From the NCBI GenBank assembly GCA_030390025.1, contig CM059432.1, positions 77,006,001-77,070,000 on the forward strand: 64,000 nucleotides of DNA, written 5' to 3'. Source of the stretch: Squalus acanthias. Its lineage: Eukaryota. A program made the position numbers and the translations under genes. Below, in pieces: positions 1 through 64,000 of the stretch (its first letter is position 1; each line of letters begins with the position of its first letter). The notes beneath the pieces are model-generated. The model had not been told where the DNA came from. It saw nothing but the letters and a program-made list of their open reading frames with translations, and ran no database searches.

Positions 1-3000
1 TTAGTGGCAGCATCACTGTACCACAGGGAGTCCACTGCTGATGGGGATTGTTTTTTACTCTAGTGTTTAATATGATGATGGCATGATTTTCTACAGATCT
101 GGGCTAAATGATCATGATTCTTTATATGATGCACAGGATGAAGACATCCAGTTAATTTGGGGACACTTATGCAAAATAAGAAAGAGTCCCTTCATGAAAA
201 TAGACCCAGGTTAGTTAGTGCACTGCCAAACTTGAGTTGATTATTGTTGCTATCACAGGGTTATGTTTAAATCTAACCTTCCCTGCATTAAATGTTACCA
301 GGTTGTTAATACTAATGCTACTGTACAAATTTACTTCCCTATTATGACAGGCTGAAGAGTGCCATTCGATCTCGCTGTTTAGGCAACATGTGTTCACATT
401 AGTCAAATATTACCACAGGGCAGATGAACAAGGCAGAGTAAGGACCCTGTAGTTTATAAAGAAATAAACATTCACGATATTTGCATCTAATAAGTATTTT
501 TTGTTGGAATTGCTTTTTCCGTTTGCAATATTTTACACCTATATGTATAAATTTAGGAAAAGTTTCCAATGTTACAACGGATGTACTGTAATTGCAGTCA
601 GTCAGTGTCATGCTACAAGGTGCGTCATTTCATTTGCAGTCCTCCATTGTCATAAAGACATGTAAAAATGCCTTTATTTTATACAAAATCACTTCACTGT
701 CAAACACGGGTTATCAGCTGTTACACCTTTCACTAAATCCAGCCTACTTTCCAAGTTCGGGTATTGTAATCCCAAAGGAGAAATGTCAAATCATTTGACT
801 TTCAATTACAACAATTGATTATGATTTTAAAACGCTGTGACGTTGTTTTGAAAATATTTACTGACAGCAAAGAAATAAGTATTACAATTGCTTTGCTGCA
901 TACTTTTTTGCACGCAGGGAAACAAGGAAAATGCAAAATACCTTTTGAAACGCGCCGAACATCCTAGCGCAGAATATTAACTAATATCATAGGATTCGCT
1001 AATATTAATAGCGAATAATAATAACGAAGTTTAAATTAGTCAGCGGCAATTTTAATTCATATTTATCACTGTCTGTCACTAAAATGTGTAAACTCGATCA
1101 CTTATAACTGGTTAGTTCAAATTAAGGTAAGATCGAAGATAACGTAATAACCTACCAGCAAATACGAGCTCGTTAACAGAAAATATGTCCTGTTGTAAAT
1201 TTACTCTTATTTAGCTTTATTTAATACCAGAGCTCCACATTGTCAGTTTCATACGGGGAAAGGGGCACTTTTATTTCAACCTAATGAGGAAACAAACATA
1301 ACGATGAAAAGTTACTGCTGATACCTGTTGTTGCGAGGGTAAATTGCCACTGGGCTCCAATCAGTTGTACATAAACCAAAATTGTAATCTCAATTGTCGC
1401 GCTTATATTGGATTGTGCCATTCTTTTGCAGCAACCAGATTTGTACAAGTCACAGGCACAGGTTTAATATCGAAGGACAAGTTAAGCAAACAAAAAGTCC
1501 CCCAAAAAACTGCAAAGTCTGGAAATCTGAAACAAAAAAAAGGTTCTGGAGAACAATTCTGCCGCAGACATCAAACTGTATTTTTACTCTGCGGGTCTTG
1601 ACTGACCTGACAAGTAAAGCAAACATAGTTCCATAAAGAAAGGAGATTAAAAGAAAACAGGAAATCCTTAGAATCAGTCTGGACTTTTCCAGCCATTCGC
1701 TTGACTTTGCTTCAAAATGCAATAAATTCATTGAACTTTTCTGGAGTTTTCGGGACAATCTCTCCAATTATTTCACAGCATGGAGCCTACATTGTTGCTT
1801 TTATTTCTTGTTTTTTCTCCTTTTTCTTTCTCTCTCCCTGTTTCTTTCTCCCTCTTTCTCTCTTTAACTCTCATTATGAGCCTTCTATTGATCAATTAAC
1901 CAATTGACATGGAGGAAGCATCAAAGTTCATAAAAGATTCTCGTCTGATTAATCCTGAACAATATTGACTCGATTCATGTATTGTATATTCTGCTGACAT
2001 TGTCCTGCAAAAAGTCTGGAATAATTTTTCAGTTTTACTTTTCTTTATAACAAAAGGTCGAAGTTGTCTCCAGTTGCCCTTTTTATTCATTCAGTCGCAT
2101 CAAGGCTCATGATGTTTGAAAATGATTGTAGAGGTTAATCTGCCTACGAGGCTCTGGAACAGCAAGTACCTCTGTATTTAGGAACAAGGAATCGAATAGT
2201 GAAATCCAGCAACAAAAAGACGAACCCATCTTTCAAAGAATGAGATAGAAACAGCACTTTAACTACAAGAAAATTTCGCTCCAGGATTCCGGGGTTTAGT
2301 GGATCGTTTTATACAGTGGGTTTCAACTGTTTGAATTGCTATAAATGATGAGATAACATCTTTGCATAAAATAGCAGCTCCCTGCCAATGAAGACAACTA
2401 TATGAGCTCTTTCATAGATAGACGGATGGATAGTTAATGTCATCTGAGCTATCCTCGTCTAACGTTCAAAACATGCAAATAGTATAATATCTGCTCTGTT
2501 TTCAACTCTTACAGGTTACATTATTCATTTGCAACTCCCAGTGATAAACTTCCCATATTCCTGCCGGATAACTGCGATCATTGATACATCAAATAGATCC
2601 AACTGTTACCATATCTTCCAACAACAGGCAAGAGCTCTACGTTGTGGAATAGATTAGGAAGATTAATAAATTCTCTCTCTTTTCCACCAATTCTCAGCGG
2701 AAAAATTTAACCATATGGAAGGCGAGAATTAGAATTTCATCACATTAGACCAAAATGTAATGAAAAGACTCGAACACCTGGGGCCAACTCTGAAAGACAC
2801 AATTAAAAGGTTTTTAATGAAACGGGGGAACAAATACAATCGTACCTCCAGTTATTCTGACACATAAGATTGATTTGCTGGAGGTGTTATGGAATATTAC
2901 TTTAGATTGATGTCACAAGAATGAAAAGCTGCTACTAAACGCTCGGTGCCATCGAGGAAGATTAAAATCAAACAGAAGAAGTCAGAACTGTGAAATGAGT

Positions 3001-3379
3001 TTGTACTGTTTCTATTCAGCTCCGGGAAAAATGCATAAATATAGCTCGGCAGTTTCCTCCTCTTGTTTCCTATTTCCCAGCTATGTGTGATTCCTGTCTA
3101 AGAGATGGGGAGCTGACTTGTAGAACTAGAGCATTAAGTGTGCTCACTGATGGCTGAAAGTCGCCACACATGTCAGCGGGAGGCATTTGTTCGGTTTCTA
3201 ACGGGACAAAAAGCCTTGAAAACATATGCGTTAAGTTGTGTATACAGATGGCTGGAGGAATAATGGACCAAGCGCCACTCTGTAAGCGTGTGTTTTCTTA
3301 GATATAAAATTCTTATATGTGTACATTTTGGAATCGAGTGCTGGGAAGCTTGTAGCCATCCAGACAGTGCAGTTGGAGA

Positions 3380-3520
3380 GAGGGGGGGGGGGAGAGGGGT
3401 ATATCTCGCCGGCTGGATTGTTTGTTACCGTTTTAATCCTATTAATTAAAACGTTAACCTGATTGGTGGACGCTCGGTCCCAACAGGCAACCCTTCATAA
3501 TAACCTGCTCGGAGATAATG
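3380..3520 (+). promoter_or_regulatory. Probable BHLHE22 proximal promoter
   Basis: G-run, TAAT/ATTA cluster, inverted CCAAT (GATTGG, ~3461) and a TATA-like CATAATAA (~3496), about 290-400 bp upstream of the ATG. The TSS cannot be determined from sequence. Confidence 0.4.
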
Positions 3521-3597
3521 ATGTAAAAGCCTCCCGTCTGCTGATCGCCACGGAAATATCTTGAAGGTGAATCCAAGCAGATAAGCGTTACGAGGTG

Positions 3598-3637
3598 CTC
3601 ATCATCATCACCATCATCATCATCAGCAGCAGCAGCA
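3598..3637 (+). repeat. (CAT/CAC)n(CAG)n compound microsatellite in the probable BHLHE22 5' UTR
   Basis: catcatcatcaccatcatcatcatcagcagcagcagc. Confidence 0.85.
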
Positions 3638-3782
3638 CATCGCGACAGATCACAGGGTTAAAAAAAGTGCAGACATCACGATCAAGTGGTGAAAAGATCA
3701 AGGAGAGGACAACTTGAGATATTCAAAGAGTAGTTTATGCAAAAACAACAAAATCACAGCCAACGGACTTGATCTGGCGAGA

Positions 3783-4631
3783 ATGGAAAGGAGCCTCCAC
3801 CTCAATGGACCACAAGAGGATCTTTTTCACCAAACTCTCAGCGCCTCCTCCAAAAGGCTTGAGAGCACTTTCCGCCCGGCCGCCGCTATCGAGCTCTCAC
3901 TGCCCGACCCCCAGTCCCCGATGGTCTGCTTCGAGCAAGCGGACCCCGAGCCGGTCCATCAGCAGCCGGGGGGAGACGGCGGAGGGGGTGTCCGAGCGGG
4001 CAGCGGGCAGTACTCGGATCAGCATGTCACCTCCTGCCGGGAGAGCAGCGGCGGGGATCAGAGCCTGGACGACGACAGCGATGAGCGCTGCGAGCTGATG
4101 CTGATGCGGGAGAGCGGCTCGGAGCGGGGCAGCTCGCTGGCGGCGATGGCCAAAGGAGACGGAGGGCCAGCCACCAAGAAGAACAAGGAGCAGCGAGCCC
4201 TGCGGCTCAGCATCAACGCCCGGGAGAGGAGGCGGATGCACGATTTAAACGACGCGCTGGACGAGCTGAGGTCGGTGATCCCTTACGCGCACAGCCCGTC
4301 CGTCAGGAAGCTCTCCAAGATCGCCACTCTGCTGCTGGCCAAGAACTACATCCTGATGCAGGCTCAGGCGCTGGAGGAGATGAGGAGGCTGGTGGCGTAT
4401 CTCAACCAGGGCCAGAGCTTGCCGGCAGCGCTCCCGTCCTCCGCCACCGCCCTCACCCCCAGTTTGGGCGCCTACGAGCAAGCGGCGGCCGGCGGCTACA
4501 GCTTCACGGCCAGCGGCTTGGCGGCGGCGGCGGCTGCGGCGGCCAGCTGCCCCGACAAGTGCGCCGCCACCGCCGCTCTTTACAACAATGTCACGTCCAG
4601 TCTCTGCAAACAGTGCAGCGACAAGCCTTAA
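3783..4631 (+). CDS. BHLHE22: Class E bHLH transcription factor 22 (Bhlhb5/Beta3), single coding exon
   Basis: ATG at 3783 gives [31 protein letters not shown], resembling the BHLHE22 N-terminus. Olig/Beta3-type b[58 protein letters not shown]-terminus [10 protein letters not shown]. The convergent CYP7 gene favours BHLHE22 over BHLHE23. The ORF track start at 3714 is a TTG. Confidence 0.93.
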
Positions 4632-5658
4632 TTAAATAAAAAGGAACAATAACAATTTCCATCGCGAGGGGCAAAAAAAAACAATTGGAAATCAACAACA
4701 GAACGAGACTAAAGTCACTGGGACGGACTTTGTTGTTGTTTGGAGGTTGTGTCTAGAATTGATTCTTTGTACATAAATACTGTTGGAAAAGTTTGGGCGA
4801 GGAACTGGGGAGAGGATCAACAAAAAGAGTTTTTGTTTTGGAGGGGGACTATCTTTTCATCTTGAAGGGTTGATTTGAACAACTCTACGCGTTAAAACTG
4901 CCCAGCCTCAGCAATATTTGTTGGTTCAGAGGTTCCATCAGTGTTAGTAGCTACTATGGACTATTTATATTAGCTTCATCCAATGCTTTCTAAAAATCTG
5001 TCTGCTGTGATTACGGCCGCGATACAGCTAAATTCCAGACTGCATTCGTTAACAATGTGCTCTCAAAACTGTCCCCGGAGTAGAAATAGAGTAACAAACG
5101 GCCATAGAACTTGTGTTCCTTTTTTGTTTTCTGATTTGATTATCACAATTGGAAAGGTAATGGAAAGGAAGCTCGGAAATCAATTATTTATTGTGACAAA
5201 GGAGTTAGATGTCAATTTATTTCTTAACTGTGAACGAGTTGGGTTTTTATAGGAAAAGGGGTTTATGATACTGTAACATTTCACGGTTTTATTTGTGTTT
5301 CAAGTCTCTGTACAGATTAAGATGTGTTAAAATATTTTTGTTACGTTTCTTATGACAAAAACGCTATTTAGCCAAAGTGAGCTTTTTGTTTGCATGACGG
5401 CACAGTGCCTGTCCATCTGCAACATATAAATATATAAATATCATATAAAGTATGTATAGAACGGACTTACGATGTTTTTACTGCTGTCGTGTGTTTGATT
5501 TGCAGTTTGTGCGAACTCTGGTTGACAAGTTGGTGCCACTGCCTCCCTTAAAGGGTCTGTTGGCAGCTCATGATGTATGAGAGTGATGATGTACAAGTCT
5601 GGCCCTGATTATAATATATAGCCATTTGTATGTGTTATCCGTGTTGGAAGACAAATTT

Positions 5659-5664
5659 ATTAAA
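5659..5664 (+). terminator. Candidate BHLHE22 polyadenylation signal (ATTAAA)
   Basis: ATTAAA at the end of a ~1 kb AU-rich UTR-like segment. An AATAAA also lies directly after the stop codon. Confidence 0.35.
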
Positions 5665-8600
5665 CATATTTTGAACAAACGACATCTATTCAATTTCTGC
5701 TTCATAAGCAATTAAAAAGTAGCAGGAGTGGCACTGGTTGGACAATTCATCATGTGAAGGCTTAAAAGTGTGACATAATACCGTAGTAATGGCTTTTTTA
5801 GTGAAATAATCGCTGCACGAGGGAAATCGGTAAAGAAATTATCATCACTGGTACAAAAGCAAGGCCTTTCGAGAGATTCTGATAGGCTGTCCATCCGATA
5901 GACTCAGATTCGTAAGGAGGGTTTGAATCTATCATTTCGAAGAAGAAAAAAGAAACATCTTTAAAGGAAAAATATTGGAGGGCGTGACTGAACAAAATGT
6001 TGAATAACGACATATGGCGTGGATCTGAATTGTACTCTTCCGCTTGATGGAAATTTGCATAATTCCCTTTTCCCGGTTATTTCTTGAATCATTTTTGAAT
6101 GCTTAGAGCCAGTCCTGTTAGACATTTTATAACCCTTTAAATTGTCCTTCTGCTATACGAGACACACAAAGAATGGGAGAAAAAACTCAAGACACTGGGG
6201 TTTGGTTGGCAGGGTTTAAAGTAATAGTTGTCCATACTGCTTAAATATTCAACATAGCTGTTTGTCCTCAGTCCCCAACCATATGCCTTAGACGAGGCTA
6301 AACGTGGTAGAACTGGAATGAATATTTTCTGCTCCACTTACTATCAAAAGATTAATCAGAACCTGTAACTTTTCAGGAAACATAACTATCTGTGCCACAA
6401 AGCAATAGCACGGCAGCCGACACAGAAGGGTTCACTAGCCCGAGGCCGAATGAAATGTCTCTCAGCATTAGATTACAAAGCCTCGGTGCACCTAATTATG
6501 ATTATTAAAACAATTTCCATGACGATGTCTAATATTATGTTAATTTGAAAACAACTGTGTATGAAAACTGTCGACTATAATACCTAAATTCATTTAATGA
6601 AACACATCGTTAAGGCAATTAAACCTCCTGGATGTGATTAAGGAACATAATTGCGACACTGTTCATTGCCATAATTGGGTGTCTTTAATCAAGGGGTATA
6701 GTGAGGAGCAACACTGCCATTACTTTGTATTGTTCTCACTCTGCTGTCCATCACTCTGATTACGAATTATTCCCAGCCACCAGTCCTTTTGCATAATAAA
6801 GTAATTGGATATTGTTGAAACAAGATTTCCTGTATAATATTTCTTTGCCGTACCTCGCTTTGAATAATTGTTGTTTTTATTCATTTCTACGTAAGTAAAA
6901 CTAGACAGATCCTCAAAAAGGGATCTGTGCTTATTTTACAAAAACATATCCCTTGCCAGTTTAGCTTGAGTGTTATAATGATTATCATTATTATTTACAG
7001 TGGGAGTGATAAGTCATCAATACCTTTCAAATCAATACAGATTATCTAAGTTAAATGTACATCGGTCGTGTGTGTTACAGGTTTGAACGCTACTGATTGG
7101 ACTGTCAAAGCCCGAGTGATGCCAGATCCTTGTGTTTGACCGCAGTAATTACACGTATATCGGCGAATACCGCCGGGAGTTGCCACAAGTAACAAGAGGG
7201 CAATAATACACCAAATATTTTACCACAACACGAAAACTGCTACCGAATTTCTAAGTAAAACGAGTATTTACCTCTTCAAATGTTAAAATGACGATGCTAA
7301 AACTTTGAAACACCACACATATTGATATAACTAAAATACAAACTGGAATAAAAACATCTTGTAAATGTCGACAAGTTTTCACTTGTGACCTTTCATAATC
7401 TTTACCTGATTTTTTTTTCTATAGTCTAAGATCACAAGTATTAGTTTCACCGCTTCATCAAGGTATCAATACCACGTATCGTCTCCAGCTGAATGTTTAA
7501 GAGACGCGACTGGGTTGTCGGATCATTACGCCATAGATGGCTGTGTCTAAATGTGGTTTAGCCAATATTTATTTTTCTACTGTTGTGCTTTATTACTTTC
7601 ACGTTGATTTTTTTTGTTTAATTTAAATCACGAGAATATTTAAGCCTGTTATTCCTTCGAGGATACGACAGAGTCCCTGGTCGAAGAGCGACTCTAATCC
7701 TATGGTTGCCCCAGCATGAGTGACATTGACTTTCATAATGTAATGACTTATGAAAGATATAATCATGTGTTAAATTGAATCCTCCGTTTAACTGTTAATG
7801 GTGTGCTCAGGGCACATTTACGTATTAGATGCTATGGTAACTAATTACTGTACCGCTGGAAAAAAAGAGGCGATAATGCACTTTCAGGATTTGAGAAATA
7901 ATTACCAGAATTCACGTTTTGACGAGCCACAGTTAGCATCACTACCGTGAGAATTGATGAATTGCACTGTAGGATAAGATAGCATATTTTAACGTTACTT
8001 TACCTCGTCGAGAATATACTTTAGCGCTGTGATAGTAACCTCGACCTCATGACCTCGAGACCCAGGCAGAGGCGTGGTTTATTACTATTAATAAAGGTGT
8101 AAACTACTATATATAAGACACGGTTTACTTCAAAAGACTTAAAATATATATTACTATACACTTGGATATACATTCCCACATGTGTAATTCTTTGTGATAA
8201 AGCTAGTTTTAAATTATTGTTGTATTGGCTGCTCCATTGCGTAGTATAGAACGAGCAGCTCTCAGTAAATTTTCGGTCTTGTTCAAGAACACATTTGGGT
8301 AAAACGTGACACATTTCACTATACCAAGAAATATGTTCCCCGCCACTCACCGTATTCTTTGGCAACGCGGCATACCTGGGTGTGTAACGAGTTACTTTTT
8401 AGGTGGCGAGAAGTTTTACAACATTAATGGGAATACTTTTCAATAAGAAGACATCATAAGCACATGAGTTTGAAAAGTAACGAATTGGCCATTACAACTA
8501 ATACAGCAATAACTACAAACACGGCAGGAGTGTAGGCAAGAAACACAATCTGCTGAGATCGTGTCATTTTGAGTGGAAGGGTAAGAAATATATGTCTAAG

Positions 8601-11516
8601 TTTAGATGTAACCGATGTTTTATCCGTTTTATTTTACAATTAATTATTATTTCACAGTAAGTCACATACTATGAGAGGTATATGATTTGCCATCCGGTCT
8701 GCATTTACAGATAGAATTGATTGAGAGATTACCGTGGTTGATGTCATTATGGCTGCATGTCATGATACAATTTTTCTATTTCACCCAGTTCCATTTCAAT
8801 CTTACTCATTGTATCATTAACGCATTGTTAGTCTGATATAATACACTCAAATGCACCCATCCAGTCTAAAGTCCGTTAATTATTTTTATTAATAGCCAAT
8901 CAGAAAGGCTGACACGTTATGGGAAATAAAAAGCTGAAGTTTATGATCTGTGGCAAACATTTTATTACGACATTTTGAAAATTACATTCTTGATAATCAG
9001 ACACTGGTCTGTAAAATACAAAATGTGGTACAAATGATGTAGGGTATTCAGATAATGCATTCAAAGCGACATTATAAGCATATTTTAATTTAGTTTATTA
9101 ATTGGGACAGGATTAACAAGTTAGAAACTTCCATACAAAATAACTATTTCTCTTCAGACTCCAGATTCCTCAGCTAGTTACGTGGATAATCAAACTAAAC
9201 AGAGTTCCAGTAACAATTTCTGAAACTGTAGCTACATTGAAGCGTAAAATGAGTCATTAGAGCTATAGATTTCCCAGCAATTATCAAGAGCAGTTAAGTA
9301 CTGGGCTCCAACTGGCTAAACAGTCCTACACGGGCCTTATTCTATCAGACAACAGCACATACTGACAATTAATGGTTAGCAATCCTGTAATATAATTAAA
9401 AAGACAAATAATATAATTCTTCAACAATTAAATCTTTGCAAACAAGTTCCATGACGTATTCTAAATATTTCACATTTTTAACAATCAACATTTTTTGATC
9501 ATCACAATTTATCAATAGTTTTACAATTTCAACCAACAACCAAGGAATATTATTATCTCCTACAAACACAGCACAACTTTATCACATTGACGCACAATTA
9601 AAAATGTCTGTTGTACTATGCAAATATTTTAAAATGTTATGACCGAGGGAGACAGACGTAGCTGGTTCTAAATGGTCCTTCGAGTCTGTACACAGAGTTC
9701 CATTTTAGATTAGTTGCTGCTATTCAAGCAAGCTTACAGTGAAATGTTTCCTGATCCATTCTAGGTGATTTAAATTGGTCTGTAAGAAAGCTTTCCACCT
9801 ACAAATTTAAAAATATCCATCAATCCCACACCTTTCAATGTGTACACCCTGGAGCACAGTTTGCTTCTATATAATGTGTATTATTTGTCATTTATCAGTC
9901 AGGTACTGTTCAGCAGTACAAGCTCTGGAATTGTAGTTTGGGTTCCCTGGAACACTTTGTAAACACAAGGTGGGATATCTTCCAAATTAACCCTGATCAA
10001 AAAATAATTTGATTTATTCAATGTTATTTTGCAAATGTACTGTTATAATGTCAAAATGAAGAAATCAAACTGAAGATTTTTAAATCAAACTTGTTTTTTG
10101 TTAAAGTGGTTATTCTTTAGTGAATTGTATGAATGTTTAATAATGTGATAACATCAGATAAGTGTGAATTTAGAAAATCGGTTCAAAATTATACTTAGAA
10201 ATTCCAAATGACCAGAGTAACACTGCTGGGATTGGGATACAGATATTGGCATTATCCTGATTAGAATTCAACTGCTTTGGAATTCATTTTGAAACCAATA
10301 TAATCACATGGAAGTTTAATTCCAATTTCATGTCAAAGTTGGTCTATTTATATTATTTTGCACAATTGAACATTTGGAACAAGTCTGAATTAACAACTGC
10401 AGTGTAAACAGAGCTTAAGCAAAAAGGCAGACAGCTGCATGTAGAAAAGTGATGGCTTTAATAGCTTGAATTATTTTAAATGTAAAGGAGCTGAGCTATG
10501 AGGAAATGTTAGAGAAACTTCAGTCTTTTGGGTCAGCCTGGTATCTGATACCTGCAGAAATACATTGCCGTACTTAAAAGTCTCAGACCCAAGCTACCGA
10601 TGAATCCACATAATCAGTTTCTGTTTGCCTGCTACCTAGTGAACAGTCTGTCCCAGTAGAGAAATTACCCCACTTACAGAGAACTTAGGTGCAGGTTGGC
10701 AAGGGTCAAGGGACTCCCAAGTGTGTGTAATGGTGCTCTGATGCTTTACTGACTAAACTGCACAGTTTACCAGGACGGAGCACTGATAAACGATCCCTGC
10801 TTGTCCAGCTACATACAAACAGTCACTTCAAAATTAATTATATTTATGAAGCAATTTGATACTATATAAATGCAAATATTATTTAAGTAGGACCGCATTA
10901 CCCATTAAAAGTTGGCTTGCAGGGTAATCTGAGGCTAAGTGGCAAGAATCTCAGCTTCAGGCACAGGTCTCCCCTTCAGTCAATGAGCCAGTTGGCTGGT
11001 TAATCTTCAACAGTGTCCGGAAGTACTGCAGACGTGCCTGACTCAGGTTTTAGATTGCTGAATCTACCACAGAGGAGCAACTATATTCCAATATTGCATC
11101 ATGAGGCATGTCATCTTGGAGCCCACTCAACCCCAAAGAATCACTGCTTACCATTCATTCAAAGGGAACAGTCATTAGTTGGTCATTAGATAACTGACAG
11201 CCGCAGGTTTGAGTTCTTGCTATGTGGACAGCAGGTACCAGGAGCTCTTCACAAGTGGTAAGGTGAACAGCATAACTCAAACTGTGTGAGTGCATTTCCA
11301 TCAGCCTTCTGACTGCAGCATGGACACAAACCATACTCACTGAACAGTGTTTCCACCAGTTCAAGGTTTGCAGCTTCAATAGCAATTGCTCACTTCTCTG
11401 CAACCCAACAAAGGTAACCACCAAATTCTGGTTATATGCTTCTATCGTATGGAGTAATTGCTAATTTTTACACGTTCATCAGCCATTGACTGAAATTTAC
11501 TTAGACAATTGACATA

Positions 11517-11657
11517 GGCCCAGAATTTCCTCAGAGCTGCTCCCATTTCACTGCTTGAGTGTGGCAGAATGCTTACTTATATCCACAAGTGGGGTTTCTG
11601 CCACACTTCCTGTGAAGTTAAGGTGGCAGAACGGATGCAGCGCTGAGGAAATTTGAT
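11517..11657. mobile_element. Small palindromic (fold-back) MITE-like element
   Basis: aatttcctcagagctgc (11524-11540) pairs with gcagcgctgaggaaatt (11637-11653) with 1 mismatch. Inner arms are agtgtggcagaa / ttctgccacact. Confidence 0.55.
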
Positions 11658-12789
11658 ACTCTTTTTCCTACTTTAAAAATGCATTTACTTCCTTGCCTGT
11701 TTTATTATTTTCTCTGAAAAATCCTCATTCAATTTGGAAGATAAATGACCTACTCCCAGGCCTCCCCAAATATTACCAACTGCTCTGAGGCACACAATGT
11801 CATCCAATTTCCACCCCACCCACCCCCGTCCCAGGAAGGTACATTTCTCATAGGTATTGACAAGACTTGGAACTAACTATGTGGGGAACTGTGATCACAA
11901 ACATGTGTCTTTAGTCTTTGTGGCATAGATGTATGCATCTAAGTGGCCCAAAAAGATGAAAAGCTTGGACATTCTTGTCTTAGCATCTTTATCCTGCTAG
12001 GCACAGTATACGTATGGACTACTGACTCTATGTAAAGTTTACTCCCTCTGAAATCAGTCTTATTACTTGAATGAGAAAAATGTCACATGATTATTCCTTA
12101 CATTGGAAATATAAGTCTGCAGTTATGCCATTCTACTACAGTTGATTGGAGGAAGATGCAATGGCAACACAGGAGACCCAGATATGTGAATACAAAATAT
12201 GTTGACCATTAATTAAATTGAGAAGAGTGAATATTTTAATTAAGTTAATTAATTTTCCAATTAACTTTAGTTCCCTTCAAGATTCTCCCACAATATCATT
12301 TCAAAGATCTCATTGGATTTACCTTACTGATAACTTCTTTGTAAACAGTTGGTTCAATCAGAATTTTAAATAGTAACTTTGCACAGGACTATAAATCAGT
12401 ACCATGGCCCAAAATATCTTCATATTTGTATGTGTGAGGTGAGGGAGAGGACAAAGTAAATGTTAGTGGGAGGAAAATGGGGGCAGTATAGTCTGACAAG
12501 TGACACAGCATCACCATTAAATGTTGGTGGGCTGCAGCAACCTCTGATCACTTTTTTTTAGAATACTCCAGGTTTAGTAGGAATTATGAATTATGAAAAT
12601 ACAAGTGATGCTATGTTTTTGATATTTAAAAAAAAATTATATGTCATACCACATGTATAATCTTGGTCTGAGATCTGTATAACTGAAGCTTTTTCATAAC
12701 ATGTAGTTAAATTCTCCAAGAAAGAAACTGATATTCTTTGGGGAAGTTCTCCAACAAGCTCTAAAATGAAATGCATATATTAGTACAAC

Positions 12790-13070
12790 TGAGCAGCATA
12801 CTACACTTTCACCTCAAATGCCTGTGTTTGAACCTAGCTCAGACCAATGGGATAAACATCTTTTCTCCTTGCTTTGTGAAATGTTCTCTAACAGTCTCAA
12901 CTCTGTTCCTAGTGAGTGTAGTTCTTCATCATAAGATTCAATAATTGGCACAAATTTGCAATCTTGCACAAGGGGAAACGTCAAACTGTCCGATATTCTT
13001 CTGAGTTCAGGGGTTAGTTACAATATTTGCATGGTACAGAGGAAGCTTAGGTCTGCATCTGGCCATGCAA
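12790..13070 (+). mobile_element. Degenerate ancient SINE, LF-SINE-like
   Basis: Colinear motifs ctttcacctc, tgtgaaatg, gtctcaactctgttcctagtg, aattggcacaaatttgca, tcaggggtt and gaggaagct resemble the LF-SINE consensus as recalled from memory; not aligned. Confidence 0.4.
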
Positions 13071-13295
13071 TTCCTCACCTGAGAGTGGCTGAAGCTGACA
13101 CTGAATGCCAATTGGAAAAAAAAATCCATTCCCCAGCAACAATAAGCAAAAAATATATTTTAAAAAAGCTGCCTAAATACTATGCAAAAAGCCACGGGTT
13201 ACATATGAAAATATATATACTTTGTAGTGAAATACATTTAATACTAGAAATGTACATGTATTATATATCTAAATACTTACTAAGGTAGAGAAGAG

Positions 13296-13635
13296 GGTAC
13301 GATAGCCTTGTGGTTATGTTACTGGATTAGAGAACTAACTGATCTAGAGAACAATTAAAAACAGTTTTTAAAAATCTGGAAATAAAAAGCTGCTATCAGT
13401 AACAGTGAGCATGGGGCGGTCAGATTGTCATAAAAGCCCAATTGGTTCATTACCATCCTTTAGGGTCTGGCCTGTATATGACTTGATTCCTGCACCAATG
13501 TGGTTGACTCTTAACTGCCCTATGAAGTGACCTAGCAAGCCACCCAGTTGTATCACCACCTTCTCAGGGCAACTAGTGATGGGTATTATATGCTGGGCTT
13601 GCCAGCAATGCCTACATCCCGAGAATGAGTAAAAG
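13296..13635 (+). mobile_element. SINE sharing its 3' tail with the LINE at 17066-19165
   Basis: Degenerate tRNA-like head. The 3' end caccaccttctcagggcaactagtgatggg...gccagcaatgcctacatccc matches the LINE 3' end caccaccttctcaagggcaattagggatggg...gccaatgacgcccacatccc. Confidence 0.7.
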
Positions 13636-13741
13636 GAAAAGTGCTATTAATACCACAATTCTAGGAAATGAGAGAGTTAAAGAAATTTGCTGTGTACAGC
13701 AAAATAAAGATCTAAAATAATGTTTAAAAAATATTCTAATA

Positions 13742-14203
13742 AAAGAAAAGAAAGACTTGCATTTATATAGCGCCTTTCATGACCACCGGACACCTCAAAG
13801 CGCTTTAAAGCCAATGAAGTACTTTTGGAGTGTAGTCACTGTTGTAATGTGGGAAATGTGGCAGCCAATTTGCGCACAGCAAGCTCCCACAAACAGCAAT
13901 GTGATAATGACCAGATAATCTGTTTTTGTTATGTTGATTGAGGGATAAATATTGGCCAGGACACCTCCCCTGCTCTTCTTCGAAATAGTGCCACGGGATC
14001 TTTTACGTCCACCTGAGAGAGCAGACTGGGCCTCGGTTTAACATCTCATCCGAAAGACGGCACCTCTGACAGTGCAGCACTCCCTCAGCACTGCACTGGA
14101 GTGTCAGCCTAACTTTATGTGCTCAAGTCCCTGGAGTGGGACTTAGAACCCACAACCTTCTGACTCAGAGGCGAGTGTGCTACCAGCTGAGCCACAGCTG
14201 ACA
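13742..14203 (-). mobile_element. tRNA-derived DeuSINE (SacSINE1-like), full length
   Basis: On the minus strand: A box TGGCTCAGCTGG, B box GGTTCTAAGTCC, Deu-like core GGTGCCGTCTTTCGGATGAGATGTTAAACCGAGG...AAAGATCCCGTGGCAC, L2-type tail GGCGCTATATAAATGCAAG(TCTT)n. Confidence 0.85.
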
Positions 14204-15434
14204 CAATCTATGAAACGCATGGAATAAATGAAAACTATTGATTACTCCAAATTGAGAACTGTTTTAGATTAGTACTTAAGCATCTTGTATCACAGCTGCC
14301 AAGATAATTAAGTGATTAGGTGAATTTAGAAGTTTTCTAGACACAGGTTCGCATCCTTCCTGGATAGTTAATATTGATAACATATATATGACATTTATAT
14401 TTGGGTTTGCTTCTAATAATTGCATAACACAAAAGGAGTTACATTTTGTTTCTAAAATAAAGTCCTGAACAAATAGCAGTTTTTGTGTTAATTTGTGCTG
14501 TAATGGTTCCTAATGGTTCCCTGCACAAGGTGATAAACGCTAAGTGAAGTGGATAGGTTTTCTATAAATTGATAGTGTGCACTGTTAGTGTGCCTATATT
14601 ATTGGTTGTTCAGAAAAGGTGAGCGTAGAATGGGCAATCACCATCGAAATGCGGTTTATGTTGTGTAAAAATAGGGTAGCATCTTAGGAATATCACAATT
14701 CTGAATATGCAAATTTCTAAATATATTTGTAAGATGAAATATGTAGTCATTAAAAATAGTCAAACTTCATTCTGGGATGAACATAAAAATAGTCTTGCAG
14801 GAATTGTTCCAGCAGCCTCTTGCACAATGTACTTGTATGATTTATCTCCTGGCCACTAACTTGTCTGTTCCTTTAAAATGATTTCTCCTATTTTGTGCCT
14901 TGGTCTGATATTAAATTGAAAAACTATTATTTTTATATTTAGGAAAGAGTATTAGGAAAGAATTTGTGTTTAATTTTATCCCATATAGAAGTGAAATATT
15001 CCTGTCAGAAAAATCCACTTTAACATTCCTGTTTCCTATTAGTGTTACAGTAAGTCAAAAAGTAAGTATTCAAAAGGGGACTGGACGAGTTTCTGAGAGT
15101 GGCCAACATAACTGCATACACAAGGTAGGTGGGAACTTCCCAGAGTCTTTTCCTAAATTGGCCGAAGTTTCCCTCGATTATTTTTGCTTGTCCCAGGCGA
15201 TTGTATAGCTGGTGGGTGGAAGGGGAGAATGGGAGTGATGGGGTACGGATGTTACACCATAACAGAATAGGACAGCTGGTTTTTACCTGTCCTTTTTCAG
15301 TGTATGAACACCCATAGTACACGGTATGGACAGAATGTATGCATTTGTGTGTATTATTTGTGCTTATTGGTACAGTTTATGTACTTCATTATTTACTCTA
15401 AGCCAATTCACTGTTACATGCACCTATAGACTTA

Positions 15435-15976
15435 GGGGGAAAAATTGGGTTGCTAATGCACGGGCGCGGCACTGCGCTGCTAATGCCACCCACAAAATAC
15501 AGCGGGAGATTAGCGGCAGCGGTAGCTGGTAGCGCCCTGTGGCGCTGCACCACCCGTGATGACGTCATCACTGTGTGCAGCGCCCCACTCGCCCCCCGGC
15601 CGCAAACTTCGGTTGCGCCCCCTGCCTATCGCCGGACGATATATCTGACAGGGTCAGGGTGGCGTTTTTGCAACCCGGCGGCACAAGTTAAAGGGCAGGT
15701 GTCGGGCGGCCATTTTTTTTGGGCTGACTGCCAATACCTGCCCCCTTCCCCTTTTTTATTCGGGGTTCTGGCCGCGATCGTGCTTTCCCGGCACCCCGCT
15801 CCCCGCTCAGGTGGAGCGCTTCCAGTAGCACCCCGCCTCCTGCTTGGGACACTACCACTGAATTTACAGCGCAGGGGCACTTACTTTTTCGGGGCGCTAA
15901 CTTTATCGGGGCACTAAAAGTAGCGCCCCCGGGCAAAGTTGGCACCCCAAAGGGGATGCCACCAAATTTATCCCCC
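15435..15976. mobile_element. PIF/Harbinger (Tourist-like) MITE
   Basis: 16-bp TIRs GGGGGAAAAATTGGGT / GGGGGATAAATTTGGT (rc). TTA target duplication at 15432-15434 and 15977-15979. GC/CpG-rich and non-coding. Confidence 0.9.
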
Positions 15977-17065
15977 TTAGATTTTTAATTACCCCTGCAG
16001 TCCCTTATAGTTCTCTCAGTTGCACCATCTTACAGGTTTATGTATCAATGTGAAGATACCTCTCTTAAAATATTTCTTCCATTTTACCAATTTGATCTTC
16101 CTGTACTTTACATCATCCACATACCAGATGGAAGGTAGGTGGCTAAACCTTGGGAACGCATACAGAAGTGTCCCTGCTAGGTCTCTCCCTCCAATTCTTC
16201 CATGTGAGAAAGCACCAGGTCTCTGTTCAACACTGCGCACAATACATCTGAGTTTGGGGACTCGGACAATCACATGTGTGATCCCATGTCCAACCTCTCT
16301 GTAGCTCCAATGTGCTGAACCACTGCTAACTCAATTGTGAGCATCAGTTCAACAGATTCCCAAACAGTTCTGAATTATTATTACCCAAGTTTGTGGTTTA
16401 CAACAAAAATAAATTCTGAAACAGCACTCGAGGGAACAGGAACCACCAAAATATGAGCCAATAAATCTCAAGATGTAAAAATCAATGTTTTTCTCAAATG
16501 ACTTTGAAATTATTGTAAATACAACAAATATGGCATATTGGAAAGCTGTTGCACTTTTTACTACATTTATATTTACTACAAAAATAGCAGTAACAGCTCT
16601 TATTGAAAACTGGACTAAGATCGAGTTAAAGATTTGATACAATTTTCAATGTAATGCAGTTGTCTTTCATGTGGAAATTACAGTATAAATAAGATCAGTA
16701 ATCTTAAACATTTTTTGCAATTTATGATAATGTAAGCGTTTTTTTTAGTATGCAAATGATATACAAACTTGGTTCTGAATAATTAAGTTGAGCAACATTT
16801 ACTTTTTTCTGAAAAGGTATTGATTTAATATAAAGTGTCTTCCTTCCAAATACCTTTGTTAGAATTACCATCAAAAATAACAGTTCATAAAATAATATAT
16901 TTTGGATTTTTATGCTGCTATACATAAAAGTTACATATTTGTACAATTGAATTAAGTCATTGTATGTTGGTGAATAATGTTCCTGTACAAGTTGTAAAGT
17001 AGTCTAATGTTTTTAAAACTATTAGAGGCTGAAATTTCACTCCAGTGTTTTAATGGGACAGACAT

Positions 17066-19165
17066 TTCCACTTGTCCTCACCAATCTACCTGTCACAGAT
17101 GCATCTGTCCATGACAGTATTGGTAGCAGTGACCACCGCACAGTCATTGTGGAGACGAAGTCCCATCTTCACACTGAGGACACCCTCCATCGTGTTGTGT
17201 GGTACTACCACGAAGCTAAATTGGATAAACTCAGAACAGATCTAATAGCTCAAAACTGGGCATCTATGGGGCGCTGTGGGCCATCAGCAGCAGCAGAATT
17301 GTATTCCACCACAATCTGTAACCTCATGGCCCGGCATATCCCTCGCTCTACCATTACCATCAAGCCAGGAGGCGCTCCATGAATATCTCCATCCTCAATG
17401 ATGGTGGAGCCCAGCACGTGAGTGCAAAAGACAAGGCTGAAGTGTTTGCAAACATCTTCAGCCAGAAGTGCCGAGGTTATGATCCATATCGGCCTCCTCC
17501 TGAGGTCCCCACTATCACAGAAGCCAATTCGATTCACTCCACGTGTTATCAAGAAACGGCTGAGTGCACTGGATACAGCAAAGGCCATGGACCCCGAAAA
17601 CATCCCGGCTGTCGTGCTGAAGACTTGTGCTCCAGAACTAGCTGCCCCTCTAGCCAAACTGTTCCAGTACAGCTACAACACTAGCATCTATCCGACAATG
17701 TGGAAAACTGCCCAGGTATGTCCTGTCCACAAAAAGCAGGACAAATCCAATCCGGCCAATTACCGCCCCGTCAGTCTACTCTCAATCATCAGCAAAGTGA
17801 TGGAAGGTGTCATCGACAGTGCTATCAAGCGACACTTACTCACCAATAACCTGCTCACTGATGCCCAGTTTGGGTTCTGCCAAGACCACTCGGCTCCCGA
17901 CCTCATTACAGCCTTGGTCCAAATATGGACAAAGGAGTTGAATTCCAGATTTGAGGTGAGAGTGACTGCCCTTGACATCAAGGCAACATTTGACCGAGTG
18001 TGGCATCAAGGAGCCCTAGTAAAACTGAAGTCAATGGGAATCGGGGGGAAACCTCTCCATTGGAAGGAGTCATACCTAGCACAAAGGAAAATGGTTGTGG
18101 TGGTTGGAGGTCAATCATCACAGCCCCAGGACATCGCTATAGGAGTTCCTCAGGGCAGTGTTCAAGGCCCAACCATCTTCAGCTGCTTCATCAATGACCT
18201 TCCCTCTAATATAAGGTCAGAAATGGGGATGCTCGCTGATGACTGCACAGTGTTCAGTGCCATTCACAACTCCTCAGATAATGAGGCAGTCTACGCCCAC
18301 ATGCAACAAGACCTGGACGACGTTCAGGCTTGTGCTGATAAGTGGCATGTAACATTCGCGCCACACAAGTGCTAGGCAATGACTATCGCTAACAAGCGAG
18401 AGTCTAACCACCGCCCTTGACATTCAACAACATTAACATCACCGAATCCCCCACCATCAACATCCTGGGGGTCACCATTGACCAGAAACTTAACTGGACC
18501 AGCCACACAAATACTGTGGCAACAAGAGCAGGTCAGAGGCTAGGTATTCTGCGGCTAGTGTCTCACCTCCTGACTCCCCAAAGCCTTTCCACCATCTACA
18601 AGGCATAAGTCAGGAGTGTGATGGTAATGGTAGAGCGAGGGATATGCCGGGCCATGAGGTTACAGATTGCCTGGATGAGTGCAGATCCAACAACACTCAA
18701 GAAGCTCAACACCATCCAGGACAAAGCAGCCCGCTTGATTGGCACCCCATTCACCACCTTAAACATTCACTCCCTCCACCACTGGCGTACCGTGGCTGCA
18801 GTGTGTACCATCTACAAGATGCACTGCAGCAACTCACCAAGGCTTCTTCAGCAGCACCTCCCAAACCCGCAACCTCTTCCACCTAGAAGGATAAGGGCAG
18901 CAGGCGCATGGGAACACCATCACCTCCAAGTTCCCCTCCAAGTCACACACCATCCTGACTTGGAAGTATATCGCCGTTCCTTCATCGTCGCTGGGTCAAA
19001 ATCCTGGCACTCCCTCCCTAACAGCACTGTGGGAGTACCTTTACCACACGGACTGCAGTGGTTCAAGAAGGCGGCTCACCACCACCTTCTCAAGGGCAAT
19101 TAGGGATGGGCAATAAATGCTGGCCTTGCCAATGACGCCCACATCCCATGAACGAATAAAAAAAA
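17066..19165 (+). mobile_element. Non-LTR retrotransposon (CR1/L2 group), 5'-truncated, internally deleted, inactive
   Basis: Endonuclease C-terminus (GSSDH), RT motifs NYRPVSLL, QFGF, LDIKATFDRVWH, GVPQGSVQGP, LADD; contains stop codons; A-rich tail. Confidence 0.88.
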
Positions 19166-19379
19166 ATTCACTTAGCCCAGAGAGAGCAGAACACCAGGAT
19201 CCTTGTCAGTGTATCTTATTAGTGCTTGCCCCAGGTTGTCCAGTGGTTCTATCAGGAAGAAACTTATTTTAGGTCAGACTTAAAATGTTCTTCTTTGTTA
19301 AGATCATTAATATTAATGCACTACCACAGCTGTGTAATAAGTGAATAATATTGAGTTTTCTGCCCAAAAACATTGGTGT

Positions 19380-19690
19380 ACCATCTACAGGCAGGCACAT
19401 CACAGTGGACGAGCAGAAGAGTGTAGCCCAGGAGCAAAGCCAGGCATAAGAAGCAGAGTACCACAACAGATGGGATTGCAGTACGTGAGTTGGTTGAGGT
19501 TCAGTAGGGAGGCTGTGTCAGAGGTGTGCCACTTGGTCGACAAAGACCTGCAGGGATAGGCAACTGCCAATGACACCACTGTCCTCAATGTTTATGCCAC
19601 ATGGACCTTCCAGACACCCACTGGAGATATCTTAGGAATCAACCACTTTGCCATACACAGCTCCATTAAGGATATAATTGAGGCCGTGGG
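19380..19690 (+). pseudogene. Highly degenerate Harbinger transposase N-terminal fragment
   Basis: WLRFSREAVSEVCHLVDKDLQ resembles RLRFSKEVVTELCHRLQPDLQ of element B and is followed by a FYATxxFQ...GDI-like remnant. Confidence 0.65.
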
Positions 19691-19857
19691 GACATCCCTC
19701 TATACTAAAGATAATATAAATACAAGTTGATGTTGTTTTTCACCACGCTCACCTACGCACACTTTACCTGTAACCAGCAGTAGCAGCTACACAGGCAAAA
19801 TAGTTTTTGTTTTTACAAATTGCTGCCTCCTCTAATGTACTGGGCATTATTCTCTGT

Positions 19858-20240
19858 ATTCTCCCTCCACCACTGGTGCACCGTGGCTGCAGTGTGTACC
19901 ATCTACAGGATGCACTGCAGCATCTCGCCAAAGCTTCTTCGGCTGCACCTCCTGAACCTGCGACCTACACCACTTAGACACGGGCAGCAGGCGCATGGGA
20001 ACACCATCGACTCTAAGTTCCCCTCCAAGTCACACACCATCCTGACTTGGAAATATAGTGCCGTTTCTTCAATGTCACTGGGTCAAAATCCTGGAACTCT
20101 CTCCCTAGCAGCATTGTGGGAGTACCACATGGACTGCAGAGGCTCAGGAAGGCAGCCCACCAGCAGCTTCTCAAGGACAACTTGGGCAATAAATGCTGAC
20201 CTTGCCAGCAACACCTAAATCTCAAGAATGAAGTAAAAAA
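19858..20240 (+). mobile_element. 3' fragment of the same LINE family as 17066-19165
   Basis: Direct similarity to 18767-19165 (SLHHWCTVAAVCTIYRMHCS and the tail). Confidence 0.88.
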
Positions 20241-21351
20241 GGACCTTTTGGCTGTTGATAATCAGCAGCCAAGAGGTCCCAATCTATGAGGTCTGACATG
20301 CACAGCCTGTAGCTGTGCCTCACCTTCCTTTCCATGGGACAGGCCTGTGTTGGGGGTATCACCTGGCCATGTGACAGGAAACCTGGACTGGAGCTGGGCA
20401 GGAGCGCCCAGGAAAATCTGCAGGATAGGATTAATTTGATAAATCCTTGATTTTTCTCCCATATTTAACTGTTGCTGTTAATTCAAGAGGATCAACCTAC
20501 AACATGGATAGTAAACTAGGTTTAAGTTTTGTAACAACAAGTTTTGGTACATCAGTGCTCCACATCTAGCCCCAGGACAAAGAGATTTGTTCCTCCAAGA
20601 GGTTTAATACTTCACAAGCTGTTCACTGTAGTAGAGTAATAAACATCGTACTGAAAACAAAATGCACAGCTATGTCTGTGTGTATTTAATCACTAGACTA
20701 GGAGATGGCTAAAATTAACATACAGATTTGGCAGCCCCGGAACAGAGGCTGCTGATGTAGAGTTGGTACCTGGAGGATGGGAGAAGTCAGTAAGGGAGAA
20801 AATCGACTCAACGGAACTCTGACTCTGAAATACTGTTAGCACTAATCCTAAATAACTGGTCGATCATGCCCTTAGCAAAATCATATTTTTCATAATTCAG
20901 TCAGTGAATGTTATACTGCTTATCTACCATGAGGAAACTGGCATTGTAAGGTGAAACCAGACATTGCTAATGTTTAGGGAGCAGCCTCATTAATGGAGAT
21001 TTGGATCCAGGATTGTGCTGGTTTTGTTTTCTTATTAGTATGTATCTCAATCCTGGTTTCAATCCACCCTTTAGGAATGTGTATAATCATTAACTGTGTT
21101 GCTGAAGTAACTATTAAAAGCTGTGAGAGCTGGTTTGAGGTTAGTTCTACCAGTGGTATAGAATGAGAAGAGCAAAGTGTTGTTGATAATTCCTGAGAGC
21201 AGCTTTAGGGATGCAATTGCTTGTTTTTTTTACCGGAAATGACTGTAGGCTTGGTTTAAATGATATCTAACTCAACCTGACTAGACAATTACTTCTAGTA
21301 TTTATTATTTTAATTGCTTCCCTAACATGGCACAAATTAAGATGAGGGCAA

Positions 21352-22638
21352 CAGGTACAAAGCACAGAACATGAGGGAGAGGGAGAGAACTGCAGGTGGT
21401 CCTCCAAACATCTCGTAACTGACAAGCACAGAAGATGGCGCTGGAAATCAGTGGAGTTTCAGTGTCCCTGTCCATCAGAGATGGGGAGACAGGGAGCTTC
21501 CAGCTACCTGGTGACACAATTAAATATTAGCGACCCACATGTCATACGGCACTCAGTCATGTTGACTTGATTTCAAAAGCGAGTGAAATATGATCATCTT
21601 CATAATGATAACTTGCAACATATTCTTACCTTGCCAGGACTAATTCATTTCTTTTATCTCCCACAGGGCCTTCACGCGTGCAACAGGAGTCGGTGGACGT
21701 GGCTGACGACGAGTCCTCAGAGGAGCTGAGTCCCTCTGAGGGTGCACCATCACAGGACTCATGCAGACCATGCACCAGCTCAGATACTCACACTTCAGTG
21801 GGATCATATAGGCAGGTTTTCACCTGGTGACTAGTGAGCAAGAGCAGATGGTAGTGACAGGGACAGCTGTGGAGAGTCCGCGTCAGAGGACGCAGCCCTC
21901 TCCAAGCTCTACTCAGCTGGACACAGACGCTGTACTCCGGGGGCCAGCGATGAACAGGAGAATCATTGAGGGGCAACAGACAATGTGCGATGCACTGACA
22001 GGCCTTCAAAGCACACTGACCACGATTGCAGAGAGAATGGAGGAGTCCACCTCAAACATGAGTGGGTTGATGTCGCAGGGCATTGCAATGATGTCTTCTT
22101 GCAATGATAGAGTGGCCAGCTCTGTGGAACATCAAATGCTTCAATCAAATGAGTCTATGCACACTTTGACCACAGCCGTGCAGACTCTGTATTACAACAT
22201 GTCTGCCACCTTGAATAGGATGACAGATACTCTAGCCTTGGCCTTACAATGCCGCGCTGATCCGCACCAAAGTGCTCTCCACTACAGTGGTAGCAGTGAA
22301 ATGTGGCTGGGCCATGAGAGGGATGATGGCGAAAGGGGAGATGGAAGTGGGGACTCCACTCAAACCACTCCCACTTCTCACCCATTTCCTCCCCACACCC
22401 CCGCCACCCTGCAGTCAGTATCTGCCTCGTCTCCCAATGGCTGAGTCTGCCCCTGCACAGGTGCAGGTGAAGCAGTCTTTGGCGGGGCCCTCACAGGCTT
22501 CAAAACCCAGAGGATAGGGGCCAAGAGCATCTGAGCAGTCAGAGCAAGGATTTGAGCAGCCTGCCTCTACCTCTACTCAAGCCATAGGGATTGCACCACG
22601 TAGGAGTAGTAGAAAAAGGAAGAGTAAGGCTTTGTAGT
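21352..22638 (+). pseudogene. Harbinger Myb/SANT accessory gene, exons 2-3 remnant (element D)
   Basis: Homologous to element C exon 2 (RERERTxGGPP) and exon 3 (QEQMVVTGTAVESP, GHERDDGERGDGSGDS, MAESAPAQ). Acceptor ccacag at ~21666. Frameshifts and stops present. Confidence 0.8.
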
Positions 22639-23836
22639 TGAACAAGGGTATGCACATGAGTGTCTGAGAAAATGTGTTGATAAGTTTCTGTTGTTTAGTT
22701 AAAGCACATGAATATTATTATTTTGTACCGCTTTCCTATCGTGTCTATTCTTGGGTGCTGGGTGGCAAGTCGCTTTTTAACTTAAATAAAAACAGAAAAT
22801 GCTGGAAATACTTAGCAGGTCAGGCAGCATCTATGGAGAGTGAAACAAAATTAACGTTTTAGGTCGATGACCTTTAATCAGAACTGGAAAAAATTAGAGA
22901 TGTAACAGTTTTTATGCAAGTACAGAGGCAGGAAAAGGGGGGAGGGGAGGAAAGAATAAAAGGGAAGGTCTGTGATAGGGTGGAAGGTAGGAGAGATTAA
23001 ATGACAAGAGGGATCACTTCCTCCAAATAAAAGATGTTGCTATGGGAACCCATATGGTTCCAAGCTATGCTTGCCTATTCGTGGGATATGTGGAACATTC
23101 TTTCTTCCAGTCCTACTCAGGTGCCCTCCCTCACCTCTTTTACTAGTACACTGATGACAGAATCGGTGATGTTTCCTGCTCTCGCCCAAACTGGAAAATT
23201 TCATCAACGTTGCTTCCAACTTCCTCCCATTCTTCACCTTCACATAGTCCATCTCAGACTCTTCCCTTCCCTTCCTCGACTTCTCTATCTCCATTTCTAT
23301 GGATAATCTATCGACCAGTATTCCCTATAACCCCACTGACTCCCACAGTTACCTTGACTACACTCCGTCCCACCCCGCTTCCGATAAGGACTCTACGCCA
23401 TTATCCCAGTTTCTCTGTCTCTGTCGCATCTGTTCTGACGAGGTCACCTTCCTTACCAGTGCTTTCGATATGTCTTCCTTTTTCCTCAGCCGAGGAGTCG
23501 CCTCCACCATGGTTGATAGGGCCCTCGGCCGTGTCCGTCCCATTTTCCACACTTCTGCTCTCACCCCTTCCCCTGCCTTCCAGAACCATGATAGGGTTCC
23601 CCTTGTCCTCACCTTCCACCCCACCAGCCTCCACATTCAACGGAATATCCTCCACCATTTCCGCGACCTCCAGCGTGATGGCACCACAAAACACATCTTC
23701 CCCTCTCCTCCCCTTTCAGCATTCTGAAGGGACCATTCCCTCTGCGACACCCTGGTCCTCAATCACCCCCAACTCAGCTTCCCACTGCACCTCCCCGTGC
23801 AAGCGCAAGAGATGCAACACCTGCCCTTTTACCTCT

Positions 23837-26800
23837 TCATAAGAACATAAGATGTAGGAGCAGGAGTAGGTCATTTGGCCCCTCGAGCCTGCTCCGCCAT
23901 TCAATAAGATCATGGCTGATCTGATCTTGGCCTCAACTCCACTTCCCTGCCCGCTCCCCATAACCCTTGACTCCCTTACCTTTCAAAAATCTGTCTATCT
24001 CCACCTTAAATATATTCAATGACCCAGCCTCCACAGCTCTATGGGGAAGAGAATTCCAAAGATTCACGACCCTCTGAGAGAAGAAATTCCTCCTCATTTC
24101 CGATTTAAAAGGGTGCCCCCTTATTCTGAAATTATGCCCCCTAGTTCTAGATTCCCCCATGAGGGGAAACATCCTCTCTGCATCTACCCTGTCAAGCCCC
24201 TTCAGAATCTTATATGTTTCAATAAGATCCCCTCTCATTCTTCTAAACTCCAATGAGTATAGGCCCAACCTGCTCAACCAATCTTTTTTTATAAGACAAC
24301 CCCTTCATCTCCGGAATCAACCTCGTGAACCTTCTCTGAACTGCCTCCAATGCAAGTATATCCTTCCTTAAATAAGGAGACCAAAACTATATGCAGTACT
24401 CCAGGTGCGGTCTCACCAACACCCTGTACAGTTGTAACAGGACTTCCCTACTTTTATACTCCATTCCCTTTGCAATAAAGGCCAACATTCCATTTGCCTT
24501 CCTAATTACTTGCTGTACCTGCATGCTAACTTTTTGTGATTCATGTACAAGGACCCCCAGATCCCTCTCTACCTCAGCATTTTGTAATCTCTCTCCATTT
24601 AAATAATTGTTTTTTTATTTTTCCTACCAAAGTGGATAACCTTGCATTTTCCCACATTAAACTCCATCTGCCAGATTTTTGCCCACTCACTTAGCCTATC
24701 TATATCTCTTTGGAGATTCTTTGCACCCTCCACACGATTTGCTTTCCCACCTATCTTTGTATCATCAGAAAATTTGGCTACATTACACTCAGTCCCTTCA
24801 TCCAAGTCATTAATATAGATTATAAATAGTTAAGGCCCCAGCACTGATCCCTGCGGCACCCCACTAGTTACAGTTTGCCAACCTGAAAATGACCCATTTA
24901 TCCCGACTCTCTGTTTTCTGTCAGTTAGCCAATCCTCTATCCATGCTAATATATTACCCCCAACCCCGTGAGCGCTTATCTTGTGTAGTAACCTTTTATG
25001 TGGCACCTTATCAAATGCCTTCTGGAAATCCAAATACACGACATCTACTGGTTCCCCTTTATCCACCCTGCTTGTTACATCCTCAAAGAACTCCAGCAAA
25101 TTTGTCAAACATGATTTCCCTTTCATAAAACCATGCTGACTCTGCTTGACTATATTATGATTTCCTAAATGTCCTGCTACCACTTCCTTAATGATGGACT
25201 CCAGCATTTTCCCAGTGACAGATGTTAGGCTAACTGGTCGATAGTTGCCTGCTTTCTGTCTCCCTCCTTTCTCAAATAGGGGCGTTACATTTGCGGTTTT
25301 CCAGTCCGCTGGGACCTCTCCAGAATCCAGGGAATTTTGGTAGATTATAACCAATGCATCCACTATCTCTGCAGCTACCTCTTTTAAGACTCTAGGGTGC
25401 AGGCCATCAGTTCCAGGGGACTTGTCCACCTTTAGTCTCATTAGTTTGCCTAGTACTTTCTCTCTAGTGATAGTGATTGTTTTAAGTTCCTCCCCCCCAC
25501 CCCCAACCCCAATAGCCCCTTGATTATCCATTATTGGGATGCTTTTAGTGTCTTCTACCGTGAAGACCGATACAAAATATTTGTTCAAAGTCTCCGTCAT
25601 TTTCCTGTTTCCCATTATTAATTCGCCAGACTCATCCTGTAGGGGACCAACGTTTACTTTAGCTACTCTCTTCCTTTTTATATACTTATAGAAGCTCTTA
25701 CTGTCTGTTTTTATATTTCTTGCTAGCTTACTTTCATAAGCTATCTTCTCTCTCTTTATCATTTTTTAGTCATCCTTTGCTGGTTTTTAAACATTTCCCA
25801 ATCCTCTGGCCTTTCACTATTCTTTGCAACATTGTATGCTTTTGTTTTCAATTTGATACCATCCTTTACTTCCTTAGTTAGCCATGGATGGTTCATCCTT
25901 CTCTTAGAGTCTTTTTTTCTCACTGGAATATATCTTTGCTGAGAGTTATGAAATATCTCCTTAAATATTTGCCACTGCTTTTCTACAGTCTTACCCTGTA
26001 ATATATTTCCCCAGTCCACTTTAACTAAGTCTGCCTTCATACCTTTGTAATTACCTTTGTTTAAGTTCAGGACACTAGTTTGAGAACTAGCTTTCTCACC
26101 CTCAAACTGAATTTGAAATTCTACCATGCTATGATCACTCTTCCCAAGAGGATCCTTCACTTCACACTCATTAATTAATCCAGTCTCATTACACATTACC
26201 AGATCTAAAATAGTCTTCTTCCTGGTTGGTTCCACAACATATTGCTCCAAGAAACCATCCTGTAGATACTCTAAGAACTCTTCCTCAAGTCTACCTTTGC
26301 CAATTTGCTTTGTCCAATCAATATGAAGATTAAAATCTCCCATGATTACAGTCATACCTTTCTTACAAGCCTCTATTATTTCTTGATTTATACACTGTCC
26401 TACAGTGTGGCTTCTGTTTGGGGGCCTGTAGACCACTCCCACCAGTGACTTCTTACCTTTATTATTTCTTATCTCCACCCAAACTGATTCCACGTCTTGA
26501 TCTTCTAGGCCAATATCATTTCTCATTACTGCACTGATCTCATCCCTTATTAACAGAGCTACACCACCTCCTTTTCCTTTCTGCCTATCCTTACGAATTG
26601 GCAAATACCCCTGAATATTCAGTTCCGAGCCTTGGTCACCTTACAACCACGTCTCTGTAATGGCTATCAGATCATACCCATTTATTTCTATTTGTGCTGT
26701 CAACTGATCTATCTTGTTACAAATGCTGCGTGCGTTCAGATATAAAGCTTTTAATTTTGTCTTTTTACCATTTTTCCCTACTCTGACCCCACTTTCTGAT

Positions 26801-27262
26801 GCATTCTTATGTGTATACGCTCTGTCCCTTCCTGTCACACTCTGGTTATCATTACCCCTATCGCTACCCTGCACTTTTGCCTTCTCATTTTTCTTTGACT
26901 TTTTAAATTTCCGCTCAGCATATCCCTCCCCCCCCACTATTTAGTTTAAAGCCCTATCTACATCCCTAGTTATTCGATTCGCCAGGACACTGGTCCCAGC
27001 CTGATTCAAATGTTGCCCGTCCCGATGGAACAGCTCCCTCTTATCCCAGTACTGGTGCCAGAGCCCCAGGAATCGAAACCCATTTCTCCCACACCAATCT
27101 TTGAGCCACTCGTTCATCTCTCTGATCTTATTTACCCTATGCCAATTTGCATGTGGCTCAGTTAGTAATCCAGAGATTATTACCTTTGTGGTTCTGCTTT
27201 TTAACTTAGCCCCTAACTGCTCATACTCCCTCAGCAGAACCTCTTTCTTTGTCCTACCTTTG
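23837..27262 (-). mobile_element. CR1 LINE, 5'-truncated within ORF1, inactive
   Basis: End of ORF1 esterase (...RALN*), APE endonuclease, RT (VYLDFQKAFDKV, GVPQGSVLGP, FSDD), (TTCTTATG)n tail; frameshifted. Confidence 0.93.
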
Positions 27263-27870
27263 TCTTCCCTTCCCACTGTCCCACACTCCTTCCAGGTGAA
27301 ACAACGATTTACTTGTACTTCTTGCAATTTAGTATACTGTATTCGCTGCTCACGATGCAGCCTCCTCTACACTGGGGAGACCAAATGCAGATTGGGTGAC
27401 CGCTTTGCAGAACACCTTCATTCAGTCCGCAGGCGTGACCCCGAGTTTCCGGTCACCTGTCATTTTAATTCTCCACCTCACACCCACTCTGATCTCTCTG
27501 TCTTCGGCCTCCTACACTGTTCCAATGAAGCTTAATGTAAGCTTGAAGAACAGTACCTCATCTTTTGATTGGGCACTTTACAGCCTTCCGGACTCAACAT
27601 TGAGTTCAACAATTTCAGACCATAACCACTGCTCCTGTTTTTTTCAGACAGCAACTGTTGGTAATGGTTCTGTTCTTCCCATTTACACCTCCTCTAGACC
27701 CATCTTTTGTTTCTTTACTTGTCCCATTACCACTCCCTTTAGCCTTGAATCCTTATCCCTTTTATCATTTAATTTCTCCTGCCTTCCACCTTCACTTTCG
27801 TTCTTTCCTCCCCTCCCCCCTTTCCCTGCCTCTGTACCTGTTTAAAACCTGTTACAACGCTAACTATTTC

Positions 27871-27908
27871 CAGGTCTGAAGAAAGGTCATTGACCTGAAA
27901 TGTTAACT
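27871..27908 (+). ncRNA. Minimal type I hammerhead ribozyme motif in the Penelope pseudo-LTR
   Basis: CTGAAGA (27876-27882), stem II aggtca/tgacct, GAAA (27897-27900), then tgtt-aact. A mutated inverted copy lies at ~22851-22896. Minimal hammerheads are an established feature of Penelope LTRs. Confidence 0.65.
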
Positions 27909-28099
27909 TTGTTTCTCTCTCCACAGATGCTCCCTGACGTGTTGAATATTTATAGCATTTCCACTTTTTATTTCAGATTTCCAGCATCCGCAGTATTTTG
28001 CTGTCGTTTTTTAACTTGTTTAATGATGAATGGGAAGACATGAATTGATGGGGATCAATGCGGGGATGTTCAAGGGGTGGTTGTTTGTTTGCAGGACTG

Positions 28100-30207
28100 C
28101 TTTGTGTCAGTGGCATTGGGGGTGCGGTGGACGGGAAGAGTGGTCGTTGCATGTGCTTGTGACATGGGTCCACTGGTGCAACCTAAGTGAACCTTGCATT
28201 AATAAGGGCATCCCTGGCAGCAATGTGAGCAGCTGGGGGTGCATTTCCCTCATCACCTTCCTTCTCCTCGTCTTCTCCCTCCTCCTCCTCCCTCTCCGCA
28301 TCATCTGATGAGGATCTGAGCTCTTCGCCTTGTTCCTCCTCCAGGTCTAAGTCTCACTGCTGCGCAATGTTGTGCAGAGCGCAGCACACCATGGCTATTC
28401 TGGAGACCCTGGCTGGTGCATACTGAAGGGCGCCTCCAGATCTGTCCAGGCACCCGAAACTCATCTTCAGCATACTGATAGCTGGTTCAATCACACAGCT
28501 GATGGTGAAATGGCATTAATTGTAGCAATGTTGTGTTTCACTGTTTGGGTTTCTGATGGGTGCCATCAAGTTTGAAGTGTGTATCCCTTGATCCTAGCAG
28601 CCACCCCTTAAGTTGCAGATCCGAAGTCATCAGGGACCTTGGACTGCCGCAGGATGAAAGCATCACGGCAGCTCCCTGGGAATCTGGCGCACACCTGCAG
28701 AAATATCTTTTTGTGGTTGCACAACAGCTGCACATTGATGGAACGAAAGCCCTTGCAGTTGACAAATACTCCTGGCTGATTTGAGGGTGACGGATTGCCA
28801 CGTGTGTAGTCAATGATGCCCTGCAGCTGTGGGAAGCCAGCCAGAGCCGCAAAGCCAAGCACCCACTCATTCTGACTGGCATCATCGCAGGCGAAGTTGA
28901 CATAATTGCCGGCCTTAGCAAACAAGCCATCAGTTGCCCGTCTTATGCATTTGTGGACCGCTGACTGGGAGATCCTGGATATGTCTCCGGCAGAGTCCTG
29001 GAAGGATCCGGAGGCAAAAAATTTGACGGCGGTGGTGACTTTGACAACCACTGGTAATGCGTAGCTACCAGGCCCAGCAGGGAGGCTACAGATGTCTGCC
29101 ACCATCTGACGTGACAAACTGAGGCTCCTGAGACACTGCTGTTCAGACACGTCAAGGAAACTCCTCCTCTGCCTATAGAGTCTGTTTCACGGGTAATGTC
29201 TCCTGCGAGCTGCACCCCTCTCTGCTGCTCCCCTCTCTGCTGCACCCCTCTGCTGTACCCCTCTCTGCTGCTCCCCTCTCTGCTGCTCCCCTCTCTGCTG
29301 CTCCCCTCTCTGCTGCACCCCTCTCTGCTGCTCCCCTCTCTGCTGCTCCCCTCTCTGCTGCTCCCCTCTCTGCTGCTGCCCTCTCTGCTGCTCCCCTCTC
29401 TGCTGCTCCCCTCTCTGCTGCACCCCTCTGCTGCTCCCCTCTCTGCTGCACTCCTCTCTGCTGCTCCCCTCTCTGCTGCTCCCCTCTCTGCTGCTCCCCT
29501 CTCTGCTGCACCCCTCTCTGCTGCTCCCCTCTCTGCTGCTCCCCTCTCTGCTGCTCCCCTCTCTGCTGCTCCCCTCTCTGCTGCTCCCCTCTCTGCTGCT
29601 CCCCTCTCTGCTGCACTCCTCTCTGCTGCTCCCCTCTCTGCTGCTCCCCTCTCTGCTGCTCCCCTCTCTGCTGCTGCCCTCTCTGCTGCTGCCCTCTCTG
29701 CTGCTCCCCTCTCTGCTGCTCCCCTCTCTGCTGCTCCCCTCTCTGCTGCTCCCCTCTCTGCTGCTCCCCTCTCTGTTGCTGCCCTCTCTGCTGCTGCCCT
29801 CTCTGCTGCTGCCCTTTCTGCTGCTGCCCTCTCTGCTGCTGCCCTTTCTGCTGCTGCCCTCTCTGCTGCTCCCCTCTCTGCTGCTGCCCTCTCTGCTGCT
29901 CCCCTCTCTGCTGCTCCCCTCTCTGCTGCTGCCCTCTCTGCTGCTGCCCTCTCTGCTGCTGCCCTCTCTGCTGCTGCCCTTTCTGCTGCTGCCCTCTCTG
30001 CTGCTCCCCTCTCTGCTGCTGCCCTCTCTGCTGCTCCCCTCTCTGCTGCTGCCCTCTCTGCTGCTGCCCTCTCTGCTGCTGCCCTTTCTGCTGCTCCCCT
30101 CTCTGCTGTCCAGCTACAAATCTCGAAACTGCAGCCTGGTGCTGGTGCTGGTGGTCATATTGGTCCTCGTCTGAGTTCCAATCTAAGGCAGCCATATCAG
30201 CACCCAT
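28100..30207 (-). pseudogene. HARBI1-like DDE transposase of element D, frameshifted, with an N-terminal repeat expansion
   Basis: QCLRSLSLSRQMVADIC, FFASGSFQ, GFPQLQGIIDYT, KGFRSINVQL, FPGSCRDAFIL, GWLLG. Confidence 0.88.
29209..30108. repeat. 15-bp minisatellite (CCCCTCTCTGCTGCT)n, about 60 units
   Basis: Directly visible tandem array; encodes GEQQR/GQQQR on the minus strand. Confidence 0.97.
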
Positions 30208-30389
30208 CCTAATGAGATTGAGAAAACCTCCAAAATGCAGAAAGTAACCTCTCAGCAAAAGTACTGTGAACAAACCCTTTCCCATGATCAGGTAAGAAAC
30301 CAGCTGTGAGTACTGAGTATTTATTGCAGTATGTCTATGAGATTGATTCAGCCCCCTCAATTGCCACTGTGCTCGCGCCTTACCTTCAT

Positions 30390-33243
30390 TACAACAACAA
30401 CAACAACTTATATTTATATAGCGCCTTTAACGTAGTAAAATGTCCCAAGGCACTGCACAGGAGTATTTTAAGACACAAAATTTGACACTGATCCACATAA
30501 GGTGAAATTAGGGCAGGTGACCAAAAGCTTGGTCAAAGAGGTAGGTTTTAAGGAGTGTCTTAAAGGAGGAAAGAGAGGTAGCGAGGCGGAGAGGATAAGG
30601 AGGGTATTCCAGAGCTTAGGGCCTAGGCAACAGAAGGCACGGCCACCAAAGGTTGAGCGATTATAATCAGGGATGCTCAAGAGGGCAGAATTAGAGGAGC
30701 GCAGATATCTCGGGGGGTTGTGGGGCTGAAGGAGATTACAGAGATAGGGAGGGGCGAGGCCATGGAAGGATTTTAAAACAAGGATGAGAATTTTGAAATC
30801 GAGGCGCTGTTTAACCGGGAGCCAATGTAGGTCAGCGAGCACAGGGGAGATGGGCGAACAGGACTTGGTGCGAGTTAGGACACGGGCAGCCTAGTTTTGG
30901 ATGACCTCAAGTTTATGTAGGGTGTAATGTGGGAGGCCAGCCAGGAGTGTGTTGGAATAGTCAAGTCTAGAGGTAACAAAGGCATGGATGAGGGTTTCAG
31001 CAGCAGATGAGCTGAGGCAAGGGCGGAGACGGGCTATGTTACGGAGGTGGAAGTAGGCGATCTTAGTTATGCTGCGGATATGTGGTCAGAAGGTTGCGAA
31101 CAGTGTGGTTCAGCCTCAGACAGATGTTAGGGAGAGGGATGGAGTGAATGGCTAGGGAACGGAGTTTGTGGCAGGGACCGAAAACAATGGCTTCGGTTTT
31201 CCCAATATTAAATTGGAGAAAATTTTTGCTCATCCAGAACTGTATGTCAGACAAGCAGTCTGACAATTTAGACACCGTGGAGGGGTCGAGAGAAGAAGTA
31301 GTGAGGTAGAGCTGGGTGTCGTCTGCATACATGTGGAAACTGACACTGTGTTTTCGGATGATGTCGCCAAGGGGCAACATGTAGATGAGAAATAGGAGGC
31401 GGCCAAGGATAGATCCTTGCGGGACACCAGAGGTAATGATGTGGGAGCGGGAAGAGAAGCCATTGCAGGTGATTCACTGGTTACGATTAGATAGATAAGA
31501 ATGGAACCAGGTGAGTGCAGTCCCGCCCAGCTGGACGACGGTGGAGAGGCGTTGGAGAAGGATGGAGTGGTCAACCGTGTCAAAGGCTGCAGACAAGTCA
31601 AGAAGGACAAGGAGGGATAGTTTACCTTTGTCACAGTCACAGAGGATGTCATTTGTGACTTTGATGAGAGCCGTTTCGGTACTGTGGCAAGGGCGGAAAC
31701 CTGATTGGAGGGATTCAAACATGGAATTGCGGGAAAGATGGGCATGGATTTGGGAGGTAACAGCACATTCAAGGACTTTTGAGAGGAAAGGGAGGTTGGA
31801 GATGGGGCGGTAGTTTGCAAGGACGGAGAGATCAAAGTTTGTTTTTTTGAGGAGAGGGGTGATGACGGAAGATTTGAGGGAGAGGGGGACAGTACCTGAG
31901 GAGGGAGAACCATTAACACTATCAGCTAACATGGGAGCCAGAAAAGGAAGTTGGGTGGTCAGCAGTTTGCTGGGAATAGGGTCGAGGGAGCAGGAGGCGG
32001 GTCTCGTGGACAAGATGAGCGCAGAGAGGTCATGAGGGGAGATCGGAGAGAAACTGGAGAAAGATGTGAGTTCAGGGCTAGGGCAGGGGGGAACCTTAGA
32101 GGAAGTTTGGCCCAGTGGGCTAGGGGAAGGAAGGCAAGTGGCAGAGGCAGCTGAACGGATGGTCTCAATCTTAGAGACAAAGAAGTCCATGAGCTCCTCA
32201 CATTTGTTATTGGAGATGAGGGTGGAGGAGACAGGGGAGAGGGGTTTAAGAAGATGGTTAGCAGTAGAGAATAGGAGCCAGGGTTTATCTTTGCATTCTA
32301 GAATGATTCTGGAATAGTGAGCAATTTTGGCAGGCGAGAGCAGGACCCAATAGTGCTTTATGTGGTCCAGCCAGATCTGGCGGTGAATGGCTAAACCAGC
32401 TGTCCGCCATATCCGTTCGAGTCTGCGTCCCTTGGACTTAAGGGGTGAATGGCCAGGGTGAGAGAGGGTAATTGTTTTAGTAGGGACTAGGGCATCAAAG
32501 ATAGTGGTGAGGGTGTGGTTAAGCAGATCGGTAGCTGCAGAAATGTCATGGTGAATGGAGGGCCAGAGGCTGGACAGTTGTGATTTCATAAGTGCAGCTG
32601 TAAGAGAGTTGGGAGAGAGTTTTTTCCAGGGGCGGACACAGAAGGAAGTAGGGTTCGGCGGGGGTGGGTGGAAGGGGGATGTGGGTGGAGAGCGATACTT
32701 GGAAATGGTCAGAGATGGCCTTATCTGCAATTGACACGATGGGAGTAGCGAGGCCACGAGAGATGGCAAGGTCGAGGGGGTGGCCGTGAATATGGGTTGC
32801 GGAGTTTACATGGAGGGAGAGATTAAGGGAGGATAGGAGGCTAGTGAACTCAGAGGAGAGAGAGCATGATGAATTGAGACGAATTGAGATGGAGGTTGAA
32901 ATCACCGAGGATGAGAAGTCGTTCAGTGCAGAGGCTAAGGGAGGAGAACAGTGATGATATCTCAGTAATAAAACTTTTATGGTACTTGGGTAGGCGGTAG
33001 AGAACAATAATTTTAAATGAGAGGTGAGAGGGGTGGAATAAGGTGAGTTGCTCAAAGGAGGAGAAAGTGCCGGAGGAGTAGGGGGACAGACCAAGGTGTG
33101 ATTTGCTGATGAGAGCCACACCGCCACCACGGCGATCTGAGCGGAGCAAGTGGTGGAAGGTATAGCCAGGCGGGGAGGCTTCAGTTAAGGGTAAGGTGTC
33201 ATCACCCCTCAACCAAGTTTCCGTCAGGGCCATGATATCGATG
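30390..33243 (-). mobile_element. L2 LINE, 5'-truncated in the endonuclease, inactive
   Basis: ALTETWL, ILGDFN, NYRPISNLPFLSKVLE, LLDLSAAFDTVDH, YADDTQLY, LHWLPVKQRLDFKIL; tail GGCGCTATATAAAT...(GTT)n. Confidence 0.93.
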
Positions 33244-34926
33244 ATATATTAGTGACATTCAGAAAGCCCAGGAAACATGCTCCGTTAAATTTAAAAGTGA
33301 GTTGAAATATCACTCCAAGTGAGTGATTAGCATAAGTTAATAGAGAACCCTCTCCTGAGGAGGTTGCAGCAAGCAGCCTAACACGCTCCAGTTAAACCTG
33401 GAAGTTGGCGGATTGGAGCCAGCTTCCCAACACGCTGACATTTTCTGCCCGATTTAACCCCTCCACCCGCACCCAAACCTACCAGATTCAAATTCCCTCA
33501 AGTGTCTGGAGCAGCCTAGAAGGAGAAGAGGTTGCTAAAAGACCGAGGAGGAATTTGGGCTTTTTCTGGTGCTTTCCAGGGCCTATGGCACCTTCCACAT
33601 GGCAGCCCTGGGAAGCAATGGTAACTGGGCAGAAAGGAGGGAAATCTGCCAGTAACCCAGTCTCTGCTATTTGCCTGCAGCGGGTGGGGAAGGAATGGTC
33701 AGTGGCAAATTGCAAAGTACTGTGGTTTTGCTATCGGGGGCAGAGGTTGGGAAATCTTGGTTGGGGCAGTGAAGTGGTGGTTGGTTTCACCACCTGAATT
33801 TTCAGACATTCTACACTGTGATCCCACCCGATTTCAGTGGGATTGCAGAGAAAAATTGCCCCATATTCTCACTGAAGAGACTTCAGATTTGGAAATAGAG
33901 CTAAAGCTGGTGTAAAATTAGACTTCTAATTTTATTATTACAATTTGTCGGAATATATTAGAATGTCGGCTTCATTTTTTACTCCTTTCTAGTATAAAAA
34001 GCAGCCAACTGTAAACTTTGATAATTAAGAGTGGTTCCGGTTCCATTGAAACTCTAGAGTTAGGACCACCACAAATATTTAGAACCTGAACACCTGTATC
34101 CCTTCATCCTGGCGTAAAGTGCCAGGATGCGCCCATTTGTGACTTCCAGCGCTGACTTTGCAGAAGTTTGCGGGGTCAGGTGAGGTCACTCAATTTAAAT
34201 AACCGTGGTGGATGCCTGTGCCAATAGGGGCATACCCACCTGCTCCATAAGGCCACAAAATGTGGCGAGTCGTACTGAGTTTGAGAGGGTAGTGCCAGAG
34301 GTCCCGCTCAGTGCCATCTCAGTCCCCTTTGTAAGGGGGCTGAACATTGCCTAGAATATTTTTCTTTCTTTAGGTGTCCAGGCCGGGACATGGAACTCCT
34401 GGTCCAGGAGTCCCAGCCCCACTGTGCCCCCTCCTATGCCACTAGCCCTGTTTGGGGTAGGCAGATCATTTGTCCCTTCCAAAGCCCCCAGAAAGATCGG
34501 GACCCGGAGTATTTGGGTCCTGGACTAATTGACAGGCCTTATTCCACCCCAGCGATGGTCTTCCGTCTGGAGTGTGCCATTCAGGCCTAAGCACATTCGG
34601 GGTCCTCATGGTAATTTCACTGTGAAGACAGGTGCTCCATTCCTATGTTAAGAAATTGGTCACTTTAGTCAGTGTGGTAGCTAGAGTAATAGAATATTGG
34701 ATTGTCAACCAGAACAGATGGTGCCAGATGTAATTTAGTGGTTTGACAATAATGCCCAGGAGAATGAGAATATATAACTTGGATATCAACACACAGCTGA
34801 AAATGCAATAGAAATTACAGGTAAAACTGTCCAGAAGCTAGACAAATATGGAAAACTATAAGTAAATTGGTTAATGAAAATGGATTCCCCATTTGACCAA
34901 TATAGATACAAATAATATAACTTTTA

Positions 34927-35360
34927 AAGAAAGACTTGCATTTACATATTGCCTTTCACAACCTCAGGACATCCCAAAGTGCTTTATCGTGAATGAAGCA
35001 CCTTTGAAGTGTAGTCATTGTTGTAATGTAGGAAGTGCAGCAGACAATTTGCGCACAGCAAGCTCCAACAAACAGCAATGTGATGTTGAACAAATAATCT
35101 GTTTCAGGTTTTTGTTGAGGGATAAATATTGGCCTGGGCATTGGGGAGAACTCCCCTGCTCTTCTACAAAATAGTGCCATGGGATCTATTTTGTCCACCT
35201 GAGTGGGCAGACGGGGCCTCAGTTTAATGCCTCATCCAAAAGATGGCACCTGCGACAGTACTGCACTGAAGTCTTAGACGAGATTCTGTGCTCAAGTTTG
35301 TGGAGTGGAGCTTGGCCCACAGCCTTCTGACTCAGAGGTAAGGGTGTTTCCACTGAGCCC
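34927..35360 (-). mobile_element. DeuSINE copy, more diverged
   Basis: Colinear similarity to 13742-14203. Confidence 0.85.
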
Positions 35361-38300
35361 TATGGGGCAAAATGAAAAAAAGATTATTTGTAAAGCGATG
35401 GTTTGAGAACAACAGGCACCTTTAAATAAACCTATAATTCTCAAAGAATTCTCAAAGATAGCTGATTTACAATGGTATGATTTACTGCATCAAAAATTAT
35501 ATTTTGGATGACGTGGAAAGCAAAGTGTTACATTCTTTCATACTTCGAAAGAGATAGAACATGAGCTTGAATGAGAACCTAAACAAATAATGTTGCTCTG
35601 CACTTATAGTCATACAGTTTCAAAGCACTGGGGTGTCTTGTTCCATTTACTCTGCTAATAGCTGGAGGTTCTCAAAGTCCGTCATGGCAAATTCACCTTT
35701 ATGATAAATACTTCGGCCCCATTCCTAAATGGACTACTGTAGGCCAGTGATCTCTGGCTCGGGCTACACTAATTCCAACCTAAAAATTGCTAAAGTGTCC
35801 TGGTTTAGTTTTAAAGCAATAGAAAGTAGGACATTTTATTTCTTACAGACTCTGCTATTGTAATTTATCTTTGGAACAATCACTGTCATATTGTAATGAC
35901 TGGAAATACCAGAATTGGGACCTTTATCAAGAGAAGTATTTGTATGATGCAGCATTTGGTAATCTGGCCATTATTGTTAAAGTAATCATTATCGTGCTGG
36001 TGACCACCATACAGGAGAAATTTATGATACTGTCAAATAATGTGCATGAACATAAGAACATAAGAAATAGGAGCAGGAGTAGGCCATTCGACCCCTCGAG
36101 CCTGCTCTGCCATTCAATAAGATCATGGCTGATTTCCTACCTCATCTCCACTTTCCTGAACTATCCCCATATTCTTTGATTCCCTTAATATCCAAAATTC
36201 TATCGATCTCTGTCTTGAATATACTCAACAACTGAGCCTCCACAGCCCTCTGGGGTAGAGAATTCCAAAGATTCACCACCCTCTGAATGAAGAAATTTCT
36301 CCTCATCTCAGTCCTAAATGGCCGACCCCTTATTCTGATACTGTGATGCCTGGTTCTTGACTCCCCAGCCAGGTGAAACACCTCCCTGTCAAGCCCTGGA
36401 AGAATGTTGTATGTTTCAATAAGATCACCTCTCATTCTTCTAAACTCCAGAGAATATAGGCCTAGTCTACTCAATTTCTCCTCATAGGACAATCCCCCCA
36501 TCCCAGGAATCAGTCTGGTGAACCTTCGTTGCACTCCCTCTATGGCAAATATGTCCTTCCCTAGGTAAGGAGACCAAAACTGTACACAATACTCCAGGTG
36601 TGGTCTCACCAGGGCCCTATATAATTGCAGTAAGACATCTTTACTCTTATACTCAAATCATGTTGTAATAAAGGCCAACATACCATTTGCTTTCCTAATT
36701 GCTTGCTGTACCTGCATTCAGTGATTCATGTACAAGGACACCCAGGTCCCTCTGAACATCAACATTTCCCAATCTCTCACCATTTAAAAAATACTCTGCT
36801 TTTCTATTTTTCCTATCAAAGTGGATAACTTCATATTTCTCCACATTATATTCCATTTGCCATGTGTTTGCCCACTCACTTAGCCTGTCTATATCCCCTT
36901 GAAGCCTCTTTGCATCCTCCTCACAACTTACATTCCCACCTAGCTTTGTATCATCAGCAAACTTGGATATATTACATTTGGTCCCCTCATCCAAATCATT
37001 GATGTAGATTATGAATAGTTGAGGCCCAAGCACTAATCCTTGCGGTACCCCACTAGTTACAGCCTGCCAACCCGAAAATGACCCATTTATCCCTACTCTC
37101 TGTTTTCTGTCCATTAACCAATCCTCAATCCATGCTAGTATATTACCCCCAATTCCATGAGCCCTAATTTTGTTTAATAACCTCTTGTGTGGCACCTTAT
37201 CGAATGCCTTCTGATAATCCAAATAAACTATATCCACTGGTTCCCCCTTATCTATTCTGTTAGTTACAACCTCAAAAAACTCTAACAGATTCGTCAAACA
37301 TGATTTCCCTTTCATAAATCTGTGTTGACGCTGCCTAATCCTACTATTATTTTCTAAGTGCCCTGTTACCACATCCTTAATAATAGATTCTAGCATTTTC
37401 CCTACTACTGATGTCAGGCTAACTGGTCTGTAGTTCCCTGTTTTCTCTCTCCCTCCTTTCTTAAATAGTGGGGTTACATTTGCAACCTTCCAATCCATGT
37501 GAACCGTTCTAGAATCAGTGGAATTTTGGAAGATGACAACCAATGCATCCACTATCTCTATAGTCACCTTTTTCAAATCCCTAGGATGTAGGCCATCAGG
37601 TCCAGGGGATTTAACGACTTTCAGTCCCATTAATTTCTCCAGTACTATTTTTTCACTAATACTAATTTCTTTCAGTTCCTCATTCTTGCTAGACCCTTGG
37701 TTCTCCACTATTTCTGGGAGGTTTTTTGCATCTTCTTCCGTGAAGACAGACACATTGGCCGCAATTTTGCCAGCAGAGCCGGGATCGCGGCGGGAGAGGT
37801 GGTTGGCGGGTTTCGGTCCCACTCCTGGCTCCAGCTGCTCTGTGAAAAGGATTTTACATAGATTGGGCTTGTTAAGCCCACCCTGCGGGGTTCCCGGCCA
37901 ATTAAAAGGAAGCAGGTCTTATGACGTCATTTGATGACATGTCATCAGCCGGTTTCCTTAAAGGGACCATGGCCGCATTTATTTTGACAGTTGTGCTGTC
38001 AGTGATCTGCAGCATTGAGGTGCTGCAAACACTGACGAGCACTGCACAAAGGTACATGGCTGCACCCAGGCTCTCCCATGACTCCCTCCATATGCTTATG
38101 GAGGGAGCCACAGCATGCAGGGACGTTCTCTTCTTTTCCAAGGGTGGAACAGATATCTCGAGGACACCAACACAGCCTTGTTGCACATTGCACAGGACAG
38201 CAAAAGCAGGGATGTCTTCAGGAGTACCTGGCTGCAGTGGCGCAAACCTTTCAATGATCTCAGTAGATCACGAAACGTTACTGCAAAATCACACTCAACC

Positions 38301-39304
38301 TCATCCTGCTGTGCCACTCATCACATCCCCAAAACTCTGCCTTCCCTACCCTACTCCTGCACATCCTTACACCAACTTACCTTGCACCTCCACCCTTCCC
38401 TCTCTATCTACATTATCACTTCCCCATCTCAATAGCTACCCCTCACACTCACCCTCATCCCAGTGCAATCACACCAACTAACAACACACAATGGTAGGCA
38501 CTTGGGTGTTTTATGCAATGTTCATGTAAATTTTCTGTTAATGTGTTGTCAAACATTGAAATCTTTGGGGGAGAAATTCGGTATCGCCCCGTTTGGGGCG
38601 CAATTATCGGCCGGGTGCAAAGTTTAGCGCCTGGCGCTAATTATCGCCTCCGACTGCAAACTTGACCTCTATCGCCCCTGGAGGTGATTTGAGCGCTAAA
38701 TCAGGTGCTACACACCTCTCTTAAGGCGCTAACGCCGAGGAGCAAGGCGCTACCTCAGAGCGCTGGCGAAGCTCAGGTGATGTTAGTTAGCAATGGAACA
38801 CAGACACACTGGCGCCGGCCAGTTTTTAAAGGGAGGGTCGATCTTGCTCTCCATCCACACCCTGCTCATTGCAGCCTTGAATCTCGGCCTGGAGAGACCT
38901 GTACATCAATTCTGTTGGAAAGAACAATGGAGAGGCCATGGGAACGAGCTCAGCGCTTCAGCGACCGGGCCTTGGTGGCTCTGGTTGGCGCAGTGGAGCG
39001 CCGAAGGTCAATACTCTACCCACAGAGTGGCAGGAGGCCATTGCCACGCGAATACAGAAGAGTCTGGAGGGAGGTGGCTCAGCACGTCTCCTCGAGGAGC
39101 CTGGTGCCCAGGACCCACACCCAATGTGGGAAGAAGTTCAACGACCTCACTCGAGTGGTCAGGGTGAGTGGCTGCTTTTCAATACCTCTACATCCCTCCA
39201 TCTCAACTTCACTCTGTGCCCAAACAGTTTAAAAACCCCAAATGCCCAACACTCATCCAAGACCTATGGCCATCTCATAAAACACACACACATTCCACAC
39301 CTTG

Positions 39305-39470
39305 CATGCATTAAGGGCTATTCAACTATGGGAGGCACACCAGGCAAGTACATGGCTGCATACATTAAGGGCTATTCAACTATGGGAGGCACACCAGGCA
39401 AGTACATGGCTGCATACATTAAGGGCTATTCAACTATGGGAGGCACATCAGGCAAGCGCATGGCTGCACA
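39305..39470. repeat. 54-bp tandem triplication in Myb intron 1 of element B
   Basis: gcatacattaagggctattcaactatgggaggcacaccaggcaagtacatggct three times, near-identical. Confidence 0.92.
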
Positions 39471-39780
39471 TTCACTCAGACGCCGTCCTTTTTCTTGCAG
39501 GCCAAGCTATCTCATAACAGGCGCCAGCAGCAACGCACGGGTGGAGGAGCGGCTGAGCTGCAGACCCTCAGCGATTGCACAGGATCGTTGCCAGCCAGGT
39601 GATAGGTGCCGTGGCCGCTGGAGAGGTCGACCCCCTTGGGGACAAGAATGGTAAGTTCATCAGCTTTCTCTCCTCTCTCTCATTCCACTTGCCCCTCACA
39701 ACACGATCATTCGGGAGGCAGAGGAGGTCATAGATAGAAGCTTCAGGGATGTAATTACTCCAAAGAATGAAGATAGATGG

Positions 39781-40476
39781 GTGACGGTGAGAGGGGCTAG
39801 GAGGAGGCGGTCGGTGCGGGGATCCTCTGTGGTCGTTCCCCTCAGTAACAGGTATAACGCTTTGGATACTGTTGAGGGGGACGACCTACCGGTGGTAAGC
39901 CGCGGTGACCGGATCTCCGGCGCTGGGTCCGTCCCTGTGGCTCAGAAGGGAAGGGGGGAGAGCAGGAGAGCAATAGTTATTGGGGACTCAATAGTCAGAG
40001 GGACAGATAGGAGATTCTGTGGCAGCAAAAGAGACTCACGGATGGTATGTTGCCTCCCGGGTGCCAGGGTCCGTGACGTCTCGGACCGTGTTTTCAGAAT
40101 CCTCAAGGGGGAGGGGGAACAATCACAAGTCGTGGTACACATCGGTACCAACGACATAGGTAGGAGAAGGGACGGGGATTTAAAACAGGAATTTAGGGAG
40201 CTAGGTTGGAAGCTGAGAGCCAGTACAAGCCATGTTGTAATTTCTGGTTTGTTGCCGGTGCCACGTGCTAGCGAGTTGAGGAACAGGGAGAGAGTGCAGA
40301 TAAACACGTGGCTGCAGGGATGGTGTAGGGGGGAGGGTTTCAGTTATGTGGATAATTGGAGCGCATTCTGGGGAAGGTGGGACCTGTACAAACAGGACGG
40401 TTTGCACCTGAACCAGAGGGGCACCAATATCCTGGGAGGGAAATTTGCTATGGCTCTTCGGGGGGGTTTAAACTAA
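39781..40476 (+). CDS. CR1 ORF1, C-terminal SGNH esterase domain (5'-truncated)
   Basis: VIGDSIVRG, CLPGA, HIGTNDI, DGLHLN motifs; ends GGLN*. Confidence 0.85.
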   Translation: MTVRGARRRRSVRGSSVVVPLSNRYNALDTVEGDDLPVVSRGDRISGAGSVPVAQKGRGESRRAIVIGDSIVRGTDRRFCGSKRDSRMVCCLPGARVRDVSDRVFRILKGEGEQSQVVVHIGTNDIGRRRDGDLKQEFRELGWKLRASTSHVVISGLLPVPRASELRNRERVQINTWLQGWCRGEGFSYVDNWSAFWGRWDLYKQDGLHLNQRGTNILGGKFAMALRGGLN

Positions 40477-43373
40477 TTTGTCAGGGGGATGGGAAAAAGG
40501 GCTGTAGTCCAGGAGCCAGTGGTGAGTGTAGGGAGGTACTGAGGAGTGTATCAAGGTCGCAGGAATGTACCGGCAGACAGGAAGGTGGCTTGAAGTGTGT
40601 CTACTTCAATGCAAGGAGCATCCGGAATAAGGTAGGAGAACTTGGAGCGTGGATTGGTACTTGGGACTACGATGTGGTGGCCATTACGGAGACATGGTTA
40701 GAACAGGGACAGGAATGGTTGTTGGAAGTTCCGGGGTATAGATGTTTCAGTAAGAGTAGGGAAGGTGGTAAGAAAGGTGGAGGAGTAGCATTGTTAATCA
40801 AGGATAGTTTAACAGCGGCAGAAAGGCAGTTCGAGGGGGATCTGCCGTCTGAGGTAATATGTGCTGAAGTTAGAAATAGGAAAGGAGCGGTCACGTTGTT
40901 AGGAGTTTTCTACAGGCCCCCAAATAGTAATAGAGATGTGGAGGAAGAAATTGCAAAGCAGATTATGAATAGGTGTGGAGGTCACAGAGTAGTTGTCATG
41001 GGTGACTTCAACTTTCCAAATACTGATTGGAACCTTTATAGGTCAAACAGTTCGGATGGGATAGTTTTTGCACAGTGTGTGCAGGAGGGTTTCCTGACAC
41101 AATATGTGGATAGGCCGACAAGAGGTGGGGCCACATTGGATTTGGTACTGGGTAATGAACCAGGCCAAGTGTTTGATTTGTATGTGGGAGAGCACTTTGG
41201 AGATAGCGACCACAATTCGGTGACTTTCACTATTGCAATGGAGAGGGATAGGGCCATACGGCAGGGCAGGGTTTATAATTGGGGGAGGGGTAATTATGAT
41301 GCGATTAGGCAAGAATTAGGGAGCATAAGATGGGAACAGAAACTATCAGGGAAAGGCACAAACGAAAAGTGGAGCTTTTTCATGGAGCAATTACTGCGTG
41401 TCCTTGATAGGTATGTCCCTGTCAGGCAGGGAGGAAATGGCCGAGTGAGAGAACCATGGTTCACAAAAGAGGTTGAATGTCTAGTCAAGAGGAAAAAGGA
41501 AGCGTCTGTAAGGATGAGAAAACAAGGTTCAGTTGGGTCGATTGAGGGGTACAAGGTAGCAAGGAATGAGCTAAAAAAAGAGCTTAGGAGAGCTAGGAGG
41601 GGGCATGAGAAGTCCTTGGCGGGTCGGATCAAGAAAAACCCCAAGGCTTTTTACTCTTATGTGAGAAATAAAAGAATGACCAGGGTGAGGGTAGGGCCGG
41701 TCAAGGACAGTAGTGGGAACTTGTGCATGGAGTCAGAAGAGATAGGAGAAGTGATGAATGAATACTTTTCGTCAGTGTTCACCGAGGAGAGGGGCCATGT
41801 TTTTGAGGATGAGAGTGTGATAAAGGTGGATAGGCTGGAGGAGGTAGATGTTCTGAGGGAAGATGTTTTAGCAATTTTGAAGAACCTGAGGGTCGATAAG
41901 TCCCCTGGGCCAGATGGGATATATCCTAGGATTCTTTGGGAGGCAAGGGAGGAGATTGCAGAGCCTTTGGCTTTGATCTTTGGGTCCTCACTGTCCACGG
42001 GGATGGTGCCAGAGGACTGGAGAGTGGCGAATGTTGTTCCTCTCTTCAAGAAAGGAAATAGGAATGACCCTGGTAATTATAGGCCGGTTAGTCTTACTTC
42101 GGTGGTTGGTAAGATAATGGAAAAGGTCCTGAGGGATAGGATTTATGACCATTTGGAAAGAGGCAACTTAATCAGGGATAGTCAACACGGATTCGTGAAG
42201 GGTAAGTCTTGCCTAACAAATTTGATTGAATTCTTTGAGGAGGTAACTAAGTGTGTAGATGAAGGTAGAGCAGTTGATGTCGTATACATGGATTTTAGTA
42301 AGGCGTTTGATAAGGTTCCCCATGGTCGGCTCATGAAGAAAGTAAGGAGTTGTGGGATAGAGGGAAATTTGGCTGATTGGATAAGTAACTGGCTATCTCA
42401 TAGAAGGCAGAGGGTGGTGGTGGATGGAACATTTTCGGACTGGAGACCAGTTACCAGCGGTGTGCCACAGGGGTCGGTGCTGGGTCCTCTGCTGTTTGTG
42501 ATTTTTATCAATGACTTGGAGGAGGGGACTGAAGGGTGGATCAGTAAATTTGCTGATGACACCAAGATTGGTGGAGTAGTGGATGAGGTGGAGGGCTGTT
42601 GTAAGCTGCAAAGAGACATTGATAGGATGCAGAGCTGGGCCGAAAAATGGCAGATGGAATTTAACCCTGATAAGTGCGAGGTGATTCATTTTGGTAGGGC
42701 AAATTTGAATAAGGATTACAGGGTCAACGGCAGGGTTCTGAGGAACGTGGAGGAACAGAGGGATCTGGGGGTTCATATCCACAGATCTCTGAAGGTTGAT
42801 ACTCAAGTGGATAGAGCAGTAAAGAAGGCCTATAGTGTGTTAGCGTTTATTAACAAGGGGTTTGAGTTTAAGAACCGTGAGGTTATGCTACAACTGTACA
42901 GGACCTTGGTGAGACCACATTTGGAATATTGTGTGCAGTTCTGGTCACCTCACTATAGGAAGGACGTGGAAGCATTGGAAAGAGTGCAAAGGAGATTTAC
43001 CAGGATGCTGCCTGGTTTGGGGGGGAGGTCTTATGAGGAAAGATTGAGGGAGTTAGGGCTTTTCTCTTTAGAGCGGAGGAGGATGAGAGGCGACTTAATA
43101 GAGGTTTATAAGATGATGAGGGAGATAGATAGAATGGATGTTCAGAGACTATTTCCTCGGGTGGAGGTAGCTGTTACAAGGGTGCATAACTATAAGGTGC
43201 ATGGGGGGAGATATAGAAGGGATGTCCGAGGTAGATTCTTTACTCAGAGAGTGGTTGGGGTGTGGAATGGACTGCCTGCTGTGATAGTGGAGTCGGACAC
43301 TTTAGGAACTTTCAAGCGGTTATTGGATAAGCACATGGAGCACACCAGAATGATAGGGAGTGGGATAGCTTGA
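40467..43373 (+). CDS. CR1 ORF2: APE endonuclease + reverse transcriptase, uninterrupted, no AUG before the endonuclease core
   Basis: YFNARS, ITETW, GDFN, SDH, NYRPVSL, MDFSKAFDKV, GVPQGSVLGP, FADD. Start placed at the proposed slippery site; the first in-frame ATG is at 40965. Confidence 0.92.
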   Translation, partial: FKLICQGDGKKGCSPGASGECREVLRSVSRSQECTGRQEGGLKCVYFNARSIRNKVGELGAWIGTWDYDVVAITETWLEQGQEWLLEVPGYRCFSKSREGGKKGGGVALLIKDSLTAAERQFEGDLPSEVICAEVRNRKGAVTLLGVFYRPPNSNRDVEEEIAKQIMNRCGGHRVVVMGDFNFPNTDWNLYRSNSSDGIVFAQCVQEGFLTQYVDRPTRGGATLDLVLGNEPGQVFDLYVGEHFGDSDHNSVTFTIAMERDRAIRQGRVYNWGRGNYDAIRQELGSIRWEQKLSGKGTNEKWSFFMEQLLRVLDRYVPVRQGGNGRVREPWFTKEVECLVKRKKEASVRMRKQGSVGSIEGYKVARNELKKELRRARRGHEKSLAGRIKKNPKAFYSYVRNKRMTRVRVGPVKDSSGNLCMESEEIGEVMNEYFSSVFTEERGHVFEDESVIKVDRLEEVDVLREDVLAILKNLRVDKSPGPDGIYPRILWEAREEIAEPLALIFGSSLSTGMVPEDWRVANVVPLFKKGNRNDPGNYRPVSLTSVVGKIMEKVLRDRIYDHLERGNLIRDSQHGFVKGKSCLTNLIEFFEEVTKCVDEGRAVDVVYMDFSKAFDKVPHGRLMKKVRSCGIEGNLADWISNWLSHRRQRVVVDGTFSDWRPVTSGVPQGSVLGPLLFVIFINDLEEGTEGWISKFADDTKIGGVVDEVEGCCKLQRDIDRMQSWAEKWQMEFNPDKCEVIHFGRANLNKDYRVNGRVLRNVEEQRDLGVHIHRSLKVDTQVDRAVKKAYSVLAFINKGFEFKNREVMLQLYRTLVRPHLEYCVQFWSPHYRKDVEALERVQRRFTRMLPGLGGRSYEERLRELGLFSLERRRMRGDLIEVYKMMREIDRMDVQRLFPRVEVAVTRVHNYKVHGGRYRRDVRGRFFTQRVVGVWNGLPAVIVESDTLGTFKRLLDKHMEHTRMIGSGIA

Positions 43374-44848
43374 TCTTGGTTTCGGACAATGCTCGGCACA
43401 ACATCGAGGGCTGAAGGGCCTGTACTGTGCTGTACTGTTCTATGTTCTATGTTCTAACACCAGCCTTTTACACTTTCAATCCAACTTACTAAATGTCTCC
43501 AGTCCTTGCTCCCTTACTGCCCCCCTGTCCTGACGCTAAAGCCACTCTTGTACCTCCCTGCTTTCAGATAGTGAACCACCAGCTGACCAGCCTGTCCCTC
43601 AACCAAGCAGTGGGAGCGACGCCCCAGGCGAGGAGGAAGAGGAAGCCGGAGCCTCACCGCCTGCGTCTCCCGAGGGAGCCCATGCCCACACTGGGACCAC
43701 GCCTTCCCTGGAGGGGAGCAGGGGGGAAGGGTCTGATGAGGACGAAGCTCCAGGACCCAGCGGGCTGCAGCAACGCCATGGGGTAGGGACGTTCGGGGGC
43801 CATCTCCCCGGAGGGCGAGTCGGCAAGCGAGTCCTGCTGCACTGGACGCAGAGGAGGAGCGCGTCATCGCGGAAATGAATAGCCAGGCCTTGAGCATGCA
43901 CACTGAGCTCATGGGTGCAATGGCAAGGATGCCCGAAAGCATTGATGGACTGGCAAGGAGTGTGGACCACTCCACTGCAGCACAGGCCAACGCAACGGCT
44001 TAGTGCTGCAATTCAGTCACTGGCTGCTGCCATCCAATCTCAGACTGCTCTCATGCAGTCTCAGATTGCTGTCACACAAGCACTGACTGCTGCCATTGTC
44101 GCTGGGTCGGCCACATTGCCCCGGGGCTCTCACGGTGCCACAGCAGGCCAGCAATCTGTGCGCGAGCAGATTGCTCCGGATGCTGAGGTACTGCCCCGTG
44201 GGAGTGCCAGTGTGACGGTCGAGCAGGAAGGTACTGTCCTCTCTTGGGATGACAGCATTCCTGCTCCCACCACTGTCACTTCCCCATTGCACTTGCTACT
44301 GCCTGCAACACAGCCAGCCCAGACTGCTGCCGCCCATGCAGAGTTGGTGCAGTCTGCAGCCGGGCCCTCCAGGCCCAGAGCTGGTCGAGGGCGTCCTTCA
44401 AAGGCATCTGTAGTCTCAGCATCTGACATTCAGCAGCCTTCCACCAGCCTTGCTGCAGCCACTGGGGCCCCATTACGGAGGAGCAGTAGGGTGGGAAGTG
44501 CGCAGGGGATGGAGATCACCCTTGAAGGGCAAACAGTAGGAGGTCTAAATAAATGGTGGCAATGTTTGTAGTAAAGGTCGAGGTTCATCTGATTACATTT
44601 GTTTACTATTTTTGCGTTTTTCTCCAGCTTGTGAGAACCAGTTCTGTAAATTCATGATTTGTTGTGTTTGTTTCTAATTGTTTGTCCTGAATAAATGACA
44701 TACACAGAGTTTGTTAAATAAAAGAGTTGTATTCAAAATTTACATTTTTGGCCTTTGGAATCATTGCAGCTTTGGCCGGCAATAGTGGGTGCGGGTTGCT
44801 TTCCATGATGTTGTTCTCCATGCAAGAAGCCATCTTCTGAGTAGGGGC

Positions 44849-45979
44849 CTAGAAGCGGCTTGTTATCAGCTGTTGACGGACGGCCCTTGCAGTGGCAACA
44901 TTGTGCGCCTCCCTCCCACGTTGGTGCTGCTGCTGATCATCCTCCTCATTCTCCTCCTTCTCCTCAGGTGGTGCACCAATCCCTGGTGGCATTGGCTGGG
45001 TCCTCAGGATTGCCAGGTTGTGAAGCATGCAGTATACAACTATGAAGAGGGAGACTCGCTCAGGTGAGTACTGCAGGGCTCCTCCCAAGTGGTCCAGACA
45101 GCGGAACCGTTGCTTGAGCACGCCGATCGTCTGCTCAGTTATGTTCCTGCTGGCAATATGGCTCTCATTATACCGCAGCTCGGCAGGGGTGTTGGGGTTA
45201 CGGAGCGGTGTCATCAGCCAGGTGCAGAGTGGCTAACCCTTGTCCCCGAGGAGCCAACCACTTGGGGCATGCGGTGCCTGGAAAAGGTCTGGCACAGCAG
45301 TCTGGCGCAGGATGAAAGCATCGTGGCTGCTGCCAGGATAGCGGGCATTGACGGCGAGTATGAGCTGTCGGTGGTCACAGACCAACTGCACATTTAAGGA
45401 GTGGAACCCCTTGCGGTTTCAGAAAACCTCTGCATTTTCATGTGGTGCCCACAATGCCACGTGCGTGCAGTCAATGGCGCCCTGCACCATGGGGAAGCCA
45501 CATGCGCGTTCATGCTGTTTGGCCCGGGTCATGGGGAAAGAGATGTACTGGTGTCTCTTTTTATAGAGGGCATTTGTCACCTCACAGATACAGCAATGGA
45601 CAGTGAACTGGAAGATATTGGCGATGTCCCCAGTAGATGCTTGAAAGGAGCCACTGGCATAAAAATTCAGAGCCACTGTCACCTTCACTGCCACCGACAG
45701 AGACGTCCTGATCCTCAGTTGAGGCTGCAGATCTGGTTGCAGCCGGTGGCAGAGCTCAGTGACCACCTCCTTGCTGAAGCGCAGCCTGCGCAAACACTGC
45801 TCCTCAGACAAATGAAGGTATGAGAACTGTTCCCGGAATACCCTGGGAGGGTAAGGTCTCCTGTGCAGAGGCCTGTTGGCCCTCCTCCCTCTGGCCATGT
45901 TTGCCACTCTCTCTCTGTATCTCTGATGCCTCTGATTCTGCAGGTGCAGGACGACGCCCCAAATCAGTGCAGCCCCCAC
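44849..45979 (-). pseudogene. HARBI1-like DDE transposase of element B
   Basis: [68 protein letters not shown]; contains stops and frameshifts. Confidence 0.92.
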
Positions 45980-48089
45980 AGTCTCTTCTAAATCGATGAA
46001 AGGAAGGTCAACTCAAAATGAACCTGCAAAGTGCTGCTCAGTACCCAAAACTCCTTCACACAGTGTTGAATCTCTCCAGAAGTCTCTCTCTCTCTCAGAA
46101 TGCGTGGTGCAAAAATGTCTCCGACAAATAAAAGCAGGAAGAGGCCGCCTTTAAATAGTGCTCCCCCAGCCCCTTTCCGACTGCAAAACATTCCCCTCTA
46201 CCTGTCGTCGCTAGCGGCAGGCAGAAAGACAGGGGGCGCCACTCAATATCCGGTCCAGGGCGCTACCGGGGCGTTGCATGCTCGACTGACGTCACGATCT
46301 GCGGGCGCAGGAGATCGTAGCGGTAGTGTTTAGTACCGCCGCAAAATGTCTGGACATTTTCGCGAGCAGCGCCGCGCCCGGGCGCTAGTTGCTTGGCGCT
46401 AACGGGAGGCACTAATCAACCGAATTTTCCCCCTTTATTTTCAACAATTTGCCTTATTGTACAGATCTGTGCTCACCTTTGGAAGTGGCTTAGTGAGTTG
46501 CAGTGAATGCTGAGACATAACGGTACCTCCACCCACCCACCCCCCCCGCAATGGTGATGAGTATGAAAGGAATGGCTTGGACTTTGTAGGGATGCTTTAT
46601 GGTGCTGGTGTGGGGTGGTGCCAACCTGGCGCATCACGTGTACAGCGTCAAGTGAAGTAAATCTGGCCATGGTGAGGCCATCGCTGGCCTCCCAGGCAGC
46701 ATTGTTGTCGAGTGCTGTTGCCGTGTCCTGTGCAGCATCAGGTGATTATGCAGAAGGTTGGTGTTGTTGTTGGTGATGTTGGTGCTGGGGCTGATAATGG
46801 AGGGATTCAGAGGACCAAGGTGAGATTTTTTCAAGAGCACTGATGTTGCTGGAATAAATGGCAGCTGAAGCTGAGATGACAGAAGCGATCTGACAATGGT
46901 GAGAGTGGTTGCTGCAAGGAGGTGACAGTGGATAGAGAGTTTACTCCAAACACTTCCAAACTGCATACAGCTCAAAAGTGTCTTCCAAGTCCTGAAGGCT
47001 CAAGTTTCTGACATTGGAAAGTGACCAGCTGTGAAATGGTAGTTTTCATACCACCTTTGCAGCTTTCACCCATTCACAGCAATGGGGAGACAGAGAACTC
47101 GACCTACTTACCTGACGTGAGCTCTGAATGACGTGAACCCCGTTAAAAATGTGGTAAAATAGAAAAAGGCTGGCAAAATAGTAGCAAACAAGCACTTAAC
47201 AAGCAGTTAAGTATCTTAAATGCCTCCCCCACTGATTGGTGTCGGGTCTGTTCTGAAATCGCAGACCCGACATTTGAAAATTACATGGAGGTGGGTTCGC
47301 AGCGGGTTCTCAACCCGGTCAATCATTTCGATTTTGACAGCGGACACGCCTCCAAACCGGCACTCTGAACACCGGCAAAATTCAGCCTAAAATATTTGTT
47401 TAATTTCTCTGCCATTTCCTTATTCCCCATTATAATTTCTCCTATCTCAGCCTGTAAGGGATCCACATTTACTTTCGCTAATCTTTTCCTTTTTGCATAC
47501 CTATAATTGCTTTTACAGTCTGTTTTTATGTCTCTCGCTAGTTTACTCTCATATTCTATTTCCCCTTTCTTTATCAATTTCTTGGTCCTCCTTTGCTGAA
47601 TTCTAAAATCCTCCCAATCCTCAGGCTTACTACTCTTTTTGGCAACATTATAAGCCTCTTCCTTTGATCTAATATTATATTTAACTTCTCTTGTTATCCA
47701 CGGTTGGACCACTTTTCCTGTGGGGTTTTTGTGCCTTAAAGGAATGTATATTTGTTGTAAATTATGTATTAATTCTTTAAATGCTAGCCATTGCTTGTCT
47801 ACCATCATACCTTTTAATGTAGTTTCCCAATCTACCGTAGCCAACTCACCCCTCATACCTATGTAGTTTGCTTTGTTTAGATTTAAGACCCTAGTTTTGG
47901 ATTTAACTAAATCACTTTCAAACTTAATATAAAATTCTATCATATTATGGTCACTCTTCCCTAAGGGCCTCTTTACTAAAAGGTTATTAATTAACCCTTT
48001 CTCATTGCACAATACTAGACCTAAAATAGCCTATTCCCCAGTTTGTTCCTCAACATACTGATCTAGAAAACTATCTTGTATACATTCTA

Positions 48090-48182
48090 TATGTATGTGA
48101 TGCGGACGAAGGAGCAGCCGCTCCGAAAGCTTGTGATTTCAAATAAAGCTGTTGGACTATAACCTGGTGTTGTGCGACTTCT
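48090..48182 (+). mobile_element. Short Penelope-type terminal fragment with a degenerate hammerhead motif, inserted in the CR1 endonuclease region
   Basis: cggacga-aggagc-agcc-gctcc-gaaa-gctt (48103-48132), then AATAAA; it interrupts the CR1 reading frame. Confidence 0.6.
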
Positions 48183-51032
48183 CAATTCTATATGTAGATT
48201 AAGGTCCCCCATGACTACTGTGCTACCCTTGTTACATGCACCTTTAATTTCCTGATTTATACTCTGCCCTGCATTACAACTACTGTTTGGGGGCCTATAA
48301 ACAACTCCCACCAATGTTTTCTGCCCCTTGCTGTTTCTTAGCTCCACCCAAACTGATTCTACTTCTTGATTTTCAGAGCTAAGATCCTTTCTCTCTATTG
48401 CCTTTATCCCATCCTTTATTATCAGGACTATCCCTCCTCCTTTTCCATTTTGCCTATCTCTTCTAAAAGTTAAGTATCCTGGAATATTTAGATCCCAACC
48501 TTGGCTACTTTGCAACCACGTCTCCATTATGGCTATTAGATCAAACCTATTAATTTCTATCTGTGCTATTAATTCATCTATTTTGTTGCGAATGCTTCGC
48601 GCATTCAGATACAGTGCCTTTAGCTTTGATTTATTTCTATTTTTCCCTGATGTCACCATAGTCACTGATGCCCTATTACCTTTGTTACTCTCGCTGCCCC
48701 TTCCTGACCCACTGCTTATTTTTACCCAAAACTCTGCTCTGCTCTAGAGCCTTGACATTTCTCTTGCTGCTTTTAAATTTACTCTTTCCTGAATCCTCCC
48801 CGCCCCCCCCTACCCCCCAACTTCATTAGTTTAAAGCCCTGTCTACTGCCCTAGTTATTCGATTCACCACAACACTGGTTCCAGCCCGGTTTAAGTGGAG
48901 CCCATCCCAACGGAACAGCTCCCTCTTTCACCAATACTGGTGCCAGTGCCCCATGAAGCAAAACCCCTGCCTCCCACACCACTCTTTGAGCCACGCATTT
49001 AACCTTCTAATCTGCTTATCCCTATGCCAATTGGCACGTGGCTCAGGTAACAATCCAGAGATTATTACTTTTGAGGTTCTGCTTTTTAATTTGGACCCCA
49101 ACTCTTCAAACTCTCTCAGCAGAACCTCATTCCTAGTTCTACCTATGTCATTCGTTCCTATGTGGACCACGACAACTGGATCCTCCCCTTCCCACTCCAA
49201 GTTCTTCTCCAGCTGTGAGGAGATGTCTTTAACCCTGGCACCGGGCAGGCAGCACAACCTTCGGAACTCTTGGTTGCAGCTGCAGAGAACAGTATCTATC
49301 CCCCTGACTATACTGTCCCCTACCACAACTACATTCCCTTTCACTCCCTCCACTTGAATGGCCTCCTGCACCATGGTGCCATGGGCAGCTTGCTCATCCA
49401 TCCTGCAGGCTTTTCCCTCATTCACACAGGCAGCAAGAACCTCATACCTGTTGGATAAGAACAAATGCTGAGGCTCCTCCAGCACTTCACCTGGGGTCCC
49501 CTTACCTGCCTGTGTTGCAGTCACACCCTCCTGTCCCTGACCACTAACCAGACCTATACCACTACCTGTCTTAAGGGACTTTGATCCAGGACTGACTCCT
49601 GGATCAAAGTGTCAGGTAACTCTCCCCCTCCCTGATGTCCCGCAATGTCTGCACCTCAGACTCCAGCTCAACAACTCTGAGCTGAAGTTCCTCAAGATGC
49701 AGGCACTTACTGCAAACGTGGTTCTCTGGGATCAGAATGCTCTCCACAAACTCCCACATGCTGCAGTTGAGGCACACCACCTGCACTGCCATCCCTATAT
49801 GACCCTGTTCTATTTAATTAAATTTGTATTTAAGTAACTTAGTTTACAGTTTAGTTTCTTGACTATGTAATTGATATGTCAGAAATTATGTTAGTAGTAG
49901 GTTAGATCAGCTAGCTGTTCGTAGACAGCTAAATGCCAACAGAATACAGAAGAATTTTAAATGGATATAATGACCAGTTTAAATTCATGGTGGTTTGACA
50001 ATTCGCTTAATATCTATTACAGTATGGGTTTCTCAATGAGACGGATTGAAGTTAGTCAAGTCTATATTAATATGTTATATGGGTAACAGAAACAAAGACA
50101 GACAGGCAGAGGTAGTAAGACTATGAGCAATAGCAGCAGCAACAACAGCAGTAGTTATGGTGGAAATCAGTGGAGCTGTTTAATGAAGGCACTATGCTGA
50201 ACCAAACACAGCTTGGGAGTCAAATAGCATTGGCAAGATCTGGTTACTTGTTATTTTAACAAGAAAATTAGGGAATTTATCAACAGCGATGATCTAGTCA
50301 TTAAAATAGCTTCTAAAATATGGTAATAAAAAGACTTTCTGGGTTTATAAGGTGTTAACAAATAATTCTCTGAGGCAGAAATCTGTTAATATATTTTCTC
50401 AGTGTGTGTACACTAGATAGAATAATTTCAGAATTTGTCTCCATCACAAGATCTGTTGGCAAACCTTTTTGAGTAAAGATTTTTTTTAACTTCTTTTTGT
50501 TGACTACATTTCATCAGGTCGACAAATAAAAGAATAAATTATAAAAGATGTTCACGGTAACATGCCTCAAGATGCCTTTAGCTCCAAGGCGGTATAGAAG
50601 TTCCAGATGTCAAACTAATAACAGCAGTGACAGTTATCTGCAGAAATATCAAAACATTGAATTTTGGGCTAGTGTAGCATGTTTTTGTTGTTTTAGGAAA
50701 TGTTGTAGGAAAAGTTTAGAAGTCTGCAATTGTTACATTTGTTCACTCACCTGTATTTTGCAAAATAAACCAGCTTCTTGATTTGTCATTGACCACGTCT
50801 TAACAGTGTTCATTAATCCCCCTATTGAAAGATTGGAGAAGGGCATGCGGGGACATGCGAGTTTACAGTATCCAGTTCATATTTCAAAGGGCATTGTCAC
50901 AGCCCCCAGGTTACGCTGTTGTATCAGTAGATATTGGACAGTGCAAGTTAACTCTGAGACAGAAGAAGCACGCAGTCCAGTTACAGGGATAACCTGTACT
51001 GCTGGACCTGGGAGAATATCTACAGCAGAGAT

Positions 51033-51270
51033 TCATTTGTAACAAGCACCTTATCACATCCTCAGGATGTCCCGAAGCATGTCATAATCAGTGGATTATT
51101 TTTCAAGTGTAGTCATCATTTGAACTACTGGAATAGGCAGAGAAGACCTACTGTTTAATGTTTCATCTGAATGATGGCACATCCAACAATCCAGCACTTC
51201 CTCAGTATTCCACTGAACTAACAACTTAGATCATGCACTCATGTCCTGGAGTGGTGGTTGAACTCAAAAC
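51033..51270 (-). mobile_element. Degenerate, internally deleted DeuSINE copy
   Basis: Patchy similarity to 13742-14203. Confidence 0.6.
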
Positions 51271-51523
51271 TGATAGTGTGTGGTCTGTGGCAGATGTCTG
51301 GTACTCCCATCACTGACCATGCACTATCAATATAAAGGAGGCAAAATCCATGCCCGGAAGCTGACTTTTCTGGGTCCCAAGTGTGGCATTGAGGGGCATG
51401 GAAAGCACAGGGTTTAATTCACAGAAAGTTCTGTGGGATCTGCTCACCTCCATGACTGCAATTTCTGTCGTGCATCCCAGCGTGTAAAGCTCTGCCTTCA
51501 AGAGTGTTCATTTGTGAGACACA

Positions 51524-52289
51524 GGGCTGGATTTTCAATGACCCGTGGAGTCGGGTTTGGAGGCGTGTGGGGGGTTAAAGTTGCAGATTCGGGGGTCCCG
51601 AACCCATCCCGACTCCATTCCGCCTCCACGCAATTTTGACAAAATCGGTCGCGGGGTTCCCGACTCCGTCCTGCCTCCAAGAGGCGGGAGAGGCCATTAA
51701 AGCCCATTACAAGCCCTAAATTGGCTCTGTAATGCCATTTTGAAACATTTTAGCTAGTTTAACCCTTTTCCGACATAAAGTACGCCTGATGTGAAACACG
51801 CCAGTGAAACCTGGCGGGAGCACAAGTGGATAGCTGACTATCAGCTGCAGGTCCACTATTACAATGGAGATGTGATGAAGGTAGTAGTAGTATTGTGATG
51901 AAGGTAGTAGTAGTATTAGGTCTGAAAGTCGCCTCTGTTGCTGCTGCATTGAATGTCTTCAGAGACTGCCTGGGAGGACTTGGTTGCAAAAAAAATTCTC
52001 TCTCTCTCTCAGATGCTGCTCATTTTGCATTCAGGTCCTCTCACAGCAAAGGCCAGGCAATCTCTGAGACCAGGCAGTCTCTACAATGATGGTCCCTGCA
52101 ATGATGACATCATCAGAGGCGACTTTCAGACTGAAACCACTAATTGGTTCATGGGTTCCCACATGCTGGAACTTAATTGCCCAATTAAGTGAAAATTGCA
52201 TCGTTCATCCACATTAATCTGGAGTCGGGGGGGCAACACGAAATGCGGGTAACACGACCCCAACCCGACCCCAAGACAAAATCCAGCCC
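51524..52289. mobile_element. PIF/Harbinger-type MITE
   Basis: Perfect 12-bp TIRs GGGCTGGATTTT; ACA duplication at 51521-51523 and 52290-52292; subtermini resemble those of elements A and C. Confidence 0.88.
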
Positions 52290-52789
52290 ACAATCTTTGG
52301 CTTACAGTTGGAGGTTAAAAATGCGGGTGGTCAGTTTTGGCAGTTAGAAGTAGTCTGAAAGTAAGGTAATGTCAAAAACAAGTAAATCAGCTCATGAAAT
52401 ACATGGTTTATTATTTCTTCCCCCTTTCTTTTGAGGAGAGAAGTGACATTAACCTATGTATGTGGAACTTGCTTTCACTGTTGCGTTGCTTGTTCACTTG
52501 TTGCCTGTGAAATAAATTGTATATTCATTTATATCTGGCCTCATCTTACCAGGTGTGTTCTCAGTCCATCTTCAATAAAGTAGGTGGTGTATGTGAGGGC
52601 ATGTGAGAAAGATCCGAATGTTGAGTTCAGGTCATAAGGGGGTCCCCATTGTTACACCCCTGAGTGGCTAACGTTACTGTATTGCCATATGTTGGGCAGT
52701 ATGGGCACATTCCTAAATGTAAGATGCAAACACTGCTTACAGTGTTAGGAATGTGAATTTTGTAATATATGGACAAAGGCTGCGGTCCT

Positions 52790-52910
52790 CTGCCTATATT
52801 CCTACATTACAACAGTGACTACACTTCAAAAAAGTACTCAACTGACTGTAAAGCGCTTTGGGATGTCCGGTGGTCGTGAAAGGCGCTATATAAATGCAAG
52901 TCTTTCTTTC
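52790..52910 (+). mobile_element. DeuSINE/L2-type 3' tail fragment
   Basis: Reverse complement of 13750-13865; ends ggcgctatataaatgcaagtctttctttc. Confidence 0.85.
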
Positions 52911-54655
52911 TATATGCCAACGATGAATTCTTGGACACGGAGTAAAACACTTGCTGTTTATTAAAGATTAAATGTCATACATATTCCCGACCAACACAGA
53001 GATCACAAATGATGTTTTGCCACAGAAGATACACACATTACAGCTCAACCCTCCAGATGTCTTCGTTCATCTCCTAACCTCATATTACAATGGTCTTGCT
53101 TTTAAGCTCAGCTAAACGCCATTACATCACCTCCTCCATGACTTTCACTCTTGGTTTTACATTAGGTATTATTAGCTCAACATAGCAAAACTCAAAAAGG
53201 CTCCACAGCATGAGTGCATTACCTAACAGCCTACTATATCTATTTACTTGTACAGAAAGGAATACACATATAGATGTATCCATAAGAAGATTAGAACTAT
53301 CCAAGGCTCTGTTATATGACAGCTACAGCCTTACCGATATTGCTTGTCAGCTACATTTGCAGTTTTTTTTAATTCTAAGATTTAGCTACAGACCTTAACA
53401 TAAAATGGAACTTAAAACAAGTGATTATTTTGTGTAAAATGGATTGCTTCATTATTATGCAATGTTAACCTCTAACATGAGTAAGCAGCATTGCTGTACC
53501 TGAGATAATATAAGGCAGAGCATAATGCAAGTTTTATTTTCTCATTACAACATAATAGTATATTAATATACAGAACATTTAAAAATAAAGGGGGAGACAT
53601 CAAGGGTTGTGGGACCACAGGCTTTTTTAACCTGCATTTCAGTAACAGCAACTTTTTACAGGAATATTAGAGAAATTAATAAAATGCAGCAAAGTAATGT
53701 ATTTCAGAGTTTTATCATGACAAAATGTATTTATCACATTCAGACCAAAATTAATATTTGGGTAGAGTTTAATCATAGAATCATAGAATGATACAGCACA
53801 GAAGGAGGCCATTTGGCCCATCTTGCCTCTGCTGGGTCTTTGAAAGAGCTCTCCAATTAATCCCACTCCCCTGCTCTTTCTCCATAGCCCTGTAATTTTT
53901 TCCCCTTCATTATTTGTCCAATTCCCTTGTGAATGTTACTACTGAATCTGCTTCCACCACCCTTTCAGGCAATGAATTCCAGATCACAACAACTTGTTGC
54001 GTAAAACTTTGTTTCCTCAAGTTGCCTCTGGTTCTTTTGCCAATCACCTTAAATCTGTGTCCTCTGGTTACTGACCCTTCTGTCACTGGAAACAGTTTCT
54101 CCTGATTTACTCTATCAAAACCCTTCATGATTTTCAATACCTCTATCAAATCTCCTTTTAACTCTCTCTGCTCTAAGGAGAACCCCAACTTCTCCAGTCT
54201 CTCCACATAACTGAAGTCCCTCATCCCTGGTACCATTCGTGTGAATCTTCTCTGCACCTTCTCAAAGGCCTGGACATCCTTCCTACAGTGTGGTGCCCAG
54301 AATTGAACACAATACTCCGGCTGAGGCCTAACCAATGTTTTATAAAGGTTTAGCATAATTTCCTTGTTTTTGTACTCTAAAGCCGGAATTTTCTGTACCT
54401 GGTCGGGTGCGGGCGGTGCGACCCTGTTCTTGATTCCATGCTGCTCCTCAGATCGACTTTGTGTTAATGGGGCCTATTAAGGCCACCCTGCGCGTTACCT
54501 GGCCCTACTACATGGTGCGGGTTTGATGAAGTCTGCAATGACACGTTTTCAGCCAGGATATTTAAAGGAGCCATGGCCATATTGCATTTGAAGGCTCATC
54601 TAGGAGTGTGCAGGCAGCACACTGCACAATTGGACTGCTGGAAAGAGTGCCAAAT

Positions 54656-56542
54656 ATGACTGCACTGAGAGAGAGGGCTGCACCCAGGTTCTCCGATGAC
54701 TTCCTCCAAATGCTTGTGGAGGGAGTCAGAGCATGCAGGGAGGCCCTCTTCCCTTCTAATGGGGGGGAAGAGATCTCCCCAGGAGACCAAAAGAGCCTGG
54801 CTCCAAATAGCAGAGGAGGTAAACAGCAGGGATGTGGTCAGGAGGACATGGGTGAAGTGCCGGAAACGTTTCAATGATCTCATTAGATCAGGAAAGGTGA
54901 ATACAAAGCCACACTCAACTTCATCCTGCTGTGCCTCTCATCACATCCCCATCACTCTGCCTTCCCTACGCTGCTGCTACACATCCTTACTCACACCAAC
55001 TTACCTTGCACCTCCACCCATCCCTCTCTATCTATCTACATTAGCACATCCCCATATGACTAGCCACCCCTCACACTCAGCCTCATCCTAATGCAATCAT
55101 ACCAACTAACAACACACAAGGAGGCCACTTGGCATTTCCACCCCACTCCATCATAGTCACCCTCTAAAGATCTAACCCATCCATTCCTTGCACTCATGCC
55201 ATCACTCTCACTCAACCTCCTCTTCTTTCCCTCCTTGCAGGAAAAAAGAGCCCACAATAAGAGGGAGAAGGAGAGAACCGGAGGTGGGCCTCCATCATTG
55301 GTCACCCTAACATCAGCAGAGGAGGCTGCCTTGGAAGTTTCTGGAGTCGCCGAGCAGCTGGAGGTGGGAGACGGAGAGAGTGGGACATCTCAGCAACCTG
55401 GTGACAGAATTACATATCATACAGCTACATGGCATACAGCAGTCACTCATTTGGGGACTGATGTCAGCAGCCAGTGAATGGTCGTCATGTGCATAATGGT
55501 ATCTGTACCCATTCTTGATATGACGTATCTAACTCATCTCTTTACTCTTCCACAGGTCCATCAAGAGCCGCGCCCCCCCCCCCCCCCCCCCACTGTCCAG
55601 GAGGAAGAGGAAGACAACTCCTCAGAGGTGCCTCCAGCCTCTGAGGGTGCACCATCACCAGACATAAGCGCACCCAGCACCAGCGCAGATATGCACGCCT
55701 TGGTGGGTCCCACGCGAGACAGAGTAGTGTTGTCACCTGGTGTCTCACAACTCACAAGTCAGCAAGAGCAGATGGTGGAGACAGGGACAGTGGTGGAGAC
55801 TCCTTGCTGGAGGGCGCAGGACGCTCCCAGCTCTGCTCAGCAGCATGCAGACGCTGAGCTTCGGGGGCCATCAAGAAAGAGGGTGATCCTGGAGGTGTAG
55901 CAAGAAGTACAGAAGGCTTTGACAGGTTTTACGAGCGCAATGTCTGCAAATGTCCAGAGAATGGAGGGGTCCATCTCCAACATGAGCACCACCGTGTCGC
56001 AGGCAATGGCAACTGTAGGCTCTTCCATGGATAGGATGGCCACCTGCATGGAGCAGCTAATGCGCCACTCAGAGAAGCACATGGTCTGTCTGCAGAATAG
56101 ATGGCAGAGGCTCATAGACCACCTGTCCAGGAGGGATGTCAATGTAGACGTGGGTCCTCATGACCCCATTGATGTGCAGCAAGGTGCTCTCCAGCTCCTT
56201 GCTAGCAGGGAAGTGCAGGTGGGCCATGAGAGGGATGATGATGAGAGGGGACATGGAAGTGGGGACTCCTCTCAAAGCGCTCACTCTTCTCACCCATTGT
56301 CACCCCCTCAGTTAGAGCCCCAGATGGCTCCTCGGACAGCGATGGCCGAGTCTGCCCCTGCACAGTTGCAGGAGGAGCAGACTTATGCGGGGCCATCAAA
56401 GGCTCCAAAACCCAGAGGGCGTCCGCCAAAAGCGTCTAAGCAGTTGCAGCAGGGAAGTGAGCAGGCTGTTTCTACCTCTGCTGAAGCCACAGGGGTAGCA
56501 CCTCATAGAAGCACGCGTAAGAGAAAGATGACACACAAGTAG
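54656..56542 (+). pseudogene. Harbinger Myb/SANT gene of element C; exons 54656-54896, 55241-55400, 55556-56542
   Basis: RERAAPRFSDDFLQMLV...AWLQIAEEVNSRDVVRRTWVKCRKRFNDL|EKRAHNKREKERTGGG; GT-AG splice sites; G-run frameshift at ~54761 and premature TAG at 55898; C-terminal PRGRPPK and RKRK. Confidence 0.88.
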
Positions 56543-56837
56543 ATGCACAACGGTAGCCACTTGGGTGTTTTGTTAAATGATTCTGTAAAGTTTCCGTAAC
56601 TGTAATGTCACACATAAAAATCTTTATTTTAACCACTTTCCGGTCATGGACAAATTTATGTGTACCTTTGGAAGTGGCTTAGTGAGTTAGAGTGAATGGT
56701 GAGATATACGTTACCTCCCGCAATGGGGGTCAGTGTGAATGGAATGGCTTGGTCATTGTAGGGATGTTTTATGGTGTTGCTGTGGGCTGGTCAACCTGGT
56801 GCAGCATGTGGCAGCCATATGGATGTAATGCGTAAAC

Positions 56838-58015
56838 TTAAGTAAATCTGGCCATGATGAGCCCATCCCTGGCCTCCCGGGCAGCAATGTGCTCGGCTGC
56901 TTGTGGGATCTGGACTGTAGCTTCCTCCTTCTCCTCTGAAGAGTTTGTGCGCTCAGTGCCTTGTTCCTCATGCAGCGCCAATCCTCGCTGCTGCGCTATG
57001 TTGTGCAGGGCGCAGCAGACCACGACGATTCTGGAGACCCTGGCTGATGCATACTGAAGGGCTCCTCCAGATCTGTCAAGGCATCTGAAGCACATTTTCA
57101 GCATGCCTATTGTCTGCTCTATGACACATTTGGTGGAAATGTGGCTTTCATTATCTCTCTCCTCGGCCTTAGTACTTGGCCTCCTCAAGGGTGTCATGAG
57201 CCACGTCTTCAGTGGATAGCCCTTGTCTCCAAGCAGCCAGCCAGAAAGTCTGTTTGGAGGAGTGAAGAGCTGAGGGAGGGTGGACTGGTGAAGGACGAAA
57301 GAGTCATGGCAGCTGCCAGGGAATTTGGCGCACACATGCATGATGATCTTCTTATGGTTGCAGATGAGCTGCACATTGAGGGAGTGGAAACCCTTGCGGT
57401 TGACAAAGACTCCTGGGTGATGATGAGGTGGCCCTGATGGCCACGTTTGCAGTCAATGACGCCCTGCACCCATGGGAAGCCAGCCAGAGTGATAACACTG
57501 GCTTCATCAGTGGCAAAGTTAATGTAATTGGCTGACTTGTCAAAGAGGGCATCGGTGACCTGTGTGATGCATCTGTGTGCGGCCGACTGCGAGATGCCGC
57601 TAATGTCTGCTGCAGATCCCTGGAAAGAGCCTGAGGTGAAGAAGTTGAGGGTGCTGGAGACTTTGACAGACACTGGTGAGGCGTGTCCACCCACTCCTCT
57701 GGGTTGCAAGTCTTGCTCGAGCAATGTGCAAATGTCAGCGATGACCTGGCTCGATAGCCTGAGCCTCCTTTGGCACTGCTGCTCAGTCATGTTGAGGAAG
57801 CTCATCCTCTGCCTGTATACCCTGTGTTGGGGGTATCGCCTCCAGCACAGTGCAGCCCTGTGCTGATGCCCTCTGTCCTGTGCAGCATCAGGTGGTTGAG
57901 GAGAAGGTTGGTGATGTTGTTGTTGGTGGTGCTGGTGTGCCTGTTGCTGCTGGTGTTGGGGCTCATTGTGGTCCGATTCTGAGGACCAAGGTGAGACAGT
58001 ATAAACAGCACCCAT
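56838..58015 (-). pseudogene. HARBI1-like DDE transposase of element C
   Basis: [66 protein letters not shown]; frameshifted. Confidence 0.93.
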
Positions 58016-58770
58016 GCTGATGGAATAGATGGCAGCTCAAGTAGAGATGACAGAAGCAATCTGTCAATGAGGTGATAGGTTCTAACAATGAGGTGACACT
58101 GCATGGCGACTTTGCTGGAAACACTTGCAGCCTGTAGAAAGCTAAATCTGTGCTGGCAATACAGTCAGCAACAGCTTCTACCTGAGGAAAGTGACCAGCT
58201 GTGAGGTGGGAATTTTTATTCTACTTTTCATGCTGTGCACTAATCAGCTGGATCAATGGCCACTCAACTTCCGCCTCAGGTTGACAGACGTGGTTCCCGA
58301 GTTGCGTGATTCCCGTGGTCATCCAGTGAACTTTGAAAGGTGGGGTTAAAAAGATTAGCTCGCCCGCCTCTGCCGTTCGGGTCACTGCAGCACCGGCAAA
58401 CGCGCCCGAGGGAAAGGTGTATGGGGGCGGGATGACAGCGGGTTCCTGACCCGCTGCGAGATTTTTCAAATTTCCCACCCAACCTGCCTCCAATGGCACC
58501 CGCACGGACCCCAGAAAATTCCGGCCTATGCCTCTATTAATAAAGCCAAGGATCCCACATGCTTTTTAAATAACCTTCTTAACTTTTCCTGCCACCTTCA
58601 AAGATTTGTGTACATACACCCCCGGTCCCTCTGTTGCTGCACCCCTTTAACACTGTACTATTTACATAAAGTATTTTCAATTCCTAGTTTGGAGCTTCAC
58701 GTGCCAAGAGCACATATTGGGAATTTGGGGCGGGGGTTCATCAGACCCTGCATCACCATGGATGGAAAAT

Positions 58771-59515
58771 CATCCCAGCCCAGTACACCGCCATCCCCAC
58801 CCAGTACACCGCCATCCCCACCCAGTACACCGTCATCCCCACCCAGTACACTGCCATCCCCACCCAGTACACTGCCATCCCCACCCAGTACACTGTCATC
58901 CCCACCCAGTACACTGCCATCCCCACCCAGTACACCGCCATCCCCACCCAGTACACCGCCATCCCCACCCAGTACACCGCCATCCCCACCCAGTACACCG
59001 CCATCCCCACCCAGTACACGCCATCCCCACCCAGTACACCGCCATCCCCACCCAGTACACCGCCATCCCCACCCAGTACACCGCCATCCCCACCCAGTAC
59101 ACCGCCATCCCCACCCAGTACACTGCCATCCCCACCCAGTACACCGCCATCCCCACCCAGTACACCGCCATCCCCACCCAGTACACCGCCATCCCCACCC
59201 AGTACACCGCCATCCCCACCCAGTACACCGCCATCCCCACCCAGTACACTGCCATCCCCACCCAGTACACTGCCATCCCCACCCAGTACACTGTCATCCC
59301 AGCCCAGTACACTGCCATCCCCACCCAGTACACCGCCATCCCCACCCAGTACACTGCCATCCCCACCCAGTACACTGCCATCCCCACCCAGTACACTGCC
59401 ATCCCCACCCAGTACACTGCCATCCCCACCCAGTACACTGCCATCCCCACCCAGTACACTGCCATCCCCACCCAGTACACCGCCATCCCCACCCAGTACA
59501 CCGCCATCCCCACCA
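58771..59515. repeat. 21-bp minisatellite (CCATCCCCACCCAGTACACYG)n, about 35 units
   Basis: Directly visible, highly homogeneous array. Confidence 0.97.
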
Positions 59516-59925
59516 GCAGCTCAATTCTTGATGTGTGTTTCCGCTGCATGAAATTCCATTTTGGCAATGTTAGTTCCTGAAATCTATCCTATCTCAAGTT
59601 CAGCGTCAGGTAAAACGCTCTGAAAGTTATGCATCGTTTGGGAAGTAGGACATTTTTGAACTTTTCAGGAATTTTTCTTCACTGTGAACAAAGGGAGAAT
59701 TACAACATTATACTACTTGCAATTGAAAAGTTGCTTTCTTTTTCTACTCATCAAAGACAGAAAATAACATACTCCATGCCCGATAGAATTTCCCAGATTT
59801 GATACAGCTAAAGTCAGCAAGCATCATTCCGGTTTTGTCAGTATAAGAATCAAACTGTATACAATTTCTGATTGATCAATATATAATTTTCTCAGTTCCA
59901 AAATAGAAGTTTAATGTGTGTTTCT

Positions 59926-60216
59926 TCACTGATGCCATTTATAGCGGAATTGGACATCAGAATCTGGTAATAAGATGCCGAAGCCTGCGCGATTATTTTC
60001 AAATCCTACTGACTTCTCCCCTTGGACTATTTCCATGTCAAATGAACCCAGCATTATTGAGAGAAACATTTTTATCTCACTGACTGCAAAGTGTCTCCCA
60101 GGACACATACTGGGTCCAGAACCAAAAGGCATCAAATAATACCGAAGCTTCTTTCCTCCCTTGTAAAAGGCAGTCTTCTCCATTCCATTTTCTACAAAAC
60201 GGTTATACTTGTACAC
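59926..60216 (-). CDS. CYP7B1: Terminal coding exon of a CYP7-family cytochrome P450 (oxysterol 7-alpha-hydroxylase)
   Basis: Heme motif PFGSGPSMCPGR; acceptor tttccAG at 60218-60217; GKKLRYYLMPFG and PDSDVQFRYK resemble CYP7B1; convergent with BHLHE22. Upstream exons lie outside the window. Confidence 0.85.
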   Translation of the reverse strand: MYKYNRFVENGMEKTAFYKGGKKLRYYLMPFGSGPSMCPGRHFAVSEIKMFLSIMLGSFDMEIVQGEKSVGFENNRAGFGILLPDSDVQFRYKWHQ

Positions 60217-62587
60217 CTGGAAATATATGTAAAATAAAAATTAAAAGAAAGTTCTTTATGTATAACGATAAGAAAGATAGGTGAAATTTGCCTCGCGCAG
60301 TAGCGCAGAATTGGCGATAGCAAATCAGTGGCCCATGTTACACTCTGCCCGATTTTCTTTTCCATTCACTTCAGTGCCACTGAATTTTATCCAGTGCCCA
60401 CTAATAGAAAATGCATGTGCATGACTGTCAGGTGAGATGAGCATTGGCCTTGGCTTTGGCGCTCTCCATAATCGAACAGTCTGCCAATACTTACTGGCTA
60501 GGATTGCACATGCAGAATGGCCAATTGAGTGAGGTGCCAGAAAGTTGGCAACATCCGTGGTCAAAAAAGTGTCTTGGAAAGAGAAAGGGAGAACATTGTA
60601 GAATATTGTTAATAAAAACCAGAACAAAATTAAATAAAATATTTTAATTCAAAACTATACTTATATAATTGTCTTGATTACACTTCAAATAGTTTGAAAG
60701 TAAAATGCCAATTGTAGGTTTTGTGGAACGCAGAGTCACTTTTGTGGACCTTAAGAGAAATAAAGCTGTTAAATTTATAACTTGTGGAAAGGTTTGTCAG
60801 TTTCATACATATTCATTAACTTACATATTATTGTTGCAAAAGATATAGGTTGCTGTGAAATGCATCCTGAACTAAGTAAATGTCAGAAATTACAATGTTG
60901 TTTCAATTGGGTTTGGAAAAGACACTAAAGAAAGCTGGAGATTCAGATTAACTGTGAAAATTCAAATTTGCTTACCACAAAGTGGAACACAATCTGTTCG
61001 CCAACTCTCTTTTTTACTTTCTCACTTCTCTATTGATTGCCAAGGATTCTATTAAGCCACTGTGAAAACACTTGGCACTCTACAATTTAATGCAGTGTTC
61101 CTAAGTATTTGAGTAATTTTAGATTTTGAATATTTTAGTTTGTTTAGATTATTTTTGTCCAATATACTGTAATCTCAGGTCTGTGTGTGCCTGGGCAATC
61201 ATTTAATCAGTTTACTTGAAGGCTGTTCTTTAATGTAATGGTTATTCATGACTAAGTTATAACTTACGCTGTACTGAAACTAAATAAATGAAAAGCAAAG
61301 CAAATAGACAGCATTCAATGTTCTGTCTTAGCGATTGATACTAGAGTTACATTATTATTATCTTTACATTTTTAAAGGTTTGAGCACTGCCCTTTCAAAA
61401 GAACTCTTATAAATATTCCACTGGCCAGAGGTTTAATCATTTTTGTAAATAATCCAAAATGTAATTTTATTAAACATCATTCATGGAGGACATAATAGTG
61501 ATATACAATGTATCAAATAATGACAGTAATCAAAGCGTTAATGGCCTTTCTGTGACCCCCGAGTACAATCGGAACACAAGCTTTTGCCAGGTTCTGAAAA
61601 TAAATATAACATGCACTGTTTAAGTGAGAGGGCAGAGGTAATGTTTTAAATCTGGACTTGTATTACCCATGTGCTTTGAACATTAATTTTCCTGTCATTT
61701 CCAATGCCTAAGACCAGTGGTCGAACTAGCAAAAGTAGCTGGGCTAGTATTAGTATATGATATATGAGTTATTCATAGTAATCATACTATGTAGATTCCT
61801 GTAAATTGCAGAAAAATATAAGGGTACATAGCAGCACCTGATGGTATTATCCTCCAGGTCAAAAGTCAGAATTTGTGAATAGAACCTTTCCCTGCCACTT
61901 AACCACAAGAGGTCTATCTGAATAAGTAATCAACTCATTGGGTACATAACAGAATTTATTTTTTAGCAAACAAAGTATAACAGATATCTGGGAAGGAAAC
62001 AAATCCTCATATAATGTATGTGGCCCAGAAAGCAGGTAATACATAGTTCTTTTCTCACAGACATGGGACATGGATTTATTCCATGAAGCACTCTCAGTAT
62101 CAGACATGACAACTCTTTTGTCATAACTACCTGTAAGTATTCTGAAGCAGCAACCAAAAATCAAAACCAAACACTCACTCACTCATGCTCCACAATTCAC
62201 TTACCAAAAAACTTTACAAGCCAAAACAAACTTGTACATACACCTCCTAAATAAAGTAGATCGAAACAAACCTCAGTAAGGCCATGCCTAATAACTCATA
62301 TGTATACACTGTAACCTCTGACAGCTAAATAGCAGCTAATGACTTCATAAGAACCCTGGTGTTAAATCCCCCAGGTATTCTGGTTTGCTACTACATACTG
62401 CATTGTACATCAAAAAGGACTACCATCTTGGACTAAAAACGCAAGTTTCTTTTTAAGTTTTAGTACAAAAGTTGTACACATACGTCATGCAAATGAAATA
62501 TCCCATAAAACTTTGTTGCATACTGTGTTTATCCTCGTGAAGCAAGCCTATATAACTCATGACTTTGTCACTGCTAAGTTCTATATC

Positions 62588-62855
62588 TCATAGGAACAGG
62601 AATAGGCCATTCAACCCCTCAAACCAGTTCTGCCATTCAATCAGATTACAGCTTATCTGTACCTCGTTTCCATTTAACCACCTTTGCTCCGTATCCCTTG
62701 ATACCCTTACATAACAAAAACGTCTATCGATTTCTGTCTTGAAAATTTCAATTGATACAGCATCTACAACCTTTCGAAGGGGGGGTTTCCAGATTTCCAC
62801 TACCCATTGTGTAAATAAGTGCTTCCTGATTTCACTCCTAAATGGCCTTGCTCCT
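62588..62855 (-). mobile_element. Degenerate CR1 3' fragment in the CYP7B1 intron
   Basis: RPFRSEIRKHLFTQWVVEIW...IFKTEIDR, matching the 3' ends of the other CR1 copies. Confidence 0.85.
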
Positions 62856-64000
62856 TCATTTGTGGAATAAACAAGGTGTTTGACATGCTCCTGTGCCATA
62901 TCCTCAGTATAATTCAGTCTTGGGAGCTTGATGGGTTTATAAACTGAAAGCACTCTAATGACCAGCATAATCATTAAAATAAATGAATGACAGACTTGTA
63001 ACTCTCTTCCAGATATCTGTTATTTTTATTTCCCTTCCCCATATCAAAATCAAGCAACTAGGCATATATTTGAAACCTGTAAAATTATACTTGTAAGTTT
63101 GAATTAGTTTTCATTCCATACATAACTATTGTTAGAGACTAATGAATACCTGGGAGTAAATTACAAGGGCTCAGGTGACATTAAATATGACTCAATAGTT
63201 TACAACCAACATCTGAGCCCTGAGACCACTTTACAGCCTTGAACTCAGGTTTTGTTTGCTTGTTTTTAATAATGATTTTAGTTATATTTTGGAGAGATGG
63301 GCATGGATTATTATTTGCTTTTCTAAATGCTCACAAGAGCTCCCAGCACATACAGCATCTGTCAATGTAATCCAGGGCGTTGATTCATGAGAACATTTAT
63401 GAAAGAGTATTAATGCTATGCAGCATAAACTAAACAATATTAACTAGTTGTATTCAGTGGTAGTTGACTGGGATTTAGTATACTAAGTATATATTATACT
63501 AAATTAAATGCTGGCCGGATCAAATTTTTTATCCTGAAGCAAAACTGTCAATTAATACTAATGACTGAATTTAATGTATTCATATACACATGTACATAGG
63601 AAGGTCACGGTGAGAAAAAAAGACAGCAGTGTTAGCTGCTGCTGAAACAGTCATCCCCCCTTTCCAACTTCAGCTCATAATTTAGTGTTAATGCTAGTTC
63701 CAGCAACAATTCACCAAATGCAATGTAGAACCTGATTGCATTTAATTTGCATGCAGGTGGTGAATCTCTGAAGCCACATTAAGGCTGAGCCAGGGTGGAT
63801 TAATTTCCAGTCTTTGATATTCATTAACTCTGGCTGCAGAAAAAAAACACAAGGAGATGACACAATTACCCTCAGAGCTTCACTGCAGAGCAACAGCTTC
63901 ACAATCTCAAGTTCACACCACCATATCAATTGATCAAGAAAGGGGAGAATCCTTATGAAGTGATGTGAAGCAACATACGGCTATTACAGGAATTTTTGGA

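Follow-up and report, generated by a model that had tools for sequence, protein, structure and literature searches.

A conserved slippery heptamer and a G-rich box at the ORF1-ORF2 junction of CR1 retrotransposons suggest translation of ORF2 by -1 frameshifting

The 64,000-nt stretch of Squalus acanthias DNA analysed here (the window) contains a young CR1 LINE copy, whose features are collected in Table 1. ORF2 is intact, being open in the -1 frame relative to ORF1 from 40356 to 43373 (1005 codons), and contains an APE endonuclease and a reverse transcriptase, as indicated by Pfam and by the match to the L1 endonuclease. Truncation at 39705 removed the first ~50 codons of ORF1 and with them its start; in a full-length sister copy (L249), ORF1 is 308 aa long and has paired Cys motifs in a Cys-rich N-terminus ahead of the SGNH esterase. 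An ATG at 40450, in the ORF1 frame, is private to the window copy, and 29 of 30 loci read ACG there. ORF1 matches the PDB entry 4c1b ("ORF1-encoded protein") with an E value of 1.5e-29, and its homologs carry names from sharks, rays, Xenopus, turtles (tortoise) and hoatzin. Short tandem repeats at the 3' end without poly(A), frequent 5' truncation and a short target duplication are features of the CR1 group, and all of them are found here. In the chicken genome no repeat is more abundant than CR1 (11.8%; PMC11835228), which is plentiful in S. acanthias as well, with at least 2387 exact genomic matches to one 22-mer from the family of the window copy.

Table 1 Features of the CR1 copy and of related sites in the window.
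Feature	Position	Strand	Basis or remark
Young CR1 LINE copy, 5'-truncated	39705..43456	+	~98% identity to sister copies
5-bp target duplication AACAC flanking the copy	39700-39704 and 43456-43460
ORF1, 3' part, with SGNH/GDSL esterase domain (~39976-40422)	39705..40476	+	Pfam PF13472, E 5e-14
Overlapping second heptamer-shaped word G_GGU_UUA	40464..40470	+	In 3/18 lineage rows only
Slippery heptamer U_UUA_AAC (last two ORF1 codons and preceding base)	40467..40473	+	Sequence
ORF1 stop TAA, directly 3' of heptamer	40474..40476	+	Sequence
Stop-free -1 frame linker, slip site to endonuclease	40473..40601	+	36-92 codons across lineages
G-box GGGGG-AT-GGG, fixed 10-nt spacer from heptamer, candidate stimulator	40484..40493	+	Lineage alignment
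APE-type endonuclease	40602..41213	+	Pfam PF03372, E 2.7e-23; L1 endonuclease residues 23-151 aligned
Endonuclease motifs	YFNARS 40602, ITETW 40683, GDFN 41001, SDH 41205	+
Reverse transcriptase domain, FADD at 42549	42054..42773	+	Pfam PF00078, E 6.3e-37
ORF2 stop codon	43371-43373	+
Short tandem repeats at 3' terminus, in place of poly(A) tail	43420..43456	+	Sequence
Heptamer and stop closing ORF1 in an older CR1 copy, diverged and decayed	26942..26950	-
Heptamer and stop closing ORF1 in a further decayed CR1 copy, then UAAUG overlap	48827..48835	-

ORF1 ends GGT TTA AAC TAA (40465-40476). The first-pass annotation had proposed a programmed -1 frameshift at this junction, and on rereading TTTAAAC does lie in X_XXY_YYZ phase, inside the overlap of the two frames. 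Words of this shape are not rare: the same copy holds four in phase in ORF1 and four in ORF2, and the overlapping G_GGU_UUA is probably incidental. The window contains the string TTTAAACTA three times, where 0.80 occurrences are expected; 3 of 100 shuffles reach that count, and each occurrence is the ORF1 end of a different CR1 copy. A single heptamer could thus be a product of chance; its conservation across lineages is not, and this is why the site rises above the background.

Conservation was assessed at two levels. Of 213 rows, the 32 without a nearby in-frame stop or an endonuclease match were excluded from the comparison of copies. The lineages were represented by 17 elements, ten from sharks, five of bird type and two more distant, whose groups share 22-55% identity in the esterase. 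The Leu-Asn codons before the stop are TTA in 17/17 and AAC in 17/17 representatives, counts that are not independent, since the representatives share ancestry (about seven groups in the tree). Synonymous variation of these codons had been named beforehand as evidence against a frameshift, and none was seen. In the same elements TTA makes up 14% of Leu codons and AAC 39% of Asn codons, and among 36 control columns with near-invariant residues one is fixed at the codon level. Of the 164 distinct copies, 150 carry the heptamer U_UUA_AAC; so do 17 of 18 lineage rows, and the remaining row has G_UUA_AAC. T precedes TTA in 17/18 rows, although the codon ending in this base varies in its residue. 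The stop itself is TAA in sharks and TAG or TGA in most other lineages. At the protein level, 35 of 45 ORF1 homologs of one set (sharks, rays, Xenopus, tortoise, hoatzin) end in Leu-Asn, and 8 of 22 in the most distant group end in Ser-Asn instead. By comparison with the control columns, the heptamer is conserved at the nucleotide level beyond the need of the protein. PMC5009743 places U_UUA_AAC among the most shift-prone heptamers on mammalian ribosomes and lists the natural variant G_UU(A).

Register, whose variation had likewise been named as contrary evidence, also holds. Of the 164 distinct copies, 142 have the endonuclease in the -1 register, with ten different modal distances (110-278 nt) for the linker between junction and endonuclease; in an unselected sample, 54 of 56 copies have this register. 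The exceptions comprise 22/164 copies, and 4 of 21 clusters with a modal distance other than -1; those inspected carry stops or changes in G-run length. A stop-free -1 linker was found in 15/17 lineage representatives, a value biased upward because intact copies were chosen to represent the shark lineages, and in 5/7 of the unpicked metagenome rows; the other two linker frames contain stops in 17/17 rows. In most clusters, the open -1 frame begins just 10-22 nt upstream of the ORF1 stop. The downstream ORF has the -1 register, is open from the slip site onward and lacks a conserved start of its own, as frameshifted genes do.

The first in-frame ATG of ORF2 is indeed at 40965, behind YFNARS and ITETW, and a start there would forfeit the segment aligned to residues 23 to ~131 of the L1 endonuclease. 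An AUG upstream of the endonuclease, the third outcome named beforehand as contrary evidence, is absent from the family of the window copy (51/54 unselected copies); some sister lineages have an AUG beside the stop. Five of 17 lineages lack a Met before the endonuclease, about as predicted from a Met frequency of 2.3%, and where one is present its position is scattered. Relative to the ORF1 stop, an AUG is found at +2 in 1/17 and at +5 in 3/17 lineage rows, the latter being three of the five bird-type rows, and in one shark lineage 22 of 23 copies contain a UAAUG stop-start in the ORF2 frame.

These AUGs bear on termination-reinitiation, the main rival reading, by which ribosomes would stop at UAA and restart nearby in the -1 frame, at AUG or another codon, to make a separate ORF2p, the heptamer and G-box serving as the reinitiation signal. 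Such a mechanism has been reported for SART1 (UAAUG) and L1 (PMC3708506, PMC2881922, PMC3894237); it likewise predicts a fixed linker register, and the +2 codon in the family of the window copy is a near-cognate ATT. We nonetheless consider it unlikely. An AUG beside or overlapping the ORF1 stop, as in SART1, is not conserved and is absent from this family; the +2 codon varies freely (ATT, ATA, ATG, ACT, AAT, AAA, GAC, GGT, GAT, GCT, GTA, AAG); the five lineages mentioned above have no AUG before the endonuclease at all; and reinitiation leaves unexplained a fixed in-phase X_XXY_YYZ heptamer whose sole deviation is a known slippery variant.

Downstream of the heptamer, the G-run begins at 40484 after a 10-nt spacer, close to where the first-pass annotation had put it, and belongs to a box conserved across lineages in the form GGGGG-AN-GGG. 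G occupies positions +11 to +15 in 18, 18, 17, 17 and 16 of 18 rows and +18 in 17/18, compared with 28% G at linker third positions, and the box is intact in 51 of 57 unselected copies. Since the lineages share ancestry, the sense strand of CR1 elements is G-rich and the terminal Asn is invariant in a 21-protein ORF1 alignment, both motifs might reflect protein constraint or common descent, ORF1p requiring its terminal Leu-Asn and ORF2 a Gly-x-Gly, with the slippery appearance a by-product. We regard this as very improbable: elsewhere, invariant Leu, Asn and Gly positions are encoded by more than one codon (35/36 control columns), the third-position G at +11 is fixed in 18/18 rows although the residue varies, and the AUG-less lineages would be left without any ORF2 start.

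We lean towards the G-box being a frameshift stimulator. The earlier suggestion of a G-quadruplex did not hold up as stated. The window copy has three GGG tracts after the heptamer (40484, 40491 and 40499), not four, and between +10 and +45 the lineage rows have one to three, with four in 0/18; because four tracts never occur and the spacer exceeds the reported quadruplex optimum, a canonical G-quadruplex was rejected as the conserved element. G4Hunter scores were 0.92-2.0 over the 18 rows, with two-tier quadruplex folds predicted in 6/18. A conserved hairpin was rejected as well, no fold after the site being shared among the 18 rows (z-scores of -1.5 to +1.1, nested folds only). The usual spacer between heptamer and stimulator is 5-9 nt (PMC7618472); in place of a hairpin at that distance, among nested folds, CR1 has the fixed G-box at 10 nt. 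A pyrimidine patch ~630 nt upstream is a weak lead as a long-range partner: the motif was recovered in 9 rows and not in 8, the patch is among the highest-ranking 2.5% of windows in 7 of those 9, its pairing register with the G-box shifts, and it codes for Pro/Leu. Between a protein-binding site, a two-tier quadruplex and a long-range duplex, we favour the first, tentatively and at clearly less than even confidence overall.

Two further readings of the junction do without ribosomal slippage. In the first, CTAAT...CAG after the heptamer would be a branch point and acceptor joining an upstream AUG exon to ORF2, and in most lineages an AG does follow the stop at a distance of no more than ten bases. 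Splicing is most improbable, since there is no polypyrimidine tract, an upstream element segment is joined at the site in 0/100 unselected genomic copies, and 30 copies picked by the linker alone comprised 28 colinear and 2 truncated ones, none joined; contigs of runs X1, X5 and X17, possibly RNA and of a kind that drops rare forms, are colinear across the junction with no GT..AG joint. In the second, TTTAAA and the G-box, which resemble a TATA-like box and a GC box, would form an internal promoter for a separate ORF2 transcript. A mild excess of 5' ends near the junction (12/64 vs ~7 expected, P = 0.055) goes in that direction, but the ends are scattered without a shared start, in the family of the window copy the transcript would contain no AUG upstream of the endonuclease, and a promoter does not require codon phase; we give this account very little credence. 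A first sample had suggested a 5'-truncation hotspot at the junction (10/30); with 100 further copies giving the 12/64 above, a hotspot is not established.

Because ORF1 ends on a slippery heptamer followed by a G-run at a fixed distance, the enzyme is likely made by a -1 slip at the conserved U_UUA_AAC, with an ORF1-ORF2 fusion protein as the predicted translation product. Most ribosomes would stop at UAA and release ORF1p, whereas a minority would slip one base back, the Leu and Asn tRNAs moving from UUA-AAC to UUU-AAA, and would read through the linker into the endonuclease and reverse transcriptase, yielding a fusion of ~1,274 aa (308 + 966). The -1 reading FKLIC given earlier is sound as a conceptual translation and not as the product, which would read Leu-Asn and then Leu-Ile-Cys from 40473, because in tandem slippage, an established mechanism, both tRNAs, for Leu and for Asn, are in place before the shift. 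Frameshifting would set the ratio of ORF1p to reverse transcriptase, as in gag-pol, and the G-box would probably help the slippage. A wider and more speculative possibility, which we hold to be doubtful as a whole, is that CR1 elements from sharks to birds, perhaps with echinoderm-like relatives, kept a gag-pol-like -1 frameshift stimulated by a protein-bound G-box and not by RNA structure, a G-rich counterpart to the PRRSV signal; the binder might be a host G-run binder or ORF1p itself, and the esterase-endonuclease-reverse transcriptase fusion would be the active enzyme, its level regulated in trans.

A review (PMC3894237) describes the translation of LINE ORF2 as an important question that is still open, and the tested LINE cases use reinitiation. 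Our search of the literature on CR1/LINE frameshifting found no report for CR1, and the searched part of the Atkins 2016 review does not contain "CR1"; Kajikawa 1997, Kapitonov and Jurka 2003, Kojima 2005, Alisch 2006, Haas 1997, Haas 2001 and the Repbase entries, the founding CR1 papers among them, lay outside that search and may mention an overlap or a frameshift. If the frameshift is real, CR1 makes its enzyme as one protein fused from ORF1 and ORF2, annotations in which ORF2 begins at its first Met are wrong, running CR1 in cells requires the native junction, and a natural frameshift signal without a stem is added to those known.

With retroviral gag-pol and coronavirus 1a/1b, as outlined in PMC5009743, CR1 shares the U_UUA_AAC heptamer class, its phase and the -1 register and, by prediction, the fusion of a structural or RNA-binding protein to a polymerase at a set ratio. 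It differs in being a LINE, in the absence of a protease domain from a Pfam search of the copy, in the stop directly after the heptamer and in lacking a hairpin 5-9 nt downstream (nested folds). The Dictyostelium non-LTR retrotransposons TRE5-A and TRE3-A differ from CR1 in ORF1 and in host kingdom. Like SART1 and human L1, in which ORF2 output depends on ORF1 translation (PMC3708506, PMC2881922, PMC3894237), CR1 has a bicistronic LINE RNA, and one of its lineages also has UAAUG; unlike these elements with their separate ORF2p, it conserves the heptamer and not an AUG. Synthetic -1 reporters with a G-quadruplex likewise combine UUUAAAC with a G-rich 3' element, but according to PMC3919603 they use four G3 tracts at an optimum spacer of 6-8 nt, compared with one to three GGG tracts at 10 nt in CR1; natural use of such stimulation was not known as of 2016 (PMC5009743). 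The layout resembles that of the PRRSV nsp2 -2/-1 frameshift, in which, as described in PMC4937337, a structure-less C-rich motif bound by nsp1beta and PCBP follows the heptamer at 10 nt, is active at spacers of 9-11 nt and favours -1 at longer ones. CR1 similarly has a short, homopolymer-rich, unstructured motif at a fixed spacer of ~10 nt, although its motif is G-rich and the likeness is one of layout only.

The window lies in a genome of 3.7 Gb and contains a 5'-truncated LINE copy, ~98% identical to its sister copies, with a 5-bp target duplication and short repeats at its terminus. The ORF1 product has an SGNH esterase domain, and ORF2 combines an APE endonuclease with a reverse transcriptase; this domain content and the termini fit the CR1 group. 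The genome has at least 2387 exact matches to one 22-mer of the family, and the nearest named ORF1 relatives, by protein similarity, come from sharks and rays. A Myb/SANT-like ORF (PF13873) lies on one side of the copy and a broken DDE_Tnp_4 transposase (PF13359) on the other, in opposite orientation, a combination typical of Harbinger/PIF DNA transposons. A ~59-nt unit occurs in three near-identical head-to-tail copies a short way upstream of the CR1 copy. Elsewhere in the window, two long short-tandem-repeat arrays yield spurious open frames.

Coordinates of the CR1 copy, its junction and neighboring features in the window
Feature	Position	Strand
Short-tandem-repeat array	28940-30430	
Myb/SANT-like ORF	38693-39232	+
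~59-nt tandem unit	39295-39465	
CR1 copy	39705-43456	+
Open -1 frame (ORF2)	40356-43373	
Heptamer U_UUA_AAC	40467-40473	
G-box	40484-40493	
First ATG of ORF2	40965	
DDE_Tnp_4 transposase	44849-46012	-
Heptamer with in-frame UAAUG	48827	-
Short-tandem-repeat array	58650-59590	

The first-pass annotation proposed a -1 frameshift at the ORF1-ORF2 junction, and its local observations are borne out: ORF1 ends in GGT TTA AAC TAA, ORF2 is intact in the -1 frame, and its first ATG is so late that a start there would truncate the endonuclease, removing the part aligned to L1 endonuclease residues 23 to ~131, ITETW motif included. The majority of ribosomes would terminate ORF1 at UAA, and some would likely slip by -1 on U_UUA_AAC; judged from the sequence, this slip probably generates an ORF1-ORF2 fusion of ~1,274 amino acids. 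Across the junction the fusion would read Leu-Asn and then Leu-Ile-Cys, instead of the Phe-Lys-Leu originally suggested. Because the copy has eight in-phase heptamer-shaped words, one heptamer alone is little proof. The other two TTTAAACTA words in the window are both ORF1 ends, in older, diverged CR1 copies.

Copies were gathered from the same genome through similarity to the ORF1 protein or to family DNA, and from metagenome contigs by protein pattern, and junctions were anchored by the endonuclease and an esterase profile without its last residues. Requiring an in-frame stop close by plus an endonuclease match left 181 of 213 rows, which comprise 164 distinct copies in 21 clusters. TTTAAAC lies directly 5' of the stop in 150 of these 164, and the endonuclease is in the -1 register in 142. 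The modal stop-to-endonuclease distance is in the -1 register in 17 of 21 clusters, with ten different values between 110 and 278 nt, apart from one deleted copy; the other four clusters are decayed. In a further sample of 100 copies in genome order, picked by a 22-mer 551 nt downstream of the junction, 58 reach the junction (56 with TTTAAACTAA, one with a changed stop, one not located), and the -1 register, proposed as a check by the first-pass annotation, was found in 54 of 56 measurable copies. The G-run immediately before the heptamer is often altered in length in decayed copies of some lineages (among them L168, L169, L171, L192-L198 and L207); this fuses ORF1 to ORF2 in frame in DNA, with open frames of up to 1290 aa.

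Codons were compared across representatives of 17 lineages whose esterases are 22-95% identical; these are not independent trials because the rows form about seven groups. The last codons are TTA (17/17) and AAC (17/17), without synonymous variation, for background uses of 14% and 39%; a single codon occurs in just one of 36 other near-invariant columns, a Cys column. A T precedes TTA in 17 of 18 rows, though the codon to which this base belongs varies (Gly, Asp, Ala, Cys or Ser). The sole exception, G_UUA_AAC, is L156, a row closest to sea-cucumber proteins (53-55%); a first triplet of this type is given for equine arteritis virus in a passage of the Atkins review (PMC5009743). Bird-type rows are similar to a protein whose 90% cluster includes a hoatzin sequence. 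Compared as proteins, ORF1 homologs have a terminal Leu-Asn in 35 of 45 cases, Xenopus and tortoise among them. Among the 22 sea-cucumber-like ORF1 proteins of the L156 group (including P0066-P0080), known from protein alone, eight have Leu-Asn at the end and another eight Ser-Asn, the latter keeping Asn and not Leu.

Termination followed by reinitiation is an unlikely source of the ORF2 product. As in the copy in the window, the -1 frame has no AUG before the endonuclease in 51 of 54 in-register copies of the family, the remaining three having single upstream AUGs. Among lineages, 5 of 17 have none, close to the expectation from a 2.3% Met frequency over 36-92 codons; where Met is present, its positions are scattered. 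Counting against frameshifting are an in-frame UAAUG in 22 of 23 copies of one shark lineage and an AUG at +5 in three bird-type rows, where reinitiation may be the sole or a second route. Heptamer and in-frame UAAUG occur together in the L092 family (e.g. L082, L092) and at one minus-strand site in the window; in that family, both mechanisms could be possible in one element.

ORF2 might also be reached by splicing or from a separate transcript. Neither a spliced genomic copy nor a shared 5' start was found among 100 + 30 copies. Among the matches listed, contig pieces from three of four sequencing runs, whose RNA origin is a guess, span the junction colinearly; one junction-spanning contig has a linker 21 nt longer, with the frame kept. 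Jointly, explanations other than frameshifting and reinitiation are very improbable. Copies L287-L386 show a mild excess of 5' truncation ends between -90 and +30 relative to the ORF1 stop (12/64, P = 0.055).

For frameshifting on the heptamer, G-runs and a G-quadruplex had been put forward as stimulator. With 18 rows aligned gap-free on the heptamer, +4 to +9 are variable, and G is found at +11 to +15 in 16-18 rows and at +18 in 17; two of the conserved G positions are third codon positions of ORF2, in a linker with 28% G background. The G-runs are conserved as a G-box (GGGGG-AN-GGG), and four GGG tracts downstream of the heptamer occur in none of the 18 rows. G4Hunter places this segment within the top 3.2% for 17 of the 18 rows, and 6 rows have a predicted two-tier quadruplex fold. 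Folding of the sequence after the heptamer gave no hairpin common to these rows (fold z -1.5 to +1.1). Some bird-type rows (L123:1236-1290, L133) have a 6-10-bp hairpin ~27 nt past the heptamer, absent from shark rows. On balance, we favor a stimulatory role for the G-box.

Viral frameshifting at this heptamer is textbook knowledge. For retroelements, a review legend states -1 frameshifting for Dictyostelium TRE5-A and TRE3-A (PMC5911963), and a passage on Paramecium elements suggests +1 frameshifting or reinitiation (PMC5405496). LINE translation reviews treat reinitiation and IRES ideas (PMC2881922, PMC3894237); the former lacks the word 'frameshift' and the latter, in the portions covered, does not propose it. 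No CR1 frameshift paper was found in a literature search whose reach excluded the founding CR1 papers. The CR1 junction signal is real and conserved, and is predicted to be a variant of the known mechanism. According to the passages cited, synthetic quadruplex stimulators have an optimum of 6-8 nt (PMC3919603), and the PRRSV signal is structure-less, with a protein-bound, C-rich motif at a 10-nt spacer (PMC4937337). By analogy, the G-box could, tentatively, act through a bound protein: CR1 mirrors the PRRSV arrangement, with a G-rich instead of a C-rich motif at 10 nt and no shared stem, a likeness of layout alone.
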